Shown here: piece after piece, positions 1-64,000 of the stretch | How positions within the stretch are numbered: position 1 is the stretch's first letter | Layout: the number at the start of each line of letters is the position of its first letter | Assembly (NCBI GenBank): GCA_902525735.1 | Contig: CABZIF010000001.1 | Span: 66,813 to 130,812 of the forward strand | Direction of reading: 5' to 3' | DNA: 64,000 nucleotides | Source of the DNA: an uncultured SAR86 cluster bacterium | GTDB lineage: Bacteria > Pseudomonadota > Gammaproteobacteria > Magnimaribacterales > AG-339-G14 | Notes under the pieces: generated by a model | The model's input: the letters and a program-made list of their open reading frames with translations, nothing else | Database searches by the model: none | Told to the model about the DNA's origin: nothing | Program-made: the position numbers and the translations under genes

Positions 1-1711
1 TGTTTATTAATTGAAGCTTTTCGACTTTTTGTAAAACTTGTTCAGGATCACATTCAGGAATACTAATTTGTTCCGAATAATCTGATAACTTTATTAAGTT
101 TGTATAAAGAGAAATTCTTGATTTAAGTTTTTCTTTAGAAAGACGGAATTTATTTGCGTTTAAAATAGCCGAGGCAAATAAAGCGCTTGGCGTTACTACA
201 GTTGCTTTATTGATATTTTTCATTATTTCCTTCCCAAGTCTAGGAGTTAGATAATAAAGCCATTGTTGAGTTGGAGAGTTATCTAGATCTTCAGAAATAA
301 TATTGTCTGCCCAATTTTCAAAATTATTATCCAAGAATTCTTTGAGGTCTATGGGCTCTCCTATTTGTAAGTATGCATTCCCAAGGTAACCTCTAAAGTC
401 TTTTGCCACTCTAAGAATAGATTGCAAGCTTTCTCTTTTCTTGGTGCCGCCCATCGCTTCTTTATGATAAGAGTTCCCTTCTAAAACCTTTTCGTAGTTC
501 ATAGAAATAGGAACAAACTTTACAGGCTTTTCATCCATATCCTGAAAAGCTCTAATTAACATTGAGATTATGCCCGGTCTTGGCGGGAGCAATCTTCCCG
601 ATCTTGATCTGCCACCTTCAGGGAAAAATTCGATTGAACTTCCTCTTTGTAATAATTTTCTTAAATGCTCATAAAAGACTCTAGAGTACAATTTATTGTT
701 TCCAAAAGATCTTCTCATAAAAAAAGCTCCGCCATTTCTGAGTATAGGACCAATGATAGGTAAATTAAGATTTTTACCAGCTACTATTTGAGGCATCATT
801 AAATTATTAAGATAAAGCTGATGCGATAAGGCTAAATAGTCAATATGACTTCTATGAGATGGAGCATAAATGATAGTATTTCCAGCTGCTAGATCCTTAA
901 TCCGATCTATTCCAATTGAATACAAACCTTCATATCGAGTATTCCAAAACCAATTTAAAACTTTGTCATACAGGTAAATTACTGGATAAGAAAAATTAGA
1001 GCAGATTTCTAATGCATATTTCTCAGCAGTTATTTTTAATCTTTCCCTCTTTTTTTGATTTTCTCCAGCTTCCAAATCAATAATTTTTTTAACCGATCTT
1101 GATTGAATTATTGCGTGCACCAAGGTTCTTCTACTTGAGATATCAATTCCAAGTTTTGCTTGTCGATGTTTTCTAAATCTTGCTCTTAAAAGCCTTTCTG
1201 TCTTAAGGACTAGCTGAGATGGCTTTGCATTTTTTTTTAAAAATATTTCTTTTACTTCTAACGGCTTATGAAAATAAACAATAGCTTGTCTTCCATTGAA
1301 AATGGCTCTCAATAAATTTTTAACACTTGAAGCTCCTTCCCAAGAATCTCTAAAAAAAAGCTTTACCCAATGATCTTCTCTATCAGGCGCTTTACCCCAA
1401 TAAACATCCACGGGGATGATAATTCGGTTCACAGCTTTTTCCGGATAATGAGCAAGTTCGTTCAATTCTCTAGGATGCCTTCTTCTAGGTCGTTGCCATG
1501 GAAATAACCTTCGAGCACCTTTGAGTTGAAAAAAATTTTTCTTAATTCTAGATGGAAATATAAAAGAATTTTTTTTTGCACATTTTTTAAGCGCAGTAAG
1601 ATCATAACTAGACTCGGAAGATAAAACATACAAAACTTTTTCTTTTTTAAGTAATTCTTCAGATTCTTCTATTTCGAAATTTGCATCAGGGCTGATAAGA
1701 AAATCAAGCAT
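1..1711 (-). CDS. plsB: Glycerol-3-phosphate acyltransferase PlsB (N-terminal ~570 codons; C-terminus lies beyond window edge)
   Basis: It is absent from the ORF track because it runs off the edge. My translation from the ATG at 1711 on the minus strand is stop-free down to position 1. It contains the acyltransferase blocks APSHRSHIDYLALS, GAFFMRRSF and FFPEGGRSRSGRLLPPRPG. Confidence 0.85.
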   Translation of the reverse strand, partial: MLDFLISPDANFEIEESEELLKKEKVLYVLSSESSYDLTALKKCAKKNSFIFPSRIKKNFFQLKGARRLFPWQRPRRRHPRELNELAHYPEKAVNRIIIPVDVYWGKAPDREDHWVKLFFRDSWEGASSVKNLLRAIFNGRQAIVYFHKPLEVKEIFLKKNAKPSQLVLKTERLLRARFRKHRQAKLGIDISSRRTLVHAIIQSRSVKKIIDLEAGENQKKRERLKITAEKYALEICSNFSYPVIYLYDKVLNWFWNTRYEGLYSIGIDRIKDLAAGNTIIYAPSHRSHIDYLALSHQLYLNNLMMPQIVAGKNLNLPIIGPILRNGGAFFMRRSFGNNKLYSRVFYEHLRKLLQRGSSIEFFPEGGRSRSGRLLPPRPGIISMLIRAFQDMDEKPVKFVPISMNYEKVLEGNSYHKEAMGGTKKRESLQSILRVAKDFRGYLGNAYLQIGEPIDLKEFLDNNFENWADNIISEDLDNSPTQQWLYYLTPRLGKEIMKNINKATVVTPSALFASAILNANKFRLSKEKLKSRISLYTNLIKLSDYSEQISIPECDPEQVLQKVEKLQLIN

Positions 1712-1808
1712 TATAAAGTTTTGTCTCGGTTAAAGTGTTAATATTCCTCAAAATTTGACGTATTTAACCACTAAAATTAAAGTGTTATTTAATTTTACAA
1801 CTAATTAT

Positions 1809-1894
1809 GCCGAAGTGGCGGAATTGGTAGACGCGCTCGATTCAAAATCGAGTGCCCAAAAGGCGTGAGAGTTCGAGTCTCTCCTTCGGTACCA
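1809..1894 (+). tRNA. tRNA-Leu (anticodon CAA)
   Basis: The acceptor GCCGAAG pairs with CTTCGGT, followed by A-CCA. It has a long variable arm, anticodon stem CTCGA/TCGAG with loop TTCAAAA, and T-arm GAGAGTTCGAGTCTCTC. Confidence 0.9.
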
Positions 1895-1905
1895 GAGGAA
1901 CTATT

Positions 1906-2217
1906 ATGATTGAAACTGAAATTTTAACTGCTCAAACATCAAGTTTTTTGGGGCCACAATTTATTCTTTTACTAGGGTTTATTGCTGTAATGTATTTTTT
2001 AATCATAAGGCCTCAAAACAAAAGAATTAAAGCTCAAAAAGAAATGATAGATAATTTAGCAGTTGGGGATGAGATTATTTCATCTGGCGGTTTGGTCTGC
2101 ACAATTTCTAAGATATCAGATGACTTTTTGACGGTTAGAGCAAACGATACTCAATTTACAATAAAAAGAGACGCCGTCAGCAGTATTTTGCCTAAAGGAA
2201 CAATCAACTCTATATAA
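1906..2217 (+). CDS. yajC: Preprotein translocase subunit YajC
   Basis: This is a small single-TM protein directly upstream of secD-secF. The track ORF (1852) starts inside tRNA-Leu, so I trimmed it to the ATG at 1906 (MIETEIL...), which follows AGAGGAA. Confidence 0.8.
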   Translation: MIETEILTAQTSSFLGPQFILLLGFIAVMYFLIIRPQNKRIKAQKEMIDNLAVGDEIISSGGLVCTISKISDDFLTVRANDTQFTIKRDAVSSILPKGTINSI

Positions 2218-2225
2218 ATAATAAC

Positions 2226-4046
2226 GTGCTACGTTTTCAGTTCTGGAAAATCTTTTTGGTATTTGGCGTTTTATCATTGGGTGTTGTTTATTCAATGCCT
2301 AATATTTTTCCTCCTGATCCAGCGGTTCAAATAACTTTTAATAGTTCAGGTGGAAGTTTTAATGACAGAGTTGTAGAAAAAATTAAATCTAATGCCGAGA
2401 AAGAGAAAATAAATTTTTCATTTGTCGAAAACGATGAAAAATCAATTTTATTTAGGACCAACAATTATGACGATCAAATTAAATTAAAGCAGCATTTTGA
2501 GGAAAGTTTAGACAACAATTTTGTGATTGCACTAAATCTTGCGCCAAATACACCTGAATGGCTAAAAAGCCTCAATGCATTTCCCATGAAACTAGGTTTA
2601 GATTTGAGAGGAGGAGTGCACTTTTTATTAGAAGCTGATACCGACCTGCTAATAGAGGCCAAATTAGAGTCAGCGATAAGTAATTTGAAGAGAATTTTAC
2701 GAGATTTGTCTTTAAAGCCAAGGGCTTTAGAAATAGAAAATACTAGTATTTTTATCTCCTTAAATACACAACAAGACGAGGAACTCCTCTCTGAAGCTGT
2801 TCAAAGCCTGAATGGGTTTGATTTGGAGTCTTTAAATTCTTCCGATTATAGATTGAGACTAACCGAAGAAGAATTAGAACAGATGATTGATTATGCGGTT
2901 CTTCAGAATCTCAATACTTTGAGAAATAGAGTAAACGAATTAGGAATTTCAGAGCCAGTTGTGCAAAGGCAAGGCGCAAAGAGAATATCTATTCAACTTC
3001 CAGGTGTTCAAGATACAGCTGAAGCAAAAAAAATTATTGGTAAGACGGCAAATTTGGAATTTAGATTAGAGGCAGCGAATAGAATCTCTTTAGCATCAAG
3101 AATAGATAAATTTCCTTTTAATGGGAGAGACGTTAATTTAGAAAAAAGATTAATAATTTCCGGAGATCAAGTTTCAGATGCAAGTGTCGGTTACGATGAA
3201 AACGGATTTCCTCAAGTCAATATAAGCCTGGATTCTGAGGGCGGTGCTAAGATGCACAGATCTACAAGAAATAATGTTGGAACTAAAATGGCAGTTCTTT
3301 TTGTTGAAAGAAAATCTAGAACAGAATTAATTAATGGGATTCCAGAAGTTATAAATTTTTTTGAAAAAAGAATTATTAGTTTGGCCACTATTCAGTCAGC
3401 ACTTGCAAGTCAATTCAGAATAACTGGTTTGGACTCTCCAGAAGAGGCTTCAGAGTTAGCTTTGCTTTTGAGAGCAGGTGCTTTGGCAGCTCCAATGGAC
3501 TTTGTGGAAGAAGGGACCATTGGACCATCTTTAGGTGCAGATAATATTAAATTAGGAATACAATCTTTGTTATTGGGATTGGGTCTCGTTCTTTTATTTA
3601 TGATTTTTTATTATAAAATTTTTGGCCTAATTGCTAATTTAGCCGTAGTTTTGAATATAGTTTTAATTGTTTCAGCAATGTCTATTCTTTCTGCTACTCT
3701 AACCCTACCTGGAATAGCTGGAATAGTTCTGACAATTGGAATGGCTGTAGATGCAAATGTGCTTATCTTTTCAAGAATCAGAGAAGAACTTAAAAATAAT
3801 TTAAAGCCACAAGATGCAATTTCAGCTGGTTACGATAGGGCCTTGATAACAATCATTGATGCGAATTTGACCACCTTAATAGTTGCAGTGATTCTATATG
3901 CTGTTGGCACAGGTCCAATACAAGGTTTTGCAATCACTCTATCAATTGGAATTCTTACTTCGATGTTTACTGCAATTTTATTTACCCGAATGATGGTTTA
4001 TTTCATTTATGGCAGAAGAAAAGAGATTGAAAAATTATGGATTTGA
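2226..4046 (+). CDS. secD: Protein translocase subunit SecD
   Basis: It is 606 aa with a GTG start. It has a large periplasmic domain followed by the C-terminal 6-TM block (GPSLGADNI..., TLPGIAGIVLTIGMAVDANVLIFSRIREE). Confidence 0.9.
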   Translation: MLRFQFWKIFLVFGVLSLGVVYSMPNIFPPDPAVQITFNSSGGSFNDRVVEKIKSNAEKEKINFSFVENDEKSILFRTNNYDDQIKLKQHFEESLDNNFVIALNLAPNTPEWLKSLNAFPMKLGLDLRGGVHFLLEADTDLLIEAKLESAISNLKRILRDLSLKPRALEIENTSIFISLNTQQDEELLSEAVQSLNGFDLESLNSSDYRLRLTEEELEQMIDYAVLQNLNTLRNRVNELGISEPVVQRQGAKRISIQLPGVQDTAEAKKIIGKTANLEFRLEAANRISLASRIDKFPFNGRDVNLEKRLIISGDQVSDASVGYDENGFPQVNISLDSEGGAKMHRSTRNNVGTKMAVLFVERKSRTELINGIPEVINFFEKRIISLATIQSALASQFRITGLDSPEEASELALLLRAGALAAPMDFVEEGTIGPSLGADNIKLGIQSLLLGLGLVLLFMIFYYKIFGLIANLAVVLNIVLIVSAMSILSATLTLPGIAGIVLTIGMAVDANVLIFSRIREELKNNLKPQDAISAGYDRALITIIDANLTTLIVAVILYAVGTGPIQGFAITLSIGILTSMFTAILFTRMMVYFIYGRRKEIEKLWI

Positions 4047-4948
4047 CTAATATAGGTTTTATGAAAATTAGAAGGCAAACGACAGTTTTGTCGATAATTT
4101 TAATTTTCATTTCTATTTATTCCTTATTTGTAAATAAATTAAATTTCGGACTTGATTTTACTGGCGGCTCGTTAATCGAAATAAGATTAACTGAAAACAT
4201 AGATTCTCTAGAAGAGGTTAGAGGGCTTTTACAATCGCTGAATCTCAATGACTTCCAAGTAAATTATTTTGGCTCCAACAGAGACATAAGCATAAAAGTG
4301 CCTGGAGGGGATAATTCAATAGATGAAGATGTATTAATTCAAAATTTAAAACAAGATTTTGATTTCGAAGTAAGAAGACAAGAATTTGTCGGACCTCAAG
4401 TTGGTTCTGAATTAAGAGATCAGGGGGGCTTAGGCTTGTTGGCTGCACTGGCAGTGATGATGGTTTATATCATGTTTAGATTTCAGTATAAATTTGCTCT
4501 CGGAGCACTTTTGGCATTGGTGCACGATGTTGTGATTGTGCTTGGATTTTTTTCATTTTTCTCTTTAGATTTTGATTTGTCAGTTTTAGCAGCAATCTTG
4601 GCTGTAATTGGATACTCTCTTAACGACACCATAGTTGTTTCAGACAGAGTCAGAGAAAACTTTAGAAAAAAGAGGAGATCCAATTCTGAAATTGCTATCA
4701 ATAGGTCTCTTAGCCAAATGATAGGCAGGACTTTAATAACCTCCCTGACTACATTATTGGTTTTGATTGCGCTTCTAATTTTTGGTGGAGAAACTATAAG
4801 CAATTTTTCTATTGCCTTGATAGTCGGAGTTATCTCTGGAACCTATTCTTCAATTTATATTGTATGCAATACTTTATTGACTCTGAAAGTTACTTCCGAG
4901 GATTTGATGATAAGAAAAACTGAAGTCTTAGACGATGGAATGCCTTAA
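4037..4948 (+). CDS. secF: Protein translocase subunit SecF
   Basis: It overlaps the secD stop by 10 nt. It carries the motifs GLDFTGG, GPQVGSELR and IGYSLNDTIVVSDRVREN. Confidence 0.9.
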   Translation: MDLTNIGFMKIRRQTTVLSIILIFISIYSLFVNKLNFGLDFTGGSLIEIRLTENIDSLEEVRGLLQSLNLNDFQVNYFGSNRDISIKVPGGDNSIDEDVLIQNLKQDFDFEVRRQEFVGPQVGSELRDQGGLGLLAALAVMMVYIMFRFQYKFALGALLALVHDVVIVLGFFSFFSLDFDLSVLAAILAVIGYSLNDTIVVSDRVRENFRKKRRSNSEIAINRSLSQMIGRTLITSLTTLLVLIALLIFGGETISNFSIALIVGVISGTYSSIYIVCNTLLTLKVTSEDLMIRKTEVLDDGMP

Positions 4949-5743
4949 TTAGTTAAAACAGTCTTTTAAAACGTCATTTAGAATTATTTCATTGCATTTT
5001 TTATTTGCCGCAATAATATGATGACTAGTATTAATTTTTTCCTTACCTAATAGATCCGTAACAAAACCACCCGATTCTTTGACTAAAAGGGCACCCGCGG
5101 CAAAATCCCAGTGTTTCATTCCATATCCAAGAAAAGCGTCTAATTTTCCCGAAGCGACATAGGCCAAATCAATTGCTGTTGAGCCTGTTCTTCTTAAGGT
5201 TAAATTTTGTGAATATAAATTTCTAATAACTTTCATTTGATCCATTTTAGGAACTAATTCTTCAGAATAATGGAAAGAGTTACATATCAAAGAATTTCTT
5301 AAACTAGGAAGGCTTGCAACTCTTGTTCTTGATTGATTCAAATATGCTCCCTTACCTCTTGATGCATAATATTCATCGTCTCTCGTTATGTCATAAACTA
5401 CACCGTGTTCTAATATTCCATCCTCGTAGCAGGCAATGGAAACTGAATAATAAGGAAAACCATGAATAAAATTTGTTGTGCCGTCTAGAGGATCAATGAC
5501 CCATAAAAGCTTGGCATCTTCTTTGCCAGATTTACCTAATTCTTCTCCTTCAAAAGCACTATCTGGAAAAGCTAGTTTAATCGTTTCAATAATTATCTTT
5601 TCAGCAATTTGATCTACTTGAGTCACAAAATCAGTTGGTCCTTTTTCGGAAATTTTTATCTTATCTTTTCTTCTGGAGAATTTACTTATTTCTTTTCCAG
5701 CAAGACGAGCTGCTTTGAGAGCTATATTTATTTTTGGTTCCAT
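4949..5743 (-). CDS. suhB: Inositol monophosphatase family protein (SuhB-like)
   Basis: It carries the IMPase motifs WVIDPLDGTTNF and WDFAAGALLVKESGG. It is divergent from trmJ, as in enterobacterial synteny. Confidence 0.85.
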   Translation of the reverse strand: MEPKINIALKAARLAGKEISKFSRRKDKIKISEKGPTDFVTQVDQIAEKIIIETIKLAFPDSAFEGEELGKSGKEDAKLLWVIDPLDGTTNFIHGFPYYSVSIACYEDGILEHGVVYDITRDDEYYASRGKGAYLNQSRTRVASLPSLRNSLICNSFHYSEELVPKMDQMKVIRNLYSQNLTLRRTGSTAIDLAYVASGKLDAFLGYGMKHWDFAAGALLVKESGGFVTDLLGKEKINTSHHIIAANKKCNEIILNDVLKDCFN

Positions 5744-5774
5744 AATTTTCGAGAAACAATTGTAAACTATTGCA

Positions 5775-6521
5775 ATGTCTGAAACTGATTTAATCTTAAA
5801 AAATAGTTACGATGTTGAATTTCTTCTTATTGAAACTTCTCATCCGGGAAATATCGGTGCTTGTGCAAGAGCAATAAAAAATATGGGTTTCGGAAAATTG
5901 GGTTTAGTCAATCCAGGTAATTTCCCATCAGATGAAGCTTTCTATAGAGCTAAAGGTGCGGGTGATATCCTAGATGACGTAAAAATCTATTCGAATCTTG
6001 ATGATGCTTTAGCCGAAAAAACTATAGTTTTAGGCACAAGTGCCAGAGATAGGTCTATTCCGTGGCCTACAGTTTTTACAAATGAAATTATCAAAGAAAA
6101 TTTAAATTTAAAAATGGATAGTAAAATTTGTATTTTATTTGGTAGAGAAAAAAGTGGATTAACTAATGAAGAATTGCAAAGATGCCATTTGCATTTGAAA
6201 ATTCCTTCTAGTGAAGAATACTCCTCTCTTAACTTATCACACGCAGTTCAAATTATTTCATACGAGTTGAGGAATATGTTTTTGGGGAGCTCTAAAAATC
6301 TTATTAAAGCAGATGTTCCAAAAAGTACGGATAAGGAGGATGAGTTTTTGCTCAAGCACATAGATAAAGTACTGTTAGATTTAAACTTTTACGACCAGAA
6401 TAGTTCTAGACAAGTTAAAGCTAGAATCAAAAGATTACTCAAGAAAGCTAGACCAGATAAATTAGAGATTGGAATCCTCAGAGGTTTCTTAAGTAAGATT
6501 CAAGAGGCGCTTAACAAATAA
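5775..6521 (+). CDS. trmJ: tRNA (cytidine/uridine-2'-O-)-methyltransferase TrmJ (SpoU/TrmH family)
   Basis: It carries ETSHPGNIGACARAIKNMGF, LFGREKSGLTNEEL and SLNLSHAVQIISYE, which align closely with my memory of E. coli TrmJ. Confidence 0.8.
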   Translation: MSETDLILKNSYDVEFLLIETSHPGNIGACARAIKNMGFGKLGLVNPGNFPSDEAFYRAKGAGDILDDVKIYSNLDDALAEKTIVLGTSARDRSIPWPTVFTNEIIKENLNLKMDSKICILFGREKSGLTNEELQRCHLHLKIPSSEEYSSLNLSHAVQIISYELRNMFLGSSKNLIKADVPKSTDKEDEFLLKHIDKVLLDLNFYDQNSSRQVKARIKRLLKKARPDKLEIGILRGFLSKIQEALNK

Positions 6522-6553
6522 AATCATTCTGATACAATCCCTTTTCTGTTTGA

Positions 6554-6628
6554 GTCCCCTTCGTCTAGCGGTTAGGACACCGGGTTTTCATCTCGGCAAC
6601 AGGGGTTCGATCCCCCTAGGGGACGCCA
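6554..6628 (+). tRNA. tRNA-Glu (anticodon UUC)
   Basis: The acceptor GTCCCCT pairs with AGGGGAC, followed by G-CCA. The anticodon loop is TTTTCAT and the T-arm is GGGGTTCGATCCCC. Confidence 0.9.
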
Positions 6629-6774
6629 TTTTCGTCCAAAGATCGGTTTTAGAGCACAAAAATAAAATTTTTTAAAAAAAATGCCCACATTTAAGGCAAA
6701 TCTAATATCTTTTAAAATTTTCTATTAAAAAAAAGGGAAAAATGGCCTCTGTAAAATAATTTTTCGGAGGATTT

Positions 6775-7131
6775 GTGAAGCTTGTTTATATTGTTGTTAG
6801 ACCATCAAAAGTGGAAGTCGTGAAAAGCGCTTTAGCTGCAATAAATATTGGTGGAGCAACTTTATTTGACGTTAGAGGTTTTGGGGCTTCCAGAGGACAT
6901 ACAAGTTCTTACAGAGGTTCACAATACGTAACTGATACTAATCCAAAGGGCATGCTAATGGTAGCGTGCAAAGATGATGATGTTCCTAACATCATTCAGG
7001 CTGTTCGTGACGTGGCTAATACCGGATCTATAGGTGATGGAAAAATCTTCGTCAACGAACTTTCAGATGTAATCCGCATCCGAACTGGAGAATCTGGCGA
7101 AGATGCAATAATGGAGAAAAATAATGACTGA
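6775..7131 (+). CDS. glnK: Nitrogen regulatory protein P-II (GlnK)
   Basis: It has a GTG start after GGAGG. The T-loop GFGASRGHTSSYRGSQY keeps the Tyr at the uridylylation position. It carries the C-terminal block GDGKIFV...IRIRTGE. Its stop overlaps the amtB start (ATGACTGA). Confidence 0.85.
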   Translation: MKLVYIVVRPSKVEVVKSALAAINIGGATLFDVRGFGASRGHTSSYRGSQYVTDTNPKGMLMVACKDDDVPNIIQAVRDVANTGSIGDGKIFVNELSDVIRIRTGESGEDAIMEKNND

Positions 7132-8350
7132 GATGGAATTTGCACTAAATACGTTTTATTTAGTACTTTCTGGGGCTTTTGTTATGTGGATGGCAGCTGG
7201 TTTCACAATGTTGGAAGCTGGACTTGTGCGTTCTAAAAACGTTTCAGAAATTGTAACCAAAAATTTAGGTCTATATTCAATTGCATGCGTAATGTATTTG
7301 GCATGTGGTTTTTATTTAATGTACCCAGGTGATGATGTTATTAACGCATACTTGCCAGGTATGGGTACTACTTGGGGTATTAGCTTAGCTGGTTTAACTG
7401 CAAACTATGATTTGGGTTATTCCGATGCTGCTGATTTCTTTTTCCAGGTTGTTTTCGTTGCTACTGCAATGTCAATTGTCTCTGGAGCTGTAGCTGAAAG
7501 AATGAGACTAGTACCGTTTTTTTTATTCGCAGTTGTTATGACTGGATTTATCTACCCTGTTCAAGGTTATTGGAAATGGGGTGGTGGTTGGTTAGACGCT
7601 ATCGGCTATACCGACTTTGCGGGATCTGGAGTAGTTCACTTATGTGGAGCTTCGGCCGCATTAGCAGCTGTTTTAATACTTGGAGCCAGATCAGGCAAGT
7701 ATGGTTCAGATGGATCAGTTACTGTCATGAGAGGATCAAACATTCCAATCGCTGCCTTAGGTGCTTTTATTCTTTGGTTAGGTTGGTTTGGATTTAATGG
7801 CGGATCTCAATTGGCTGTTCACACCGTGGACAATGCCAATGCTGTCGCCCAAGTTTTCCTTAACACAAATGCAGCAGCAGCTGGTGGTGTTTTAGGAGCA
7901 ATTATTATTTCAAAAATATTAACAGGAAAAATGGATGTTACTATGGGAATTAACGGAGCGATTGCAGGTTTAGTTGCAATTACAGCTGCTCCTGACACTC
8001 CCTCTGGCGGACTTGCTACTATCATTGGTCTGATCGGTGGTGTAATTGTATATTTTTCAGTCGTATTCTTTGACTCAGTACTTAAAGTAGATGACCCAGT
8101 TGGGGCAATATCTGCTCACGGTACGGTAGGTGTTTGGGGAATTATGGCAACTCCTTTATCTGGAGCTGGTGCATTCGGCACGCAAGCAATTGGAGCTGTC
8201 TCTATATTCCTTTGGACTTTTATAACTGCAGGAGCAACTCTTCTCGTCATTAAAGCCATCATGGGGCTTCGTCCTACAATGGAAGACGAAATGGAAGGTA
8301 TGGATGCTTCGGAAGTTGGAGTTTCAGCTTACCCAGAGTTTTCAGAGTAA
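7124..8350 (+). CDS. amtB: Ammonium transporter AmtB
   Basis: It is a 408-aa polytopic protein with Amt signatures (DFAGSGVVHLCGASAALAA, WFGFNGGS, AISAHGTVGVWG). It is translationally coupled to glnK. Confidence 0.9.
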   Translation: MTEMEFALNTFYLVLSGAFVMWMAAGFTMLEAGLVRSKNVSEIVTKNLGLYSIACVMYLACGFYLMYPGDDVINAYLPGMGTTWGISLAGLTANYDLGYSDAADFFFQVVFVATAMSIVSGAVAERMRLVPFFLFAVVMTGFIYPVQGYWKWGGGWLDAIGYTDFAGSGVVHLCGASAALAAVLILGARSGKYGSDGSVTVMRGSNIPIAALGAFILWLGWFGFNGGSQLAVHTVDNANAVAQVFLNTNAAAAGGVLGAIIISKILTGKMDVTMGINGAIAGLVAITAAPDTPSGGLATIIGLIGGVIVYFSVVFFDSVLKVDDPVGAISAHGTVGVWGIMATPLSGAGAFGTQAIGAVSIFLWTFITAGATLLVIKAIMGLRPTMEDEMEGMDASEVGVSAYPEFSE

Positions 8351-8368
8351 AATTCTCCCCCCTAATAA

Positions 8369-8398
8369 AAAGGCAGATCGAAAGATCTGCCTTTTTTC
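8369..8398 (+). terminator. Intrinsic terminator after amtB
   Basis: The hairpin AGGCAGATC-GAAA-GATCTGCCT is followed by TTTTTT. Confidence 0.7.
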
Positions 8399-8401
8399 TT
8401 T

Positions 8402-8430
8402 AAAAAAAGGGAGACTGTGTCTCCCTTTTT
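8402..8430 (-). terminator. Intrinsic terminator after the YRG-repeat gene (hairpin usable in both directions)
   Basis: The hairpin GGGAGAC-TGT-GTCTCCC is flanked by an A-run (8402-8408) and a T-run (8426-8430). On the minus strand the stem is followed by TTTTTTT. Confidence 0.65.
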
Positions 8431-8444
8431 CAAGCCATTAATAA

Positions 8445-8609
8445 TTAAGCTACGTGTTTAACACCACGGTAAATTCCTTTACCTGACGTGTTAGACTTTT
8501 CACTTTTAACAGCATCGTGCTTTATACCTCTGTAAATACCAGCTTTAGGAGATTTTTCATCTCTAGCGACATTTTCAGGAGTAACTTTGATACCTCTATA
8601 AGTAGTCAT
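8445..8609 (-). CDS. 54-aa lysine-rich protein with three YRG repeats (DUF4278-like by memory)
   Basis: The track ORF 8445..8660 is trimmed to the ATG at 8609, which lies 7 nt after GGAGG. The product is MTTYRGIKVTPENVARDEKSPKAGIYRGIKHDAVKSEKSNTSGKGIYRGVKHVA. It has its own promoter, leader and terminator. Confidence 0.6.
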   Translation of the reverse strand: MTTYRGIKVTPENVARDEKSPKAGIYRGIKHDAVKSEKSNTSGKGIYRGVKHVA

Positions 8610-8671
8610 ATCGTGCCTCCAGTTTTCGTTTCGATTTCGTACATGCACCCTAAGATGCACACCCTTCTCAA

Positions 8672-8801
8672 CGCGTTCCTTCGGTAGATATTCGGTCTCG
8701 TTCCCTTATCGGTACTTGCTAGCCTTTCTTTAAAAAAAGAAAGAGGTTTTCCTATCTTCCTACTTCCGTTCCTTGCATTAAAATAATGCAGGGAATGAAC
8801 G
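8672..8801 (-). promoter_or_regulatory. Candidate glutamine riboswitch aptamer (glnA RNA / glutamine-I class) with enlarged P2
   Basis: The minus-strand RNA reads CGUUCA-[hairpin UUCCCUGCAUUA/UAAUGCAAGGAA]-ACGGAAGUAGG-[about 74 nt]-CCGAAGGAACGCG. CGUUC can pair with GAACG to form P1. The element starts about 5 nt after the predicted TSS. Confidence 0.65.
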
Positions 8802-8812
8802 ATTACAGTGCA

Positions 8813-8841
8813 ATTATAGAGTTAAGAGCTTTTTTTTACAA
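8813..8841 (-). promoter_or_regulatory. Sigma70-type promoter for the riboswitch/YRG transcript
   Basis: The minus strand reads TTGTAA (8841-8836), a 17-nt spacer, then TATAAT (8818-8813). The predicted TSS is near 8806. Confidence 0.5.
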
Positions 8842-8943
8842 GTTTTTTTTAAAAAATACTCATTTTTTAATTTAATTGTCAATAAATAACTTATCTACAT
8901 ATACACTAGATATAGACCTCAAAGAAGATATAATCCATTCTTT

Positions 8944-11505
8944 ATGAGATTTTTAAATTTCTTACTAATTATTTGTTTAATTTCAAATGCTCAAATTTTA
9001 ACTTCAGCAGATGAGGAGCTTGTGGTTACAGGTTCTTATTTAAAAGACAGAACTATTGAATCTTCTCCAGTAGATGTTTTATCTTCGGCTGAAATAGAAA
9101 ATTTAAATATTTCTTCTCTAGCAGAAATTGGAAAATACATTCATACCTCATCCGGCTCTCATTTTCAAAGTGATTCATTAGAAGGAACGGATCAAGGAAT
9201 GGCTAACATAAATCTAAGGGGTTTAAATTTATCAGCGACTTTAGTAATGATTAATTCCAAGAGAAATACTTTAGCCGGATTGCCTGCAGAAAGCGGAGAT
9301 AGCTACGTAGACATAAATTTAATTCCTCAAATTGCTGTTGAGAGAATTGAAATCTTAAAAGAAGGAGCAACTTCTTTATACGGGTCAGACGCTATTGCTG
9401 GAGTGGTAAATTTTTTAACTTATAAAAATTTTAATGGAGGAAAGTTAAAATTTGCAAACCAAAAGACGCAACATTACGGACAAAATGAAAGGAAATTAGA
9501 GTTTCTATACGGAAATAGTTTGAACGACATTAATTTTGTTTTAGGTTTAGAGATTTTAGATAGATCTAGTTTACCCTCAAAAAAAATTGAAGGCATCTCT
9601 GAGTTAGGAGTAAGTATGTTTGGAAATAGCTTTGAAGCAACAGTTGATGGCACGACTGGTACAGGAGCTTATGCCGGGAATGTTTATTCATCTGGAGATG
9701 TCATCCAAGATGCTAACTGTCTTCAAAACGGAGGAATTCCTGACTACTCAGCTTATGGAAAATTATATTGTGGATTTTTATACGGTGATAGGTTTAATAT
9801 CACAAATGATGAGGATCATGAAAAGATATATCTAAATGCTAATCAATCCTTCGAGAAATATAGTTTTTCCTCAACTTTTATTTTTTCAAGCGTAGACGTA
9901 AATGACAATCCCCAATCTCCATCTTATCCAGCACTGTCATTTCCAGTAATAGCAGTAGGAAAAGCAGGCAGCCCATTCAATAATCCCGTAAAATGGAATG
10001 GTCGACCTTTGGGCGCTTCATCTCCTTCTCCACTATCGCCAAAGGAAATAGATCAATTCCATTTTTCAACTAATTTTGATATCGATTTAAATAAAAGCGA
10101 TAAAATGAAATTAACATTCACTCATAGTGAGCATGAAAACTCAATGAGTCGTCCGGATACTGTTAATTCAAGGTTGATAGCCGCTCTGAATAATACTGGA
10201 GGTCCAAATAATAATTTGACATGGAATATCTTTGATTCTTCTCAAAATTCAGAAACATTAAAAAACTATATTTTAGGAAGCGAAGATTCGGTACATCAAG
10301 CAAAATTATCTATTTTTGATCTTCTTTACGAGGGTCAATTAAATGACGCTAATTATGTTGTTGGCTTTCAAGCTGGTTCAGAAAGTCTTGATGTAACTTG
10401 GAATGACTTAGCAAGAGTTGAATTTGATGCTGATGGTAAAATGACGAAATCTGCAGATTTATTATTTTTAGGAGGAGGATCAAATGTTAATTCTGACAGA
10501 GAAAAATATGCGATTTTTTCTGAATTTTATCCTCAGATAGGTAATGACTTAGATTTAAAAATTTCAGCAAGGTTTGAAAAAATTGGCGACGAATCCTCAT
10601 TTGATCCAAAAATATCTCTAAAAAAATATGTAAACAATAATTTAATATTAAGAGGTTCTCTGGGAACTTCCTTTGCAATGCCATCTTTAGGTCAACTGTA
10701 TTCTGCAAATACATCTTTGGGTAACGTATCTGGAATTTTTATTCGAGTTTCTAAAGTAGGAGACCCGGATCTAAAACCTCAATCATCAACAAATTCAAAT
10801 TTTGGAATTATTTATCTTTATGAAGATAGGAAAATCTCTTTAGATTACTGGCAAATAGATTACAAAGACCGATTGACAGTTGAGAGTGCGAAAACCCTCT
10901 ATGCTGCAAATCCTAATAATCCAATTTTTACTTACAATTCCGGAGTACTTTTTGCAGCTAATGTAAAATATATTAATGAAGAAAAGACAGATTTATCTGG
11001 CATAGATTTTTCTTTCGAATCTGGAAAATACAACAGTATTTATGGGCAATTTGATTATAAGATAAATGGTACCTATTTAATGAAATATGAAACTACTCAA
11101 GGAGGTACTTCAATAGAAAGAGCTGGAAGATTTAATCATGATATCGACGGATATTCTCTTCCAGAATATAAAGTAAATCTATTTGCTTTAATGGAAAAAA
11201 ATCTCAATAAATATACTTTTAATGCCAGATATGTAAGTGGTTACGATAACCATAAAAGATTGCTTACAAGAGCAATTTCTGTTGGAGGATATACTAATAG
11301 GGTAGAGTCTTCTTTGATGTATGATCTAGGTTATCAGCGAAGTTTTAAAATGAACAACTTAGACTATAACTTGAATTTTTCAATTCTAAATTTAACCGAT
11401 GAGGACGCACCGAAAGTCAATAGTCAGCCTGAGTTTAGTTATGATCCAAGACAAATAGATCCTAGAGGCAGAATTTTCTCTTTTGGGATTGAAATAAACT
11501 TGTAA
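8944..11505 (+). CDS. TonB-dependent outer-membrane receptor
   Basis: It is 853 aa with a signal peptide. The plug region carries VVTGS...SPVDVLS and IERIEILKEGATSLYGSDAIAGVVNF, followed by a long beta-barrel. Confidence 0.85.
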   Translation: MRFLNFLLIICLISNAQILTSADEELVVTGSYLKDRTIESSPVDVLSSAEIENLNISSLAEIGKYIHTSSGSHFQSDSLEGTDQGMANINLRGLNLSATLVMINSKRNTLAGLPAESGDSYVDINLIPQIAVERIEILKEGATSLYGSDAIAGVVNFLTYKNFNGGKLKFANQKTQHYGQNERKLEFLYGNSLNDINFVLGLEILDRSSLPSKKIEGISELGVSMFGNSFEATVDGTTGTGAYAGNVYSSGDVIQDANCLQNGGIPDYSAYGKLYCGFLYGDRFNITNDEDHEKIYLNANQSFEKYSFSSTFIFSSVDVNDNPQSPSYPALSFPVIAVGKAGSPFNNPVKWNGRPLGASSPSPLSPKEIDQFHFSTNFDIDLNKSDKMKLTFTHSEHENSMSRPDTVNSRLIAALNNTGGPNNNLTWNIFDSSQNSETLKNYILGSEDSVHQAKLSIFDLLYEGQLNDANYVVGFQAGSESLDVTWNDLARVEFDADGKMTKSADLLFLGGGSNVNSDREKYAIFSEFYPQIGNDLDLKISARFEKIGDESSFDPKISLKKYVNNNLILRGSLGTSFAMPSLGQLYSANTSLGNVSGIFIRVSKVGDPDLKPQSSTNSNFGIIYLYEDRKISLDYWQIDYKDRLTVESAKTLYAANPNNPIFTYNSGVLFAANVKYINEEKTDLSGIDFSFESGKYNSIYGQFDYKINGTYLMKYETTQGGTSIERAGRFNHDIDGYSLPEYKVNLFALMEKNLNKYTFNARYVSGYDNHKRLLTRAISVGGYTNRVESSLMYDLGYQRSFKMNNLDYNLNFSILNLTDEDAPKVNSQPEFSYDPRQIDPRGRIFSFGIEINL

Positions 11506-11527
11506 GTATCAAAATATAAGGAATTTT

Positions 11528-12907
11528 ATGGCGAGCATTGACCAGTCATCTGATATTGAAGTTTCTCAAGAAGAAATAGAAAAGGTTTCAAGCCCTGAAA
11601 CTTTATCAATATGGGGGTTAGCTTGGCCATCTATTTTGGCAAATATTCTTTTCGCAGCTGTTGGAATTGTCGGTCTCAAGGCAGTAGGGGCATTAGGGAC
11701 CGAGGCTTTGGCAGCTGTTGGTACAGGACAAAGAATTTTTTTTGTTATTCAATCTTTAATCATGGCAGTTTCAACTGGAACAACTGCTTTAATCGCGAGA
11801 GCTTATGGGTCTGGCAACAAAAATGAAGGCGCTTTAGTTTTATTTGACTCCTTGTGGATTGGTATAGCTTTGGGAGTTTTTACTACTTTCATTGGTTGGA
11901 TTTACGGAGAGAATATCCTTGGACTATTTGGATTGAATGAGCAATCAAAGGAATTGGCAGTTGATTATTTGAAATACTCAATGCTCTTCTCAGCAATGTT
12001 TTCAGCTTCTTTTATCTTCGGAGCTGCTTTGAGAGCCGCTGGCGACGCAAAAACACCTTTAGCGATTATGATTTTTCAAAATATCATAAACGTTTTTCTT
12101 TTAATCGGCCTTGTCAATGGAAGCTTTGGATTGCCAAACCTTGGTGTGGTTGGAGCAGCATTTGCTTGGGGTATTTCTTTTACTATCGGAACATTAATTT
12201 GCTTTTTTCTTTGGTTGTCTAACCTAACTATTATCAAACGTCCTAATTTTAATTCTTTCAATAGAAACAGAATTAAATTAATTTTAAAAATTTCAACACC
12301 TGCGACTATTGAACAGGGAATTTTCCAATTTGGTTTATTAATTTATTTTTGGATAATTTCTTTATATGGAACAGCCCCCGTTGCAGCATACAACATTGGT
12401 ATAAATATTTTGATGCTTTCATTTATGATCGGGCAGGGCTTTTCAATAGCTGGGGCAACTTTGACCGGTCAATTTTTAGGCGCTGACAACCCAAAAGAAG
12501 CTAAGAGAAGTGGATGGAGAAGCACAGGGCTATCTATAATTTCAATGACTTTTATTGGCCTTACTGTTGCAATTTTTTCTAAGGAGATATCTGGATTTTT
12601 AATTAATGATCCGGAAGTTATAAGGCTAACGGTTATTTTTGTTTGGTTTCTGGGTTCGATGCAACCACTTATGGCAATTGAATTTGCTTTAGGTGGCTCT
12701 TTGAGGGGAGCTGGGGATACTAAATCTCCATTGATCATTACCATGATAGGCTTAGTTTTTTTTAGACTCAGTGTGGCCTTCATCTTTCTAGTCTTTAATT
12801 TACCAATTGAATATATTTTTTCGAGCTTGATGATCGACTATTTGGTTAAAGCAGTTCTCTTTTCTTATAGATTTAATTCAGGAAAGTGGATAAAAAAATT
12901 AGTTTAA
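11528..12907 (+). CDS. MATE family efflux transporter
   Basis: It is 459 aa with about 12 TM segments and an internal two-fold repeat. It carries the typical WPSILANIL...GLKAVGALGTEALAAVG and RGAGDTKSP blocks. Confidence 0.85.
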   Translation: MASIDQSSDIEVSQEEIEKVSSPETLSIWGLAWPSILANILFAAVGIVGLKAVGALGTEALAAVGTGQRIFFVIQSLIMAVSTGTTALIARAYGSGNKNEGALVLFDSLWIGIALGVFTTFIGWIYGENILGLFGLNEQSKELAVDYLKYSMLFSAMFSASFIFGAALRAAGDAKTPLAIMIFQNIINVFLLIGLVNGSFGLPNLGVVGAAFAWGISFTIGTLICFFLWLSNLTIIKRPNFNSFNRNRIKLILKISTPATIEQGIFQFGLLIYFWIISLYGTAPVAAYNIGINILMLSFMIGQGFSIAGATLTGQFLGADNPKEAKRSGWRSTGLSIISMTFIGLTVAIFSKEISGFLINDPEVIRLTVIFVWFLGSMQPLMAIEFALGGSLRGAGDTKSPLIITMIGLVFFRLSVAFIFLVFNLPIEYIFSSLMIDYLVKAVLFSYRFNSGKWIKKLV

Positions 12908-13003
12908 ATGTATGTAAGTCTATAAAAAGGTTAAAAATTGTTATATATTAAACTCTGAGAATATTAGAAAAAGGATTTTTTAGATATAAAACGGGGAGGT
13001 TTT

Positions 13004-13714
13004 ATGGAATCTATTTTAGCTACCAATGATTATGTTGGTATTTCATTTTGGCTAGCAACAGCAATTATGCTTGCTTCAACAGTTTTTTTCTTTGTTGAAA
13101 GATCTGATGTAAAGGGCAAGTGGAAAACATCTATGACTGTTGCTGGATTAGTAACTGGTGTGGCTTTCTGGCATTACCTATACATGAGAGAAGTGTGGGT
13201 AGTAATGGGAGATACTCCAACAGTTTATCGTTACATTGACTGGTTAATAACAGTACCACTTCAAATAATTGAGTTTTATCTAGTTATTGCTGCAGTAACT
13301 GCAATTTCGGCAGCTATTTTTTGGAAGCTTTTAACAGCTTCCATAGTGATGCTAGTTTTTGGTTATTTTGGTGAAACTGGATTAATGAATGTCACTGTTG
13401 GTTTTGTAATTGGTATGGTCGCTTGGCTATATATAATTTACGAAATTTTCTTTGGAGAAACTGCAGCAGCTAACGCTTCAAGTGGAAATGCTGCTAGTCA
13501 ACAAGCATTTAATACAATCAAATGGATTGTTACCGTAGGTTGGGCGATATATCCTTTAGGTTATGCTATTGGATATTTTTCACCTGGCGGTGTCGATGCT
13601 AATTCTTTAAATATTATTTATAACCTTGCAGATCTAATTAATAAAACTGCATTTGGTTTAGCCATATGGGCTGCAGCTGTAGCTGACTCTCAGTCACAAA
13701 CTTCAGAAGCTTAA
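13004..13714 (+). CDS. Proteorhodopsin (blue-tuned, Gln at spectral-tuning site)
   Basis: It is a 7-TM protein aligning with SAR86-type PR. It carries RYIDWLITVPLQIIEFY (proton acceptor Asp, tuning residue Gln, donor Glu) and the Schiff-base Lys in NLADLINKTAFG. Confidence 0.9.
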   Translation: MESILATNDYVGISFWLATAIMLASTVFFFVERSDVKGKWKTSMTVAGLVTGVAFWHYLYMREVWVVMGDTPTVYRYIDWLITVPLQIIEFYLVIAAVTAISAAIFWKLLTASIVMLVFGYFGETGLMNVTVGFVIGMVAWLYIIYEIFFGETAAANASSGNAASQQAFNTIKWIVTVGWAIYPLGYAIGYFSPGGVDANSLNIIYNLADLINKTAFGLAIWAAAVADSQSQTSEA

Positions 13715-13734
13715 TAAACTAAATATTTAATAAT

Positions 13735-13765
13735 AAAAAACCCCGGCTAATGCCGGGGTTTTTTC
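13735..13765 (+). terminator. Intrinsic terminator after proteorhodopsin
   Basis: The hairpin CCCCGGC-TAAT-GCCGGGG is followed by TTTTTT. Confidence 0.8.
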
Positions 13766-13933
13766 ATGGAGCTTCTTGAGATTCTCCCCCAAGACTCAAG
13801 AAGCGAAGTTAAATTTATAAAAAATCTCTCGATACGTCAAAATTTTTTTTCTTCTGGTTAACATATTAACTAAAATTAAACAAAAATAATTGTTTATAGG
13901 CTTTAAATTGATGTAAATTAATATTTCAAAAAT

Positions 13934-14009
13934 GCGATTGTAGCTCAGTTGGTAGAGCGCGACCTTGCCAAGGTCGAGGCCACGGGTTCGAACCCCGTCA
14001 ATCGCTCCA
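13934..14009 (+). tRNA. tRNA-Gly (anticodon GCC)
   Basis: The acceptor GCGATTG pairs with CAATCGC, followed by T-CCA. The anticodon stem CGACC/GGTCG closes loop TTGCCAA. The T-arm is ACGGGTTCGAACCCCGT. Confidence 0.9.
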
Positions 14010-14027
14010 CTTTTCTTAAAAAATTAT

Positions 14028-14675
14028 TTAGATTGAATCTGCAATAGCGTGATTACGATCCCTATGTCCAGCCTCATCGTCTCGAATAACTTCGATAACT
14101 TCTCTTAAAGTTGCGTTTTTATCCAAGCCCCAGTAATTAATAGCTATTTCTGGTGCAGGAGTATTGGGAATTTTTCCGGAGTCAATTTCGTACAAGTATT
14201 CTGTGTAAGAGAAAACTGCTTCTTCTTCAAAATATCCAACCATTCTGTGGGCCGTTTTTTTGAAGAAAATATATAAAATAGTATAAAAGGCCCCGAATAT
14301 AAATTGACCAGCCATGATGATAAATCTTTCAAAAGTTGAAGGCTTAGCTATGGCTATGAAAGTCATTAAGTGCATTCTTTCATTATCTGCTTCTTCCAGA
14401 AGTTCTTTAATGAAGTCACCATCGTCTACCATTTTTCTGAGAGATTTAAAATGAGCAAGCATTCCACCTACCATACCAGGTACAGCAGCCACGGTTTCTA
14501 AAACAACGGCTCTATGACCATATCTTTTTTTAAAAAAAGTGTCGGCAAAAAATCTAAGAGATCTAGTGATGAAAAGAGCAACACTATCTGAAAAGCATTC
14601 AGGATGTAAATGAACATGAGTTCTATTGCTAGAATTCAGTTCTATATTTTTTGGAAGCTCGTCTTGACTTAACAT
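14028..14675 (-). CDS. aox: Alternative (cyanide-insensitive) ubiquinol oxidase, AOX family
   Basis: The di-iron carboxylate motifs appear in order: LETVAAVPGMV, NERMHL, YFEEEA and RDDEAGHRDRNH. Confidence 0.85.
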   Translation of the reverse strand: MLSQDELPKNIELNSSNRTHVHLHPECFSDSVALFITRSLRFFADTFFKKRYGHRAVVLETVAAVPGMVGGMLAHFKSLRKMVDDGDFIKELLEEADNERMHLMTFIAIAKPSTFERFIIMAGQFIFGAFYTILYIFFKKTAHRMVGYFEEEAVFSYTEYLYEIDSGKIPNTPAPEIAINYWGLDKNATLREVIEVIRDDEAGHRDRNHAIADSI

Positions 14676-14798
14676 AAGAAGACTATATATAACTTTTTTT
14701 TTGAAGTTAACCTGAGGTCTCTAATTATTAGTTATATATTACTTTTAGTAATATCATTTATTTGAGAACTTCCAGCTCACAAATGTTAATGTTTATTA

Positions 14799-16022
14799 AT
14801 GAATACTTTCGATGTAGTTATTGTTGGCGGCGGTCCAGGTGGCGCTACTCTTGCAAATATCTTTGCCTCAAGAGGTATAAAAGTTGCTTTAATTGAAAGA
14901 CAGAAAGACTTTTCTAAAGAATTCAGGGGTGAAGCCTTAATGCCTAGTGGAAAAGAAGTTTTGGATCAAATAGGAATTGATTTAGATAAAGATAATATTA
15001 AATATAGGAAAGTTGATAAATTAAATATTTTTTACAAGGGAGCTTTGATTGGAAATCCAGATATAGAATTTATTAAAGAAGGTCAATTCAGGTGGGCTTC
15101 CCAACCCCAGTTGCTAGAAAAAATTATAGATAAATCATCTAATTTTGAAAATTTTAAATTTTTTAGAGGGTATAGAGCAGAAGATTTAGTTTATGAAGGT
15201 GAAAGAGTTAACGGTGTAAAAATAAGTAATTTGAACGAGGATATTTTTCTGAGCGGTAAAGTTGTTATTGGATTTGATGGGAGAAATTCAATGGTCAGAA
15301 GAAAGCTTGCTTTTTCAGTTGAGAAATTCCATCAGCCCGCGGATGTTTTATGGTTTAAAGTTCCATATCCAGAAAATTTTATTCCAGGTTCTCAAGCTTT
15401 TTTTAGTTTATTTCCAATGTCTTTGCTTGTTTGTGTGCCCGTCTATGATCAGAAAATGCAAGTTGGCTGGGTAATACCTTCGGGGTCATATGGTGAATTA
15501 AAGCAACAGGGAAAAGAAAAATGGATTGAATTTATTAGAAAAAATTCTCCAAAAGATTTTTCCAATCATCTTAAAGAATGTTTAGATAAAAATAAAATTT
15601 CAGATCCTTTTGTTTTAAAAATGACTTTGGATCGTGTTAAAAAATGGAATAAAAGTGGCGCGTTGTTGTTGGGAGATGCAGCACACACTATGAACGCGGT
15701 TGGAGGGCAAGGATTAAATATTGCCCTACGAGACGCTATTGTTTGTGCAAATCATCTAGTGCCTTTATTAAAAACTGATGCTGACAAAACTGATTTAGAT
15801 TTTGCTTTTGAAAAAATAGAAAAAGAGAGACTGAATGAGGTAAGACAAGTACAAGAAATTCAATCTAGACCTCCAAAATTTATTTTTGTAAATAAATATT
15901 TAGTAGACTTAATATTACCAATAATAAAAATTATTTTTAAATTTAAGGTGTTTAAGAGGTTTGCAGATAAAGAATTTGATAAAATTTCTAAAGGATTTGA
16001 TAAAGTAAAACTAGAGGTTTAA
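14799..16022 (+). CDS. FAD-dependent monooxygenase (UbiH/aromatic-ring hydroxylase-like)
   Basis: It has the N-terminal dinucleotide fold VVIVGGGPGGATLA and the GDAAHTMNAVGGQGLNIALRDA motif. Confidence 0.7.
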   Translation: MNTFDVVIVGGGPGGATLANIFASRGIKVALIERQKDFSKEFRGEALMPSGKEVLDQIGIDLDKDNIKYRKVDKLNIFYKGALIGNPDIEFIKEGQFRWASQPQLLEKIIDKSSNFENFKFFRGYRAEDLVYEGERVNGVKISNLNEDIFLSGKVVIGFDGRNSMVRRKLAFSVEKFHQPADVLWFKVPYPENFIPGSQAFFSLFPMSLLVCVPVYDQKMQVGWVIPSGSYGELKQQGKEKWIEFIRKNSPKDFSNHLKECLDKNKISDPFVLKMTLDRVKKWNKSGALLLGDAAHTMNAVGGQGLNIALRDAIVCANHLVPLLKTDADKTDLDFAFEKIEKERLNEVRQVQEIQSRPPKFIFVNKYLVDLILPIIKIIFKFKVFKRFADKEFDKISKGFDKVKLEV

Positions 16023-16024
16023 AT

Positions 16025-16831
16025 ATGGGAGATGTTGTAAAAAAAGAAATTAGTGAAGATGGAGTTTTAACCGTCACTTTAAATAGGCCGGAGAGTTTAA
16101 ATAGTCTTAATTATGAACTTGTCATGGGGGTTATTGCTGCTTTTGATGAAGCCAACTCAAATGATGAAATTAGATCAGTCATTCTTACTGGCGAGGGAAG
16201 AGGGTTTTGCTCTGGCGCAGATTTAACTGGTGGCGGTTGGCCGAATGAACCTGAATGGACTGCAGGAGAATCAGCAGCCAACAGTATGATCATTGGAATG
16301 AATCCAATGATAAAAAAAATTGTTAATTGTCCTAAGCCTGTTGTAAATGCTATTAATGGTGTGGCAGCTGGTGGCGGGGCTGGTCTTGCTTTGAGCGGAG
16401 ATATAATAATTGCTTCAAAATCAGCTAAGTTCAAATTAGTTTTTGGGAATCAGTTAGGCATTATTTCCGATGTAGGAGCATCTTGGTTTGTCCCTAATCT
16501 TCTTTCTAGAGCAAGGGCAAATGGATTGGCAATGTTAGGCGAAGATTTATCAGCTGAAAAAGCTGAGGAATGGGGGCTTTTATGGAAAACATTTTCTGAT
16601 GAAGATTTGATGGGTGAAGCTATGAAAATCGCATCAAAAATGGCAGATGGAGCTATCGAAGGCTTGAAAGCGATAGTTCATTCTCATGATAATGCATTGA
16701 TTTCCACTCTAGAGGATCAGCTTGAATATGAAACTAAAACTCAGAGAGTCCTGTGTGATGCTCCTCCTTTTAAAGAAGGAATAATGGCATTTTTAGAAAA
16801 GCGTAAACCTAATTTCAGAAATCTTAAGTAG
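16025..16831 (+). CDS. Enoyl-CoA hydratase/isomerase (crotonase) family protein
   Basis: It carries the crotonase blocks LNRPESLNSL, GEGRGFCSGADL and AINGVAAGGGAGLAL. Confidence 0.8.
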   Translation: MGDVVKKEISEDGVLTVTLNRPESLNSLNYELVMGVIAAFDEANSNDEIRSVILTGEGRGFCSGADLTGGGWPNEPEWTAGESAANSMIIGMNPMIKKIVNCPKPVVNAINGVAAGGGAGLALSGDIIIASKSAKFKLVFGNQLGIISDVGASWFVPNLLSRARANGLAMLGEDLSAEKAEEWGLLWKTFSDEDLMGEAMKIASKMADGAIEGLKAIVHSHDNALISTLEDQLEYETKTQRVLCDAPPFKEGIMAFLEKRKPNFRNLK

Positions 16832-17948
16832 ATAGATTTTTCAATAAATTTACATAAATATCTTTAAGCGTTTTTAAATCTTTCAAAGATACGTTTTCAT
16901 CGATTTTATGGATGGATTCATTCAAAGGACCGAGCTCAACTATCTCTGCATCCATGGCGATCATAAATCTTCCGTCAGAAGTTCCTCCACCATTATTAAT
17001 GATAGGTTCTCTGCCAGTGGTTTCTTTAATTGCGGAAATAACTTTGTTTATAAAAAAATCTTTTGTTGTTAAAAATGGGTTTCCGCTTAATGACCAATCC
17101 AATTCGTATTTTAGATCTAAAGAATTTAGTATTTCTTCAAAGCTTGTAATCAGATCGTCGCTTGTAGATTCGGAACAGAATCTAAAATTAAAATCCATAA
17201 TTAACTCGCCAGGCACTATATTTCCTGCACCAGTTCCAGAATTTATATTTGATATCTGAAAAGACGTTGGTTGAAAATGTTCGTTTCCTTCATCCCATTT
17301 TTTTTCTTTTAAAATTTTAATTAAATCCGATATCAAAAAAATAGGATTGACGAATTTTTCAGGATAAGCAATATGCCCTTGTTTGCCAATTATTTTCAAC
17401 TTACCGCTTAATGAACCCCTTCTGCCAATTCTTATAGTGTCAGCTACTATAGATGAAGACGATGGTTCCCCTACTAAACAATAATTTATAGTTTCTCCTC
17501 TAGCTTTGAGTTTTTCTAATACTTCATCGATAAAGCCATCTTCTGGTGTTCCTTCTTCATTACTTGTTAGAAGTACAGCTATTCTAAAGTTTAATTTTTC
17601 TGTGCTTAAAAAAGTTTCTAAGGCCTCTATAAAAGCACAGATATTGCCTTTCATATCTGCAGCTCCTCTTCCATATATGTGGTCATTATGAATTTCTCCA
17701 CCAAACGGAGGATAGGTCCATTTGTCTAAAGGTCCAGTAGGAACAACATCTGTGTGACCTAAAAAACAAAATGTAGGTCCTTCAGACCCTAATACTGCAT
17801 AAAGATTTTCAACATTTTTATAGTTAATTCTTTCGCAGGAAAAATTCATTCCACAAAGCGCAGATTCTAAAATATCAAAACAACCCGCATCATTTGGCGA
17901 TATAGATTCGATTTCAATAAGCTGTTTAGTAAGTTTTTCTAGATTCAT
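16824..17948 (-). CDS. dapE: Succinyl-diaminopimelate desuccinylase (M20 family)
   Basis: It carries LIEIESISPNDAG, GHTDVVPTG, YGRGAADMKG and SNEEG, with DapE-like length and a dimerisation insert. Confidence 0.8.
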   Translation of the reverse strand: MNLEKLTKQLIEIESISPNDAGCFDILESALCGMNFSCERINYKNVENLYAVLGSEGPTFCFLGHTDVVPTGPLDKWTYPPFGGEIHNDHIYGRGAADMKGNICAFIEALETFLSTEKLNFRIAVLLTSNEEGTPEDGFIDEVLEKLKARGETINYCLVGEPSSSSIVADTIRIGRRGSLSGKLKIIGKQGHIAYPEKFVNPIFLISDLIKILKEKKWDEGNEHFQPTSFQISNINSGTGAGNIVPGELIMDFNFRFCSESTSDDLITSFEEILNSLDLKYELDWSLSGNPFLTTKDFFINKVISAIKETTGREPIINNGGGTSDGRFMIAMDAEIVELGPLNESIHKIDENVSLKDLKTLKDIYVNLLKNLST

Positions 17949-18014
17949 ATTTCATAATTATAAGCTGAAAACATCTGCTAGAATTATCTTTCCTTTAATC
18001 AATATAAAAATATT

Positions 18015-20177
18015 ATGACTGAATACATAAATCACGGTTCTCTAAAAGTTTCCAAAGAATTAGACGATTTAATTAACAAAAAAGTTTGCGCAGGAATAGA
18101 TGTAAATCCTGATAGTTTTTGGGATAGTTTAGAACATATAATTGAGGAATTTACCCCAAGAAATAAAGCATTACTTGAAAAAAGAGAATACCTTCAAAAA
18201 AAAATTGATGAATGGCATTTAGCCAATAATAAACCCATAGACAAAGATGAATATAAAAATTTCTTGAAAGAAATTGGATATTTGCTGGAAGAAGCAGATG
18301 ATTTTTCAATAGAGACAAAAAACGTTGATCCTGAAATAGCTTCCATCGCTGGCCCTCAACTTGTTGTCCCCGTTATGAACGCAAGATTTGCTTTGAATGC
18401 AGCAAATGCAAGATGGGGAAGCTTATACGATGCACTTTACGGAACTGACGTAATTTCCGAAGAAGAAGGAGCTGAAAAAGCTGGAGCCTATAATCCAAAA
18501 AGAGGAGCTAAGGTTATTGAGTTTTCAAAAAAATTCCTTGATGACAATCTTCCCTTAATTAATGGTTCTTATAAGGACATTACTGCATTTCAGATAAAAG
18601 AAGGTAAACTCCAAATCACACTATCTGATCAAACCCAAACAACCATTGAAGATGATTCAAAATTTATTGGTTACGTTGGCACTGAGGAAAATCCAACAGG
18701 AATTTTATTAAAAAATAATCTTTTGCACTTAGAAATTCAAATTGATAGGAATGATTCCATTGGAGGTGACGATCCAGCAGGAATAAAAGATGTACTAGTT
18801 GAAAGCGCAATTACAACAATTCAGGATTGTGAAGACTCAGTTGCTGCAGTAGATGGCACTGATAAAGCAGAGGTTTATGGAAATTGGCTAGGTTTAATGA
18901 AAGGAGATTTATCTGAAACTTTCGAAAAAAATGGAGAAAATTTGACGCGTACTTTAAATAAGGACAGGGAGTATCTTGATTCAAGTGGGAAAAGTTTTTC
19001 TCTTCCCGGCAGAAGCACAATGTTAGTTAGGAATGTTGGACATTTAATGACCAATCCAGGGATTTTAGACGGCAATAATCAAGAAGTTTTCGAAGGCATT
19101 ATGGATGCAATGTTCACTATTACAATTGCAAAACATGATCTGCTTTCTTCAGGCGAATTCTCAAATAGTAGAGCTAAAAGTATTTACATAGTAAAACCTA
19201 AGATGCATGGCCCCGAAGAGGTTAAATTTACTTGTGATTTATTTGCAGCAGTAGAAAAAGCTATAGGCTTAGATCCTCTAACAGTAAAAGTAGGCATCAT
19301 GGATGAAGAAAGGAGAACGACGGTTAATTTGAAAGAATGCATCAAGGTTGCGAAAGATAGAGTGATATTTATCAACACTGGCTTTTTGGATAGAACTGGC
19401 GATGAAATTCATACAAGCATGGAAGCAGGACCTTTCATTAAAAAAACTGAAATGAAACAACAACCATGGATAAATGCCTATGAAGATTGGAACGTTGATA
19501 CGGGATTAGAAACTGGATTCAAAGGAAAAGCTCAAATAGGGAAGGGAATGTGGCCGATGCCCGATGAAATGTTAAATATGTATGAAACCAAAACAATGCA
19601 TCCGGAAGCTGGAGCGGACTGTGCCTGGGTGCCATCTCCCACCGCAGCAACTTTGCATGCTCTGCATTATCATCAGTTGAATGTGCCATCTGTTCAAGAA
19701 GATTTGATTAAGAGGTCAAAGGCGAGTTTGGAAGATATTCTTGAAATCCCTTTACTAAAAAATCCAGAAACATTATCTGCAGAAGAAATTCAGGCTGAGT
19801 TAGATAACAATGCTCAAGGTATATTAGGATATGTTGTTCGTTGGATTGATCAAGGCGTAGGTTGTTCAAAAGTTCCCGATATAAACAATGTCGGGTTAAT
19901 GGAAGATAGAGCAACTTGTAGAATATCTAGTCAGCATATTGCTAATTGGCTGCATCATGGCTTGACAAATGAAGATCAAGTAATGGAAACGATGAAAAAG
20001 ATGGCGCAAGTAGTTGATGATCAAAATAAAGGTGATCCAAAATATGAAAGTATGTCGCCTGATTATTCAGGATATGCTTTTAAAGCAGCCTGTGCATTAG
20101 TTTTAGAGGGTAGAAACCAACCAAGCGGATATACTGAACCAATTTTGCATTCTAAAAGACTAGAATATAAGTCTTAA
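18015..20177 (+). CDS. glcB: Malate synthase G
   Basis: At 720 aa it has the typical G-isoform length. It carries the blocks [34 protein letters not shown] and [14 protein letters not shown]. Confidence 0.9.
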
Positions 20178-20178
20178 T

Positions 20179-21177
20179 GTGAACGCTCTTGTAGAACATT
20201 TAATTTGGCTAAAGCAGGTTAAAGAAGATATTCTCGATCCCGAAAGACCAATTATAGATCCTCACCATCATCTTTGGCCTGGAGAACTTCCTTATTTATT
20301 GGATGACTTATGGAAAGATACAGATGATGGTCACAATATTAAAAAAACAGTCTTTATTGAATGCTCACAGGAATATTTATCTGACTCGAATGAGAGCTTT
20401 CAACCAGTTGGCGAAACTATTTTTGTCAGAGATATTGCATTAGAAGCAAAAAACCAACCTGATAAAGCTCAAATTTCAGGAATTGTTGGACATGTGGACT
20501 TGCTTGCAAATAACGTATCCGACGTCTTAGATAAGCATCTGGAAGAAGGGCATGGACTTTTTAAAGGTATAAGGCATGCTGGCGGATGGGATCATCATGA
20601 CGAGATTGGAAATTCTCATCATAACCCACAAAAAAATCTTTATCTTTCTGATGAATTTTCAGAGGGTCTAAATGAGTTAGAAAATAAAAACCTTACTTTT
20701 GAAGCCTGGCAGTATCATCATCAGATAAATCAAGTATCTCTTTTAGCTAGAGAACATCCAAATTTAAAAATCGTCTTAAATCATTTCAGTGGTCCCATAG
20801 GAATTGGTCCTTACAAAGATATGCGAAATGAAATTTTTGAACAATGGAAAAAAGACATAGATGAGTTAGTTAAAAATAAAAATGTTTACGCCAAATTGGG
20901 CGGTCTAGCTATGCCAATCAATGGATATAATTTTCATAAGCAATCAATACCGCCTTCATCAGATCAAATAGTAGAAGCACAAAAAAATTATTATTATTAT
21001 TCCATAAAGAGCTTTGGGCCTGAAAGATGCATGTTTGAAAGTAATTTTCCAGTTGATAAACAATCAGTTTCTTACCATGTTATTTGGAATGCTTTCAAAA
21101 AAATATCAAAAGACCACACAGAAGAAGATAAGGAATATCTTTTCTTTAAATCAGCTGAAAATTTTTATTCTCTTTAG
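20179..21177 (+). CDS. Amidohydrolase-2 (metal-dependent TIM-barrel hydrolase) family protein
   Basis: It has a GTG start 1 nt after the glcB stop. It carries IIDPHHHLW near the N-terminus, later HFSGP, and an NFPVDK-type C-terminal block. Confidence 0.6.
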   Translation: MNALVEHLIWLKQVKEDILDPERPIIDPHHHLWPGELPYLLDDLWKDTDDGHNIKKTVFIECSQEYLSDSNESFQPVGETIFVRDIALEAKNQPDKAQISGIVGHVDLLANNVSDVLDKHLEEGHGLFKGIRHAGGWDHHDEIGNSHHNPQKNLYLSDEFSEGLNELENKNLTFEAWQYHHQINQVSLLAREHPNLKIVLNHFSGPIGIGPYKDMRNEIFEQWKKDIDELVKNKNVYAKLGGLAMPINGYNFHKQSIPPSSDQIVEAQKNYYYYSIKSFGPERCMFESNFPVDKQSVSYHVIWNAFKKISKDHTEEDKEYLFFKSAENFYSL

Positions 21178-21178
21178 A

Positions 21179-22288
21179 TTATTGGTTGAAGCCTTGAATT
21201 TCAGCAGCTTCTTCTCGAACTATCTCTGGCGCTCCTAAGATTTGTCTATTTAGGCCAATTCTTTTGAACCAATAATGTAGCCCGAGTAAATCGGTAAAAC
21301 CCATCCCTCCATGGACTTCCGTTGCTTTTTTTGAAACAGATTTACCAATTTCAGATAAATGAGATTTGGCCTGACAAGCCAGCAATCTTGATTCAATTGG
21401 AGAGTCAACATCAAAAGAATGAGCCGCTTGCCAAACAAGAGAGTAGCAAGGTTCAAGATCAGCTGCCATCTCTGCACACATATGTTTTACCGCTTGAAAT
21501 GATCCGATAGTCCTGTTGAATTGTTTTCTTTCTTTCGAATAAGCGACAGCTTTCTCAATCATAGATTCCGATGCACCTAAAGTGTCGGCAGCTAAAATAA
21601 TTCTGCCGGCATCGACAACCTTTTTAACTACTTCAATATTCTTTGAAGATTCTTCTAGAATCTCACAATCAACCTTATCTAAAATTAATTCTTGAAATGT
21701 TCTAGTTTTATCTACAGTAGTCAATCTGCTAGCAGTTAAATTTTTGTCTTTCGAATCTATTAAAAATAAAACTCCAGCTTTAGTAGCCAAAATTATTTTG
21801 TCTGAATTCTCTGCGTCCATTACAAACAACGCTCTTCCTGAAGCTTTATTATTTTTTATTTCTAATCCAGCGTCTTCTCTAGCTCCAACAAACTCACTCA
21901 AACCAATACCAAATCTCGTTTCGTTAGATACAATCTTTGGAAGTAGCTCTTCTTTTTGGCTCTCGCTACCTCCCAGATTAATTGCCAAAGGAGCCATTAC
22001 GTATGAGCCTGAAAAAGGAATAGGACCAACTCCATTGCCTAAAGCTTGCGATATTGCAACAGCATGAAGCAAACCTACTCCCAGTCCTCCATATTTCTCT
22101 GGAACAAGTAGTGCATTAATACCCAAATTAATAATGCCTTGAAAAATTTCAGATTGAAGATCTTGTCCTTCACCACTTGCTATTTTTCTTATCTCATCGA
22201 TAGAGGCATTATCTGCAAGAAATTTTTTAACATTATCTTGAAAAAACTCTTGTTCCTCTGATAAACCGAAGTACATGTTAAACCTCAA
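21179..22288 (-). CDS. Acyl-CoA dehydrogenase family protein
   Basis: It has the ACAD fold with the C-terminal blocks ERKQFNRTIGSFQAVKH and VHGGMGFT. It overlaps the upstream ACAD gene by 11 nt. Confidence 0.8.
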   Translation of the reverse strand: MRFNMYFGLSEEQEFFQDNVKKFLADNASIDEIRKIASGEGQDLQSEIFQGIINLGINALLVPEKYGGLGVGLLHAVAISQALGNGVGPIPFSGSYVMAPLAINLGGSESQKEELLPKIVSNETRFGIGLSEFVGAREDAGLEIKNNKASGRALFVMDAENSDKIILATKAGVLFLIDSKDKNLTASRLTTVDKTRTFQELILDKVDCEILEESSKNIEVVKKVVDAGRIILAADTLGASESMIEKAVAYSKERKQFNRTIGSFQAVKHMCAEMAADLEPCYSLVWQAAHSFDVDSPIESRLLACQAKSHLSEIGKSVSKKATEVHGGMGFTDLLGLHYWFKRIGLNRQILGAPEIVREEAAEIQGFNQ

Positions 22289-23525
22289 CAGTAACTTTTG
22301 GTTCTCTTGGCATGCCTAATCCTCTCTCGGAAATAATATTTTTTTGAATTTGATTTGTGCCTCCACCAATTATCAATCCTAAAAAATACATATAGGTAAA
22401 TTGCCACGACCCTCCATCTCTAACATTGGGATCATCTTCATAAAGAGTTCCTAATTCACCCATGATATCTATAGCTAAACCTTCCAATTCATGTCTAAGT
22501 TCTGTTCCAACTAATTTTTGAATCATTCCGCCTAATTTCACGTTTTGATTTGGATTAATTTTTGAAGATAGCAAACGTAAGGAGTGGGCTTGAACAGCCA
22601 TTACTTTTCCTTGAACTTGAAGCAATCTATCTCTGTAAGAGGGAACATCAATTAGTCTTCTACCGTCTATTGTCTCCTCTTTCATCAAATTAATAAGAGT
22701 GTTAAGTCTATTCATTGTTGCGTTCGGATTTGCAAGAGAACCTCTTTCATGACCCAAAACGGAATTGGCTACAGACCATCCTTCTCCTCTTTTCGCGACA
22801 AGATTTTCCTCTGGAACAGTGACGTCATCGAAGAAAACTTCGTTGAATCCTGCTTTCAGAGTCATATCGACTAGAGGCCTTATTTCAATTCCAGGCGTGT
22901 CCATGGGTATTAAAATAAAGCTTATGCCTGCGTGCTTTGAAGCATCTGGTTCGGTTCTAATCAAACAAAACATCATTTGAGAAAATTGAGCAGTACTAGT
23001 CCATATTTTTTGGCCGTTAATTACCCAATTACCATCAACCAACTCTCCTTTTGTTTGAAGATTTGCTAAGTCACTTCCTGCATTTGGTTCTGAATAACCT
23101 TGGCACCAAATTGTTTCGCCATGAAGAGTGGATTTAATATATTTTTGTTTTTGTTCTTCAGAACCCCATTCTAAAAGAGTAGGCACCAACATATCTATGC
23201 CTTGACCACCCATTGCATTTGGCACCTTGTTCTTTGAAAACTCAGTTGCAATAATCCGACTTTTTATTATGTCAGGCTCTCCACCATAGCCACCGTATTC
23301 TTTGGGGATAGATCTTGCAAAGTAACCTTTTTCAATAAGTAATCTTTGCCAATCAGATCGATTTACAACTTTTCCAGTTTTTTCATTTGAATTGCCGGAT
23401 AAGGCATCATGCATTTCAAATTTTTTATCATTGGCATTAGTTATAATTGCATTGCTGTATTCTTTACAAAAGTCTTGAACATCTTTCGTAAAATCATCAT
23501 ATTCTGAGCCGAATTCAAGATCCAT
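22278..23525 (-). CDS. Acyl-CoA dehydrogenase family protein
   Basis: It carries WCQGYSEPNAGSDLA, INGQKIWTS and a C-terminal GGTNQIQKNIISERGLG. Confidence 0.8.
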   Translation of the reverse strand: MDLEFGSEYDDFTKDVQDFCKEYSNAIITNANDKKFEMHDALSGNSNEKTGKVVNRSDWQRLLIEKGYFARSIPKEYGGYGGEPDIIKSRIIATEFSKNKVPNAMGGQGIDMLVPTLLEWGSEEQKQKYIKSTLHGETIWCQGYSEPNAGSDLANLQTKGELVDGNWVINGQKIWTSTAQFSQMMFCLIRTEPDASKHAGISFILIPMDTPGIEIRPLVDMTLKAGFNEVFFDDVTVPEENLVAKRGEGWSVANSVLGHERGSLANPNATMNRLNTLINLMKEETIDGRRLIDVPSYRDRLLQVQGKVMAVQAHSLRLLSSKINPNQNVKLGGMIQKLVGTELRHELEGLAIDIMGELGTLYEDDPNVRDGGSWQFTYMYFLGLIIGGGTNQIQKNIISERGLGMPREPKVTVEV

Positions 23526-23638
23526 TTTTTCTCCTTAAATAAATATTTCAAAAAATCATTTTATAGGCAAAATAAAAAAAAACCACAGCACATTAAAAAT
23601 TATTTAAAATAAATTTGAGAGATTTCTTAAATTTGATC

Positions 23639-24034
23639 ATGAATAAGTTAGTTGATGTAGTTATGATCGCAGCAGCGATTTTTTTTCTTGGGATGGCGAT
23701 CCTCAGAATAGTTTTTTTTGATTATCAAAACTTTCCTGGTTCGGGTTTGACAGTAGAAGAGCTTTCTAATTGGAAGTCAAGAACTATTGACTCGACACTG
23801 TATTTGACTCTTTTGTATTTTATTTATAGATATTTCATCGGAAAAAATCCTACTTCAACAATTTGGCCTGTCTATGTAATAACAATATCTTTTAGCTTTA
23901 CTCAATTCATCGCTTTATTTACTTTTGAAAAAATAAATCTTTTTATGATCATAAATTTACTAATAACTATTTTTGCAGTGGTTATTTTTAGGATTGCCCA
24001 TAACAGAAGAAAAAAAGAAATCTCAACTTTTTAG
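23639..24034 (+). CDS. Uncharacterised ~4-TM membrane protein, paralog A
   Basis: The track ORF is trimmed to the ATG at 23639 (MNKLVD...). It shares the core YF-x-RYF-x-GKNPTS-x-WPV and the C-terminus RIAHNRRKKEISTF with the next gene. Confidence 0.55.
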   Translation: MNKLVDVVMIAAAIFFLGMAILRIVFFDYQNFPGSGLTVEELSNWKSRTIDSTLYLTLLYFIYRYFIGKNPTSTIWPVYVITISFSFTQFIALFTFEKINLFMIINLLITIFAVVIFRIAHNRRKKEISTF

Positions 24035-24078
24035 GTTCTGTTAAAATCGGTTTGGTTTGGAGAATTGGGAGATTTTGG

Positions 24079-24474
24079 ATGGATAGGTTTATTAAGCTTT
24101 TAATGGGTGGGTTATTTCTTACCCTTATATTTTTTTCAATAGATGGTGTTTTAGAACTCAAATATCATACTAATTTTCTTCTTTTAGGACTGAGTGAAGA
24201 TCAGTTAGAATCTTTAAGAGCTAAAACTGTAAGACCAACTTTGTACTTAACGGGGGCTTACTTTATTTTTAGATATTTTACTGGTAAAAATCCCACATCA
24301 TCTGTTTGGCCTGTCTTTGTTATGTTTGCAGCATTTACTCTTGTACAATTTTTAGCTTTTTTTACTTCTCCTATAAGAATTGCGATGATTATTAGTTTTG
24401 TGCTCTCTTTATTAACAACAGTAATCTTGAGAATTGCACATAACAGGAGACAAAAAGACGTTTCTACTTTTTAA
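24079..24474 (+). CDS. Uncharacterised ~4-TM membrane protein, paralog B
   Basis: The track ORF is trimmed to the ATG at 24079 (MDRFIK...). It has the same architecture as paralog A and ends RIAHNRRQKDVSTF. Confidence 0.55.
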   Translation: MDRFIKLLMGGLFLTLIFFSIDGVLELKYHTNFLLLGLSEDQLESLRAKTVRPTLYLTGAYFIFRYFTGKNPTSSVWPVFVMFAAFTLVQFLAFFTSPIRIAMIISFVLSLLTTVILRIAHNRRQKDVSTF

Positions 24475-24528
24475 CTAAATCTTAAAAACTTATTTATTTT
24501 CGGATAACATTTGATTTAGAATTAAATC

Positions 24529-25581
24529 ATGGAAGAACAGAAAACAGTATTGGTAACTGGAGGCTCTGGATTTATTGCCACTCACTGCATTATTAAGCTT
24601 GCTGCAGCCGGTTATAAAGTAAGATCAACAGTAAGAGATTTAGGCAGAACAAATAAACTAAATCAAATTATCTCTGACGGATTGCAAGAATATGAGGGGC
24701 AATCGGAACTAGCAATAGATTGGAAAGTAGCAAACTTAACTGAATCGGAGGGGTGGAAAGAAGCTATGGAGGGTTGTGATTATGTTCTTCATGTCGCTTC
24801 ACCTGTCATGATGGAAAATCCTAAAGATGAAAATGAATTGATCACTCCTGCTCTTGAAGGTACGAAAAATGTTTTAAAAGCAGCCTCAGAAGCTGGTGTA
24901 AAGAGAGTTGTCGTAACATCTTCTGTTGCTGCAATACTTTATGGCAGAGACGATGAAATTGATGAAAATTTTGCATTCAACGAAGAGCATTGGACCGATG
25001 TAAATCATAAAAATACAAGTGCTTACGCTAAATCTAAAACGCTAGCAGAAAAGGCTGCTTGGGAATTTATAGAAAAGGATTCTAGCGGCATGGAACTTTC
25101 TGTTGTAAACCCAGCAATGGTTTTTGGACCAGTGCTTGAAGAAGACTACGGGGCAAGTGTTGGAGTAATTCTTGAAATGATGTCAGGTAATTACCCGATG
25201 GTGCCAAATATGGATATGGGAGTGGTAGACGTTAGGGATGTTGCAGATCTTCAATTACTTGCAATGACCCGGCCTGAGGCAGCAGGCAAAAGATTTGTTT
25301 GTTCAGAAAGTAATATGATGATGAAAGAACAGACTGATTTTTTAAGAGATGCTTTTCCAGAATTTAAAAATAAAATACCATCCCGCGAAGCACCGACTTG
25401 GCTTCTAAAACTTTTTGCTTTTTTAAGACCACCTTTAAAAATGATTGCTCCCGAACTCGGAAAAAATAGAAAATTGGATTCATCCAGAGCACGAGAATTA
25501 CTTGGCTGGAAACCAAGACCGGCTCAAGAGGCTATTAAAGCAGCAGCTGATAGTTTAATTAAGTTTGATTCGCTAAACTAA
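24529..25581 (+). CDS. NAD(P)-dependent epimerase/dehydratase-type SDR (aldehyde/cinnamoyl-CoA reductase-like)
   Basis: It carries VLVTGGSGFIATH, HVASP, a TSS triad position and YAKSK (YxxxK). Confidence 0.75.
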   Translation: MEEQKTVLVTGGSGFIATHCIIKLAAAGYKVRSTVRDLGRTNKLNQIISDGLQEYEGQSELAIDWKVANLTESEGWKEAMEGCDYVLHVASPVMMENPKDENELITPALEGTKNVLKAASEAGVKRVVVTSSVAAILYGRDDEIDENFAFNEEHWTDVNHKNTSAYAKSKTLAEKAAWEFIEKDSSGMELSVVNPAMVFGPVLEEDYGASVGVILEMMSGNYPMVPNMDMGVVDVRDVADLQLLAMTRPEAAGKRFVCSESNMMMKEQTDFLRDAFPEFKNKIPSREAPTWLLKLFAFLRPPLKMIAPELGKNRKLDSSRARELLGWKPRPAQEAIKAAADSLIKFDSLN

Positions 25582-25584
25582 ACA

Positions 25585-25887
25585 TTAGTTCCTAAACTCT
25601 CTTCTTTCCCCTCTAAAAACGCAGGTTAGATGATAAACAGTTGAAACCTCCTGAGTAACATTTTGAGTGATCTCATGATTTTTATACATGCAGAAATTGG
25701 TCATCATGAAGGGTAAATCTGTTTGTTTTTCAGTCATAACATAAAGAATATCGTTCCTTTCGCAGGCTTTTTCTTCAAGCTCACTTTCAACAGTTGTTAG
25801 GTCAAGATTAGGAACTAAGCAAATATCATTAAAGCCCGACCAGGTATTTAAGCTAAAAATGAAAATTAAAAATAATATCTTCTTCAT
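25585..25887 (-). CDS. Small secreted 4-Cys hypothetical protein
   Basis: The track ORF is trimmed to the internal Met that gives the signal peptide MKKILFLIFIFSLNTWSG. I recognise no family. It is divergent from the P19-like gene. Confidence 0.4.
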   Translation of the reverse strand: MKKILFLIFIFSLNTWSGFNDICLVPNLDLTTVESELEEKACERNDILYVMTEKQTDLPFMMTNFCMYKNHEITQNVTQEVSTVYHLTCVFRGERREFRN

Positions 25888-25906
25888 GTAAAATAATTGT
25901 AAACGA

Positions 25907-26434
25907 ATGAAACACTTACTCATAATCCTTGTTCTGTTTCTAGGCTCTTTGTCCGGAGAAGAAATGGTTATTGGGAAGAAGTCTATATCTCCTGGGATAG
26001 AGTTTATTTTTGAAGCAGCTCCGAAAGATACAATATTTCCAAATAGTTTGTATCTACCAGAAAATGAGACAGATATTCATATTGAAATGCTAGCGAGTTG
26101 GAAGGAGGATAATTTAGCGTTAGCTCCTTCTGGCAGTTTTGTAGCTTATTTAGAAGTAGAGGCAATTATAAAAAATGTAAATGGTACTACTAACAAGGTA
26201 AACCTAACTCCACATTTAAACCTAATTGATAATTTGCATTACGCGCAGAATATAAAATTGCCAGGTAGTATAGATGATACTTATGATGTGACTTTCAAAA
26301 TATTACCTCCGAGAAAAGAAGTTTTGGGAATTCATTTTGATTGGAATGAAAAATTTGGTGATTTGATTAAAGAGACGTCTTTTACTTTTCTAAATCTTAA
26401 TTTTAAAAAAATTGCGCTTAAAACTAGAAGATAA
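25907..26434 (+). CDS. Periplasmic P19/FetP/Tp34-like iron-transport family protein
   Basis: It has a signal peptide. TDIHIEMLASW, FVAYLEVEA, HYAQNI and YDVTFKILPP align by eye with Campylobacter P19 (ADIHLEADIHA, YLTIAYEL, HYGANI, YELTFYI). Confidence 0.5.
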   Translation: MKHLLIILVLFLGSLSGEEMVIGKKSISPGIEFIFEAAPKDTIFPNSLYLPENETDIHIEMLASWKEDNLALAPSGSFVAYLEVEAIIKNVNGTTNKVNLTPHLNLIDNLHYAQNIKLPGSIDDTYDVTFKILPPRKEVLGIHFDWNEKFGDLIKETSFTFLNLNFKKIALKTRR

Positions 26435-26441
26435 TAACTTT

Positions 26442-27386
26442 TTATAGAGAGTCTATAAAATTTGAAATTATTTTTTCTATTTCTTCATCATGGCTGAAGC
26501 TCATATAGTGATCTCCGCCTTCTACAACATAGAGCTCAGATTTCGAGATCTCTTGAAAAGCCTTTTTAGCATGTCGCATATCGACATTTATGTCTTTTGT
26601 TCCATGGACAATTAAAGTTGGACTCTTAATCTCATTGAGGGGGAGAGATAAGTCTTTAAATTTATCTTTATCGTTTTCCCAGCCGTCTTTTCTTAAACTT
26701 AGTGGCCAAATAGACCAAAATAATTTTTTTAAATTTTCAGTATTTTTTTCGCTTTTTAGAACAGATTTTTGATTATTGACATCCGGTATTAAAAAAGAAA
26801 TCATTGCCTCAGTTCCATTTTTTTCAAGACTAGATAATAATTTCCACATGTCAAAGTCAGAAAAATTTCCTAAATCTCCAGATTGATCTTCGGCTATAGT
26901 CCAAGAGTGAGTGAGAGCCTCAAAGAGGATCAAACCTTTAGTTCTTTCAGGATAATTAGCTGCAAACTCAATGGCTGAGGGCCCACCTCCAGAAACACCC
27001 TTGAGAATTACAGAATCTATATTTAGTTCATCTAGCAATGCACTGAATAATTTAGCTTGGTCTTTGGGACTTTTTCCAGAAGTAAGTGGAGTTCTTAGAT
27101 AACCGGGTCTGCTTGGGGCTATAGTTCTAAAGCCAGCGGTTTCTGAAATTTGATCATAACCACCAGGGCTTCCGTGAATTTCTAAAATAGTTGGACCATA
27201 GAAGCCAATTTCTGAGTACTCAATCATTCCAAATCTAGTTTTAATTAATTTACTTTCAGATTCTAATTTCTGAATAGTATCCTTTTTAAAAGCTTCAAAT
27301 ATTTGTTGTTCTTCTGTCATATAGCTTTCTCCTAAAAAATTAAGAGAATACAAAAATAAAAAAAATAATAGGCCGATTTTATTCAT
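26442..27386 (-). CDS. Secreted alpha/beta hydrolase
   Basis: It has a signal peptide, an HGSPGG oxyanion region, the nucleophile elbow GVSGGG and a late GGDH. Confidence 0.65.
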   Translation of the reverse strand: MNKIGLLFFLFLYSLNFLGESYMTEEQQIFEAFKKDTIQKLESESKLIKTRFGMIEYSEIGFYGPTILEIHGSPGGYDQISETAGFRTIAPSRPGYLRTPLTSGKSPKDQAKLFSALLDELNIDSVILKGVSGGGPSAIEFAANYPERTKGLILFEALTHSWTIAEDQSGDLGNFSDFDMWKLLSSLEKNGTEAMISFLIPDVNNQKSVLKSEKNTENLKKLFWSIWPLSLRKDGWENDKDKFKDLSLPLNEIKSPTLIVHGTKDINVDMRHAKKAFQEISKSELYVVEGGDHYMSFSHDEEIEKIISNFIDSL

Positions 27387-27448
27387 ATACGAAGAAGTAT
27401 AAAATTTATTTTTGGCTTTATGTATAATTTCACTTCAATTTAAGATTA

Positions 27449-27523
<75 letters not shown>

Positions 27524-27541
27524 ATAACATAGGAGAGTGTT

Positions 27542-28699
27542 ATGGAAGAAATAAACCAAGTAATTGAAGCTGCTTTAGAAGAAAGCAACATTCCTTATGC
27601 CGCTTTCGCTGTAACTAATTCTAAGGAAACTCTATTATCCGGTTCAGTAGGTTATGAAGACTTAGAGAAAACTAAACCTCTAGAATCAAATGCAGTCTTT
27701 AGAATTGCCTCAATGACTAAAGCCTTAACCACTTCTGCCTTCATGATACTTGCCAAGGAAAAAGAATTAGATCTTCAGTCTCCTGCAGAAAATTACATCG
27801 ATGATTTGAAGAGTCTTAAAGTTGCCTCTTTGGAAAATAGTGAAATTATTTATAGCGAACCAAAAACAAAAGTAACTTTGCATCAATTATTAACTCATAC
27901 ATCAGGATTTGGATATGATTTTCATCATGAAACGCTTTCTCATCTCTTATTGGATGAAAAAATTGCTGGTCTGTTAGATAAAGAAGGAAAGTTTTTAGAG
28001 GCTCCTCTAGTTGAGCAACCTGGCAAATACTGGCATTACGGTATTGGCTTGGGTTGGATTGGGAGAATCATTGAAACTCTATCAGATCAATCATTGAATG
28101 ATTTCATGACAGAAAAATTATTCAAACCTTTAGAGATGAACAACACCTCCTTTGATATATCAATAATTGGAGAGGATAGATTGCCTAAAATTTATTCTAT
28201 CGAAGAAAGCGGGAGCTTAATTGATATTAGTGAGCTGATGTCTTCTCCTCAAATAGACAAATTTGCTTATGGCGGTGGCGGGGTATTTTCTTGTCCAGAG
28301 GACTATGCAAAATTCTTAAGAATGTTCCTAAATGGTGGCAAGGTAAATGGAGAGAATGTATTAAGTAGTGAAACAGTCAAACAAATGACTTCTAATCAAA
28401 TTGGTGAACTCAACGTGCCTTTTCAACCAACATTCAGTCCGAGTATCATCGCACCAAATGAATGGTTTCCAGGAATCGAAAAAAAATGGGGCTATAGTTT
28501 TATGATTAATTCAGAAGATGTACCAAATAGAAGGACTAAAGGCTCATGTTCTTGGTCAGGGATAATGAATACTTTCTTCTGGTTCGATCAACAAAAAGAT
28601 ATTGGCGGAACTATTATGATGCAAATTGCCCCTTGTTATCATGAAAAACCTAAGAAAGTGCTTAAAAGATTTGAAGAAGCGATTTATAAATCTATTTAA
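27542..28699 (+). CDS. Serine hydrolase, beta-lactamase/esterase (class C-like) family
   Basis: It carries the SxxK motif in FRIASMTKALT. Overall length is typical of EstB/AmpC-like proteins. The start follows AGGAGAG. Confidence 0.75.
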   Translation: MEEINQVIEAALEESNIPYAAFAVTNSKETLLSGSVGYEDLEKTKPLESNAVFRIASMTKALTTSAFMILAKEKELDLQSPAENYIDDLKSLKVASLENSEIIYSEPKTKVTLHQLLTHTSGFGYDFHHETLSHLLLDEKIAGLLDKEGKFLEAPLVEQPGKYWHYGIGLGWIGRIIETLSDQSLNDFMTEKLFKPLEMNNTSFDISIIGEDRLPKIYSIEESGSLIDISELMSSPQIDKFAYGGGGVFSCPEDYAKFLRMFLNGGKVNGENVLSSETVKQMTSNQIGELNVPFQPTFSPSIIAPNEWFPGIEKKWGYSFMINSEDVPNRRTKGSCSWSGIMNTFFWFDQQKDIGGTIMMQIAPCYHEKPKKVLKRFEEAIYKSI

Positions 28700-28715
28700 T
28701 ATTAATTAAGTTTAA

Positions 28716-30020
28716 TTAATATTCTTCAAATAAAAATCCTGCAGTTAGATGAACAAAAGCTTTTGCTCCTAATTCAAGAGAAGGATCACTTACCTCAAAA
28801 TAAGGAGAATGATTTCCCGCTACTTTTGTCCAATCTTTTCCTTCTTCAGTAACTCCAAGAAAGAAAAAGAAACCTGGTACTTGCTGAGCGTAATAAGAAA
28901 AGTCTTCTGCACCAGTTGATCTATCGGTTCTCACAAGAAATTCTTTAGAAGCAACCACTTCTTCCAATATTGGTATTATTCTTGCAGTTAAATTTTCGTC
29001 ATTAATAGTCACTGGATAATTTGCGCCATTAGGGATGATTACTTTTGCTGAGCCTCCATTCATAGCTGCAATACTTTCTGCAATTGTAGTCATTTCTTTA
29101 ATGATTATATCTCTCATTTTTGGGTCATAAGTTCTGATTGTTCCTTCCAAGATAACTTCATCTGGGATGATATTACTTCTCACTCCGCCGTGAACACTCC
29201 CAACAGAAACAACGGCTGGTAAATTTCTTATATCCAATTTTCTAGAAACTATTGTATTAAAGCTATTGACAATTTGAGAGCTGATCATAACTGGATCAAT
29301 ACCAGCCCAAGGAGTTGAACCATGGGCTTGTTTTCCTTTTATAATAATTTTCCAAGAATCAGCTGCAGCCATAGTTGGACCTTCTCTATAAGCTATTACA
29401 CCATGAGGCGCTGGATTAACATGAAGGCCATAAATTACATCGGGTTTGCGTTCTTCGAAAATACCTTCCTGCAGCATAAGTTTTGCTCCCCCTTCTTCAC
29501 CAACGGGAGGACCTTCTTCGGCGGGTTGAAAAATAAACATAATTGATCCGGGAATTTTATCTTTATTCGCCGCAAAAAATTCTGCAACTCCCATTAAAAT
29601 AGCCATATGAGCATCGTGACCACAAGCATGCATTACGCCTACTTCCAAACCATTGTATTTAGCTTTTTGTATTGAAGCATAGGGTAGGCCTGTTCTTTCA
29701 ACTACTGGTAAAGCATCCATGTCTGCTCTTAGAGCAACAAATGGTCCAGGTTTGTATCCTTCTAAAATGGCGATAATTCCAGTTTTAGCTATCCCGGTTT
29801 TCACCTCTAAACCAATTTCTTTTAGGTGATTTTCAATATATTTAGCAGTTTTAAATTCTCTGTTTGAAAGCTCAGGAAATTCATGAAGATGATGTCTCCA
29901 TTTAGTAATTTTTTCTAGTAACTCTTCAGCTTGATTGTTATATAAATTGATAATTTCTGACGAATTTGAAAAAAGAAAAGACGAAGATAAAAATACACAT
30001 ATTAAAAAAATTTTTTTCAT
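28716..30020 (-). CDS. M20D amidohydrolase (aminoacylase/hippurate hydrolase-like), secreted
   Basis: It has a signal peptide and carries WRHHLHEFPELSNRE, ALRADMDALP, MHACGHDAH and QPAEEG. Confidence 0.8.
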   Translation of the reverse strand: MKKIFLICVFLSSSFLFSNSSEIINLYNNQAEELLEKITKWRHHLHEFPELSNREFKTAKYIENHLKEIGLEVKTGIAKTGIIAILEGYKPGPFVALRADMDALPVVERTGLPYASIQKAKYNGLEVGVMHACGHDAHMAILMGVAEFFAANKDKIPGSIMFIFQPAEEGPPVGEEGGAKLMLQEGIFEERKPDVIYGLHVNPAPHGVIAYREGPTMAAADSWKIIIKGKQAHGSTPWAGIDPVMISSQIVNSFNTIVSRKLDIRNLPAVVSVGSVHGGVRSNIIPDEVILEGTIRTYDPKMRDIIIKEMTTIAESIAAMNGGSAKVIIPNGANYPVTINDENLTARIIPILEEVVASKEFLVRTDRSTGAEDFSYYAQQVPGFFFFLGVTEEGKDWTKVAGNHSPYFEVSDPSLELGAKAFVHLTAGFLFEEY

Positions 30021-30682
30021 TTAGCGCTTTCTTTAAATAATTGATCAGCTACAAAGGGGTTAGTCAAACGTTCTTGGCCTAGAGTAGAGATTGGCCCGTG
30101 TCCTGGGATGAAAGTTATGTCATCTCCCAAAGGTAAAAGTTTTTCTCTGATTGCCGATATCAACGCTTCCATATTACCGCCAGGTAAATCAGTTCTTCCT
30201 ACAGAGCCTTGAAATAAAACATCACCTACGATTGCAAGCTTAGATTCAACATGATGAAAGATTACATGACCTGGGGTATGACCAGGACAATGGTAAACAT
30301 CCAATTTCTCTCCATCTAATTCAATTTGATCTCCTTCATTGAGCCACCTATCAGGCGTAAAGTTTTGAGCATTTGGCATGCCATAAGCTTTGCCTTGAGT
30401 TTCTAGTGTTGAGGTGAGAAATTCATCTTCAATTTGAGGTCCCTCTATCACTACATTGAATTTATCGGCTAACGTTTTAGCTTCCGCAGCATGATCTAGA
30501 TGTCCGTGAGTTATAAATATCTTTGATAATGTTAAATTTTGATCCCTGATGAATTTTTCTATTAATTCCAGATCTCCGCCAGGATCGGTGACAGCAGCGA
30601 TTTTTGTTTCTTCTTTCCATATCACAGAACAATTTTGTTGGAACGGAGTGACAGTAATAATTGCTGCTTTAAGAATTGCCAT
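30017..30682 (-). CDS. MBL-fold metallo-hydrolase (glyoxalase II-like)
   Basis: It carries THGHLDHA, CPGHTPGH and a GDVLF...GRTD block. It overlaps the downstream gene by 4 nt. Confidence 0.8.
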   Translation of the reverse strand: MAILKAAIITVTPFQQNCSVIWKEETKIAAVTDPGGDLELIEKFIRDQNLTLSKIFITHGHLDHAAEAKTLADKFNVVIEGPQIEDEFLTSTLETQGKAYGMPNAQNFTPDRWLNEGDQIELDGEKLDVYHCPGHTPGHVIFHHVESKLAIVGDVLFQGSVGRTDLPGGNMEALISAIREKLLPLGDDITFIPGHGPISTLGQERLTNPFVADQLFKESAK

Positions 30683-30711
30683 AATAGTTATTTTTATGGT
30701 TATTATAGCCT

Positions 30712-31701
30712 ATGGAATTTAAACTATTAGATGCATACGGTATAAAAATAAAAACAGTAGTTGAAGGGGAAGGCCCTTTGGTGTTGATGGTACATGGATG
30801 GCCTGAAAGCTGGTATAGCTGGCGACACCAAATACCAAAAATTGCCGAAGCAGGTTATACAGCAGCAGCGATCGATGTCAGGGGTTATGGAGAATCTGAT
30901 AAACCTCACGAAATTGACGCCTACTCACTTAAGAAAATCAGCAATGATGTTATTGGTGTGATTGACTCTCTTGGATTTGAAAAGGCAATTCTGGTAGGAC
31001 ATGACTGGGGAGCACCTATTATACATACCACTGCATTATTCAATGAGAACAGAATAAGTGCTGTTGCTGGTCTTTCCGTTCCTTACAGTCCCAGGGGAGA
31101 AATGTCACAAATTGAATTATTCAAAATGGTATTTGAGGGCAAGTTTTTTTATATTCTTTATTTTCAAAAAGAAGGTGAAGCGGAAGCAGAGTTTGAAAAA
31201 GACATGAAAAAAGGATTAGAGCTGACTTATTTTTCTGGAGATGCTAGAGGCATGCTTAAGCGTTTTGAAAACACAGAAGAGACTTTAGATAAAGATCCAA
31301 ATTCTAGGTTCCTTGAGGGCGCTTATGAATTTGATGTTTACCCGGAATGGATCACCAAAGAAGAAATGGATTATTTTGTTAGTCAGTTTGAAATGAGTGG
31401 AATGCGTGGACCAATTAATAGATATCGCGCCTTGGAAATAGATTTCGAAGATTTGAAAGATTTTAAAGATGCTAAATTAAAACAACCCGCGTCTTTCATT
31501 ACTGGTTCTTTAGATCCAGTAAACTTTTTCAATGGAGTGGGCTATAAAGATGCCGATGATATTAAAAGTATAATTGGCGGGTATTACGAAAACTTGGTTG
31601 ATATTCAAATGATCGAAGGTGCAGGACATTGGGTTCAACAAGAAAAACCTGAAGAGGTAAACAAGCATTTATTAAATTTTTTGAAAGAAGTTACGCAGTA
31701 A
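30712..31701 (+). CDS. Alpha/beta hydrolase, epoxide hydrolase-like
   Basis: It carries HGWPESWYSWRHQ, the nucleophile GHDWGA and a C-terminal GAGHWVQQEKPEEVN. Confidence 0.75.
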   Translation: MEFKLLDAYGIKIKTVVEGEGPLVLMVHGWPESWYSWRHQIPKIAEAGYTAAAIDVRGYGESDKPHEIDAYSLKKISNDVIGVIDSLGFEKAILVGHDWGAPIIHTTALFNENRISAVAGLSVPYSPRGEMSQIELFKMVFEGKFFYILYFQKEGEAEAEFEKDMKKGLELTYFSGDARGMLKRFENTEETLDKDPNSRFLEGAYEFDVYPEWITKEEMDYFVSQFEMSGMRGPINRYRALEIDFEDLKDFKDAKLKQPASFITGSLDPVNFFNGVGYKDADDIKSIIGGYYENLVDIQMIEGAGHWVQQEKPEEVNKHLLNFLKEVTQ

Positions 31702-32737
31702 GCTCGTCTGGCTTAGAGTATCTATCCAAGTTGGCTTCAAACTCATGTAATCTTTTCCAAATACTTCTTAGTTCAGTAATAGTTGTCCAGTTAAAAAGAA
31801 ATAAAGCAAAACCACTGTGCACTCTATCAAAAGCATTTGCTATCTGAATTACAACTCCCAATAGAGCTGCCCCAGTAAACAAACTAGGTCCGATAATTAA
31901 AAAAGGAACTACCACCATAAATTGCCCATAACTTTCAATCCAAATATCAAAATAGCCATAATGCAAATACAATCTTTGATAATTAAATCTTATGCCAGTA
32001 AATAAATTCCACAAAGTATCAGTTTGGGCATAATTAACTTTGTCATCTTCACCTAGAACTAAATCTTTACGAAAAGCAGCTTCTACCTTTTGATTGTTAT
32101 ATTCCAGTCCAGGTAATTTGTAACCAACAAACCAAGAAATTATTAATCCTCCTACAGAAACTGAAAGAGCAGTCCATACCAATGACCCAGGAATATCGCT
32201 AAAGAAGGGAATGGTTACGGATTCGCTCAAACCCCAAAGAACAGGAACAAAGGCAACCAAAGTCATGATTGCTCTTACAAGTTGCAAGCCTAGACTTTCA
32301 ACAATTCGAGCAAACCTATTACAGTCCTCTTGAATCCTCTGACTAGCGCCTTCAATTTCTTCTTCAACGCTTTGCCATCTGGGTATGTAATTGAAGGTTA
32401 TTGCTTGTCGCCATCTAAGACCATAGATCCTAGTAAACCAAGCAGTAAATGTAGCGAGTATCACATAAGGCATAGCAATTACTAAAAAACTTGGTTGGCC
32501 TTCAAATCCATTTACCAAATAATCAGTGGAAATTAAAAAATCATAAAAAATATCTATGCCTTCTTGAGGATCATCTGCAAAGTCAGCAGCTTTTTGAAGA
32601 TGATCGTAAAAGCCTCCATACCAAGTATTAATAGCAACAGTCAGCTGCACTTGAACCCAAAGAGAGGAAATCAAAAGCGCCAAACCACCATAGGCCCATA
32701 GAGCCCACTCTTCAGATTTATAAAATGCTCTAATCAT
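31691..32737 (-). CDS. SbmA/BacA-like inner-membrane peptide transporter
   Basis: It is a 348-aa polytopic protein. The N-terminus WALWAYGGLALLISSLWVQVQLTVAINTWYGGFYD and the later RIQEDCNRFA block resemble the SbmA_BacA family as I remember it. Confidence 0.6.
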   Translation of the reverse strand: MIRAFYKSEEWALWAYGGLALLISSLWVQVQLTVAINTWYGGFYDHLQKAADFADDPQEGIDIFYDFLISTDYLVNGFEGQPSFLVIAMPYVILATFTAWFTRIYGLRWRQAITFNYIPRWQSVEEEIEGASQRIQEDCNRFARIVESLGLQLVRAIMTLVAFVPVLWGLSESVTIPFFSDIPGSLVWTALSVSVGGLIISWFVGYKLPGLEYNNQKVEAAFRKDLVLGEDDKVNYAQTDTLWNLFTGIRFNYQRLYLHYGYFDIWIESYGQFMVVVPFLIIGPSLFTGAALLGVVIQIANAFDRVHSGFALFLFNWTTITELRSIWKRLHEFEANLDRYSKPDELTA

Positions 32738-32773
32738 ATTTTTACTTTAAAATTGATAATAGATTATATCCTG

Positions 32774-33535
32774 ATGAGCTCGACAAGAAATAAATTAAAT
32801 AAAAAATCTAAATTACCTTTCAATATTAATAGAAAAAGTATCTTAGGTATTTTGAGTTTGGCTTATCAAGAATTTGTAGAAAGTTTTTTGACTAAAACAA
32901 AATTTAAAAAACCTAAAGAGTTTGAAGTTTTGGAACTTGTTCGAAAAAAAGCTATCAAAAATAGTCCTGAGTCAATTTTGAAAATAATTGATAATTACGC
33001 ATACAAGAAAACTTTTTTAATGAATATCGGAGATCAAAAAGGGGAGATTCTTGAAGAAGCAATTAGAGATTCACAAGCATCAAATATTTTGGAATTGGGA
33101 GTTTATCTTGGTTACTCTACTATAAGAATATTAAATAATTTAAATGATGTCTCAAAGTTAACTTCTATTGAGGCAAATGAGGAATTTGCTCGAATAGCCA
33201 AAGAACATATTGAAATTTCTGGTTTGTCTAAGAATCATATTCTAAAACTAGGCAAATCAAGTGAGATAATTCCTAAACTAAGAGAGCAATACGATTTTGT
33301 TTTCATAGATCATTGGAAAGATTTATACCTTAAAGATTTAAAATTATTAGAAGAATTTGGCTTGTTAAAAAAGGGGGCTTGGGTATTTGCCGATAATGTA
33401 GTTTTATTTAATCTGGAAGACTACTTAGACTATGTTAGAACTTCTCCTAATTACGAAAGTAAATTCATTCCTACTTTAAGGGAGTATTCAAAATCTCACC
33501 CTGATGGAGTAGAAATATCAAGATATAAATTATGA
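32774..33535 (+). CDS. Catechol-O-methyltransferase-type class I SAM methyltransferase
   Basis: It aligns by eye along most of animal COMT. MNIGDQKGEILEEAI...ILELGVYLGYS corresponds to MNVGDAKGQIMD...VLELGAYCGYS, and FVFIDHWKDLYL...GLLKKGAWVFADNV corresponds to MVFLDHWKDRYL...GLLRKGTVLLADNV. The ATG at 32774 is preferred over the TTG at 32753. Confidence 0.7.
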   Translation: MSSTRNKLNKKSKLPFNINRKSILGILSLAYQEFVESFLTKTKFKKPKEFEVLELVRKKAIKNSPESILKIIDNYAYKKTFLMNIGDQKGEILEEAIRDSQASNILELGVYLGYSTIRILNNLNDVSKLTSIEANEEFARIAKEHIEISGLSKNHILKLGKSSEIIPKLREQYDFVFIDHWKDLYLKDLKLLEEFGLLKKGAWVFADNVVLFNLEDYLDYVRTSPNYESKFIPTLREYSKSHPDGVEISRYKL

Positions 33536-33756
33536 AATTAACCACTTTAGATTTGCATGGTAAACGACACCATGAAGTTGATTTAACAGTAGAAAACTTT
33601 ATTTTTTTAAATCAAGACGATTGCCCTTTGTTGATAATATGTGGAAATAGCCAAAAAATGATTTCATTAGTAATTCAAGTTTTGGACAGAGTGGGATCTA
33701 TTTATGAAGAAGGCAAAGGCCATAACTATGGAACTGTTATAGTTAGACAAATTTAA
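33532..33756 (+). CDS. Small Smr-domain-like protein (degenerate catalytic motif)
   Basis: It begins with LDLHGKRHHEV. ICGNS stands in place of the usual HGxG. Its start overlaps the upstream stop (ATGA). Confidence 0.5.
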   Translation: MKLTTLDLHGKRHHEVDLTVENFIFLNQDDCPLLIICGNSQKMISLVIQVLDRVGSIYEEGKGHNYGTVIVRQI

Positions 33757-34101
33757 ATGAAAATAGAAGACGCAATTTGTATAAACTCAGAAGGTATAAT
33801 AATTGAATCTTTTTCCTCTGAAACTCAATCAAACGAGTATTTACTGGTTGATCTTTTTTGTTTGAAACAGATTTTAAAAAGAACTATTTCTTTTAAAGAC
33901 AATTCCTTTTTTCTTTTTTTAAAAATAATTTTTAGGTCTAACTATTGCCGATCGGCTTCTTCACTTGCATCATTTCTAGATTTATCTATATTTGATATAT
34001 ATAAAACTTTAGATGAAATTTCTCAAAGACAGAATCTTGAAATTAACCCTAAGAATTTCAAAATTATATTATTGCTAACTACATTAAAACAATATGAGTA
34101 A
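33757..34101 (+). CDS. Hypothetical protein
   Basis: It starts immediately after the Smr stop and overlaps the next gene by 8 nt. I recognise no family. Confidence 0.4.
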   Translation: MKIEDAICINSEGIIIESFSSETQSNEYLLVDLFCLKQILKRTISFKDNSFFLFLKIIFRSNYCRSASSLASFLDLSIFDIYKTLDEISQRQNLEINPKNFKIILLLTTLKQYE

Positions 34102-35431
34102 ATTCGATTTAGTCCTTAAAAACTGTTTGCTAGTAAATGAAGGTAAACAGATACAAGTTGACGTCGGCATTTTAGGTGACCGCATAGAAAAAATATCAAG
34201 CGAAATCTCAAGTGAATCCAACAAAGTTATTGATTTAGAGGGTAAGTTTTTAGCACCGGGGATAATTGATGATCAAGTTCACTTTAGAGATCCAGGACTT
34301 ACTGAAAAAGGCGATATTAGATCAGAATCATTAGCCGCAGTTTATGCTGGAGTTACTTCAACTTTTGACATGCCTAATGTAAATCCAAACATGACAACAA
34401 TGGAATTGCTGGCTGAAAGAAATCAATTAGGCGCTGAAAAATCATGGACTAACTACTCTTATTATTTCGGAGCCATGGAAACCAACCTTGAAGAAATTAA
34501 AAAACTCGATCCAAAGGAAACCTGCGGACTTAAGGTATTCATGGGTACTTCTACAGGAACTTTGTTGGTTGAGGATGATCATGCTTTAGAACAGATTTTT
34601 GAACAATGCCCTGTAACTATCGTAACTCATTGCGAAGACAACGAAACAATGCAAAAAAATTTAGAAAAAGTAAAGCAAGAAAATAAAGAAATAGATGCAA
34701 GCTTTCATCCCATTATCAAAGACGATATATGTTGTTACCTTTCTTCTTCAAAAGTAATAAATTTGGCAAAAAAACATGGCTCTGATTTGCATGTCCTGCA
34801 CTTAACTACTGAAAAAGAAATTGAATTATTTAGCAACATAGCTCTGAAAGACAAAAAGATTACCTGCGAAGTCTGCGTACATCATCTTTGGTTTGACGAA
34901 AGAGATTATGCCGAATTAGGAAATTTAATAGTTTGTAATCCAGCTATTAAAAAAAAATCAGATCGAGATGCTTTACGTAAAGCGTTAAAAGAAGGTTACA
35001 TCGATTATGTTGCCACTGATCATGCGCCTCATGTGTATGAAGATAAAAAGCTGCCTTATCTCCAAGCTTCAGCAGGCATTCCCCTTATTGAACATTCTTT
35101 CCATATGATGATAGAACTTCACAAACAGGGTTTTTACACACTTGAAGAAGTTATTTCTTATATGACTCATAAAGTTGCTGATCGTTTTTCAATTATTGAT
35201 CGAGGCTATGTTAGAGAGGGTTACAAAGCAGATCTCATGATGTTTGATCTCAGCAAAGAAACTCTTGTTTCAAATGAGACAGAACTCACTAAATGCGGTT
35301 GGACCCCATTCGATGGAAAAAAATTTAGTTCTTCGGTTTGTGGAACGATAGTGAATGGTCAGCCTATAGTTTTAGATGGAAAAATAGTTGCTGAAAGCCT
35401 TACTTCTGAAAAAATAAGATTCGATAGATAA
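34094..35431 (+). CDS. pyrC: Dihydroorotase-type cyclic amidohydrolase (class I DHOase/allantoinase-like)
   Basis: It carries IIDDQVHFRDPG, FDMPN, the LHVLHLTT region and ATDHAPH. Confidence 0.7.
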   Translation: MSKFDLVLKNCLLVNEGKQIQVDVGILGDRIEKISSEISSESNKVIDLEGKFLAPGIIDDQVHFRDPGLTEKGDIRSESLAAVYAGVTSTFDMPNVNPNMTTMELLAERNQLGAEKSWTNYSYYFGAMETNLEEIKKLDPKETCGLKVFMGTSTGTLLVEDDHALEQIFEQCPVTIVTHCEDNETMQKNLEKVKQENKEIDASFHPIIKDDICCYLSSSKVINLAKKHGSDLHVLHLTTEKEIELFSNIALKDKKITCEVCVHHLWFDERDYAELGNLIVCNPAIKKKSDRDALRKALKEGYIDYVATDHAPHVYEDKKLPYLQASAGIPLIEHSFHMMIELHKQGFYTLEEVISYMTHKVADRFSIIDRGYVREGYKADLMMFDLSKETLVSNETELTKCGWTPFDGKKFSSSVCGTIVNGQPIVLDGKIVAESLTSEKIRFDR

Positions 35432-35442
35432 TTAAACTTAGA

Positions 35443-35610
35443 TTAGCTTTCTTTGAGAGACTCTCTTGTCTCTATTTCAATATTTTTTCTGTAATCAGAC
35501 TCTTGAATATAAATTCCTAAATAAGCCAGGCCAACTGTTACAATCGCCACAACTATGAAGAAAATAATTAAATTTTTTGTAATTTGAGAGTCATTAAGGT
35601 CTTTTGACAT
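35443..35610 (-). CDS. Possible 55-aa single-TM protein (below track threshold)
   Basis: My translation is MSKDLNDSQITKNLIIFFIVVAIVTVGLAYLGIYIQESDYRKNIEIETRESLKES. It fills an otherwise empty 214-bp gap. I see no clear SD. Confidence 0.3.
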   Translation of the reverse strand: MSKDLNDSQITKNLIIFFIVVAIVTVGLAYLGIYIQESDYRKNIEIETRESLKES

Positions 35611-35645
35611 GGAGCATATAATACTTTAGAAAATTTAAAAAAAAA

Positions 35646-36905
35646 GTGAATTCTAAGAAAAAATATTTAAATAAAGAAACTATTTCATGGGCTTTTTATG
35701 ACTGGGCAAATTCTGCATTTGCCACAACGGTAATGGCTGGATTTTTCCCAATTTTTTTTAAAAGTTTTTGGGCTGAAGATTTATCTGGACCAGAAAGCTC
35801 TGCGTGGCTGGGAACGGCAAATTCGATCTCAGGATTGATAATTGTTTGTATTGCTCCTTTCTTAGGAGCTCTTGCAGATATTGCCAATAAGAAAAAATTT
35901 TTTCTTGGACTTTTTGCTTTCTTGGGAATCATTACAACGGGGTCCCTTTTTTTTATTTCTCAAGGAATGTGGATCACCGCTATGTCTGTTTATATATTTG
36001 CTTGCATTGGATTTTCCGGAGGAAATGTTTTTTATGATTCTTTAATAATTAATGTTTCATCGAATGAGAACAGAAACAGAGTTTCTGCTCTAGGTTATTC
36101 ATTGGGATACTTAGGAGGAGGGTTTCTTTTTGTGCTTAATGTTGCGATGTATCAAAATCCAGCATTTTTTGGTCTCAAGTCAATAACTGATGCAGTACTA
36201 TTTTCTTTCTTAAGTGTTTCTATTTGGTGGGGTATCTTTTCAGTACCTCTTTTAAAATTCGTTCAAGAAAAAAAAGAAAATACTACTTCAATAGAATTTT
36301 CAAATCTTTTTGTAAACTCTTTGCAAAGAGTAATTTCGACTTTCAAAGACATTAGAAAATATAAAACTTTGTCTTTATTTCTCTTAGCATATTGGCTCTA
36401 TATGGATGGAATAGACACCATTGTTAGAATGGCATTGGCTTATGGGGCTGATATTGGGTTAGAAGCATCTGACATGATTTTAGCTTTGATCATTACTCAG
36501 TTTGTAGGATTTCCCGCTACTATCATTTATGGAATTTTAGGAGATAAGTTTGGTCTCAAGCTGATGCTTTCTATTGGAATTATTGGATATATTTTCGTAA
36601 CCATATTTAGTACTTTTATTACTCAAATTTCTGGTTTTTATTTTTTAGCAGCTACTATTGGTCTTTTTCAAGGAGGAGTTCAATCTTTAAGCAGAACTAT
36701 TTTTTCTCAATTAATACCATCAGAAAAATCTGCAGAATTTTTTGGTTTTTATAATCTAGTTGGTAAATCTGCAGTAGTTTTTGGACCCATTATGGTTGGT
36801 TGGGTAGCATATACTTTTGATAATCCTGATTTTGGAATTTTGAGTTTATTGCTCTTATTTATACCTGGCTTGTTAGTTTTATGGATGGTTCCAAAAATTA
36901 GATAA
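35646..36905 (+). CDS. MFS transporter (UMF1/Atg22-like family)
   Basis: It has a GTG start and about 12 TM segments. The N-terminus ISWAFYDWANSAFATTVMAGFFPIFF is typical of UMF1. Confidence 0.7.
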   Translation: MNSKKKYLNKETISWAFYDWANSAFATTVMAGFFPIFFKSFWAEDLSGPESSAWLGTANSISGLIIVCIAPFLGALADIANKKKFFLGLFAFLGIITTGSLFFISQGMWITAMSVYIFACIGFSGGNVFYDSLIINVSSNENRNRVSALGYSLGYLGGGFLFVLNVAMYQNPAFFGLKSITDAVLFSFLSVSIWWGIFSVPLLKFVQEKKENTTSIEFSNLFVNSLQRVISTFKDIRKYKTLSLFLLAYWLYMDGIDTIVRMALAYGADIGLEASDMILALIITQFVGFPATIIYGILGDKFGLKLMLSIGIIGYIFVTIFSTFITQISGFYFLAATIGLFQGGVQSLSRTIFSQLIPSEKSAEFFGFYNLVGKSAVVFGPIMVGWVAYTFDNPDFGILSLLLLFIPGLLVLWMVPKIR

Positions 36906-37623
36906 GTTTATTTTGTCTCATAACACTCATTAAACCGGGCGCGTTGTCTGTCATTATTCCATCAACACCTAAATCAATTAGCGTTTGCATTTGCGACTCG
37001 CTATTTATTGTCCAGACATGAACCTTATAGCCATCTTCATGGAGCCTATCGATAAAGTTTTTTGTGATCACTTTAATGCCAAACCTATTAGTTGGGATTT
37101 GAATCAATCTAGAGTTATTTTTTTTCCGAAAAAATTTATACATTATTACTTGTGATACTCCCATTGAGGTCAGAATTTTAGGTTCCAAAGCATTAATTTT
37201 CTTTATTGTTCTTGAATTAAAAGAACCAAGGCAGACTCTTTCTAATGCATTATGCGAATTAATTTTTCTTAAAACCTTTTCTTCAATGTGACTTACTTTG
37301 AGATCCATATTAAAAAAAGAATCCGGAAATTCTTCTAAAAGTTCATCAATAGTTGGAATGGTCTCTCCCGATGGCAATCTTCTCATTCTGATATCAGAAA
37401 ACTTTGTTTCACTTATTGTTATGTTAGCGCCAGTGATTCTTTTTAAGTTAGGATCATGAAAAGTTATTATTTTGTCATCAGCAGTCTCTCTTAAATCCGT
37501 TTCTAAATATTCATAACCTGAAGAAACAGCCGATTGAAAGGCTTCGATAGTGTTCTCTATAAAAAAAGAAGTATCTCCTCTATGGACAAAACCTTGAAAT
37601 TCACTATCTAAAAAAGAATTCAT
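36898..37623 (-). CDS. Glycerophosphodiester phosphodiesterase family protein
   Basis: It carries HRGD...ENT, LETDLRET and HVWTIN...GVDGIMTD. Confidence 0.8.
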   Translation of the reverse strand: MNSFLDSEFQGFVHRGDTSFFIENTIEAFQSAVSSGYEYLETDLRETADDKIITFHDPNLKRITGANITISETKFSDIRMRRLPSGETIPTIDELLEEFPDSFFNMDLKVSHIEEKVLRKINSHNALERVCLGSFNSRTIKKINALEPKILTSMGVSQVIMYKFFRKKNNSRLIQIPTNRFGIKVITKNFIDRLHEDGYKVHVWTINSESQMQTLIDLGVDGIMTDNAPGLMSVMRQNKLI

Positions 37624-37660
37624 AAAGAATTTTTATATATAATCTCTTAAGGGGAGAATA

Positions 37661-38611
37661 ATGACTTTAACAGCATTAACAATTTTTATCACTTTAATAG
37701 CTTTAGTTAGTTTCCCCTATATTTTTAATACTCTAAAATTAAAAAATCCTAACAAAATTAAAATTCCCTCTCATGGAAATCAAGCATCTTTAAACAAAGG
37801 CAAAATATTTTATCGCTGGCATGAGCCTAAGGAATTATTAACAGATGAGATAATTGTATTGGTTCATGGATTTGCAACTCCAAGTTTTGTTTGGAATGGA
37901 ATCATGGAAGATTTGCTTTCAACAGGCAGAAGAGTTTTATCTTATGATCATTTTGGCAGGGGGTATTCTGATCGTCCCAAAGAAAAATATAGTATTAATT
38001 TCTATGTAGATACTTTGGAAGAACTATTAACATTGTTAAAAGTTTCTGAAGATCTTCATTTAATAGGCTATTCTATGGGCGGTCCCATTTCTGCTTTGTT
38101 CTCTCATAGAAATAAACAAAAAATTAAAACTTTAAATTTGATCGCGCCCGCTGGCTATATTCCTGAGCCACACTGGGCAATGAAGTTATTTATGATGCCG
38201 ATAATTGGAGATTATTTTTTTAAGGCTTTTCCATTGATTTATAAAAATATATCAGCATCTGAAACAGAAAATAGTGACGATCCCAAGGCTATAGGTAAAG
38301 AAGAGTTTGAAAATTATTTTTTGCAGCAAGCTTTATACAGAGGCTTCACTGATTCCTTACTATCGACGGCTAGAAATTTTAATATGACAGACTCTTCGGA
38401 GGCTTTTAAAAAAATAGGGCTAGATAAAATTAATACCCAAGTTATTTGGGGCACTCATGACGGAGTTTGTCCTATATCAGGTTTAGAGAAATTAAAACTC
38501 GATATTCCAGAGATAATTTCCAAAGAGATTAAATACGGTACACATGATATTACTTATCGACAACCTACAGAAGTAGGAAAATATCTATCTGATTTCATCA
38601 ATAAAAATTAG
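37661..38611 (+). CDS. Membrane-anchored alpha/beta hydrolase
   Basis: It has an N-terminal TM segment and carries VHGFATPSF, the nucleophile elbow GYSMGG and a late GTHD. Confidence 0.7.
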   Translation: MTLTALTIFITLIALVSFPYIFNTLKLKNPNKIKIPSHGNQASLNKGKIFYRWHEPKELLTDEIIVLVHGFATPSFVWNGIMEDLLSTGRRVLSYDHFGRGYSDRPKEKYSINFYVDTLEELLTLLKVSEDLHLIGYSMGGPISALFSHRNKQKIKTLNLIAPAGYIPEPHWAMKLFMMPIIGDYFFKAFPLIYKNISASETENSDDPKAIGKEEFENYFLQQALYRGFTDSLLSTARNFNMTDSSEAFKKIGLDKINTQVIWGTHDGVCPISGLEKLKLDIPEIISKEIKYGTHDITYRQPTEVGKYLSDFINKN

Positions 38612-38614
38612 AAA

Positions 38615-38646
38615 TAAAAAAACCTCTCCGAAGAGAGGTTTTTTAT
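38615..38646. terminator. Bidirectional intrinsic terminator
   Basis: The hairpin ACCTCTC-CGAA-GAGAGGT is flanked by an A-run and a T-run. It sits between convergent genes. Confidence 0.75.
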
Positions 38647-38663
38647 TAAGTTCTAAGACTTGC

Positions 38664-39320
38664 TTACATACTAATTGTTAAAACAACTGCATCTTGGTCG
38701 CTAGAAGTTCCATTTGCGTTAGTATCTCCGTGAAAGTCGCTGTAAGAAAGATCAATTGTAAGATCTCCTGCAGGAATGCTATAACCAATAGTAGTATGAG
38801 AACCACCATCAGCTGTATTTGCTGCAACTGAACCATTTGAGCTATCCATGTCACCATAAGCAACTGCTAAAGATCCAACACCAACATCCATGCCCCAACT
38901 TATTTCTGCATAGTCTCCTAATTCATCACCTTCAGAGTAATGAAGACCAACATTCATTGGCAAAGACAAAGCAATGTAGTTTTCTGAGAAATCAGATGTA
39001 TTGTTTTGATCGTATTTAACTTGAATAGCACCAATGTTTACTCCAATACCACCCATTTCGAATGTATAACCACCGTAGTAGTCTAATTCTAATGTAGATT
39101 CACCAACATCGACTGCTGCTCCCCAAGTTCCGACATAAAATCCATTTTCAAAGTCAACATCTAAGCCAACATTGACAGAATTTTGCCCATCGTTTTGAGT
39201 CATTCCTCTCCAGATATAGTCGGTTTGTATAGCCGCATTTCCGGAGACTGATATAGCGCTAGCAAATGTGGAAACAAATACCAAAGCTAAACCAATTAAC
39301 GTTAATTTTAGTTTATTCAT
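38664..39320 (-). CDS. Outer-membrane beta-barrel protein, TIGR02001/Gcw_chp-like, paralog 1
   Basis: It has a signal peptide and carries the hallmark SGNAAIQTDYIWRGMTQNDG. The sequence alternates in a Gly/aromatic-rich beta pattern. Confidence 0.6.
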   Translation of the reverse strand: MNKLKLTLIGLALVFVSTFASAISVSGNAAIQTDYIWRGMTQNDGQNSVNVGLDVDFENGFYVGTWGAAVDVGESTLELDYYGGYTFEMGGIGVNIGAIQVKYDQNNTSDFSENYIALSLPMNVGLHYSEGDELGDYAEISWGMDVGVGSLAVAYGDMDSSNGSVAANTADGGSHTTIGYSIPAGDLTIDLSYSDFHGDTNANGTSSDQDAVVLTISM

Positions 39321-39485
39321 ATCTTCTCCATTTATAAATTTATAAATAAGCCGTTATTAAAACATAATAACTAAAATAAAAATATTAAACTGAAAAAGGG
39401 GGTATACCTTTTTTTTATATCCTGCAAGAAAATGTGCTCCTTTCTAGTGCAAAAAAAACTACATATTGCGGTATTTAAGATCCAT

Positions 39486-39515
39486 AAAAAAACCCCCTTA
39501 AATAAAGGGGGTTTT
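39486..39515 (-). terminator. Intrinsic terminator after paralog 2
   Basis: On the minus strand the hairpin CCCCC-TTTATTTAA-GGGGG is followed by TTTTTTT. Confidence 0.7.
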
Positions 39516-39538
39516 AATAGGTAATATGAAAAATTAGC

Positions 39539-40141
39539 TTACAAAATTCCTATATCTAAGAAAAAAGCATCTTCATCGCTTGCCGCAGTTGTGTCATGTT
39601 CAAATTCTGTATAACCAACTGTCATAGCAAAACCAGCAAATTCGAATCCATAAGTAAGATAAAAATATTCACCCACTTCGTCGTAATCACCAAAAGCTAC
39701 ACCAAAGTCTCCAAAAGCATAAGAGATTTCGAGATTATCAGTAGCTGTATCTTGACCAGAAGCAAAGGTTAACCCAAAGTCACCAATTCCAAGACCTAAG
39801 TAAGCTTCTTCAAAATCAGAACCACCGCCAGCAACACCTGGATAATCAAATTTTATATATCCAATATCGTAAGAAATATCTCCTAATTCTCCAGCTAGAC
39901 CACCATAGTAATCTACCTCAGCACCGGTTCCTACAGCAGCAAGCCATGTTCCAGCATAGAATCCTGAATCAAATTCAATATCTAATCCACCGTTTACAGA
40001 TGCGTCTCCACTGTTTTGTGTCATACCTCTCCATGTATAATCACTTTGTAGAGTCGCATTAGCAGATACTGAAGCTGCTGATGCGATTCCTGAAGCAAGA
40101 ATCAAAGAAATACTAACTATTAATAGTTTAAGTTTATTCAT
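39539..40141 (-). CDS. Outer-membrane beta-barrel protein, TIGR02001/Gcw_chp-like, paralog 2
   Basis: It has a signal peptide and carries SANATLQSDYTWRGMTQNSG. It is collinear with paralog 1 over the N-terminal 70 aa. Confidence 0.6.
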   Translation of the reverse strand: MNKLKLLIVSISLILASGIASAASVSANATLQSDYTWRGMTQNSGDASVNGGLDIEFDSGFYAGTWLAAVGTGAEVDYYGGLAGELGDISYDIGYIKFDYPGVAGGGSDFEEAYLGLGIGDFGLTFASGQDTATDNLEISYAFGDFGVAFGDYDEVGEYFYLTYGFEFAGFAMTVGYTEFEHDTTAASDEDAFFLDIGIL

Positions 40142-40357
40142 TACATCTCCTGTTTATTAATTAATAAATAAAAGTTAATTAAACCGGATAAATTAAAACC
40201 TTTTATTTTCAAGATTTTTAGATTTAAAGGCATTTATGATCTATTAAAGTGCATTTGTAGTACTTTGCTCTGGGTCTTGTACTGATTTAAAGCAAAAGTA
40301 AACTTAAAGTATCTTATTTTTTTTATTTAATGTTAAATGTGCTTACAAATTTTACTT

Positions 40358-41341
40358 ATGAATTTTAGAGCTTTCGTAACAGAAGAAACTGAGAATGGTT
40401 TTGTTTCAAACGTGAAAGAGAGAACTTTGAACGATCTTCCTGAGGGAGATGTTTTGATCAAAGTTTTATTTTCATCTTTAAATTATAAAGATGCTCTTTC
40501 AGCTTCTGGAAATAAAGGGGTATCAAGAAATTATCCTCATTCTCCAGGTATTGATGCTGCTGGCATAGTAGAAGAATCAAATTCAGATGAATTTACAGCA
40601 GGGGATGAAGTTATAGTTACTGGATACGATTTGGGCATGAACACTTCTGGTGGATTTTCTGAGTACATTAGAGTCCCTAAAGAATGGATTATTAAGAAAC
40701 CAGATAATTTTGACTTGGAAGAATCTATGGCCTACGGAACTGCTGGTTTGACTGCTGGATTATGTGTTAGAAAAATATTGCTCAGTGGTGTTAAACCAGA
40801 TGACGGTGAAGTTTTTGTAACTGGTGCAACCGGAGGAGTAGGAATTATAGCAGTTATGCTTTTGGCAAAACTTGGATTTGAAGTTGTGGCAATAACTGGA
40901 AAAGAGACTGAAACAGATCTTCTTTTATCATTAGGCGCTAAAGAAGTGATTAATAGGTCTGAATTTGAAGGAGATATGAAAAGTCCTTTGGCAAAACCAA
41001 GATGGGCAGCTGGAGTAGATGCCGTTGGAAGTGATATTTTATCCAACTTGATAACAGCCACTCATCAAAGAGCGGCAATTGCGTGTTGTGGCATGGTAGG
41101 TGGAGTTAATTTAACTACAAGCATTTTTCCTTTTATCCTGAGAGGACTTTCTTTACTAGGTATCGACTCTGCAGAAACTCTAATAGATGTAAAAAAAGAA
41201 ATATGGAATAATTTCTCATCGGATTGGAAATTAGAAAAAATTAACGATCAAATAAAAGATGTTGGACTTGAAGAGCTTTCCTCTGAAATAGACAAAATTC
41301 TCAAGGGCCAACAAGTTGGAAGAGTTAGATTAAAAAATTAA
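40358..41341 (+). CDS. acuI: YhdH/AcuI-type NADPH:quinone/acrylyl-CoA reductase (MDR family)
   Basis: MNFRAFV...LIKVLFSSLNYKDALSASGNKGVSRNYPHSPGIDAAG and VTGATGGVG match the YhdH subfamily. The track start at 40337 is trimmed to the ATG at 40358. Confidence 0.7.
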   Translation: MNFRAFVTEETENGFVSNVKERTLNDLPEGDVLIKVLFSSLNYKDALSASGNKGVSRNYPHSPGIDAAGIVEESNSDEFTAGDEVIVTGYDLGMNTSGGFSEYIRVPKEWIIKKPDNFDLEESMAYGTAGLTAGLCVRKILLSGVKPDDGEVFVTGATGGVGIIAVMLLAKLGFEVVAITGKETETDLLLSLGAKEVINRSEFEGDMKSPLAKPRWAAGVDAVGSDILSNLITATHQRAAIACCGMVGGVNLTTSIFPFILRGLSLLGIDSAETLIDVKKEIWNNFSSDWKLEKINDQIKDVGLEELSSEIDKILKGQQVGRVRLKN

Positions 41342-41343
41342 TC

Positions 41344-41475
41344 ATGGAAGACAATAAAGAAACAAAGTTTGATGAAGAAGCGGCTCAGGCCGATAGCAAA
41401 GTTGATGCTTTAGTTGCTGTAATCATCATGTTAACAGTTACAGCAATGGTTGTTTTTTGGGTAGCATCGCAATAA
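41344..41475 (+). CDS. Possible 43-aa membrane peptide
   Basis: My translation is MEDNKETKFDEEAAQADSKVDALVAVIIMLTVTAMVVFWVASQ. It starts 2 nt after the acuI stop. Its stop overlaps the next ATG (TAATG). Confidence 0.35.
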   Translation: MEDNKETKFDEEAAQADSKVDALVAVIIMLTVTAMVVFWVASQ

Positions 41476-42452
41476 TGGATATAAGACAACTTTTAAAAGA
41501 AAACACACGAATTCCTGTCATTGGAGCTCCGCTATTTACCGTTTCTTATCCTGAACTTGTGATTGCACAATGTAAGGCTGGAATCGTTGGATCTTTTCCT
41601 GCTTTAAACGCAAGACCTGCAGATCAATTGGAAGTATGGATAGAAAAGATTTCAAAAGAATTAGAAGAATACAAAGAAGCAAACCCTGAAAAAAAAGTAG
41701 CCCCTTTTGCTGTAAATCAAATTTGTCATAGTTCAAATGATCGCTTAGAACATGATATGGAAGTCTGCGTTAAACATAAGGTGCCAATAATCATTACTAG
41801 CTTGAGAGCACCAAAATTTGTAACCGAAGCAGTGCACAGTTATGGCGGAGCGGTTATGCACGACGTTATAAATATTAGACATGCAAAAAAAGCTTTATCA
41901 GAAGGCGCCGATGGATTAATTTTAGTATGCGCAGGTGCCGGAGGACATGCTGGTACCTTGAGTCCTTTTGCCTTAGTTCGAGAAGTAAGAGAATTCTTTG
42001 ATGGTCCTATTGCTCTTTCTGGAAGTATTTCAGAAGGCTCATCGGTCTTATCAGCATTAGCACTTGGAGCAGATTTTGCTTATGTTGGAACTAAATTTAT
42101 TGCAACAGAAGAAGCGAATGCTTCCCCTGGTTACAAGCAGATGATTATTGATAGCACTGCAGATGACATAATGTATTCCGCAACTTTTACTGGAGTGAAT
42201 GGTAATTATTTACGACCAAGTGTTGAAGCAGCTGGATTGAATCCAGAGGAACATACTTCCGGAAGTAAAGATGACATGAATTTCAGTACTTCCGCTATAG
42301 CAAAAAAAGATAATTCTTCAAAAGCTTGGAAAGACATTTGGGGATCTGGACAGGGTATTGGCACAATCAAAGATGCTCCGTCAGTTCAAACTGCAGTAGA
42401 CCAAATGGTCTCTGAATATGAAGAAGCTAAATCTAGATTAGATAATTTTTAA
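41475..42452 (+). CDS. Nitronate monooxygenase (2-nitropropane dioxygenase/FabK-like FMN enzyme)
   Basis: It carries PVIGAPLF, GAGGHAG and the LGADFAYVGTKF blocks. The ATG at 41475 is preferred over the TTG at 41457. Confidence 0.75.
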   Translation: MDIRQLLKENTRIPVIGAPLFTVSYPELVIAQCKAGIVGSFPALNARPADQLEVWIEKISKELEEYKEANPEKKVAPFAVNQICHSSNDRLEHDMEVCVKHKVPIIITSLRAPKFVTEAVHSYGGAVMHDVINIRHAKKALSEGADGLILVCAGAGGHAGTLSPFALVREVREFFDGPIALSGSISEGSSVLSALALGADFAYVGTKFIATEEANASPGYKQMIIDSTADDIMYSATFTGVNGNYLRPSVEAAGLNPEEHTSGSKDDMNFSTSAIAKKDNSSKAWKDIWGSGQGIGTIKDAPSVQTAVDQMVSEYEEAKSRLDNF

Positions 42453-43177
42453 TTATTTCTAGATAACAAGAATTGATCAAATTCCATATGCATTACAGCT
42501 TTGGCTTGAGCAAAAGCTATTTCGTTTGCACTTTTTTTAATCATTTTTAGTTGTAGTCCAGGCATTTTCTTAAACTTCCTAGTCCATTTTTTTAAACATT
42601 TATTTTTGTCAATCAAATCGAAGGTTTCATTTATAAATCCTTTATTTTGCATTTCCAGAGCACTAAACTTTTCCCCACTTAGAATTACATGTTTTGCTTC
42701 CGATAAACCCAAACAACTTATAGCAAGAGGGAGACCAAACCAGCTCAGGTTCATGCCGAGTTCTATTTCTGGGTAGCCAATCAAGGAATTTTTTTCAGCC
42801 ATTCTAAAATCACAAGCAGATGCAATGACCGCACCGCCTCCAAGACAATAACCTTCAATTAAGCAAATGGATAATTGTGGTAAATTTAAAATGGAGTTTA
42901 TGCATTTTCTTCCATAATTCTCATGCCAGTAATCTTCGAGGGTTTTATTTTTTTCTATCTCTGTTAAATCAGCTCCAGCAGAAAAGTTTTTTGATGTAGA
43001 AGAAAAGATGACTATTTTAATTTTTTTATTCGACGCAATTTCATCACAAGCTTTCGAAATTTCTATTAAAGTGGATGAACTTAGAGCATTTAACTTTTTA
43101 GGGTTATCTAAAGAAATATGGCAAGTATCAGTTTTATTTGAGATTGAAATATTTTTATAAATATTCTTTTTAATCAT
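42449..43177 (-). CDS. Enoyl-CoA hydratase/isomerase family protein
   Basis: It carries the crotonase blocks LDNPKKLNAL, FSAGADL and IEGYCLGGGAVIA. Confidence 0.7.
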   Translation of the reverse strand: MIKKNIYKNISISNKTDTCHISLDNPKKLNALSSSTLIEISKACDEIASNKKIKIVIFSSTSKNFSAGADLTEIEKNKTLEDYWHENYGRKCINSILNLPQLSICLIEGYCLGGGAVIASACDFRMAEKNSLIGYPEIELGMNLSWFGLPLAISCLGLSEAKHVILSGEKFSALEMQNKGFINETFDLIDKNKCLKKWTRKFKKMPGLQLKMIKKSANEIAFAQAKAVMHMEFDQFLLSRNN

Positions 43178-43189
43178 TATAGATTTGAT

Positions 43190-44119
<930 letters not shown>

Positions 44120-44189
44120 TTAAAAGAAAGATAAATTTAACTCTATTATACTTACATAGCTATAATGCAGAATAATATTCTTAAATTTT

Positions 44190-46547
44190 TTGAATAAAAA
44201 GAAAACATCTTCGATTTCTGAATCTGTAAAAGCCAGATTCCAAATGAGTTCTTTAACAAAGAAGCTTCTCTTAGACCTCTTCGTTTTATTTCAATTGTTA
44301 TCAGGAATTATTCTTAGCCTATCTTTATTGACATATTCAATTGATGATTTTCAATGGAGAGAATCGATAGATGTTTCTGTCAGAAATAGTATTGGCCTTG
44401 TAGGCGCTTGGATAAGTAGCTTTTTATATTCTTTTTTTGGACTCACTGCTTGGATAATCTCAATAGTTCTTTTCATTAATCCTCTCAATTATTATTTGAA
44501 GAAAACTGATGGTTTAGATTCAGAGGTTCCAGTTAAATCTGGGCTCTTTACCTTTTTCGGATTTATTATTTTATGTTTTTCGGTTTCTCTTTTAGTAAGC
44601 CTGCATATAGATCCTTACAGTAATTATTTCCCGGAAACTTCAGCTGGAATTTTTGGAAGTTTTTTGTCAGAGGCTACTTTGCCTTACCTAAGCTCAGTCG
44701 GCACAACCATTGTAGGAGCTTTTTTCTTTATGGTTAGTTTGAGTTTATTAGTTAATTTGCACTGGCAAGATTTGATTTCAATTTTAAAGGATAGATTTAT
44801 AAACTTTATTTTTCATCTTAATAAAATATCGAAAGAAGGCGTCTTTTCTTTGAAAGAAAAAATAGCTAAAAGTAGAGAAAAGAAAAATAGGCAAGAATTT
44901 CTTAACGAACACAAGTCAAAAATAAGATCGATGCCAAAACCTGAAATAAAGAAGGTAGCGCCTAAAATACCCGAGGGTAAGAAAGTAATTTTAGAGAAGC
45001 AAGAAGAGTTATTTGAAAAGAAAATCCCCGGTGAGATGCCAAAAATTTCTTTACTGGATGAAAGAAAAGAAAACAATAAAGAAATGTCCTCTCAACAACT
45101 TTATGAATTGGATATTTTGAAAGAAGCGTTAATTACTAAGCTAGCAGAATTCAAAGTAACCGGCCCTGAAGGTGAATATGCAATTGTAAGAGAAACTATG
45201 CGCGGTCCTGTGGTGACTAGATTCGAAGTTGAACTGCCAAAGGGTATAAAAGTTTCAATGGTTTCAAATTTAAACAAAGATTTAGCTCGTTCATTAGGAG
45301 TAGGCAGCATAAGAATAGTCGAAGTCATTGAAGGGAGAGAGACCATTGGAGTTGAAATACCCAATGCTGATAGAGAAAGCGTTATGCTAGGAGAAGTTAT
45401 TGCCTCGAAAGAATTTGAAGATGCCAAAAGTCCTTTAACTTTAGCTTACGGAAAAGATATTGAAGGCAAACCCGTTTTAGAAGACTTGGCCTCTCTGCCA
45501 CACTTATTAATAGCCGGAACTACTGGATCAGGAAAGTCGGTAGCCCTTAATTCAATGTTGATGAGTATCCTCTATAAAGCAAACCCACAAGACGTTAAAT
45601 TAGTTTTGATTGATCCTAAAATGTTGGAACTTTCAGTTTATGAAGATTTACCTCATTTGCTTTGTCCAGTGATAACAGATATGTCTGAGGCAGCATATGG
45701 ACTAAGGTGGTGTGTAAATGAAATGGAAAGAAGATACAAACTTATGTCTGCGTTATCAGTGAGAAACCTAGGCGGTTTTAATTCAAAAGTAAATAAAGCT
45801 ATTGCTGATGGCAACCCAATTAAGGATCCAACAATGAAAATAGATGAAGATAAAGGTATCACAGAAAACGATATCCCCGTTTTGACTGAATTACCCCAAA
45901 TAGTTATAGCTGTTGATGAGCTTGCTGACTTGATGATGGTTGTTGGAAAAAAAGTTGAACAATTAATTGCTAGGTTAGCTCAAAAAGCGAGAGCCGCAGG
46001 AATACATATGTTGCTAGCAACTCAAAGACCTTCCGTTGACGTTATTACTGGTCTAATCAAGGCGAATATCTCTGCCAGAATGGCCTTTAACGTTGCTTCA
46101 TCAATGGATTCTAGAGTTGTTTTAGATCAAGTCGGAGCGGAGCAGCTTTTGGGAAAGGGAGATATGCTTTACGTTGGATCTGGAACCTCTATTCCCCTAA
46201 GAGTTCATGGTGCTTTTGTTGGAGAAGAAGAAATAATTAGAGTCGTGAAAGACTGGAAGGATAAAGAAACGGTGAGCTATTTAGATGAAGTTACAAAAGC
46301 TCCCGAGGTCGCGGATGGCACAGACTCTGATGGAGATAACTCGGAAAAAGATGAATTCTATGATCAAGCAGTTGCTTTTGTAGTTGAATCCAGAAGAGCG
46401 TCTATATCAGCTGTTCAGAGAAAATTTAGAATAGGTTATAATAGAGCAGCTCGCTTGATAGAAACAATGGAAACTGCTGGCCTTGTAAGTGAGATGAATT
46501 CAAATGGAAATAGAGAGGTTTTAGCGCCTGGGCCTGATGCCGATTAA
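44190..46547 (+). CDS. ftsK: DNA translocase FtsK
   Basis: It has a TTG start, N-terminal TM segments, a linker, the motor Walker A GTTGSGKSV, the LATQRPSVDVITG block and a C-terminal gamma domain (SISAVQRKFRIGYNRAARLIE). Confidence 0.9.
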   Translation: MNKKKTSSISESVKARFQMSSLTKKLLLDLFVLFQLLSGIILSLSLLTYSIDDFQWRESIDVSVRNSIGLVGAWISSFLYSFFGLTAWIISIVLFINPLNYYLKKTDGLDSEVPVKSGLFTFFGFIILCFSVSLLVSLHIDPYSNYFPETSAGIFGSFLSEATLPYLSSVGTTIVGAFFFMVSLSLLVNLHWQDLISILKDRFINFIFHLNKISKEGVFSLKEKIAKSREKKNRQEFLNEHKSKIRSMPKPEIKKVAPKIPEGKKVILEKQEELFEKKIPGEMPKISLLDERKENNKEMSSQQLYELDILKEALITKLAEFKVTGPEGEYAIVRETMRGPVVTRFEVELPKGIKVSMVSNLNKDLARSLGVGSIRIVEVIEGRETIGVEIPNADRESVMLGEVIASKEFEDAKSPLTLAYGKDIEGKPVLEDLASLPHLLIAGTTGSGKSVALNSMLMSILYKANPQDVKLVLIDPKMLELSVYEDLPHLLCPVITDMSEAAYGLRWCVNEMERRYKLMSALSVRNLGGFNSKVNKAIADGNPIKDPTMKIDEDKGITENDIPVLTELPQIVIAVDELADLMMVVGKKVEQLIARLAQKARAAGIHMLLATQRPSVDVITGLIKANISARMAFNVASSMDSRVVLDQVGAEQLLGKGDMLYVGSGTSIPLRVHGAFVGEEEIIRVVKDWKDKETVSYLDEVTKAPEVADGTDSDGDNSEKDEFYDQAVAFVVESRRASISAVQRKFRIGYNRAARLIETMETAGLVSEMNSNGNREVLAPGPDAD

Positions 46548-47142
46548 AAATATCATATTTTTCTCTCTCGTCTTTTTTCTTTCAATGTCAAATGCAACTT
46601 GCTTAGAAGAAAATAAACATTTATTGAATTTCTCTAAAGAGAAATTTTATAGCGCTGATTTCTCTCAAACATTTGAAAACAAGCAAAAAGAACCAGTATT
46701 TGGCAAAATTATTTTGAAAAAACCTTTCTTTCTTAAGGTTTCAAATTTAAATTCTAATTCGGTCGATTCTGAAATTATCATAAACGAAAACTTAATTTAT
46801 AGAATTGATTACGATTTAGATCAGGCGGTCAAATATAAGAAAGAAAACATTATTCATCAAATTCCTGCTGCCTTTCTCCTCGAAGATACAGACTCTATCT
46901 GTCTTAACTTCGCAAAGATAGATTGTATTGATAATACCTGCGCCATTTTTCCTAAAGATAAGACCTATATTTCTAAAATAGATCTCATTTTTAACGATGC
47001 TTTTCTAAGTAAAATTAAGTATTTGGATGCTTTCGGAGTTGAGAGTGAAGTCGCAATTACCAATTTTACTTCAAAGCCCAAACTATCGTCTTCTGTATTT
47101 AGCTATAATTATGAAGTGAAAGATTTAATCTCATTAGACTAA
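46537..47142 (+). CDS. lolA: Outer-membrane lipoprotein carrier LolA-like
   Basis: It has a signal peptide and is about 200 aa. F-x-A-x-F-x-Q lies near the N-terminus. The ftsK-lolA-serS order matches E. coli synteny. Confidence 0.6.
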   Translation: MPIKNIIFFSLVFFLSMSNATCLEENKHLLNFSKEKFYSADFSQTFENKQKEPVFGKIILKKPFFLKVSNLNSNSVDSEIIINENLIYRIDYDLDQAVKYKKENIIHQIPAAFLLEDTDSICLNFAKIDCIDNTCAIFPKDKTYISKIDLIFNDAFLSKIKYLDAFGVESEVAITNFTSKPKLSSSVFSYNYEVKDLISLD

Positions 47143-47143
47143 G

Positions 47144-48412
47144 ATGATTGATATTCAAAATTTAAAAAAAAACCTCTCTGAAACTATAGATAATCTATCA
47201 AGAAGAGGTTTTGAACTCGATAAAGACTATTGGTTAAAGACAGAGGAGAGAAGGAAAAAATTACAAATAGAAACCGAACAATTACAGGAAATTCAAAATA
47301 ATTTAGCTCGAGAAATTGGAAAATTGCAAAAAGATAAAAAAGATTTTTCAAAAGTTAAAAAGGAAGCATCAAAATCTTCCGCTGATTTAAAGATTAAAAA
47401 GATTGAATTAGATAAAGTCCAAATCGAATTACATGATTTCTTGTTATCAATACCAAACCTTATTGATGTTAGAGTTCCAGATGGTAATTCAGAGGCAGAT
47501 AATACCGTTGTTGAAGAAATAGGAAAAAAACCAAAATTTAATTTTGAAATTAAAGATCATCAAGAATTAGGTCTCTTGAGTGATGGAATGGATTTTGAGG
47601 CAGCTTCAAAGATTTCAAAATCTAGATTCGTGGTTTTTAAAGACTCGCTTGCTTTACTCAACAGAGCTTTAATAAATTTTATGCTAGATATTCATACGAA
47701 GGAACATTTATATAAAGAGATATACGTACCTTTAATTGTGAATTCAGATTCTTTAACTGGAACAGGGCAATTACCAAAATTTAAAGAAGATCAATTTAAA
47801 ATTGATGATAGCGAACAAGATTTATATTTGATTCCTACTGCAGAAGTTCCTGTAACCAACTACCATAGAAATGAAATATTAGAATTAGAAGAGTTACCGC
47901 TTTCCTATGTTTGTCATACACCCTGTTTTAGAAGTGAAGCTGGAAGTTATGGGCTTGATACCAAGGGCATTATACGTCAACATCAATTTGAAAAAGTAGA
48001 ATTGGTAAGTTTTGTAGAACCAGATAAATCTGATGAACAATTAGAAATCCTTACCTCACATGCCGAAAATATTCTCAAACAGCTCAATTTACCTTTTAGA
48101 AAGGTAATTCTTTGCTCAAAAGATATAGGCTTTTCATCGAGCTTAACTTTCGACTTAGAAGTCTGGCTTCCTAGCCAAGACAAATATAGAGAAATTTCTT
48201 CTTGTAGTAATTTCAAAGATTTTCAATCAAGAAGAATGAAAATAAGAATAAAGAAAGATAAAAAAAATATTTTTTGCCACACTTTAAATGGTTCTGGATT
48301 GGCAATTGGCAGAACTATGGCCGCAATCTTAGAAAATTATCAAAATGAAGATGGGACTGTATCTATTCCTGAAGTATTAAGACCATATATGAATAATTTA
48401 GAGACTCTTTAA
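47144..48412 (+). CDS. serS: Seryl-tRNA synthetase
   Basis: It has an N-terminal coiled-coil arm and class II motifs (FRSEAGSYG, IRQHQFEKVE, LNGSGLAIGRTMAAILENYQ). Confidence 0.9.
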   Translation: MIDIQNLKKNLSETIDNLSRRGFELDKDYWLKTEERRKKLQIETEQLQEIQNNLAREIGKLQKDKKDFSKVKKEASKSSADLKIKKIELDKVQIELHDFLLSIPNLIDVRVPDGNSEADNTVVEEIGKKPKFNFEIKDHQELGLLSDGMDFEAASKISKSRFVVFKDSLALLNRALINFMLDIHTKEHLYKEIYVPLIVNSDSLTGTGQLPKFKEDQFKIDDSEQDLYLIPTAEVPVTNYHRNEILELEELPLSYVCHTPCFRSEAGSYGLDTKGIIRQHQFEKVELVSFVEPDKSDEQLEILTSHAENILKQLNLPFRKVILCSKDIGFSSSLTFDLEVWLPSQDKYREISSCSNFKDFQSRRMKIRIKKDKKNIFCHTLNGSGLAIGRTMAAILENYQNEDGTVSIPEVLRPYMNNLETL

Positions 48413-48478
48413 TTTTTTTTCATTCAAGATATCAATTATTACTGATAGAATCTCCTTTCAAATCTAATTTCAAATACT

Positions 48479-49498
48479 ATGGAAATTCTAATCGAGTACG
48501 GTCTTTTTGTTTTAAAAGCATTCACTATAATTATTCTAATTTTTATACCTATTTTTTTTCTAGTCTCCTCAATGCGTCAACCTCCAGAGACAAATGGATC
48601 TTTAAAAATAAAAAATTTAACTAAACGATATCAATCAATGGCTAATTCTTTAAAAGTATTAACCATGAACAAAGAAGAAAAAAAGAAATTAAAAAAAACT
48701 CTCAGGCAAGAAAAAAAAACGAACTCAAAAACAAAAACAAAAAAGAAACCTGTTTATGTTTTAAATTTTCAAGGAGACATTGAAGCATCTAACGTAGAAA
48801 ATTTAAAAGAAGAAATAAGTGCAATTCTTCAAAGCGAAACCAAATGCGAGGAAATTGTTCTCAATCTAGAAAGTGCAGGAGGTACAGTTATTGGATATGG
48901 TTTAGCTGCAGCGCAACTTAAGAGAATAAGAGATGCTGGAATTAAACTTACAGCTTGTGTAGATAAAGTAGCCGCATCAGGTGGCTATATGATGGCTTGT
49001 GTTGCGAACAAAATAGTTTCAGCTCCTTTTGCGGTAATCGGTTCAATTGGTGTCGTAGCAGCAATTCCAAATTTCAGTAAAATTTTAAAAAAATTAGATG
49101 TTGATTATGAGCTTCATACAGCTGGTGAATTTAAGAGAACAATTACAACTTTTGGAGAGACTACTGATGAAGGAAGAGAAAAATTTAAAAAAGATCTTCA
49201 AGAAATTCATGATCTTTTTAAAGAACATGTTACAAAATTTAGACCTGAATTAGATATTTCCAAAGTTGCTACTGGAGAAATTTGGGAGGGTACAAAAGCT
49301 CTAGAGGTAGGCTTAGTAGATGAGATTTCTACCAGTGATGAATACTTAATGAATTTTTCAAAAAAACATGATGTTTACGAAATAAAATTTGAAACGAAGA
49401 AAAAAATACAGGATAAACTTAGTAGATTTTTAAATACATTGCTTAAAGATTTTTTAAATACAATCGATGAAACTTTAAACAAAAATAGATTTAAATAA
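48479..49498 (+). CDS. sohB: S49 family peptidase SohB
   Basis: It has an N-terminal TM segment and a Lys-rich linker. It carries VDKVAASGGYMMAC (nucleophile Ser) and the GEFKR block. Confidence 0.8.
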   Translation: MEILIEYGLFVLKAFTIIILIFIPIFFLVSSMRQPPETNGSLKIKNLTKRYQSMANSLKVLTMNKEEKKKLKKTLRQEKKTNSKTKTKKKPVYVLNFQGDIEASNVENLKEEISAILQSETKCEEIVLNLESAGGTVIGYGLAAAQLKRIRDAGIKLTACVDKVAASGGYMMACVANKIVSAPFAVIGSIGVVAAIPNFSKILKKLDVDYELHTAGEFKRTITTFGETTDEGREKFKKDLQEIHDLFKEHVTKFRPELDISKVATGEIWEGTKALEVGLVDEISTSDEYLMNFSKKHDVYEIKFETKKKIQDKLSRFLNTLLKDFLNTIDETLNKNRFK

Positions 49499-49510
49499 AA
49501 TGGAGAGATA

Positions 49511-49894
49511 ATGATTTTAGCTAGAATAATATGTTTACTCCCAGGATTAATGCTTTTACCAAGCGGAATAGGGTGGATGATCAATCCAGCAGAAACTAGC
49601 ACTAGTTTTGGATTTATTTTCGAGGACTTAGGTTCGGCGGCTCAAAACGCCTTGATTCGCGATTTAACAGCTTTTTTTCTAGTAGTTCCGATTCTTTGTC
49701 TTTTAAGTGCAATTACTGTTAATTATCGTTGGATTTTTGCTGTAGCAATTTTGTTTGCATTGGTAGTTTTGGCACATATTATTGCAGCAACAATTCATGG
49801 AACCGGTTTTATTATGGAAATGTTTTTGCCAGAAATTGTTATATTAATCCTTTCTATTGCAGGAACGTATTTAATTGCAAAACAACAAAATTAA
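49511..49894 (+). CDS. Hypothetical 4-TM membrane protein
   Basis: It shows a hydrophobic helix pattern only, and I recognise no motif. Confidence 0.45.
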   Translation: MILARIICLLPGLMLLPSGIGWMINPAETSTSFGFIFEDLGSAAQNALIRDLTAFFLVVPILCLLSAITVNYRWIFAVAILFALVVLAHIIAATIHGTGFIMEMFLPEIVILILSIAGTYLIAKQQN

Positions 49895-50029
49895 CTCTTC
49901 TTAAATTTTTAAAAAACTTGTAAGAAAAGAGTAACTGAATTGTGGAATAAAAATTTATTTAAATATATCTTTCAGTTTGATCAAATTAGTATTTAATACA
50001 CTTTTGAAACAATTTACTTATAGGTATAT

Positions 50030-50269
50030 ATGAAACTTTACGTAGGAAATCTCCCATGGAGCATCGGTAATCAGGAATTAGAAGATTTATTCTCAAGTTA
50101 TGGGACTGTAACCTCTGCTAATGTAATTACAGATAGAGACACCAAAAGATCTAGAGGATTTGGTTTCGTCGAATTAGATTCTGGTGGACCAGAAGCAATT
50201 GAAGCAATGAATGAATCTGAGGTAGAAGGGAGAAAAGTCATTGTTAACGAAGCAAGACCCAAAACATAA
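50030..50269 (+). CDS. RRM-type RNA-binding protein
   Basis: It carries RNP-2 (LYVGNL) and RNP-1 (RGFGFVEL). At 79 aa it has the typical length of bacterial RbpA-like proteins. Confidence 0.85.
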   Translation: MKLYVGNLPWSIGNQELEDLFSSYGTVTSANVITDRDTKRSRGFGFVELDSGGPEAIEAMNESEVEGRKVIVNEARPKT

Positions 50270-50277
50270 TTTATTTT

Positions 50278-50321
50278 GGCTGTTATAGAGAATTAGCCCT
50301 CTATTCAGCCACCACTTTTTT
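50278..50321 (+). terminator. Probable terminator after RRM gene
   Basis: The imperfect hairpin GGCTG-tt-ATAGAG...CTCTAT-t-CAGCC is followed, after ACCAC, by TTTTTT. Confidence 0.45.
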
Positions 50322-50370
50322 GGCTGGAATGTAACGTTGCAGACTTTCCAGCCTCCAAAAATATTTAAAT

Positions 50371-50598
50371 CTATTTTTTAAGAATCGCCGCTATTATTAG
50401 CAGCGAAACTAAGGCAATTAAGCCTTCCTCTCCAATTATTGATAGAATTGAAGAAAAATTAGATACCACTGACCCAAAAAAAGCAGTCTCAGGTCCAAAA
50501 ATAATACCGACTAACAACGAAACAGCCACAAACAAAGTCAATACTTCTGTAACTTTGTACAGAAAGCTTTTCAATGTTTCTAAATTCAACCAGTCCAT
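50371..50598 (-). CDS. Small 2-TM membrane protein, paralog B
   Basis: It is 75 aa and shares VGI-I-FG...FFG-x-V...G-x-x-G with the upstream gene. Confidence 0.5.
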   Translation of the reverse strand: MDWLNLETLKSFLYKVTEVLTLFVAVSLLVGIIFGPETAFFGSVVSNFSSILSIIGEEGLIALVSLLIIAAILKK

Positions 50599-50602
50599 AA
50601 TT

Positions 50603-50640
50603 TTTTAAAAGGCAGGGGGCCTAATATAAGACCCCCGAAC
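50603..50640 (-). terminator. Probable terminator between the two small membrane genes
   Basis: On the minus strand the hairpin GGGGG-TCTTATATTAGG-CCCCC is followed by TGCCTTTT. Confidence 0.45.
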
Positions 50641-50652
50641 CTATATCTTTAG

Positions 50653-50874
50653 TTATCTAAGTAACTGTATGAGAATAGCCGCTGCTAAAAGCCCAACGAT
50701 TCCATTGTCACCTAATGTTTGTATCACAGCAATAAGCTGGTTTAAAACATCACCAAAGAAAAAAGAGTTTCCGCCAAAAACTATTCCAGCAACAACTCCC
50801 AACCCGATTACACCGACTAAGATTCCAGTTAAACCTGAAACCAAGTCACGAATCATATTAAATGCATTTTCCAT
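50653..50874 (-). CDS. Small 2-TM membrane protein, paralog A
   Basis: It is 73 aa and Gly-rich in TM1 (GLTGILVGVIGLGVVAGIVFGG). Its start follows GGGGAGGAAA. Confidence 0.5.
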   Translation of the reverse strand: MENAFNMIRDLVSGLTGILVGVIGLGVVAGIVFGGNSFFFGDVLNQLIAVIQTLGDNGIVGLLAAAILIQLLR

Positions 50875-51083
50875 AATTTCCTCCCCAGAGTTTATGTAAT
50901 TAGCAATATAAATTTAAACACATAAAAAAATGTGTAATAACTAAAAAAAAAATTAAGAAACATCTTTTTCTAAGTAATGTCAAACAAAGGCAAAAAATTA
51001 AGGCACAATTTTATAAATTTTCCAAATTTATAAATAAAAGATACAAATTTTTACATAAAACCTATAATAATTTAGAGATTGTT

Positions 51084-51755
51084 ATGGATTTAAAGAGAAG
51101 CATATATAAAAAAATTTATAATTCAAAAGATGGCAACATTGATTGGAAATGGCATAAAAAAAAATTCAATCGAATTGCTTTAGTCAACAGATTAATTGAA
51201 AAAACCGGAGGCTTAAATAGCAATTATTTAGAGATTGGCTGTGATCAGAATGAACTGTTTGATTCAATAACGTGCTATAACAAAATAGGTGTTGATCCTG
51301 TCTCAGGAGGCACCCATAAAATGACTTCTGATGATTTTTTTAAAGATAATAAAAAAAAATTTAATGTAATTTTTATTGATGGTCTTCATGAGTACTCCCA
51401 AGTTAGAAAAGATGCTTTAAATAGCTTGGATTGTATTGATGAAAATGGTTGGATTGCATTTCATGACTTTTTGCCTGCAAATTATTTAGAACAACACATT
51501 CCAAGATTAGGAAATGGTTGGCCATGGACTGGAGATTGTTGGAAGCTTGCTTACGAATTAAGTCAAGCTAAAAATATTGAATTTAAAATTGTTGAAATAG
51601 ATCGAGGCGTTGGACTTATGAGAAAAATTTCTGCTGACTATTTTGTTCCTGATTTTTCGGATGATTTATTAAAATCAGAATTTGACAAATTCCTTGAAAT
51701 TCTTGATGAGTTACCTTTGTGTAATTTCGATGAAGCGATAAGTTTTATTGGTTAA
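51084..51755 (+). CDS. Class I SAM-dependent methyltransferase (Methyltransf_24/TylF-like)
   Basis: It carries YLEIGCDQNELFD and VIFIDGLHEYSQVRKDALNSL, and later AFHDF. Confidence 0.6.
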   Translation: MDLKRSIYKKIYNSKDGNIDWKWHKKKFNRIALVNRLIEKTGGLNSNYLEIGCDQNELFDSITCYNKIGVDPVSGGTHKMTSDDFFKDNKKKFNVIFIDGLHEYSQVRKDALNSLDCIDENGWIAFHDFLPANYLEQHIPRLGNGWPWTGDCWKLAYELSQAKNIEFKIVEIDRGVGLMRKISADYFVPDFSDDLLKSEFDKFLEILDELPLCNFDEAISFIG

Positions 51756-51769
51756 GTCTTTAATAACAA

Positions 51770-52612
51770 ATGAGTAACAAATTAGCTTTAATTGAAGTAG
51801 TAAATTATAAATACGATTTTGATCCAAATTTTGACGTTGATGACAATGAAGCTATTATGGAAATGTTAAAATCTAAAAGTTGGTCAGCCTTTCGTCAAAT
51901 GATTCTGCACACAAGCACGGAAGATACAAAACGATATCCAGGTAAAAAAATAGCCACTTTTCATCCTTTAACTTTTGCAAGTTCTTTGGCGTTTGCTGAA
52001 TTTGTAATAAATTTTGCCAAATCAACTCCTGATAATGTAGAGCAATATTGGGGTGAAGAAGATCAATTAGATTCATATAAGCAATTAGCTGAAGATATAA
52101 AACAACTGCATGAACCGGTAAAAAAGAAAAGAGAGTATTTTGAGGAAAAACTTGGACATGTGGACGGAAGATTGAGAAAAGAATATGAAAATATTCCTCT
52201 CGAAAATGAAAAGGATATTTTAGAAACCTTAAATTTTTTAAAATCAGAATTACTAGGCAAAACGGTTATTGGTGGAGGAAATCTTGCGGAAGGGGAAGTG
52301 TTGGAAAAGGAATTTTTATTGAGTCTAGCTCCTTCAGAAATATTAAAATTAAGAGTAAAAGATGAATTGCTGAATGATTCTATCAAAGAGGCCAAAGACA
52401 GATTAAAAGCCTTTGAAGATGGATTGAATAAAAAAGGAAAAAAAACTCAAGAATGGAAAGGTGAGCTCAATTCTCTTGCTGTTCAGATGTATGAATATGA
52501 AGCTTCTCTTCTTGAAAAAGTTGAACTAATGATTTTTAGAAGTAGATTATCCGAAAATTTCAAACGAAAAATTATCGACTCTTTGCCTTCAGCACTAAGT
52601 TGGGATCGTTAA
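51770..52612 (+). CDS. Hypothetical protein with charged coiled-coil-like C-terminal half
   Basis: It is a 280-aa ORF tightly following the methyltransferase. I recognise no family. Confidence 0.45.
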   Translation: MSNKLALIEVVNYKYDFDPNFDVDDNEAIMEMLKSKSWSAFRQMILHTSTEDTKRYPGKKIATFHPLTFASSLAFAEFVINFAKSTPDNVEQYWGEEDQLDSYKQLAEDIKQLHEPVKKKREYFEEKLGHVDGRLRKEYENIPLENEKDILETLNFLKSELLGKTVIGGGNLAEGEVLEKEFLLSLAPSEILKLRVKDELLNDSIKEAKDRLKAFEDGLNKKGKKTQEWKGELNSLAVQMYEYEASLLEKVELMIFRSRLSENFKRKIIDSLPSALSWDR

Positions 52613-52661
52613 TTTATATTTTATTTTAGTAAATTAAAGATGTGTATAATTCCTTGTTTAA

Positions 52662-52753
52662 GGAGGGGTGGCAGAGCTTGGTTGAATGCACTGGTCTTGA
52701 AAACCAGCAGGTCAGAAATGGCCTCGTGGGTTCGAATCCCACCCCCTCCGCCA
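52662..52753 (+). tRNA. tRNA-Ser (anticodon UGA)
   Basis: The acceptor GGAGGGG pairs with CCCCTCC, followed by G-CCA. The anticodon stem CTGGT/ACCAG closes loop CTTGAAA. It has a long variable arm, and the T-arm is GTGGGTTCGAATCCCAC. Confidence 0.9.
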
Positions 52754-52768
52754 CTTAACAAAGAAGAA

Positions 52769-53548
52769 ATGTCTGAACAAGTAAGAATATTTTCATATTT
52801 ACCTAACCCAAGAGTATGGAAATCAATGATTACCGCAAAGATAGGGAAGGTAGATTTAAAAATTACCGGCGACAAACCTTTAAATTTAAGCAATTGGTTG
52901 TGGGACTTTGAAGCTAGAGAAATAGATTCCTCCGAACTGGATAAACTTAAACTTTATAAAAGAACAGGCAAAAGGGGATTTAAAGGCATACTATATAAAA
53001 CCGATAAATTTCTTGAAAAACATCCTTTTGGAACAGTTCCTGCTGGATTTAATTTTGATGGATCTGAGGGTATCTTCGAATCCAACAGCATTATGAGAGC
53101 TGTAGCTAGAGTATCTTCTGTGAAATCTCTTTACGGCGGCGAAGATGCATTTAAAAAATCAAGAATAGATAGTTTTTTAGATTCAAATCTTGTGTTTGCA
53201 AGAGAGTTTCAAGTTTATGTTTTAGAAATTAACATGCTAAACGAATATTTATATAAAAGGATGAAGTCTGCTTATTTATTTTATTTAGATGGGATAGAAA
53301 CAGCCTTATCAAATGATAAATTTATTGCGGGAAGTGAATTAACAATAGCTGATATATCCTTTGTTTGTGATGTTGCACAATTTTTGCGCGAAAGAGACAA
53401 ACAAAATAATATTAACCAACAAGGATTCGAAGTTATTTCAAAAAATTTCGAAAAAGAATTTCCTAAAGCAACCAATCATTTAAAAAAACTATCAAAAAAA
53501 GAAGAATTTAAGGAAATCATGTTCGATTATCTCAATAAAGTTTTATAA
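52769..53548 (+). CDS. Glutathione S-transferase-like protein
   Basis: The track ORF 52640 starts inside tRNA-Ser, so I trimmed it to the ATG at 52769 (MSEQVRIF...). It carries HPFGTVPA, ESNSIMRA and the C-terminal helix block ELTIADISF. Confidence 0.55.
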   Translation: MSEQVRIFSYLPNPRVWKSMITAKIGKVDLKITGDKPLNLSNWLWDFEAREIDSSELDKLKLYKRTGKRGFKGILYKTDKFLEKHPFGTVPAGFNFDGSEGIFESNSIMRAVARVSSVKSLYGGEDAFKKSRIDSFLDSNLVFAREFQVYVLEINMLNEYLYKRMKSAYLFYLDGIETALSNDKFIAGSELTIADISFVCDVAQFLRERDKQNNINQQGFEVISKNFEKEFPKATNHLKKLSKKEEFKEIMFDYLNKVL

Positions 53549-53625
53549 TTTTATTCTTTAAAAACTTTATTCATAAAAAAATTTTTTTTAATTCAAACTT
53601 AGTCTAAAAAACATCAAATTAGGTA

Positions 53626-53654
53626 TTGTAAATCTTTTTTATTTTCTCTATTAT
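53626..53654 (+). promoter_or_regulatory. Sigma70-type promoter
   Basis: It reads TTGTAA (53626-53631), a 17-nt spacer, then TATTAT (53649-53654). Confidence 0.45.
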
Positions 53655-53660
53655 AAATTC

Positions 53661-53846
53661 ATAACTTAGTGGGAAGCTTAACAACTCGAGACGGAAAGAA
53701 AGAAGCTAAGGAGCAGAAGAAGAAGGGTGAGAAGACGAAAGAAATTTCGCCACATGCAGGGAAAGGGTAACTCGCCTGCACTAGATAACCCGCTAGACCC
53801 CTTCAACTTCGATAAATAAAACACCACTTTGTGGTGTTTTTTTTTA
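53661..53846 (+). ncRNA. Candidate ~185-nt small RNA or trpS leader (purine-rich, terminator-bounded)
   Basis: It is bounded by the promoter above and a strong terminator. It contains a 57-nt tract (53688-53744) with only 6 pyrimidines, several GGA/GGG motifs and a 6-bp hairpin TGCAGG/CCTGCA (53755-53780). Confidence 0.4.
53818..53846 (+). terminator. Intrinsic terminator 11 nt upstream of trpS ATG
   Basis: The hairpin ACACCAC-TTT-GTGGTGT is followed by a T-run of about 9. Confidence 0.8.
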
Positions 53847-53856
53847 TACTAAACCC

Positions 53857-54864
53857 ATGTCCTCCATTTTAACTGGCATAACAACTAGCGGTTCTCCACA
53901 TTTAGGTAATTATGTGGGAGCTATAAAACCTTCCCTTGATAAAATAAAAGAATCAAAAAAATCTTTTTTATTTTTAGCCGACTATCATTCATTAATTAAA
54001 CAGCAAGATCCTTTACTTACTCATAAGTCTAGTTTGGAAATTGCTTCTGCTTGGATGGCTTGTGGCTTAAATCCTAGAGAAACTTGTTTTTACAGACAAT
54101 CAAAAATCCCTCAAATTATGGAATTGAATTGGATCTTATCCAATGCAACATCAAAAGGACTTCTCAATAGAGCGCATGCTTACAAAGCTGCCCAGGATTT
54201 AAATTCGAAAAAAAAAGTAAAAGACCTAGATAATGGTATAACGGCTAGTTTATTTAATTATCCAGTACTGATGGCTGCCGATATTTTAATATTTGATACT
54301 GATATTGTCCCAGTAGGAAGTGATCAAAAGCAACACATTGAAATGACCAGAGACATTGCTGCACGATTTAATCATTTATATGGAGAAACTTTTAAAATTC
54401 CAGAAGCATATATTTCTAAAAATATACCTCTCTTGTTAGGAACAGATGGAAGAAAGATGAGCAAATCATATAAAAACTCTATCGAACTATTTTCTGAAGA
54501 AAAAGCTTTAAAGAAATCTCTAAATCAAATCGTTACTGATTCTCTTATGCCCGGAGAGCCAAAGGAAACAAAAAATTCAGTTTTGTATAATTTTTTTCAA
54601 GCATTTGCTACTGAATCGTATTTAAAAGAAGTAAATATAATGTTTTCCGATGGTAAAGGTTGGGGTGAATTAAAATCTGATCTCTTCAATTTAATCAATA
54701 CTGAATTGAAAGACTCAAGAGAAAAGTACTTTTATTTCCTTAGCAATGCTGACGAGGTTGAAGATATTTTAAAAAAAGGGGAAATTCAAGCTTCGCTCCT
54801 TGCAGAAAAAAAACTTATTGATGTAAGAAACAAAATAGGAATAAAGCCTTTAGATGAAAAATAA
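53857..54864 (+). CDS. trpS: Tryptophanyl-tRNA synthetase
   Basis: It carries the class I motifs GSPHLGNYVGA (HIGH) and KMSKS (RKMSKSYKN), plus the GSDQKQHIE block. Confidence 0.9.
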   Translation: MSSILTGITTSGSPHLGNYVGAIKPSLDKIKESKKSFLFLADYHSLIKQQDPLLTHKSSLEIASAWMACGLNPRETCFYRQSKIPQIMELNWILSNATSKGLLNRAHAYKAAQDLNSKKKVKDLDNGITASLFNYPVLMAADILIFDTDIVPVGSDQKQHIEMTRDIAARFNHLYGETFKIPEAYISKNIPLLLGTDGRKMSKSYKNSIELFSEEKALKKSLNQIVTDSLMPGEPKETKNSVLYNFFQAFATESYLKEVNIMFSDGKGWGELKSDLFNLINTELKDSREKYFYFLSNADEVEDILKKGEIQASLLAEKKLIDVRNKIGIKPLDEK

Positions 54865-55414
54865 AAAAAACCTCTTAATTTATCCAAAAAATATTAATTT
54901 TGAGTTTTTAGGATTAGAGTTTATGAGACTTCATAAACATGGGCAGGGAATCATTTCGAGATCAAGATGCTCTCACTCAATAGAAAAGCATGGCTTCCCT
55001 TTTATAATTGATAAGTATTTATCTGAAGATTTTAATAACTTTCAATTGACAGATTTTATGTTTTTAAGGGCGCCAGGCTTTCATGGCCCATTTTCTACTA
55101 AATTTTTATCTAATAAAGATTATGAAGAATTAGATGGCAAAAAAATTGAAAAAAGATTATTGGAGGTTTTAAGGAAAACTAGAATAAACACTCCTGAAAT
55201 TTCTGAACAAGTTTTTACAAGATTCAAATATTTCATCGACGTAATTTTAAATAGAAAAACTATTTGTTTTTTTTTGAATAGGTCAATAAACGATAAAAAA
55301 AACCAAATAAAATTCGAACATGAATGGTCTCATGCTTTAAATGAATATCATGAATTTGTTGTATTTTCTCTAAAAGCAAACGAGTGCTTTTCTATAATCC
55401 TTGCATATGATTAA
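54854..55414 (+). CDS. Hypothetical protein
   Basis: It is a 186-aa ORF that overlaps the trpS stop by 11 nt and the MFS start by 14 nt. I recognise no family. Confidence 0.4.
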   Translation: MKNKKNLLIYPKNINFEFLGLEFMRLHKHGQGIISRSRCSHSIEKHGFPFIIDKYLSEDFNNFQLTDFMFLRAPGFHGPFSTKFLSNKDYEELDGKKIEKRLLEVLRKTRINTPEISEQVFTRFKYFIDVILNRKTICFFLNRSINDKKNQIKFEHEWSHALNEYHEFVVFSLKANECFSIILAYD

Positions 55415-56618
55415 TGAGCAGGAAAAACCTCATAAGTCTATCTGGTTTCTTTCTGCTGCTTTAGCTTGTGTAGGCGCTGGCCAATCAACAGTGTTCATTC
55501 TTATTCCATCAGAAGTAAGAAGTCTCGGGTTTAGTGAATTTGAGGTTGGACTAATTTTTTCAATATCTGCTTTAGCATGGATGATATTCAGTCCTTTTTG
55601 GGGAAGACTAAGTGATAGGTTTGGCAGGGGGTCTATTTTTTTAATCGGAATGATCGGATTTGCACTTTCCATGGCGTCTTTTGCAGCAATATTAATTTCT
55701 GCTCAAAACCTTTTTCTGCCTTTAGCACTAGTTTTTCCTTTATTAGTTTTAACGAGATTAATAAATGGACTCTTAGGAAGCGCTGTTAGACCTGCTGCTG
55801 GAGGAAGAATAGCTGATTTAACCTCGCCAACAACTAGAACGGCAGGATTTGCTCGATTTGATGCTGGCTGGCAATTTGGAGTTGTGATAGGACCCATAGT
55901 TGTAGGTATCCTTTTATCTATTTTCAATGAAAATCTTTTAGCTCCTTTTTTATTTATAGCCTTGATAGGTTTGTTAATTGGATTTTATAACTATAAAAAT
56001 ATGTATGAAGCTGATGGATTTTCAGAATCTGAAAAATTAACTAAACTTAAATTTTATGACTCAAGGGTTTGGCCCTCATTGCTAGTTGCATCATTTATGG
56101 GGATTTCGAATGCATGTTTGGTCTTAACATCTGCTCTTTACACAAAAGATGTAATAGTAACCAGTGGAGAAAGTGTTTATGCAGTAATAGCTATTGGCTT
56201 TTCATTGGTAGCTATGTCAGGAATGTTTGCTAATTTGTTTATCGTTGATAAATTCAAAATTAGACCTCTGAATCTTATTAAATGGGGATGTGCTTTAATT
56301 TTGTTTAGTTATTTATTTTTAGCTAGTGCCACTTCGATACCTAATTTATATTTATCATTGATTATCTTTGGGCTGGGTTCAGGTCTTATAAGACCTGGAA
56401 ACATAACTATCCTTTCATTGTCTGTTAGTCCAAAGGAACAGGGTGCTGCAAGCGGTTGGATGGGTACAGTTTTTCCAATTGGACATTTAATAACGCCTTT
56501 TACGATAATGCCTCTTTATATGTTGAGTCCAAATTTACCGTATTTAGCCATTAGTTTTTTGGCTTTATTACTAATAGTATTTATACTTTTAAATCAAAAA
56601 AAATATTTTTATTATTAG
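55401..56618 (+). CDS. MFS transporter
   Basis: It has about 12 TM segments and the MFS loop motif GRLSDRFGRG between TM2 and TM3. Confidence 0.7.
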   Translation: MHMINEQEKPHKSIWFLSAALACVGAGQSTVFILIPSEVRSLGFSEFEVGLIFSISALAWMIFSPFWGRLSDRFGRGSIFLIGMIGFALSMASFAAILISAQNLFLPLALVFPLLVLTRLINGLLGSAVRPAAGGRIADLTSPTTRTAGFARFDAGWQFGVVIGPIVVGILLSIFNENLLAPFLFIALIGLLIGFYNYKNMYEADGFSESEKLTKLKFYDSRVWPSLLVASFMGISNACLVLTSALYTKDVIVTSGESVYAVIAIGFSLVAMSGMFANLFIVDKFKIRPLNLIKWGCALILFSYLFLASATSIPNLYLSLIIFGLGSGLIRPGNITILSLSVSPKEQGAASGWMGTVFPIGHLITPFTIMPLYMLSPNLPYLAISFLALLLIVFILLNQKKYFYY

Positions 56619-56630
56619 GATTCGAAAATT

Positions 56631-57524
56631 ATGTTTAAAGAAGATGCATTAGAAGGAAAAAGGATTTTAATCACAGGTGGAGGCAGCGGTTTAGGAAAAG
56701 AAATGGCAAAACATTTTTTATCTCATGGCGCCGAAGTAATTATCTGCGGAAGAAGAGATTCAGTTTTAAAAGAAACTGAAAAGGAGTTATCAGAAACTAC
56801 TAATGGAAAGATTTCATCTTTTAGTTTGGATATTAGAGATTCTTTAGCAATTGAAGAAGCTATTGATACAGTTTTTGCTAATGGCGGTCTTGATGGGTTA
56901 GTAAATAATGCTGCCGGTAATTTTATAAGTAGGACCAAAGATTTATCACCAAATGCTTTCAATGCTATTGCTTCAATCGTTTTTCATGGAACATTTAATA
57001 TGACAAATACAGTTGGAAAAAAATGGATAGAACAAAATAAACCTGGAAATATTCTTTCGATTACAACTACCTGGGTATGGACAGGGTCTCCATTTGTTGT
57101 CCCTTCGGCAATGTCTAAATCAGGAATAAATGCAATGACAAAATCATTAGCGGTAGAATGGGGTCCTCACAATATTAGATTAAATTGCATTGCTCCTGGG
57201 CCATTTCCTACCGAAGGTGCATGGTCTAGACTTAGTCCTGAAACAGAAGATAACAAAGGTGCATTGGATCAAAGTTCTATGTCGTCAAACCCAATGGGTA
57301 GAGTAGGAGAAATGAATGAACTGGGTAACCTTGCAACTTTTTTGATGGCTGACGGATGCGATTATTTGACAGGTCAAACTATTGCAATTGATGGAGCGGC
57401 TTATCTTTCTGCTGGAGGAACCTTTGCAAGTTTAGGTAAACTTAAAGATGAAGATTGGACGAATATAAGAGATACTATTAAGAAAAGTAATGAGAAGGAC
57501 AAGAATTTAAGAAATACTAAATAA
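56631..57524 (+). CDS. Short-chain dehydrogenase/reductase (2,4-dienoyl-CoA reductase-like)
   Basis: It carries ITGGGSGLGKEMA and NNAAGNF. SAMSKSG stands in place of YxxxK, as in the DECR subgroup. It also carries IRLNCIAPG. Confidence 0.75.
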   Translation: MFKEDALEGKRILITGGGSGLGKEMAKHFLSHGAEVIICGRRDSVLKETEKELSETTNGKISSFSLDIRDSLAIEEAIDTVFANGGLDGLVNNAAGNFISRTKDLSPNAFNAIASIVFHGTFNMTNTVGKKWIEQNKPGNILSITTTWVWTGSPFVVPSAMSKSGINAMTKSLAVEWGPHNIRLNCIAPGPFPTEGAWSRLSPETEDNKGALDQSSMSSNPMGRVGEMNELGNLATFLMADGCDYLTGQTIAIDGAAYLSAGGTFASLGKLKDEDWTNIRDTIKKSNEKDKNLRNTK

Positions 57525-57542
57525 AAATAAATAGGAGAAGAT

Positions 57543-58994
57543 ATGTCTAACGAAAAAATACAGGAAATGGAAAAGATCCTTAAACTTCAAAAAAAATTAT
57601 ATATTGAAGAAGAAACGCCTAGTCTAGAATTAAGGGAAGACAGACTAAATAGATGCGTTGAAATGCTCAAGAAATATAATGTTGAAATTTTAGATGCTAT
57701 TCAAGAAGATTTTGGTAACAGAGACTATAAAGCAGGTTTTATATCAGAAATTATGTCAACGATTGGTTCTATTAATCATGCTAAAGAAAATGTAAAAAAA
57801 TGGATGAAAGATGAGAAAAGGAAAAGCAATCCTTCTCAACCTTTTGCAATAAGGACAGTAATGTCTTTATTTGGAGCGAAATCATGGATCAAATATCAGC
57901 CTTTAGGAACAGTTGGTGTAATAAGTCCATGGAATTTTCCGATTAATCTTGTTCTATCTCCACTAGGAACAATTTTCGCCGCGGGTAATAGAGTAATGAT
58001 TAAACCATCTGAATTTACACCAGTGACTTCTGATTTAACAGAAAAAATGTTCAAAGAGTTTTTTGATCCTTCAGAAGCTGCCGTTTTCACTGGAGGACCA
58101 GATGTAGCAGCAGCATTTAGTGCTTTGCCTTTTGATCACTTACTTTTCACCGGAAGCACTCAAACTGGAAAATTAGTTATGAAATCAGCGTCAGAAAATT
58201 TGGTTCCAGTAACTTTAGAGCTGGGTGGAAAATCACCTGTAATAGTTGATGAAAATGCTGACCTAAAAAATACTGCTACTAAAGTTATGAGAGGGAAGAC
58301 AATGAATGCGGGACAAATCTGTTTAGCTCCTGATTATGTAATGGTGCCGAAAGGAAAATCTGAGGATTTCGTAAAAGAATCGGAAACTGCAGTTAAATCA
58401 ATGTATGAAAATTTAAAATATAACCAGAGTTATACTTCAGTGATTAATGAAAAACATTACGATCGCTTAAATAGTTTAATTGAAGATGCTAAAGAAAAGG
58501 GCGCAGATATAAGAGTAATAAATCCTGCCGATGAGGATTTCAGTCAACAAGAAGTCCATAAAATTCCACCAACCTTGGTATTAAATCCTACGGACGACAT
58601 GGATATTATGAAAGAGGAAATATTTGGTCCTTTATTGCCAGTCAAAGAATATGATGATTTTCAAGAGACTATAGGTTATGTAAATTCCAAAGACAGGCCT
58701 CTAGGTTTGTACTATTTTGGGAACGATAAAAAAAGAGAAAATGATGTTTTAAATAATACTATTTCGGGTGGAGTGACTCTCAATGATGTTATTTGGCATA
58801 TAGGTCAAGAGGATATCCCTTTTGGAGGGGTTGGGCCAAGTGGTACTGGAAATTATCACGGCTTCGATGGTTTTAAAAACTTTAGCCATGCAAAAGCAAT
58901 TTATAAACAATTTTCAGCTGACCTTTTAGCCCCTATGATGCCTCCCTATAAAGGAAAGCAATTCGATTCGACTAAAGACTCAGTATTGAAATAA
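57543..58994 (+). CDS. NAD(P)-dependent aldehyde dehydrogenase (coniferyl-aldehyde DH-like)
   Basis: It carries VISPWNFP, ELGGKSP, the catalytic Cys in NAGQICLAPDY and EEIFGPLLPV. Confidence 0.85.
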   Translation: MSNEKIQEMEKILKLQKKLYIEEETPSLELREDRLNRCVEMLKKYNVEILDAIQEDFGNRDYKAGFISEIMSTIGSINHAKENVKKWMKDEKRKSNPSQPFAIRTVMSLFGAKSWIKYQPLGTVGVISPWNFPINLVLSPLGTIFAAGNRVMIKPSEFTPVTSDLTEKMFKEFFDPSEAAVFTGGPDVAAAFSALPFDHLLFTGSTQTGKLVMKSASENLVPVTLELGGKSPVIVDENADLKNTATKVMRGKTMNAGQICLAPDYVMVPKGKSEDFVKESETAVKSMYENLKYNQSYTSVINEKHYDRLNSLIEDAKEKGADIRVINPADEDFSQQEVHKIPPTLVLNPTDDMDIMKEEIFGPLLPVKEYDDFQETIGYVNSKDRPLGLYYFGNDKKRENDVLNNTISGGVTLNDVIWHIGQEDIPFGGVGPSGTGNYHGFDGFKNFSHAKAIYKQFSADLLAPMMPPYKGKQFDSTKDSVLK

Positions 58995-59018
58995 TTTATC
59001 TGTATAGTTTTATATCTT

Positions 59019-60263
59019 ATGGAAACTAAAGATATATCTCTATCCATTGCTTTTGAATATTTAAGATCGAAAACCAAGGGAGCCACTTCTTTTGTTTCAT
59101 CTTTAGCCTATGCGTGCGTCGCAATTGGAGTAGCTGTTTTGATAATAGTTTCTTCGGTTATGAATGGCTTTGAAAAAGAACTTCGTGACAGGATACTTAA
59201 TGTTATTCCTCATGCCTCAATAATGGGAGTTGTTCCAATTTCAAATTGGAGTGAATTATACGAAGTATTGAAAGAGCATCCTAAAGTAATGGGAGTTTCT
59301 CCCTTTGTTCAATCTCAAATGTTGATTGGAAGTTCAGATGAAGTATATGGATCCAATTTAATAGGAATAGTTCCAGATTCTGAAAAAAACGTTTCTGTTG
59401 TCTCTAATTTTATTATAAAGGGCAGCTATGACACTTTAAATGAAAACGGAAATAATATAATTGTAGGAGAGTTGTTAGCAAGAAAGTTAAACTTAGATAT
59501 TGGTAATCAAGTGTCTTTAATGCTCCCAGATACCAAAGCTTCATTTGCTGGCTATTTTCCAAAAATCAAAAACTTCAAAGTAACAGGAATTTTTAGAGTT
59601 GGGGCACCTGACATTGACGAAGGAGTTGCTTACGTAAATATTGTTCAAGCAGCAAATTTGCTATCAATCAAAGATCAAATTCAGGGTTTTAGAATTAAGT
59701 TTGATGATTTGTTTGATGCTAATTACTTATCATGGGAAGTACTGATGGATGTGGAGGATTACACCGATCAGATATTAATTTCCGAAAATTGGACAGTAAC
59801 CTACGGGCCTTTATTTGAAGCAATAATGATGGAAAAAACATTAGTTGGAATTTTGGTATTTTTAATAGTTTTAGTTGCAGCTTTTAATATTGTCTCGATG
59901 TTGATAATGATGATTAACGATAAAAAAGCTCAATTAGCAATTTTCAAAACCATGGGCATGTCGAAATATGAAATTAGAAAAATATTTCTTTATCTTGGAG
60001 CAATGATTTCTTTGATTGGCTCTTTGGTTGGTCTTGGATTGGGTATATTAATTTCCTATTTGCTTTCATCAAGATTTTTTGAAGAAGTGATAAATTCTTT
60101 GATGCAAGATACTTATTTCATAAATTACTTTCCAATAGATATAAGGTTTTCTTGGGTCTTTTTTATCTTATTTTCTACGATTATTCTCACTCTTTTGGTT
60201 TGTTTGTATCCCGCCAGAGTCGCTTCCAAAGTTGTTCCAGCAGAGGTTTTGAGAAATGAGTAA
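59019..60263 (+). CDS. lolC: Lipoprotein-releasing system permease LolC/LolE
   Basis: It has FtsX-type topology (TM1, a large periplasmic loop, then 3 C-terminal TM segments). It carries SSVMNGFEKELRDRIL and sits upstream of lolD. Confidence 0.8.
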   Translation: METKDISLSIAFEYLRSKTKGATSFVSSLAYACVAIGVAVLIIVSSVMNGFEKELRDRILNVIPHASIMGVVPISNWSELYEVLKEHPKVMGVSPFVQSQMLIGSSDEVYGSNLIGIVPDSEKNVSVVSNFIIKGSYDTLNENGNNIIVGELLARKLNLDIGNQVSLMLPDTKASFAGYFPKIKNFKVTGIFRVGAPDIDEGVAYVNIVQAANLLSIKDQIQGFRIKFDDLFDANYLSWEVLMDVEDYTDQILISENWTVTYGPLFEAIMMEKTLVGILVFLIVLVAAFNIVSMLIMMINDKKAQLAIFKTMGMSKYEIRKIFLYLGAMISLIGSLVGLGLGILISYLLSSRFFEEVINSLMQDTYFINYFPIDIRFSWVFFILFSTIILTLLVCLYPARVASKVVPAEVLRNE

Positions 60264-60930
60264 CAAAGTTGTTGATGTGAAAGATTTAAAGAAAAATTTT
60301 TTTGATAATTCAAATATTATAAAAGCAGTGAACGAGGTTAGTTTTTCAGTTAATGAATCCGACATAATGATCATCTTTGGACGTTCCGGCTCAGGTAAAT
60401 CGACACTTCTTCATCTGTTAGCTGGCTTAGAAACTATCACTAGTGGCCAAATAAAATTTGAAAATTATGATTTTCAAGATTTGACACTTGATGAGTTAGC
60501 ATCAATAAGGAGGACAAATATTGGGTTTGTTTATCAATTTCATCATTTAATTCCTGAATTCAAAGCAATTGATAACGCGGCGTTTCCTCTGCTGCTTAAC
60601 GGTCAGTCAAAAGAAGTAGCCTATGAAAAATCAAGACTAATATTAGCTAAATTTGGACTTGAAAAAAGATTATTCCACAAGCCTAATCAATTATCCGGAG
60701 GAGAAAGGCAACGTGTCGCCATTGCAAGAGCCCTTATACATGACCCAAAGTTTGTTTTGCTAGACGAGCCAACAGGAGATCTTGATCGTGAAACTGCCCA
60801 AGAAGTTAGAGAGATGTTAAAAGATTTTATGATAAATTCTAAATCTTCCTTAATAATAGCTACTCATGATAGAAGTTTTGAAGAAATATCAGATTTTCAG
60901 AAAACAATGGACTCAGGTTCTTTTATATGA
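60256..60930 (+). CDS. lolD: Lipoprotein-releasing system ATPase LolD
   Basis: It carries Walker [10 protein letters not shown], the signature [15 protein letters not shown] and Walker [13 protein letters not shown]. It overlaps lolC by 8 nt. Confidence 0.85.
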
Positions 60931-60949
60931 ACGCTAAGGTATTCTTTAT

Positions 60950-61552
60950 ATGTCTTACATAATTCTTTCAGGCGGTTTTATAATTTGGCCAATAATTTTG
61001 CTTTCGATTATTTCTTTAGCAATAGTCATTGAAAAATCATGGAATTTAGCGAGAGATGTTGTTTTACCAAAGGATTTAACCAAAGACGTTATATCTCAAA
61101 TTGAGAAAAAATCTTTAACGAATAGCATGAAAGAAAAAATGGCTAGGGACTCTATACAAGGAAACATTTTTCTTGGACTTATGGAAGAAAAATTAAAAAG
61201 TAAAACTAATTTAAGGCTTCGCGCCGAGGAAATAGGAAGATTTGAAATAAATAGACTTGAAAAATTTTTGACGTTGTTAGGAACAATTGCCTCTGTTTCT
61301 CCCATTTTAGGCCTACTAGGAACAGTAACTGGAATGATTTCTATATTCAGTAATTTGTTAGTTTCAGGAACTAATTCAATCGGGCCACTGGCCGGTGGAA
61401 TAGCAGAAGCCTTGGTTACAACTGCTGCTGGACTAATAGTTGCTATTCCGAGTCTTATTTTCTACAGATCTTTTAATAGGACAATAGAAAATTATTCGCT
61501 AGAGCTGGAAGAAGAATCTAATAAATTAATTAATTATTTATCAAAAAATTGA
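60950..61552 (+). CDS. exbB: MotA/TolQ/ExbB proton-channel protein
   Basis: It has 3 TM segments and carries LGTIASVSPILGLLGTVTGMI and GIAEALVTTAAGLIVAIP. Confidence 0.8.
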   Translation: MSYIILSGGFIIWPIILLSIISLAIVIEKSWNLARDVVLPKDLTKDVISQIEKKSLTNSMKEKMARDSIQGNIFLGLMEEKLKSKTNLRLRAEEIGRFEINRLEKFLTLLGTIASVSPILGLLGTVTGMISIFSNLLVSGTNSIGPLAGGIAEALVTTAAGLIVAIPSLIFYRSFNRTIENYSLELEEESNKLINYLSKN

Positions 61553-61962
61553 AATTTAAGAAAAAAAAATCTCCTGAAATTAATTTAGAAATCACCCCCT
61601 TAGTGGATGTTATTTTTTTATTGCTCATATTCTTTGTATTGAGTACACAGTTAATAGATTTAAAAACCATGTCCATAGATTTACCAACTATTGACAAAAA
61701 AACAATGAGTAATCTGCCGGAAAAAAGAGTCAAAATAGAAATATCTAGAGAAGGAGAGGTTTTGATCAATAATACAATTTTAGACAATTTTTCCATCAAG
61801 ACTTTAAATGAAGAGCTCAGAGCTATTTCTCCTGATATAAAAACAGCCACTATTTCTGCAGATTCAGATACAAAATATCAATATTTAGTTACTATCATGG
61901 AATCTTTAAATAGAAACGGCTTCAAAAATATTCAAATTAATGGAGTTTCACAGGCAAATTGA
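61549..61962 (+). CDS. exbD: ExbD/TolR family protein
   Basis: It has a TTG start overlapping the exbB stop. It carries EINLEITPLVDVIFLLLIFF followed by a periplasmic domain. Confidence 0.75.
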   Translation: MKFKKKKSPEINLEITPLVDVIFLLLIFFVLSTQLIDLKTMSIDLPTIDKKTMSNLPEKRVKIEISREGEVLINNTILDNFSIKTLNEELRAISPDIKTATISADSDTKYQYLVTIMESLNRNGFKNIQINGVSQAN

Positions 61963-61963
61963 T

Positions 61964-64000
61964 ATGTCTAAGAAAAAATCTTACTATCTCAGGCTACTTT
62001 CTTATGTAAAACCTTATTATGGTTATTTTTTAATAAGCTTCTTTGGATTTGCAATTTTTGCATCTACGCAAGTTGCAATAGCCGAGTGGTTTAAACAAAT
62101 TGTTGATTATATTGGTGCTCCTGATAAATCAAAGTCACTTTTTCTACCTTTAGCTTTAGTAGGATTAGCTGCATTTAGGGGAATAGGCTCTTATTTGGGT
62201 CATTTTTTTATGCATTATGTATCTTTGAATTTAGTTCATGATTTAAGATCTGAACTCTTTAAATCATTAGTTTTTCTGCCTTCAAAGTATTATGACGAAA
62301 ATAATAGAGGTCACCTTTTATCAAGGATTACCTTTAATGTAGGCCAAGTAAGAGATTCTGGAAGTGAAGCAATTAAGATTTTATTTAGAGAGGGCTTAAT
62401 TGCAATAGGTCTTCTAAGTTATCTTTTGTACCTCAATTGGAAACTTTCATTAGTGTTTTTAATAACTGCGCCTTTCATAAGCGGAATTATATATTTAGCA
62501 GCAAGAAGGCTTAAAAGAGTAAGCACTAGACTTCAAAACGCTATGGGAGATGTTACTCATGTCAGCTCTGAATCAATTAATGCAAATAAAGAAATAAAAT
62601 TATTCAATCAACAAGAAGCTGAAAATATGAGATTTAAAAAAGCAAGTATGGATAATACCATTGCTTACCTAAAATTTGAATCAACCAATGCAATTTCTTC
62701 TCCTTTAATACAAATCATTCTATCTCTTGCACTGGCTCTAATAACTTGGATTGCTTTAGATTCAAATGTATTGGAAGTTATGACTGCTGGAACTTTCATT
62801 GCATTCTTTGGCGCAGCAGGAATGTTGGCCAAGCCTATAAGACAATTAACTCAAGTAAACGCAATGGTACAAAGAGGAGTTGCAGCGTCTGAAACAATTT
62901 TTGATCAACTTGATGAATTGCCTGAACAAGACAATGGGGATGTCATATTAAATGAGTGTAGGGGAAAGCTTGAATTTAAAGATGTCTCTTTTAGTTATGA
63001 GAATTCTAACGATGTTGCATTAGATAACTTATCTTTTAATGCTTCGCCTAGCGAAACTCTCGCGATAGTTGGCTCTTCGGGAGCAGGGAAGTCAACTATA
63101 ATAAATCTAATTCCAAGGTTTTATGAAGTATCTAGTGGCGAAATTTTAATTGATGACTATTCTTTAAATGAAATAGAACTTTCAAACTTAAGAGAAAATA
63201 TATCGGCAGTAGGACAAACAACTGTTTTGTTCAATGATACTGTTTTTAATAACATTAAGTACGCTAATCCTGAAGCTTCCGAAGAGGAAATAATTGAAGC
63301 ATCCAAGCAAGCTCATGCCCATGAATTTATTTCAGAACTTCCAAATAAATACGAAACTCTAATTGGTAATGATGGAACTTTACTATCTGGTGGGCAAAGA
63401 CAAAGAATTGCAATCGCTCGAGCCTTTTTAAAAAAATGCTCGATTTTGCTTTTAGATGAAGCGACATCAGCATTGGATTCTGAATCTGAAAAACTTGTAC
63501 AAGATGCAATAGAAAAATTAAAAATTGGCAAAACTACAATAGTTATAGCTCATCGATTATCTACTGTTGAAAATGCCAATGAAATAATTGTAATAAAAAA
63601 AGGGAAGATTGTTGAAAAGGGAAATCACAAAGATTTACTATCTCTAGAAGGAGAATATTTTGAACTGTATAAAAATCAATTTTCTGATAAAGATTTACAA
63701 TCTTCAGAAGAATCCAAAATAATTCTTCCTCCTATAAAAATTGAAGAAAAATCTCCACAAGGATTGATTGAAAAGGCCTGGTACGAAAATAAATCATGGA
63801 TAAAATTCATGTTACCTTTGTCTTGGATATTTAATGTCTTGACGGCAATTAGAAAAAGAAGACAAAAAAAGGATGCATGGAAACCCGATCAAAAAGTAAT
63901 AGTAGTAGGAAATTTGAGCGTGGGAGGGAATGGTAAAACTCCTTTTGTTATCTGGCTAGCAAATATCTTGAAAAATAAAGGACTTAAACCTGGAATTGTT
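61964..64000 (+). CDS. msbA-lpxK: MsbA (lipid A flippase ABC transporter) fused in frame to LpxK (tetraacyldisaccharide 4'-kinase); 3-prime end beyond window
   Basis: It is not in the track because no stop is reached. My translation from the ATG at 61964 gives a 6-TM domain, Walker A GSSGAGKST, the signature LSGGQRQRIAIARA and Walker B ILLLDEATSALD. A linker follows, then the LpxK N-terminus WYENKSW...VIVVGNLSVGGNGKTP in the same frame (positions congruent to 2 mod 3). Confidence 0.8.
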   Translation, partial: MSKKKSYYLRLLSYVKPYYGYFLISFFGFAIFASTQVAIAEWFKQIVDYIGAPDKSKSLFLPLALVGLAAFRGIGSYLGHFFMHYVSLNLVHDLRSELFKSLVFLPSKYYDENNRGHLLSRITFNVGQVRDSGSEAIKILFREGLIAIGLLSYLLYLNWKLSLVFLITAPFISGIIYLAARRLKRVSTRLQNAMGDVTHVSSESINANKEIKLFNQQEAENMRFKKASMDNTIAYLKFESTNAISSPLIQIILSLALALITWIALDSNVLEVMTAGTFIAFFGAAGMLAKPIRQLTQVNAMVQRGVAASETIFDQLDELPEQDNGDVILNECRGKLEFKDVSFSYENSNDVALDNLSFNASPSETLAIVGSSGAGKSTIINLIPRFYEVSSGEILIDDYSLNEIELSNLRENISAVGQTTVLFNDTVFNNIKYANPEASEEEIIEASKQAHAHEFISELPNKYETLIGNDGTLLSGGQRQRIAIARAFLKKCSILLLDEATSALDSESEKLVQDAIEKLKIGKTTIVIAHRLSTVENANEIIVIKKGKIVEKGNHKDLLSLEGEYFELYKNQFSDKDLQSSEESKIILPPIKIEEKSPQGLIEKAWYENKSWIKFMLPLSWIFNVLTAIRKRRQKKDAWKPDQKVIVVGNLSVGGNGKTPFVIWLANILKNKGLKPGIV

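What the first reader, a model, noticed from the sequence alone, without database searches (positions are those of the whole stretch)
8610..8841. Glutamine-riboswitch look-alike in a non-cyanobacterial genome, convergent on glnK-amtB
A near-consensus promoter lies on the minus strand: TTGTAA, 17 nt, TATAAT. About 5 nt after its predicted TSS the RNA reads CGUUCA, then a hairpin (UUCCCUGCAUUA / UAAUGCAAGGAA, one mismatch), then ACGGAAGUAGG, then an internal arm, then CCGAAGGAACGCG. From memory these are the three conserved blocks of the glnA RNA (glutamine-I) riboswitch, in the right order. CGUUC and GAACG are positioned to form P1. About 60 nt further on comes an A-rich tract (CGAAAUCGAAACGAAAAC), then GGAGG, then the ATG of a tiny YRG-repeat ORF. 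The whole unit faces the 3-prime end of glnK-amtB, so it sits in a nitrogen-assimilation locus. As far as I know this riboswitch class has been described in cyanobacteria, cyanophage and unassigned marine metagenomic DNA. Here the flanking genes point to a heterotrophic proteobacterium (lolCDE, msbA, exbBD, a TonB receptor, proteorhodopsin, secDF). The host assignment and the regulated gene would therefore both be noteworthy.
Basis: partly seen in the sequence, partly recalled or inferred. Interest (0 to 1): 0.8.

Follow-up and report, generated by a model that had tools for sequence, protein, structure and literature searches.

The report
Glutamine riboswitch variant in SAR86
The sequence is a real glutamine-sensing riboswitch sitting in front of a tiny 54-residue protein gene in SAR86, an abundant non-photosynthetic ocean bacterium; the same RNA-plus-gene unit also occurs in marine T4-like phages, so this cyanobacterial-style nitrogen sensor reaches beyond cyanobacteria.

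Summary
Window 8670-8803 (minus strand) matches Rfam RF01739, the glutamine-I (glnA RNA) riboswitch, at 42.3 bits against a threshold of 35. A covariance model built only from phage copies finds it at 96.8 bits.

- **Host.** The host is SAR86. The same element occurs in 43 species-level genomes titled SAR86, 5 other gammaproteobacterial genomes and at least 120 viral contigs.
- **Structure.** In 74 distinct copies, helices P1a and P2 covary. P1 is complementary but never varies.
- **Regulated gene.** The downstream ORF encodes 54 residues with three YRG repeats. It belongs to DUF4278, the usual cyanobacterial target and the N-terminal part of the glutamine-synthetase inactivating factor IF17. 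The target is therefore the ordinary one in a new host.
- **New anatomy.** I found two features undescribed in the papers searched. One is a conserved 74-nt three-way junction replacing the short P2 loop. The other is a covarying helix, P3, that links the aptamer's 3' end to the Shine-Dalgarno region.
- **Locus.** The position next to glnK-amtB is real here, but the unit sits in at least four genomic places among SAR86 genomes.
- **Prior reports.** Earlier papers mention RF01739 in SAR86 assemblies and in phages of heterotrophs only briefly.

Ligand binding and the direction of control are inferred, not shown. Verdict: a new variant of a known kind, of moderate interest.

The parts
8813..8841 (-). 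Sigma-70-type promoter: -35 TTGTAA (8841-8836), 17-nt spacer, -10 TATAAT (8818-8813). The predicted start lies about 3-6 nt before the aptamer.
   Evidence: One search gives 10 of 12 consensus matches. A -10 hexamer ends a fixed 7-11 nt upstream of NNCGTTCA, and 33 of 47 distinct genomic (SAR86-type) upstream regions reach at least 9 of 12 matches, even though the unit sits at different loci.
8670..8803 (-). Glutamine-I (glnA RNA) aptamer, 134 nt. P1 pairs 8801-8797 with 8678-8674. P1a is the hairpin 8795-8769. The cores are CGGAAGUA (8768-8761) and GAAGGAACG (8682-8674).
   Evidence: RF01739 scores 42.3 bits against a threshold of 35. Model R1 scores 96.8 bits. Covariation in 74 distinct sequences gives 97.0% paired cells against 83.1% in shuffles, with 0 of 500 shuffles as high.
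8683..8760 (-). Extended P2 with a three-way junction. The P2 strands are 8760-8751 and 8691-8683. The joining strands are AAAACCUC (8750-8743), AGCAAGUA (8720-8713) and GAACGAGACCGA (8703-8692). The hairpins are P2b (8744-8723) and P2c (8712-8704).
   Evidence: Rfam aligns this stretch as a 74-nt insertion where the consensus has 6 nt. P2 covaries at 6 of 6 pairs, P2b at 2 of 4 in the model alignment plus its inner pairs, and P2c at 3 of 3. Alone it matches no Rfam family.
8627..8673 (-). Expression platform. Helix P3 pairs CGUU (8673-8670) with AACG (8630-8627). It encloses conserved GAGAAGGGUGU (8669-8659), hairpin P4 (8660-8654 with 8649-8643) and GUACGAAAUCGA.
   Evidence: For P3, matched strand pairs average -2.49 kcal/mol and mismatched pairs -0.71, with 0 of 1000 permutations as low. 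Variants include CGUU/AACG, CUA/UAG, CAU/AUG, CUUU/AAAG and CAUUGG/CCAAUG. P4 pairs change on both sides.
8616..8620 (-). Shine-Dalgarno GGAGG, 6 nt after P3 and 6 nt before the ATG. It is preceded by conserved GAAAACU.
   Evidence: Searches show GGAG present in all but a few platform variants.
8445..8609 (-). ORF of 54 residues with three YRG(I/V)K repeats, DUF4278-like; the stop codon is included.
   Evidence: A YRG ORF follows 182 of 189 pattern matches. Substitutions by codon position 1/2/3 number 1035/639/1774. AlphaFold2 predicts three short beta-hairpins at the YRG motifs, with pLDDT 70.9 and pTM 0.22.
8403..8431 (.). Two-way intrinsic terminator shared with amtB. A 13-bp stem AAAAAGGGAGAC/GUCUCCCUUUUU is flanked by A and U runs.
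   Evidence: One search gives dG -17.8 kcal/mol and z -4.49. One search shows partial matches to the terminator hairpins of sRNA models.

Best explanation
The region is a self-contained regulatory unit in a SAR86 genome. It consists of its own sigma-70 promoter, a glutamine-I class riboswitch, a 54-residue DUF4278-type small-protein gene and a terminator.

**What is shown**
- The aptamer keeps the complete conserved core of the class: P1, P1a, CGGAAGUA and GAAGGAACG.
- Its P2 is enlarged into a conserved three-way junction.
- Its 3' end runs directly into helix P3, which brings the Shine-Dalgarno sequence to within 6 nt of the aptamer.
- The same unit is carried by marine T4-like myophages just after the major capsid gene, often behind a T4-type late promoter. 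This points to exchange between phage and host.

**What is inferred**
- L-glutamine is the ligand.
- Glutamine binding closes P1, probably stacked on P3. That prevents aptamer strands from pairing with the ribosome-binding region, so translation rises when glutamine is high. This is the ON behaviour measured for the cyanobacterial gifB riboswitch.
- By analogy with IF17-like proteins, the small protein then damps nitrogen assimilation, for example glutamine synthetase activity.
For: **Class membership and structure**
- RF01739 scores above its gathering score.
- Independent model R1, built from 19 phage sequences without the window, scores the window at 96.8 bits and all 48 gammaproteobacterial genome loci (43 of them titled SAR86) at 87-106 bits. 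It misses the one chance pattern hit, L041.
- In covariation counts, 15 of 22 pairs change on both sides. The score is 0.413 against 0.151 in shuffles, with 0 of 500 shuffles as high, and sliding partners by 1-3 columns drops pairing to 61% or less. Anchored counts of my own agree.
- P3 covaries.

**Gene association**
- A YRG ORF follows 182 of 189 pattern matches.
- All 31 family members match DUF4278, best E 4.6e-9.
- Substitutions concentrate at third codon positions.

**Distribution**
- The pattern hits 43 genomes titled SAR86 and 5 other gammaproteobacterial genomes out of 185,579 species genomes, and none titled as cyanobacterial.
- It hits at least 120 viral contigs.
- Phage copies lie next to gp23, UvsY and UvsW.
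- The window and phage copies are 79-81% identical over about 270 nt.
- TATAAATA lies upstream of 41 of 77 phage copies and 0 of 47 genomic copies.

**Direction of control**
- In a folding model, the Shine-Dalgarno sequence is unpaired with mean probability 0.83 when P1 is enforced and 0.53 when P1 is blocked (33 representatives, Wilcoxon p 4e-8).
- Klahn 2018 (PMC6212724) measured ON switching of gifB by glutamine.
- SAR86 genomes carry glnA, gltB and amtB (PMC11582366).
Against: - No binding or expression experiment exists for this variant.
- P1 and the core blocks never vary, partly because my search pattern and parser required them. They therefore give no covariation signal.
- The CM-made alignment leans towards the model's structure.
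- The Shine-Dalgarno accessibility result is partly built in: enforcing P1 forbids any pairing between the aptamer interior and the Shine-Dalgarno sequence. For the window's own lineage the effect is small (0.78 to 0.90).
- No consistent anti-Shine-Dalgarno partner emerged.
- The window's own peptide is below Pfam's DUF4278 cut-off (21.3 against 25.3 bits).
- The peptide lacks the C-terminal IF7-like part that binds glutamine synthetase in IF17 (PMC6212724), so its target is unknown.
Confidence: 0.8

Rival explanations
1. The unit is a leftover piece of phage DNA in SAR86. It looks like a riboswitch but has no role in the host.
For: - The window is 79-81% identical in nucleotides to the same unit on T4-like phage contigs.
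- The unit occupies at least four insertion sites among SAR86 genomes.
- The contexts are unrelated genes such as a HAD hydrolase, a methyltransferase and acpS.
Against: - It is present in 43 species-level genomes titled SAR86.
- The phage late promoter is absent from all 47 genomic copies. A sigma-70 -10 element sits at a fixed distance instead.
- Helices are kept through compensatory changes.
- The ORF shows a third-codon-position bias.
Confidence: 0.07
2. The aptamer is real but works as an OFF switch, or acts on RNA stability or Rho termination rather than on ribosome access.
For: - No robust anti-Shine-Dalgarno pairing is predicted.
- CCUC in the junction can pair with GGAGG, and its U is invariant although it forms only a U.G pair in P2b. 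That could reflect a ligand-dependent pseudoknot that hides the Shine-Dalgarno sequence. My recollection is that the glutamine-II structure paper (PMC6698751, listed but not read here) proposes this for that class.
- A long, conserved, A-rich single strand lies before the Shine-Dalgarno sequence.
Against: - The only measured members of the class are ON switches (PMC6212724).
- P2b is stable by itself, so its UC is probably always paired.
- No terminator-like hairpin with a U run lies between the aptamer and the ORF.
Confidence: 0.2
3. The conserved three-way junction changes or adds to what is sensed. It might bind a second ligand or a protein, or sit as a second aptamer nested inside P2.
For: - The joining strands GAAAACCUC, AGCNAGUA and GAACGAGACCGA are invariant or nearly so in the copies found through the peptide search, where the search pattern did not impose them.
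- In the pattern-derived copies AAACCUC and GAGACCGA were required, so their invariance there is not informative.
- They loosely resemble the aptamer's own blocks.
- No published description of this junction was found.
Against: - The insertion alone matches no glutamine model or any other Rfam family.
- The glutamine core is intact, which argues for the same primary ligand.
- Peripheral elaborations of riboswitch helices often only stabilise the fold.
Confidence: 0.15
4. The unit controls glnK-amtB through convergent transcription or antisense effects.
For: - In the window the ORF ends 95 nt from the amtB stop codon.
- In about 29 of 48 loci the unit lies within roughly 3 kb of glnK-amtB, including a Halieaceae assembly.
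Against: - A strong two-way terminator separates the two genes.
- In 13 loci the unit is on the other side of the cluster, beside the inositol monophosphatase gene.
- In about 17 loci no glnK or amtB lies in the 8 kb held.
- Phage copies have no amtB neighbour.
Confidence: 0.03

Closest known systems
Glutamine-I riboswitch (glnA RNA, Rfam RF01739) of cyanobacteria, e.g. the Synechocystis gifB leader (Klahn et al. 2018, PMC6212724; Weinberg et al. 2010, PMC2864571)
   Same: - The core sequence blocks are identical.
- The P1, P1a and P2 arrangement is the same, and the score is above the gathering score.
- It sits in the 5' leader of a DUF4278 gene.
- There is no terminator, so control is probably translational.
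   Different: - The host is SAR86, a gammaproteobacterium, and marine T4-like myophages most like those of heterotrophs.
- The P2 loop (6 nt in the consensus) is replaced by a conserved 74-nt three-way junction.
- A conserved platform domain of about 60 nt is closed by helix P3.
- The ORF encodes only the DUF4278-like repeats, without IF17's C-terminal part that binds glutamine synthetase.
Glutamine-II riboswitch (Downstream-peptide motif, RF01704) of marine picocyanobacteria
   Same: - It is found upstream of short DUF4278 ORFs in marine plankton.
- It shares sequence features with glnA RNA.
   Different: - The window scores only 13 bits against a threshold of 33, and only over the 5' half.
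- The architecture is a pseudoknot rather than a P1-closed junction.
Glutamine riboswitches reported in the OM43 phage Melnitz, the pelagiphage Mosig and pelagimyophage metagenomic genomes (Buchholz et al. 2022, PMC9004378)
   Same: - It belongs to the same Rfam class.
- It occurs in T4-like phages of streamlined marine heterotrophs.
- The gp23 proteins of the phage contigs here are 61-68% identical to Melnitz and HTVC008M.
   Different: - Melnitz carries the short canonical 49-nt form without the junction (52.8 bits).
- In Melnitz it lies 3' of the tmRNA gene and is followed by an unannotated 32-residue ORF without YRG repeats.
- The authors linked it to ssrA, not to a downstream peptide.
IF17 (gifB) and IF17-like DUF4278 proteins of cyanobacteria
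   Same: - Pfam DUF4278 matches across the family.
- The genes are under glutamine-riboswitch control.
   Different: - The protein has 54 residues and three YRG repeats (35-41 residues and two repeats in some phages).
- No other domain is detected.
- Inhibition of glutamine synthetase is untested and cannot be assumed.

Membership tests
Glutamine-I riboswitch (RF01739) | Covariance-model score at or above Rfam's gathering score | tested here: met
   The window scores 42.3 bits against a threshold of 35. Related loci score 37.7-50.2 bits.
Glutamine-I riboswitch (RF01739) | Conserved core blocks AUCGUUCA, ACGGAAGUAGG and CCGAAGGAACGC in that order | tested here: met
   All blocks are present in the window. 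CGGAAGUA and GAAGGAACG are invariant in the copies found through the peptide search, where no pattern was imposed, and in the Rfam matches.
Glutamine-I riboswitch (RF01739) | P1 helix closing the aptamer (CGUUC/GAACG) | tested here: inconclusive
   P1 is complementary in 73 of 73 distinct sequences but never varies, so there is no covariation. Its invariance was partly imposed by my pattern and parser.
Glutamine-I riboswitch (RF01739) | P1a hairpin and P2 helix supported by compensatory changes | tested here: met
   P1a shows changes on both sides at 4 of 4 pairs and is 100% paired. P2 does so at 6 of 6 pairs and is 94% paired. One search agrees.
Glutamine-I riboswitch (RF01739) | E-loop and long-range tertiary pair formed on ligand binding | not testable with these tools
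   This needs structure probing or crystallography. Only the nucleotides involved are seen to be conserved.
Glutamine-I riboswitch (RF01739) | Selective binding of L-glutamine | not testable with these tools
   No experiment was possible. Binding is inferred from the intact core.
Glutamine-I riboswitch (RF01739) | Cis position in the 5' leader of a nitrogen-related or DUF4278 gene | tested here: met
   The aptamer ends 61 nt before the ATG of the YRG ORF. A YRG ORF follows 182 of 189 pattern matches.
Glutamine-II riboswitch (RF01704) | Score at or above the gathering score | tested here: not met
   The window scores 13 bits against a threshold of 33, as a partial match at 8759-8804 only.
DUF4278 (Pfam PF14105) | Pfam score at or above the curated cut-off | tested here: inconclusive
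   The window peptide scores 21.3 bits against 25.3 (E 3.4e-4). All 31 aligned family members match at E <= 0.01, best 4.6e-9. Many database relatives carry a precomputed PF14105 hit.
IF17 / GS-inactivating factor (gifB) | C-terminal IF7-like region that binds and inactivates glutamine synthetase | tested here: not met
   The protein is 54 residues and consists of the three YRG repeats. Pfam finds nothing but DUF4278, and no relative has a solved structure. Klahn 2018 notes that short DUF4278 proteins lack this region.

The most novel reading that the evidence does not exclude
SAR86, one of the most abundant heterotrophic bacterial groups of the surface ocean, and T4-like phages that may infect it, use a structurally enlarged glutamine riboswitch to switch on an IF17-like mini-protein that acts on glutamine synthetase or on GlnK/AmtB. 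The enlargement is the core aptamer plus a conserved three-way junction and the P3 platform. On this reading, control of nitrogen assimilation by an RNA sensor and an inhibitor peptide is not unique to cyanobacteria. The phages would deploy it late in infection to redirect host nitrogen, and the junction would add a second input or a docking step absent from the known class.
Probability: 0.25. Interest if true: 0.8.

Novelty: new variant of a known kind. Interest (0 to 1): 0.55.

Why it matters
Klahn et al. 2018 concluded that glutamine riboswitches occur only in cyanobacteria, apart from unassigned marine metagenome DNA, and that control of glutamine synthetase by small inhibitor proteins is unique to that phylum.

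This work assigns a large, conserved sub-family of the riboswitch, together with its DUF4278 target gene, to two new hosts. One is SAR86, with 43 species-level genomes titled SAR86. The other is T4-like myophages whose capsid genes are closest to those of phages infecting heterotrophs.

- It gives a testable route by which a streamlined heterotroph could sense its nitrogen status.
- It suggests what part of the 'marine metagenome' glnA RNAs actually is.
- The roughly 80% nucleotide identity between phage and SAR86 copies offers a possible link between uncultured myophages and SAR86, for which I know of no cultured phage.
- It supplies a natural variant, with the three-way junction and P3, for studying how peripheral domains tune a very small aptamer.

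Tried and rejected
1. **Nested second aptamer in P2.** The junction strands loosely resemble the core blocks, but the insertion alone matches no glutamine model or any other family. The idea is unsupported.
2. **A defined anti-Shine-Dalgarno sequence.** Base-pair probabilities for GGAG across 34 representatives gave no consistent partner; the P2 3' strand, CCUC, the P1 5' strand and P1a each appear in some. CCUC:GGAGG remains only a possibility.
3. **Pairing between GUAC in the junction and GUAC in the platform.** This is rejected, because variants with AAGUAGG keep the platform GUAC unchanged.
4. **Pairing of the platform GAGAAGGGUGU with the junction.** This is rejected, because a second platform type lacking this block keeps the same junction.
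5. **BLAST against cultured phages.** The window unit, a phage copy and the peptide all gave no match. Classification of the phage contigs therefore rests on gp23.
6. **MAFFT plus RNAalifold on full-length elements.** The variable P1a was misaligned, and an invariant CGG/CCG pairing was predicted that I do not trust. I replaced this with anchored parsing and a covariance-model alignment.
7. **Structure prediction of the peptide.** With pTM 0.22 it was too uncertain for a fold search.
8. **Ames & Breaker 2011.** The paper is not held in the library, so I could not check whether long-P2 variants were noted there.
Full report
**Observation.**
- The promoter TTGTAA, 17 nt, TATAAT lies at 8841-8813 and matches 10 of 12 consensus positions.
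- AUCGUUCA starts at 8803.
- A 12-bp hairpin with one C.A mismatch occupies 8795-8769.
- ACGGAAGUAGG is followed by a long internal region and then CCGAAGGAACGCG.
- An A-rich tract is followed by GGAGG at 8620-8616 and ATG at 8609.
- The ORF encodes 54 residues with three YRG(I/V)K repeats and ends at 8445.
- The ORF is convergent with glnK (6775-7131) and amtB (7124-8350), identified by Pfam. The two transcription units share a 13-bp two-way terminator at 8403-8431 (dG -17.8 kcal/mol, z -4.49).

**Is it a glutamine riboswitch?** A scan of the whole window against Rfam 15 gives one riboswitch match. It is RF01739 (Glutamine, glnA leader) at 8670-8803 on the minus strand, with 42.3 bits against a gathering score of 35.
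- The alignment covers model positions 1-53 and matches every upper-case consensus residue up to GAACGC.
- Where the consensus has a 6-nt P2 loop, the window has 74 nt.
- Glutamine-II (RF01704) reaches only 13 bits against a threshold of 33.

**Host.** The window's AmtB protein is encoded, residue for residue, on GCA_902523885.1 contig CABZAV010000002.1 and on several ocean metagenome contigs with the same gene order. The genome scan names that contig 'uncultured SAR86 cluster bacterium AG-337-B16'.

I scanned 185,579 species-representative genomes with a pattern taken from the insertion, AAACCTC-N30-60-GAGACCGA-N7-13-GAAGGAACG. It hit 49 genomes:
- 43 are titled SAR86.
- 5 are other gammaproteobacterial assemblies, including a Halieaceae assembly.
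- 1 is a Lachnospiraceae hit that lacks the rest of the motif. The covariance model later rejected it.
- None is titled as a cyanobacterium.

**The downstream gene.** The peptide has 39 relatives at E <= 0.01 in the 5.8-billion-protein collection, and 327 at E <= 0.001 when searched as a profile. All of those listed come from marine metagenome or ocean survey sources.
- The window peptide itself is just under Pfam's DUF4278 cut-off (21.3 against 25.3 bits).
- All 31 aligned family members match DUF4278 at E <= 0.01, best 4.6e-9.
- Klahn et al. 2018 (PMC6212724) report that DUF4278 is the N-terminal part of the glutamine-synthetase inactivating factor IF17. They also report that glnA and Downstream-peptide aptamers in cyanobacteria sit mainly in front of DUF4278 genes.
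- The regulated gene is therefore the class's usual target, not a new one.
- Among close ORF pairs, substitutions fall 1035, 639 and 1774 at codon positions 1, 2 and 3. That pattern fits a translated gene.
- ORFs come in a three-repeat form (52-59 residues) and a two-repeat form (35-41 residues).
- AlphaFold2 gives three short beta-hairpins centred on the YRG motifs with floppy linkers (pLDDT 70.9, pTM 0.22). No solved structure is related by sequence.

**Phage connection.** The contigs that encode peptide relatives are T4-like myophage genomes. The gene lies just after the major capsid gene gp23, near the prohead protease, UvsY and UvsW. Some contigs also carry ribosomal protein S21 and Fe-S/NifU genes.
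- Every one of these loci scanned has an RF01739 match of 44.8-50.2 bits and 118-138 nt in front of the ORF.
- The gp23 proteins are closest (61-68%) to the OM43 phage Melnitz, the pelagiphage HTVC008M and 'Phage C48C1', and then to cyanophages.
- The window unit is 79-81% identical over about 270 nt to phage copies.
- 41 of 77 distinct phage upstream regions carry the T4 late-promoter motif TATAAATA within 45 nt. None of the 47 genomic copies does.
- The genomic (SAR86-type) copies instead have a -10 hexamer ending a fixed 7-11 nt before NNCGTTCA, and 33 of 47 reach at least 9 of 12 promoter matches.
- The unit has evidently moved between phage and host and been re-wired for each.

**Structure and covariation.** I parsed 123 distinct full-length elements with sequence anchors and counted pairs from the base of each hairpin.

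| Helix | Result in anchored counts |
|---|---|
| P1a | 100% standard pairs at positions 1-4, with 3-5 pair types each |
| P2b | U.G and C-G at the base never vary; pairs 3-10 are 92-100% paired, with up to 5 standard pair types each |
| P2c | CG, GC, AU and GU types at pairs 1-2 |

Partner shuffles never reached the observed values (0 of 1000).

For an independent count I built covariance model R1 from 19 phage sequences, without the window.
- R1 finds the window at 96.8 bits (E 1.4e-22) and the Melnitz short form at 36.9 bits.
- On the resulting alignment of 74 distinct rows, 97.0% of cells pair, against 83.1% in shuffles.
- 15 of 22 pairs change on both sides.
- The covariation score is 0.413 against 0.151, with 0 of 500 shuffles as high.
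- Sliding partners by 1-3 columns drops pairing to 28-61%.
- By helix: P1 is invariant at 5 of 5 pairs, P1a covaries at 4 of 4, P2 at 6 of 6, P2b at 2 of 4 and P2c at 3 of 3.

There are three caveats. The alignment is fitted to the model. The search pattern fixed AAACCUC, GAGACCGA and GAAGGAACG. P1 gives no covariation signal.

**New anatomy.** Two features stand out.
- **Three-way junction.** P2 is extended by 6-8 pairs and opens into a three-way junction. Its arms are hairpins P2b and P2c. Its joining strands GAAAACCUC, AGCNAGUA and GAAC(A)GAGACCGA are nearly invariant, including in the copies found through the peptide search, where the pattern did not impose them. The insertion alone resembles no Rfam family.
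- **Helix P3.** The residue after P1's 3' strand starts helix P3, whose partner ends about 6 nt before the Shine-Dalgarno sequence. Its sequence changes in step: CGUU/AACG, CUA/UAG, CAU/AUG, CUUU/AAAG, CAUUGG/CCAAUG, CAUAGG/CCUAUG and CGUUUG/UAAACG. Matched strand pairs average -2.49 kcal/mol and mismatched pairs -0.71, with 0 of 1000 permutations as low.

In the commonest platform, P3 encloses conserved GAGAAGGGUGU, a covarying hairpin P4 and GUACGAAAUCGA. A second platform type and two minimal types also exist. I found no description of either feature in the papers searched. Ames & Breaker 2011 was not available.

**Mechanism.** No terminator-like hairpin lies between the aptamer and the ORF, so control of translation is the simplest reading.
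- Folding 33 representatives gives a mean unpaired probability for GGAG of 0.83 with P1 enforced, 0.53 with the P1 5' strand blocked and 0.56 unconstrained (Wilcoxon p 4e-8).
- This agrees with the ON behaviour measured for gifB (PMC6212724).
- It is partly a consequence of topology, since enforcing P1 forbids pairing between the aptamer interior and the Shine-Dalgarno sequence.
- The effect is small for the window's own lineage (0.78 to 0.90).
- No single anti-Shine-Dalgarno segment is consistently predicted.

The direction of switching is therefore an inference from analogy, and I put it at about 0.5-0.6.

**Locus.** Among the 48 gammaproteobacterial genome loci (43 titled SAR86), the unit lies in several places:
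- in the amtB/TonB-receptor gap, as in the window (about 15 loci);
- beside the inositol monophosphatase gene at the far end of the SpoU-tRNA-glnK-amtB cluster (13 loci);
- after rnc-era (7 loci);
- elsewhere (about 10 loci). One of these lies between isocitrate dehydrogenase and a 2-oxoacid:ferredoxin oxidoreductase, and another is in a Halieaceae assembly about 2 kb from amtB-glnK.

Nearness to glnK-amtB is frequent but not fixed, and a strong terminator insulates the two units. I regard the convergence as position, not regulation.

**What is already known.**
- Weinberg 2010 (PMC2864571) listed glnA RNA in cyanobacteria and marine metagenomes.
- Klahn 2018 found it only in cyanobacteria among RefSeq genomes. 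They called control of glutamine synthetase by inhibitory proteins unique to cyanobacteria, and left the taxonomy of some metagenomic copies open.
- Buchholz 2022 (PMC9004378) reported glutamine riboswitches in Melnitz, Mosig and ten pelagimyophage genomes and tied the Melnitz one to ssrA.
- I find the Melnitz element to be the short canonical form (52.8 bits). It lies after the tmRNA and 22 nt before an unannotated 32-residue ORF.
- A 2025 structural-variant study (PMC12379486) lists RF01739 inside deletions of SAR86 assemblies in passing.
- A 2024 SAR86 comparative study does not mention riboswitches but shows that glnA, gltB and amtB are core genes.

**Verdict.** This is a genuine member of the glutamine-I class in a new host group, with the usual target gene. 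It represents a large, conserved structural variant, defined by the three-way junction and the P3 platform, that is shared by SAR86 and T4-like phages. Ligand, direction of control and peptide function remain to be tested.

Noticed in passing
window 53664-53811 (+): There is a full-length IMES-5 RNA (RF02995, 128.7 bits against a threshold of 96.1). It lies 46 nt upstream of a class-I Trp/Tyr-type tRNA synthetase gene at 53857-54864 (Pfam tRNA-synt_1b, 2e-54). The position suggests this 'marine environmental' RNA may be a cis-acting leader of that gene in SAR86.
   Followed up: partly
L192 (Melnitz phage MZ577097.1) 46398-46567: The published Melnitz glutamine riboswitch is the short canonical form. 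It lies 3' of the tmRNA gene. After 22 nt and a GGGGAGAG ribosome-binding site comes an unannotated plus-strand ORF of 32 residues (MTLYQQWCYLKAQKEYRRRQKILMYFRIRLKG). That ORF overlaps an annotated minus-strand hypothetical gene. The riboswitch more likely controls this small ORF than ssrA.
   Followed up: partly
L007-L021 and L071-L190 (viral contigs): In T4-like marine myophages the riboswitch-peptide unit sits directly after gp23. In 41 of 77 distinct copies it lies behind a TATAAATA late-promoter motif. The copies are about 80% identical in DNA to the SAR86 copy. This is a possible clue to which uncultured myophages infect SAR86.
   Followed up: partly
window 8403-8431: A symmetric terminator hairpin (13-bp stem, A run on one side, U run on the other) serves both amtB on the plus strand and the small ORF on the minus strand. 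The simple terminator scan did not report it.
   Followed up: yes
L064 3692-4050: In one uncultured gammaproteobacterial assembly the unit lies between an isocitrate dehydrogenase gene and a 2-oxoacid:ferredoxin oxidoreductase gene. Isocitrate dehydrogenase makes 2-oxoglutarate, and the oxidoreductase could be 2-oxoglutarate-specific, which I did not test. 2-oxoglutarate is the other classic nitrogen-status signal. This may be coincidence.
   Followed up: no
window 8445-8660 (-) and protein P0011: The mechanical ORF can be extended upstream to a GTG inside the platform, giving 71 residues starting MHLRVHVRNRNENWRHD. Some database entries (87-98 residues) were called with such extensions. These are probably wrong starts that run through the riboswitch platform.
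   Followed up: no
P1a, P2b, P2c and P4 loops in L012-L190: Many phage copies cap these hairpins with GNRA tetraloops (GAAA, GCAA, GUAA, GUGA). The window copy has U-rich or GAUAA loops instead. This hints at tertiary contacts that differ between lineages.
   Followed up: no
window 6554-6625 (+): A tRNA gene sits between the SpoU methylase gene and glnK. This SpoU-tRNA-glnK-amtB order is kept in the ocean metagenome contigs that encode the identical AmtB.
   Followed up: no

Follow-up and report, generated by a model that had tools for sequence, protein, structure and literature searches.

The window, a 64,000-nt stretch of DNA from an uncultured SAR86 cluster bacterium, carries on its minus strand a glutamine riboswitch with about 74 nt inserted into one of its hairpins, which raises the question of what these extra nucleotides are and what they do for the switch. 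Glutamine riboswitches have been described as low-affinity aptamers of ~60 nt, found in cyanobacteria and in marine sequences without an assigned host. They often occur in tandem, for reasons that are poorly understood. The earlier note on this stretch regarded the insertion as an enlarged hairpin arm with degenerate copies of the conserved aptamer blocks, and proposed that it might provide mutually exclusive folds, a nested second sensor, or a strand pairing with the downstream Shine-Dalgarno (SD) sequence.

The glutamine-I core and its probable transcription unit

A cmscan search of the window matched the Rfam glutamine-I riboswitch family RF01739 at 8803..8670 on the minus strand (42.3 bits, with the gathering score at 35), and all conserved glutamine-I blocks were visible in the alignment. 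Together with covariation in P2 and P3, this match assigns 8670..8803 to a glutamine-I aptamer that includes the arm. All features described below are also on the minus strand, in window coordinates. P1 pairs CGUUC (8801-8797) with GAACG (8678-8674). Between these strands lie the P2 hairpin (8795-8769), the aptamer block ACGGAAGUA (8770-8761), P3 (8760-8759 with 8684-8683) and the aptamer block GAAG (8682-8679), and the linchpin C, read from the sequence, is at 8673 directly after P1.

In the glutamine-I structure of Ren et al. 2015, as described in passages of PMC6698751, and in those of PMC6212724, the glutamine contacts and a long-range G-C pair involve P1 CGUUC/GAACG, the ACGG linker and the C after P1. 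This glutamine-contacting core is intact in the window, where CGUUC/GAACG, ACGG (8770-8767) and the linchpin C (8673) are all present. The loop-E module at the base of P3, formed by AGUA (8764-8761) and GAA (8682-8680), was aligned to the consensus on both strands. Among the 94 arm-bearing sequences described below, P1 was invariant in 94/94, the search patterns themselves having demanded these blocks, and all four counted pairs of P2 varied on both sides, with 100% of cells paired. We infer that the core still senses glutamine.

The 74 bases left unaligned by cmscan, where the RF01739 consensus has 6, are exactly 8758..8685 and are flanked by GGAAGUAGG and CCGAAGGAACG. The insertion of about 74 nt in a glutamine aptamer is therefore a genuine feature, and every motif listed in the earlier note was found on the minus strand. 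However, the hairpin that the earlier note called P2 is P3 in the published nomenclature (PMC6212724, PMC6698751). In the consensus, P3 consists of 2-3 bp and a loop of a few nucleotides, and the long P3 is the feature that separates this subclass from RF01739. According to passages of PMC6698751, the ligand site is the major groove of P1, and P3 points sideways, away from it; according to those of PMC6212724, P3 reorients when glutamine binds. Arm-bearing relatives scored 35.3-40 bits with RF01739, and a genome-wide RF01739 search of the window's own genome gave no match, although cmscan on the window did. The arm depresses the Rfam scores to just over the cut-off, and the subclass is thus probably under-annotated.

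Upstream of the aptamer, a promoter-like TTGTAA-17-TATAAT (8813..8841, 10/12 matches) would place the RNA's 5' end a few bases before the aptamer, and in relatives TATAAT is found 7-10 nt ahead of CGTTCA. A loose homopolymer end at 8804 in a single RNA-library contig is a weak hint. Downstream of the aptamer is a 60-nt leader (8610..8669) with GAGAAGGGUGU, a covarying hairpin at ~8662-8640 (5/7 predicted pairs vary on both sides), an A-rich stretch and the SD GGAGG (8620-8616), followed by the AUG start codon (8609-8607). The leader is conserved within the order, but not in all IMG/VR members. The controlled gene, as called, is a 54-aa ORF (8445..8609) in which YRG(I/V)K is repeated three times. 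The arm was followed by an ORF having two or more YRG in 91/94 sequences, and in the other three the flanks were too short. The 54-aa ORF scored 21.3 bits (E = 3.4e-4) with Pfam DUF4278, below the cut-off of 25.3, making it only a weak relative.

The unit is likely terminated at 8402..8429, where a GC-rich hairpin and U run (GGGAGAC-ACA-GUCUCCC-UUUUUUU) can be read from the sequence. An automated scan did not flag a terminator at this position, and RNA-library contigs stop at ~8388-8409. In three studies, such contigs span 8388..8827, and the flanks at 8300-8387 and 8828-8950 are free of them. This coverage, which is given without strand or level and with a summed depth that includes relatives, fits one short transcription unit. 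The genes glnK and amtB are located just upstream on the other strand.

The nearest known system is RF01739 itself (the glnA RNA motif and the Synechocystis gifB leader; Klaehn et al. 2018, passages of PMC6212724). The window RNA shares with it P1, P2, ACGGAAGUA, the AGUA/GAA loop-E and the linchpin C that follows P1, and is also placed beside nitrogen genes (glnK-amtB). It occupies the same 5' position as the gifB leader, in an mRNA for a small DUF4278-like protein. The differences are that P3 here is an arm of 60-110 nt (74 nt in the window) with a three-way junction and ~21-24 invariant nucleotides, and that the RNA comes from a heterotrophic gammaproteobacterium of marine origin or from an IMG/VR contig, whereas the gifB host is a cyanobacterium. 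By analogy with the cyanobacterial gifB switch, the glutamine core may switch translation of the mini-protein on.

Distribution, covariation and structure of the P3 arm

Relatives of the arm were collected in two ways. A family regex yielded 94 distinct arms, to which genomes of the same order contributed 42 and IMG/VR contigs 52; it fixes several blocks, so part of the invariance in this set is imposed. A second sample was selected by the glutamine blocks and their spacing, regardless of arm content, and the 40 arms in it alone are free from such imposed invariance. The at least 240 loci listed in this blocks-only sample comprised 123 tandem aptamers, 34 chance matches without the 5' CGUUC and 83 single long-P3 aptamers. 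Among the matches listed, the 83 represented 44 distinct sequences, 40 of which belonged to this arm family, while four carried unrelated long P3 inserts (L193, L282, L285 and L329).

A BLAST search with a 391-nt query found matches in 36/61 related genomes. The pattern GGAAGTAGG-N62-92-GAAGGAACG was present in 60/266 genomes of the order, of which 49 had the arm and 11 had tandem canonical aptamers. The 49 consisted of G000, 38/49 other genomes of its family and 10/25 genomes from a genus that belongs to a second family. One further genome (L007) had an arm of 91 nt. The arm is spread over four genera of the window's family, one genus of the second family and many IMG/VR lineages. In a genome-contig collection, from which near relatives were perhaps left out, the strict arm pattern matched three loci, all labeled 'MAG: Gammaproteobacteria bacterium'. 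Of note, the pattern AGCNNAGTA, which gave no match in the 266 genomes, was mistyped and is uninformative on the arm.

The arm was always part of an aptamer in the collections searched. When it was searched alone, 41/41 IMG/VR loci were inside an aptamer, one of them truncated by the contig end, and in the window's family 39/50 genomes had exactly one match, at the aptamer's place. No free-standing arm was found outside aptamers among the IMG/VR loci or the 50 genomes of the family, and none of the 94 fetched loci had a second aptamer near the arm-bearing one. Aptamers with a short P3 were found in only one genus of the window's family (11/50 genomes). Other genera of the order have double or triple canonical aptamers, with short P3 loops such as GG-UGAAAA-CC, preceding glutamine synthetase-like genes, a porin-like gene or a small ORF. 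The canonical aptamers of related genomes scored 57-71 bits, whereas the arm-bearing ones scored 35-42 bits. The arm alone (8683..8760) matched no Rfam family, with only four chance matches at E-values up to 10 (best E-value 2.5).

The structure was written onto the 94-row alignment A2, and pairs were counted per helix. Overall, 95.2% of cells were paired compared with 81.0% in shuffles, and none of 500 shuffles reached the observed value. Nineteen of the 28 pairs varied on both sides, while slid controls gave 35-52%. By folding energy alone, the arm did not stand out from chance: the insert folded at -11.7 kcal/mol (z = 0.06 against shuffles), no more stable than shuffled sequence, and the whole aptamer had z = -0.64. 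The evidence for the arm is therefore comparative.

The aligned sequences show a fold in which P3 continues into a short helix, P3a, and opens into a three-way junction with a hairpin B and an arm C, as predicted from covariation. We consider the structure and the family membership of the arm (8685..8758), which cmscan left unaligned and which is conserved with covariation, to be highly probable. Both pairs of P3 covaried. In P3a, the 5' strand AGAUA (8753..8757) pairs with the 3' strand UAUCU (8686..8690). Four of these five pairs varied on both sides, in agreement with the earlier proposal that AGAUA and UAUCU close the arm next to GG/CC. G-C (47) alternated with A-U (30) and U-A (48) with C-G (33), and the fifth pair, A8753-U8690, was retained in just 40/94 sequences. 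All 38 distinct strand combinations of P3/P3a form a helix, and matched P3a strands paired at -3.84 kcal/mol against -1.95 kcal/mol for mismatched ones.

Junction strand J1 (GG AAAACC, 8745..8752; its last G and AACC are invariant) leads from P3a to hairpin B (UCUUUCUUU-UUUU-AAAGAAAGG, 8723..8744), whose basal U.G and C-G pairs are invariant and whose remaining pairs covary. Hairpin B had 7/9 pairs varying on both sides and 97.3% of cells paired. The inner hairpin CCUCUUUC...GAAAGG (8746-8723) recognized earlier was borne out, since all of its 67 distinct versions form a hairpin. Junction strand J2 (CU AGC A AGUA, 8713..8722), which forms the 5' half of arm C's loop-E-like module, is followed by hairpin C (CC-GAUAA-GG, 8704..8712), of which there were 43 distinct versions, variable in length, many with GNRA loops and some with long extensions. 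Both of its pairs covaried (C-G 81; G-C 4 and 11; A-U 7). Junction strand J3 (GAACGAGACCGAA, 8691..8703) contains a second, inner GAACG (8703-8699) and returns to P3a.

In contrast to the stems, which vary freely, ~21-24 junction nucleotides are invariant: G-AAAACCUC, GG, AGC-AGUA and GAA-GAGACCGA. AACCUC, AGC(N1-2)AGUA and GAGACCGA were each present in 40/40 arms of the blocks-only sample, among the matches listed. The pair C8718-G8699 was formed in 94/94 sequences. The comparison shows arm C to combine a C-G pair and non-canonical pairs with a loop-E-like AGUA/GAA module and a hairpin that varies, the pairing being a model read from the alignment. Its AAGUA-[hairpin]-GAA mirrors the AAGUA-GG..CC-GAA loop-E module with which the aptamer itself flanks P3. 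Furthermore, in 14/14 cases an extra U in AGC-U-AAGUA was accompanied by an extra A in GAAC-A-GAGACC, giving the natural variant pair GAACAG / AGCUAAGUA. This co-insertion indicates an irregular helix in which the J2 and J3 strands are antiparallel. The 14 sequences possibly belong to one clade and would then represent one event.

These results also bear on the echoes of the conserved blocks that first drew attention to the insertion. The resemblance of AAGAUAGG (8758-8751) to GGAAGUAGG exists in the window, where it is the 5' strand of P3a, but the GAUAGG strand was present in only 44/94 sequences, the others having AAAACCUG, AGACAAG and similar strands with matching 3' strands. The ACCGAUAAGG echo, in the region of ACCGAUAAGGGAACGAG (8713-8697), is also present in the window, but it corresponds to hairpin C, whose stem and loop vary and which starts with CCGA in 18/94 sequences. 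Similarly, the three copies of ACCGA (8713-8709, 8696-8692 and 8685-8681) are present in the window but are not a feature of the RNA family. On the aligned sequences, only the AAGUA...GAA module and GAGACCGA qualify among the echoes as features of the family.

The orientation of P3, away from the ligand site, and the existence of other, unrelated long inserts in P3 (L193, L282, L285, L329) might be expected if the 74 nt were a neutral, functionless insertion in a tolerant loop. However, the spread of the arm across genera and lineages, the compensatory changes in its helices and its invariant junction contradict neutrality, and we regard this explanation as extremely improbable. The earlier note had named neutral evolution in orthologs as grounds for giving up the idea; the insertion is conserved with compensatory changes.

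The inner GAACG and pairing with the leader

The inner GAACG of J3 (8703-8699) and the outer one (8678-8674) could compete for the single 5' CGUUC, giving exclusive folds that would act either as an expression platform built into the RNA or as a checkpoint during folding. The inner copy emerges before the outer one and could keep P1 trapped until the 3' block has been transcribed or glutamine has bound. Folding predictions were divided on this point. For the 134-nt aptamer, the minimum-free-energy (MFE) structure used the inner partner and the centroid the outer one. With the aptamer alone, the forced folds were near-isoenergetic and the outer was more stable in 71/78 sequences, by a mean of 1.7 kcal/mol, whereas in full-length leaders the inner fold was more stable in 66/76, by a mean of 2.6 kcal/mol, and RNAalifold on 29 leaders selected the inner partner. 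The two P1 partners suggested in the earlier note are thus energetically competitive.

Conservation of the inner GAACG was uneven. It was retained in 41/42 distinct sequences from genomes of the order, but in only 26/40 arms of the blocks-only sample, among the matches listed, the other 14 having GAACAG (12), GAAAG (1) or AAACG (1). Overall, it was present in 78/94 sequences and missing in 16/94. Local features account for the conservation that exists (the GAA of the loop-E, the C-G pair that never varies and the U/A co-insertion in 14/14), and we infer that the inner GAACG is conserved as part of arm C and not as a second P1 strand. P1 never varies, so covariation supports neither partner. 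Moreover, the predicted probability of the SD being unpaired was similar with the outer (0.43) and the inner (0.51) partner, and no regulatory logic follows from this. As judged from the aligned sequences, this RNA family does not have an alternative P1 as a conserved device, and exclusive folds are an improbable explanation of the arm. A transient or lineage-specific alternative P1 is possible in this lineage according to the folding models.

The inner pairing would release the 3' strand of P3a, and the full-length MFE structure pairs its UAUCU with GAUAU at the start codon, where one sublineage seemed to covary. However, over 50 distinct strand/leader pairs there was no matched advantage. 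Matched duplexes averaged -2.45 kcal/mol against -3.02 kcal/mol for mismatched ones, and in 1000/1000 permutations the value was no higher than that observed. We therefore rejected the idea that the P3a 3' strand sequesters the SD or the start codon. The matched P3a strands pass the same matched-versus-mismatched comparison that this start-masking pairing fails.

A different link between arm and leader would be an anti-SD in the arm. The invariant CCUC(U/C) at 8746-8742 could pair with GGAGG (8620-8616) when the junction is unlocked, and glutamine-driven folding of P3 and the junction would withdraw CCUC and free the ribosome site. AACCUC is found in all 40 arms of the blocks-only sample, among the matches listed. 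In the model supported by covariation, the two C's are left without a partner, and the U.G and C-G pairs that follow show no covariation, in contrast to the rest of hairpin B. All 91 scored leaders have an SD-like GGAGG, GAGG, GGAG or AGGA ahead of the start codon, and short, hairpin-free leaders are without another conserved pyrimidine stretch. In addition, the Synechocystis switch has been proposed to melt a pairing that blocks the ribosome-binding site (passages of PMC6212724). However, the pairing would comprise only 4-5 bp, any CCUC is complementary to any purine-rich SD, and it was never predicted as dominant in folding. CCUC and SD are both invariant, so covariation is uninformative, and invariant junction-closing pairs are usual in aptamers for purely structural reasons. 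We therefore consider an anti-SD role unlikely.

Further resemblances were rejected. No GA tandem occurs in the right register for a kink-turn as a conserved contact, and the loops are too variable for tetraloop-receptor or loop-loop kissing contacts, both as judged by eye. The 3' strand of hairpin B with J2 resembles the aptamer 3' block in one cmscan match (L007, 35.3 bits), but this strand varies across the family and we take the resemblance to be a coincidence.

Possible roles and implications of the arm

The conservation of the arm is itself aptamer-like, with free stems around ~21-24 fixed junction nucleotides, and its architecture of hairpin, linker, AGUA, hairpin and GAA parallels that of the host aptamer. 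P3a both closes the arm and is the stem on which P3 depends. The arm could thus be a second sensor nested in the first, with a three-way junction that binds a small molecule or a protein (e.g., the YRG mini-protein) and whose folding gates P3 and hence the glutamine aptamer. However, nothing seen points to a ligand or partner, the arm was never found alone and matches no Rfam family, and the gene context, a single mini-protein, hints at no second signal. The narrower suggestion of a nested second glutamine aptamer is not supported. The arm lacks the glutamine-binding CGUUC/GAACG and ACGG elements, having no CGUUC of its own, and cmscan of 8683..8760 gave no match to RF01739 or RF01704. On balance, a nested sensor of any kind seems rather unlikely, and it is equally doubtful that it binds a further nitrogen-status signal, either a small molecule or the basic YRG mini-protein acting as feedback. 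If true, the glutamine aptamer would lock only with the arm occupied, since P3a completes P3, and the RNA would represent a natural riboswitch with two inputs, in which nesting takes the place of a tandem arrangement. The ~24 invariant nucleotides amount to conservation at the level of a ligand pocket, which fits a second binding site equally.

Taken as a whole, we consider it reasonably likely that the 74 nt form a structured domain at the periphery of a glutamine-I riboswitch, an outgrowth of its P3, with a tertiary tuning role included. The tuning role by itself is more tentative, and we hold it with slightly less than even confidence. In this proposal, the arm is a tertiary module that tips P3, the helix that swings upon ligand binding. 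The rigid junction at the P3 tip could fix its geometry or dock back on the core, possibly via the invariant A-rich strand and the loop-E turn. The arm would thereby determine how the bound state is shaped or how stable it is, and would in this way adjust the affinity or sharpness of a single aptamer that binds weakly. The candidate tertiary partners are all invariant, so covariation says nothing on these contacts. A GNRA loop is common but not universal in hairpin C, and a tetraloop-receptor dock therefore cannot be the conserved contact. The preference for inner P1 (66/76 leaders, RNAalifold) suits a switching idea better than a purely static scaffold.

Two known arrangements can be compared with a tuning domain of this kind. 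Tandem glutamine riboswitches, for which 157 doublets and 4 triplets are given in passages of PMC9481103, likewise place more than one minimal aptamer of RNA in front of a gene and repeat the loop-E. In contrast, the extra RNA here is inside P3, not beside the aptamer, and is without P1 and the ligand-contacting nucleotides. The ghost aptamer of singlet glycine riboswitches supports ligand binding via A-minor contacts (Ruff et al. 2016, passages of PMC5066625). A lone aptamer accompanied by a helical element that is conserved but does not bind is the nearest parallel to the way in which the arm might work. However, the ghost aptamer flanks its aptamer and is a vestige of the P1 of a tandem partner, whereas the arm is nested and has a three-way junction. 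The likeness would be a functional analogy only, not membership.

The arm apparently marks an undescribed structural subclass of the glutamine-I riboswitch. An earlier mention of such variants would most likely be in the 2011 work of Ames and Breaker. No description of an enlarged P3 was found in the passages of the glutamine-riboswitch literature that were covered, including those of PMC2864571, PMC9004378 and PMC12379486, and a prior mention, also in Rfam alignments, is possible.

A large share of the marine glutamine riboswitches carries a complex, conserved domain on the helix that glutamine moves. Such long-armed forms are found in an order of streamlined Gammaproteobacteria as well as on many phage-like contigs. 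They are plentiful in RNA libraries and are always single aptamers. The precise structural model, with its coordinates and natural variants, can be used for probing and crystallography. The subclass would provide a defined natural experiment on how a peripheral domain tunes a minimal aptamer, and it points to a testable alternative to the tandem arrangement.

The P3 arm and other P3 inserts

Filtered searches easily miss long-armed glutamine aptamers. The RF01739 family search of the whole genome G000, from which the window derives, gave no match (131 candidates scored), whereas cmscan on the window found the aptamer (8803..8670, minus strand), with its 74-nt P3 arm, at 42.3 bits.

Hairpin C of the arm (8704..8712 in the window) is lengthened in several lineages of the IMG/VR virus contigs by a recurrent sub-element, UUUUGGGUCAAUA(A/U)AU(U)CCAG, which was found in L092, L096, L097, L279, L290, L299, L312, L325, L359, and L386. 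Its closing stems differ, being CCUUC../..GAAGG in one form versus AGCAC../..GUGCU in the other. The sub-element is an optional, conserved add-on of the arm.

Further IMG/VR contigs carry long P3 inserts (L282/L329, L285, and L193) whose sequences are unrelated to the 74-nt-type arm. L282 and L193 contain glutamine aptamers scoring 42-43 bits by cmscan, with inserts of 91 nt and 37 nt, respectively, and L285 gave no cmscan match at E up to 0.01. P3 of glutamine aptamers seems to be a general site of elaboration. A different insert architecture was found in other IMG/VR contigs (L132-L134, L136, L138, L139, L141-L144, and L147), in which the outer aptamer, as read by cmscan, has a 46-nt P3 insertion. 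The insertion itself contains GGAACG, which is followed by CGUUCA with a hairpin and then by CGCAAAAG-CCGAC, and the CCGAC block is present more than once. This arrangement looks like a second, variant aptamer nested in or interleaved with the first.

Leader and transcription unit

Between the aptamer and the Shine-Dalgarno sequence GGAGG (8620-8616), the leader contains a hairpin (about 8662-8640, minus strand) with compensatory changes: across the 29 leaders compared, both sides change in five of the seven predicted pairs. An invariant ACGAAAUCGA(A/U)ACGAAAACUGGAGG lies 3' of the hairpin. This leader is common to the order and some IMG/VR members, and members with leaders of 26-36 nt are without it.

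Marine metatranscriptome contigs at 8388-8827 were confined to the unit formed by the riboswitch and the mini-protein gene. The summed word depth there was very high; two runs of a single study gave about 1e5 to 6e5. The leader had greater depth than the mini-protein ORF, but these sums include relatives and phage copies and so do not measure expression. A few low-depth RNA contigs joined 8763 to 8662 or to 8648 with one extra letter; these joins probably stem from other aptamer variants. A hairpin of sequence GGGAGAC-ACA-GUCUCCC with a seven-U tail (8402-8429, minus strand), read by eye between the mini-protein gene and amtB, is a candidate terminator, and is absent from the list returned by the terminator scan.

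Elsewhere in the window, 53664-53811 (plus strand) is a full-length match to IMES-5 RNA (RF02995; 128.7 bits, cut-off 96.1), an sRNA family from marine metagenomes with no function assigned to the family.

Canonical tandem aptamers in the order

Canonical glutamine aptamers with short P3 loops (57-71 bits each) occur as doublets and triplets at six loci (L078-L083) in four genomes of the same order (G075, G039, G081, and G057). Directly 3' of them lie genes for glutamine synthetase-like proteins of two kinds, an ORF for a porin-like protein that carries a signal peptide, and a short ORF of 43-45 aa. The position of double and triple aptamers directly before glutamine synthetase-like genes indicates that, in this heterotrophic order, glnA itself is under the control of glutamine riboswitches.

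Follow-up and report, generated by a model that had tools for sequence, protein, structure and literature searches.

What occupies the 308-bp gap between the stop codon of the upstream gene and trpS in this SAR86-cluster genome, and does it control trpS? SAR86 ranks among the uncultured groups of bacteria that are most abundant in the surface ocean. Within the window (the whole 64-kb stretch of DNA that was analysed), the gap combines a promoter, a purine-rich tract and a strong terminator immediately upstream of the gene encoding tryptophan-tRNA ligase (TrpRS). The initial annotation, made from the sequence alone, had proposed a discrete transcript that could be a CsrA/RsmA-titrating RNA, a transcription-attenuating leader for trpS or the message of a 33-aa peptide, and had stated that none of these matched an element that it recognised.

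Identification and Distribution of the RNA

The last of these statements proved wrong. The Rfam scan that had been recommended as a check returned a match to the IMES-5 family (RF02995) on the plus strand (128.7 bits, E = 4e-25, gathering threshold 96.1 bits) that covers the whole model (positions 1–150 of 150). The element in front of trpS is IMES-5, an already catalogued orphan structured RNA of marine SAR86. A covariance model made in this analysis (R1) and trained on 18 SAR86 copies assigns 160.5 bits to the window copy. The coordinates of the RNA and of the surrounding features are collected in table 1.

The distribution of the RNA was determined by a scan of one genome per species in which two conserved blocks of the RNA served as the query. 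A total of 56 loci were identified, 36 of which belong to SAR86-cluster or unclassified marine gammaproteobacterial genomes. These 36 loci come from 36 different genomes and display a constant spacing between the two blocks, indicating a single-copy gene that is conserved well outside the genome in which it was noticed. The other 20 loci are scattered over several phyla, differ in their spacing and were rejected as chance matches by the 18-copy covariance model. All true matches are thus of SAR86 or marine gammaproteobacterial origin. The layout at these loci, with a conserved promoter and terminator, is that of a stand-alone gene. A covariance-model search of the 64-kb window revealed no second copy, and no IMES-5 was found in viral contigs. 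The glutamine-riboswitch slot at 8670–8803 was considered as a relative of the IMES RNAs and rejected, as it holds a small ORF and a riboswitch of the usual glnA type.

IMES-5 is said to have been described from marine metagenomes by Weinberg and coworkers in 2017 and was reportedly classed as a probable trans-acting sRNA in its original description; to our knowledge, no organism has been assigned to the family. The present analysis adds the SAR86 host, the position before trpS and the self-complementary loop discussed below, none of which was found described in a full-text literature search (the original descriptions of the family were outside its reach). Full-text searches on IMES-5, IMES-1 and related terms returned nothing relevant, and the main text of PMC5737381 does not mention IMES.

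Taken as a whole, the locus is probably best explained as an IMES-5 RNA gene, present as one copy in a gammaproteobacterium of the SAR86 cluster. The identification itself is ordinary, since the family was already catalogued, and it is the dimer signature and the trpS arrangement that provide concrete, testable leads. With IMES-5 placed among the core genes of SAR86, as one that is present order-wide in single copy, this orphan RNA becomes easier to study.

Table 1. Positions of the IMES-5 gene, its structural elements and the adjacent trpS gene in the window.
Feature	Position	Strand	Remarks
A/T-tract region upstream of the promoter	53549–53625	+	14% GC
Promoter of the RNA gene	-35 TTGTAA 53626–53631; -10 TATTAT 53649–53654	+	17-nt spacer; 9/12 consensus match
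IMES-5 RNA core	53664–53811	+	RF02995, full model
P1, 5' hairpin	53664–53711	+	helices 1 and 2
P1 outer stem	53664–53670 with 53705–53711	+	
P1 inner stem	53677–53682 with 53693–53698	+	
P1 apical loop, AACUCGAGAC	53683–53692	+	hexamer CUCGAG at 53685–53690
P2, long-range helix closing the four-way junction	53716–53810	+	helix 3
P3 hairpin, CGAAA-GAAA-UUUCG	53736–53749	+	4/5 pairs compensatory
P4 hairpin, UGCAGGGA ... UC-g-CCUGCA	53755–53780	+	6/8 pairs compensatory
P5 hairpin, CUAG ... CUAG	53781–53796	+	2/4 pairs compensatory, 100% paired
Loop–loop pseudoknot	GGGU 53765–53768 (P4 loop) with ACCC 53788–53791 (P5 loop)	+	helix 6
Intrinsic terminator	53818–53845	+	A-tract, ACACCAC-UUU-GUGGUGU, U9
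TATACT and 6 nt before the trpS ATG	53845–53856	+	candidate -10 box
trpS, tryptophan-tRNA ligase, 335 aa	53857–54864	+	PF00579

A Discrete Transcript with Its Own Promoter and Terminator

The RNA core lies between a predicted promoter and an intrinsic terminator. A scan for promoter-like sites found six where 9.4 were expected from shuffled sequences, which is not above chance. The promoter is credible because its offset is conserved in orthologues and not because of the scan score: all distinct SAR86 copies, about 37 orthologues, have the -35 TTG and a -10-like box at an identical offset. This conserved position predicts a transcription start at approximately 53661. The terminator consists of a stem of 10 pairs (53818–53840) and a run of nine T residues (53837–53845) that ends 11 nt before the trpS ATG. 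Its predicted strength is about -11 to -16 kcal/mol across copies, and its stem sequence is unusually conserved across SAR86.

The segment also differs from its surroundings in composition. The RNA has a GC content of 48%, compared with 14% in the upstream spacer and 34% in the window, and its tract at 53688–53744, with six pyrimidines in 57 nt, is the most purine-rich 57-mer of the window on either strand. The sequence is read as a discrete non-coding transcript of ~185 nt that is bounded by a promoter and a terminator of its own, with predicted ends at ~53661 and ~53845.

The description given in the initial annotation was borne out in full by these results. The TTGTAA-17-TATTAT promoter, the start that it had guessed, the very strong terminator, the 308-bp gap, the lack of a Shine–Dalgarno sequence before trpS, the purine tract, the deviating composition and the UGCAGG/CCUGCA hairpin (53755–53760 with 53775–53780, corresponding to helix P4) were all recovered. 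Its interpretation fared less evenly: the discrete promoter-to-terminator non-coding transcript stood, whereas the peptide, CsrA-titrating and attenuator readings all fail, as set out below.

Fold of the RNA

Base pairs were counted in 18 diverse copies using the Rfam architecture with one additional pseudoknot. Over 44 pairs and 18 copies, 95.6% of all cells are paired, compared with 36–51% in slid controls. Compensatory changes affect 22 out of 44 pairs, and the observed covariation was reached by none of 500 shuffles. Judged by its fold energy, the window copy stands out modestly (z = -2.84), and it is the covariation rather than the energy that supports the structure. The initial annotation had left open whether substitutions preserve the hairpins or an open reading frame, and the counts answer this in favour of the hairpins: the reading frame is not kept.

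In the fold that these counts support, hairpin P1 at the 5' end precedes a four-way junction made up of P2–P5, and a pseudoknot between the loops of P4 and P5 locks this junction. The two stems of P1 are separated by a purine-rich 6x6 internal loop, and 9 out of 13 of its pairs are changed on both sides. P2 is formed by pairing of GAAG-AA-GAAGGG (53716–53727) with CCCUUC-AA-CUUC (53799–53810). With 99.4% of cells paired it is near-invariant and therefore supported by conservation, not by covariation. The pseudoknot was proposed independently by RNAalifold, is paired in 100% of the cells and includes one compensatory variant (GGUU/GACC in locus L003). The 5' hairpin and the multistem junction, both with covariation, are those of the IMES-5 family, from which the window copy shows no structural difference.

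IMES-1 Is a Sister Family

A second orphan RNA, IMES-1, was reportedly described by Weinberg and coworkers in 2009 and is said to be very abundant in marine metatranscriptomes. Orphan RNAs of the IMES-1/IMES-5 type reportedly rank with the most abundant transcripts of the surface ocean, IMES-1 being by far the more abundant of the two. The window element matches the IMES-1 model (RF02034) over its full length but weakly (29.7 bits, E = 1.4e-4), far below the gathering threshold of 81 bits, and the IMES-5 model of this analysis detects IMES-1 at E values of 0.015–0.05. These scores indicate that the window element is related to IMES-1 but belongs to a separate family.

A loop-agnostic pattern derived from the IMES-1 consensus was used to scan marine metagenomes and identified at least 120 loci, representative examples of which were confirmed as IMES-1 by Rfam (102–192 bits). 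Pattern matches in viral contigs were rejected as chance matches or chimeric fragments. IMES-1 shares the architecture of IMES-5, including an own promoter and a terminator with conserved sequence, and both families contain an AACUnnAGACG loop, GGGUGA-AAG, a CCAC junction and GACCCC. It differs from IMES-5 by a longer P3 region, by its terminator stem (ACAGAGC/GCUCUGU) and by a loop hexamer that is mostly CUGCAG. The genomic context also differs: IMES-1 has variable neighbours, often on the opposite strand, occurs in some tandem copies and was not found next to trpS among the matches listed.

Some of the proteins encoded next to IMES-1 are 63–76% identical to proteins of the window, and the GC content is similar. 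An abundant non-coding RNA of metatranscriptomes has been placed inside a sugar-metabolism region of SAR86 (PMC3358033), and the IMES-1 neighbours that were seen, assigned by eye from their sequences, fit this region. At least some IMES-1 loci thus appear to be SAR86-like. Together, the flanking proteins, the GC content and the published location suggest that SAR86 probably carries both paralogues, IMES-1 and IMES-5.

Position of the RNA Relative to trpS

The TrpRS encoded in the window shares 91–92% identity with the enzymes of two single-cell genomes of SAR86 and 90% with a protein labelled SAR86 cluster bacterium at NCBI. In the main SAR86 clades, every IMES-5 copy immediately precedes trpS and shares its strand, with 46 nt from the end of the RNA to the ATG. 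A reverse test, in which contigs were fetched via three TrpRS clusters (59–68% identity) and the RNA played no part in the choice, revealed IMES-5 at the same place in 21 out of 21 loci with enough upstream sequence. The question raised in the initial annotation, whether the RNA is always linked to trpS, is nevertheless answered in the negative. In a divergent clade of five loci (L012, L015, L042, L043 and L045), a convergent 181-aa gene intervenes between the terminator of the RNA and trpS. The RNA of this clade scores 78–88 bits with a model that was not trained on it and retains an intact promoter and terminator, and trpS is preceded by a separate leader that contains a Shine–Dalgarno sequence.

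Where trpS directly follows the RNA, the sequence TATACT precedes its ATG and overlaps the last T of the terminator U-run. TATACT-N6-ATG is present in 31 out of 32 distinct arrangements of this kind, with N7 in the remaining one, and the clade that has a gene between the RNA and trpS lacks TATACT. This pattern fits a candidate -10 box from which a leaderless trpS mRNA would start at the A of the ATG, and such a start would explain the missing Shine–Dalgarno sequence. A -35 box that would convincingly mark a promoter of trpS itself was not identified, the region being occupied by the terminator hairpin. Furthermore, a TAnnnT motif 6–7 nt before the ATG occurs in 7 out of 52 ORFs of the window, compared with approximately four by chance (an estimate for the base composition), and a leaderless signature is thus not clearly above chance window-wide. 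Because a -35 box and a clear window-wide enrichment are both lacking, read-through from the promoter of the RNA is a live alternative.

In its fuller form this alternative states that the RNA and trpS constitute one operon, in which trpS is expressed mainly by partial read-through from the strong promoter of the RNA, and the stable RNA is released by termination or processing and still acts in trans. The conserved adjacency, the fixed and very short spacing and the absence of a recognisable -35 box for trpS are what such an operon would look like. Read-through would have to pass the strong terminator, however, and the invariant TATACT 6 nt before the ATG is a better fit to a leaderless -10 box than to a read-through leader. 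The divergent clade shows in addition that trpS can be uncoupled from the RNA. An operon is possible on this evidence, although we regard it as rather doubtful.

Conserved gene order is the best reading of the constant location in front of trpS. This order may be held because the start signals of trpS (TATACT, 6 nt and ATG) overlap the end of the terminator, and the overlap could explain why the RNA–trpS arrangement is so stable. The succession of RNA, terminator, TATACT and ATG would represent a clean natural case for the leaderless expression of an essential aminoacyl-tRNA synthetase.

The same position also speaks for a cis-acting leader that senses tryptophan, tRNA-Trp or TrpRS in the manner of a riboswitch or T-box and controls read-through into trpS, an extension of the attenuating leader offered in the initial annotation. 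In the main SAR86 clades the RNA always stands directly before trpS on the same strand, only 11 nt separate its terminator from an ATG without a Shine–Dalgarno sequence, and its complex tertiary fold is like those of riboswitch aptamers. Nevertheless, the terminator is a module separate from the folded core, and no conserved antiterminator, and hence no conserved pair of mutually exclusive terminator and antiterminator helices, was found in the alignment. The only candidate pairing, between the CGCCAC junction and GUGGUG, does not co-vary: the junction varies to CGAC, CAAC and CCAA while the terminator remains unchanged. Neither is the RNA always part of the 5' leader of one regulated gene, since the five loci of the divergent clade keep the RNA and its terminator in front of a convergent gene, and the homologous IMES-1 has the same design with unrelated neighbours and no conserved downstream gene. 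A T-box-like specifier was considered on account of a UGG triplet in P1 of the window copy and rejected, as the triplet is not conserved. Mimicry of tRNA towards TrpRS via the CCAC junction was likewise rejected, as IMES-1, which is located away from trpS, conserves the junction to the same degree; the CCAC junction is therefore probably structural. Control of trpS by a cis-acting leader is unlikely in the light of these observations.

Since the RNA, its promoter and its terminator are kept even where a convergent gene intervenes, IMES-5 is read as a gene in its own right. The comparative evidence makes it very probable that IMES-5 is a stand-alone, trans-acting RNA and not a cis-regulator of trpS. 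Its putative role is most likely that of an abundant protein-binding or scaffold RNA and not that of an antisense regulator. A 77-aa RRM protein encoded in the neighbourhood is one candidate partner. For annotators, the arrangement calls for caution, as IMES-5 should not be taken for a trpS riboswitch.

A Self-Complementary Loop and a Possible Homodimer

The apical loop of P1 contains the self-complementary hexamer CUCGAG. It is identical in all 36 SAR86 loci of the genome scan, an observation that is uninformative because the scan required this sequence, but it is also invariant in 16 full copies that were chosen through trpS alone. With the loop invariant within IMES-5, the covariation evidence comes from the sister family IMES-1, the scan for which had left the hexamer unconstrained.

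Among the IMES-1 matches listed, 78 distinct copies display six variants of the hexamer: CTGCAG (58 out of 78), CTCGAG (11), ATGCAG (4), TTGCAA (3), GTGCAG (1) and CTTAAG (1). In all 78 listed copies, self-complementarity holds for the central four bases; four variants out of six are palindromic over all 6 nt, and the outer positions are mismatched in 5 out of 78 copies. All variants that were tested are IMES-1 by the Rfam threshold with the exception of GUGCAG (L078), which scores below it. When positions 1–6, 2–5 and 3–4 of the hexamer were counted as pairs, 97.5% of all cells were paired, compared with 15–68% in slid controls, and the covariation score was 0.324, compared with 0.075 in shuffles (reached by 0 out of 500), a score underlain by approximately three independent double changes (GC/CG, GC to UA and C..G to U..A). 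The adjacent positions 3–4 are occupied by GC (30), CG (9) or UA (1) without exception, and positions 1–6 by CG (35), UA (2) or other combinations (3). Self-complementarity has thus been kept through compensatory change, on about three independent events. As adjacent bases cannot pair within one loop, the pairing points to contact between two molecules. The self-duplex of CUCGAG has a predicted energy of -9.5 kcal/mol.

The CUCGAG loop of one IMES-5 copy would accordingly pair with the same loop of a second copy, and the chances that two IMES-5 molecules join in this way, as a symmetric kissing-loop homodimer, appear evenly balanced. The central dinucleotide, CG in IMES-5 and GC in most IMES-1, would prevent cross-pairing of the two paralogues in one cell. 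In a combined proposal, both IMES-5 and IMES-1 would form kissing-loop homodimers that are insulated from each other by the central dinucleotide, and trpS in most SAR86 would be expressed as a leaderless mRNA with its -10 box fused to the terminator of the RNA; this combination is more tentative and falls somewhat short of an even chance.

Alternatively, the palindrome might act as DNA, for example as the pair of operator half-sites for a dimeric repressor. Palindromes are typical of DNA-binding sites, and the hexamer lies ~25 nt downstream of the predicted transcription start. Six base pairs are short for an operator, however, and the hexamer is placed exactly in the apical loop of a co-varying stem, where it is flanked by conserved unpaired purines. 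Its centre moreover differs between the paralogues (CG or GC) while the rest of the loop is kept. A function at the DNA level is accordingly improbable.

If IMES-5 does dimerise, the homodimer would provide the first mechanistic handle on this orphan RNA family. With the loop kept self-complementary across both families, dimerisation can be tested simply with loop mutants.

Sponge and Peptide Readings

The initial annotation had compared several GGA and GGG motifs of the window copy to CsrA/RsmA-titrating RNAs. The reading considered here is broader and comprises two options, a sponge that titrates a protein as CsrB or RsmZ does and an sRNA that base-pairs in dependence on Hfq through the purine tract and the U-tail. 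Besides these motifs, it can draw on AGAAGAAGAAG, which resembles ARN repeats, and on the long U-tail of the terminator. The positions of the GGA motifs are scattered and not conserved among the 18 diverse copies, however. The sole frequent GGA (13 out of 18) is located inside helix P4 and not in a loop, so that multiple conserved, exposed GGA motifs are not seen, and P1 and P2 take up a large share of the purine tract in base pairs. A tblastn search for CsrA and Hfq genes found neither in the SAR86 DNA that was fetched, and CsrA was likewise not found in the window; as this DNA represents a small part of each genome, the result is uninformative. The CsrA sponge was rejected on the lack of conserved GGA motifs, and a sponge or Hfq-dependent function in general is very improbable.

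The proposed 33-aa Lys/Glu-rich peptide, based on an open frame of 33 codons from the GTG at 53669 in the window, is refuted for all practical purposes, as the frame is interrupted at codon 16 even in the nearest relatives (L010 and L024, with TrpRS 91–92% identical) and by stops in most other clades. Most clades also lack the start codon, and the substitutions keep base pairs and not codons.

Comparison with Known Systems

The arrangement of IMES-5 and trpS has a counterpart in the 6S RNA gene (ssrS) of E. coli, a gene for a stable, abundant housekeeping RNA that is located directly upstream of, and co-oriented with, the protein gene ygfA. The similarity is confined to this gene order: IMES-5 has no structural similarity to 6S RNA, and, unlike in the 6S–ygfA pair, its gene is separated from the protein gene by a strong terminator and possibly by a leaderless promoter.

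The dimerisation initiation site (DIS) of HIV-1 presents a six-base palindrome flanked by unpaired purines in a hairpin loop (AA-GCGCGC-A). The IMES-5 loop (AA-CUCGAG-AC) is alike in being self-complementary over six bases with unpaired flanking purines, and the natural variants of both the HIV-1 DIS and the IMES-1/IMES-5 loops keep the palindrome. The sequences and the biology are unrelated, and the IMES-5 dimer is proposed from covariation only.

Among bacterial RNAs, a parallel is offered by OLE, ROOL and GOLLD, ornate RNAs whose homo-oligomers have been visualised by cryo-EM (PMC12286853). IMES-5 is likewise an orphan, highly structured bacterial RNA, for which self-assembly is here only proposed. 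With ~185 nt, it would form at most a dimer via one loop, whereas OLE, ROOL and GOLLD are much larger and build higher-order assemblies.

The junction of IMES-5 and trpS

The hexamer TATACT is located 6 nt ahead of the trpS start codon in the window (53845-53856), shares its first position with the last U of the IMES-5 terminator, and is invariant in 31 of the 32 distinct SAR86 arrangements. With this spacing from the ATG it has the geometry of a -10 element from which trpS would be transcribed as a leaderless mRNA. In the SAR86 loci where trpS is separated from IMES-5 the TATACT is absent and a normal Shine-Dalgarno sequence precedes trpS. In a divergent SAR86 clade (loci L012, L015, L042, L043, and L045) the IMES-5 terminator and trpS are separated by an inserted gene of 181 aa that is encoded on the other strand; this gene is convergent with IMES-5, so that the terminator, consisting of an A-tract, a hairpin and a U-tract, would serve both transcripts.

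Conservation of the stem sequence is unusual among intrinsic terminators. The terminator stem is conserved in sequence within IMES-5 (ACACCAC/GUGGUGU, 53818-53845 in the window copy) and within IMES-1 (ACAGAGC/GCUCUGU, loci L057-L176), and the 3' hairpin of either RNA may be a functional piece of the mature molecule.

Genes upstream of IMES-5

Several SAR86 clades have a co-oriented gene for a small RNA-binding protein ahead of IMES-5, in some of them as its immediate neighbour. The distance is ~250 nt in L003, L009, L022, L031, and L195-L197, and 2.5-2.8 kb in L010, L024, and L055. The protein could be a partner of IMES-5, or the arrangement could merely reflect conserved gene order. The long ORF called from 52640 (the GST-like gene) overlaps a tRNA gene and the true start is therefore probably further downstream, near 52775.

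Features in the window and in marine metagenome loci (L-numbers)
Feature	Locus	Position	Strand
RNA-binding protein gene, 77 aa, RRM domain (PF00076)	Window	50030-50263	+
tRNA, 89 nt, just upstream of GST-like gene	Window	52662-52750	+
Glutamine riboswitch (RF01739, 42.3 bits, 74-nt insertion), then small ORF and terminator	Window	8448-8841	-
IMES-1 tandem pair	L060	1388-1579, 1691-1882	
IMES-1 tandem pair	L132	5177-5367, 5479-5669	
IMES-1 copy pair, 1.2 kb apart	L076		

Contig structure and IMES-1 loci

Many metagenome contigs end inside or just past IMES-5, 58-165 nt upstream of trpS (L189, L191-L194, L198, and L199), which suggests that this conserved RNA makes assemblies break where SAR86 strains co-occur. 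Several short contigs fuse a partial IMES-1 to unrelated, sometimes GC-rich sequence (L064, L068, L077, L081, L084, L148, L163, L168, L169, L200, L203, and L204). They have the appearance of chimeras created during assembly, and their source may be libraries made from RNA, with IMES-1 present in very high abundance. Some marine contigs carry co-oriented IMES-1 copies in tandem, each with its own promoter and terminator.

The glutamine riboswitch unit of the window, whose small ORF encodes a product (MTTYRGIKV...) with repeated YRG motifs, and the gene at 7124-8350 are convergent. At L063 and L111, two loci from metagenomes, the corresponding position beside the ortholog of that gene is taken by an IMES-1 gene.
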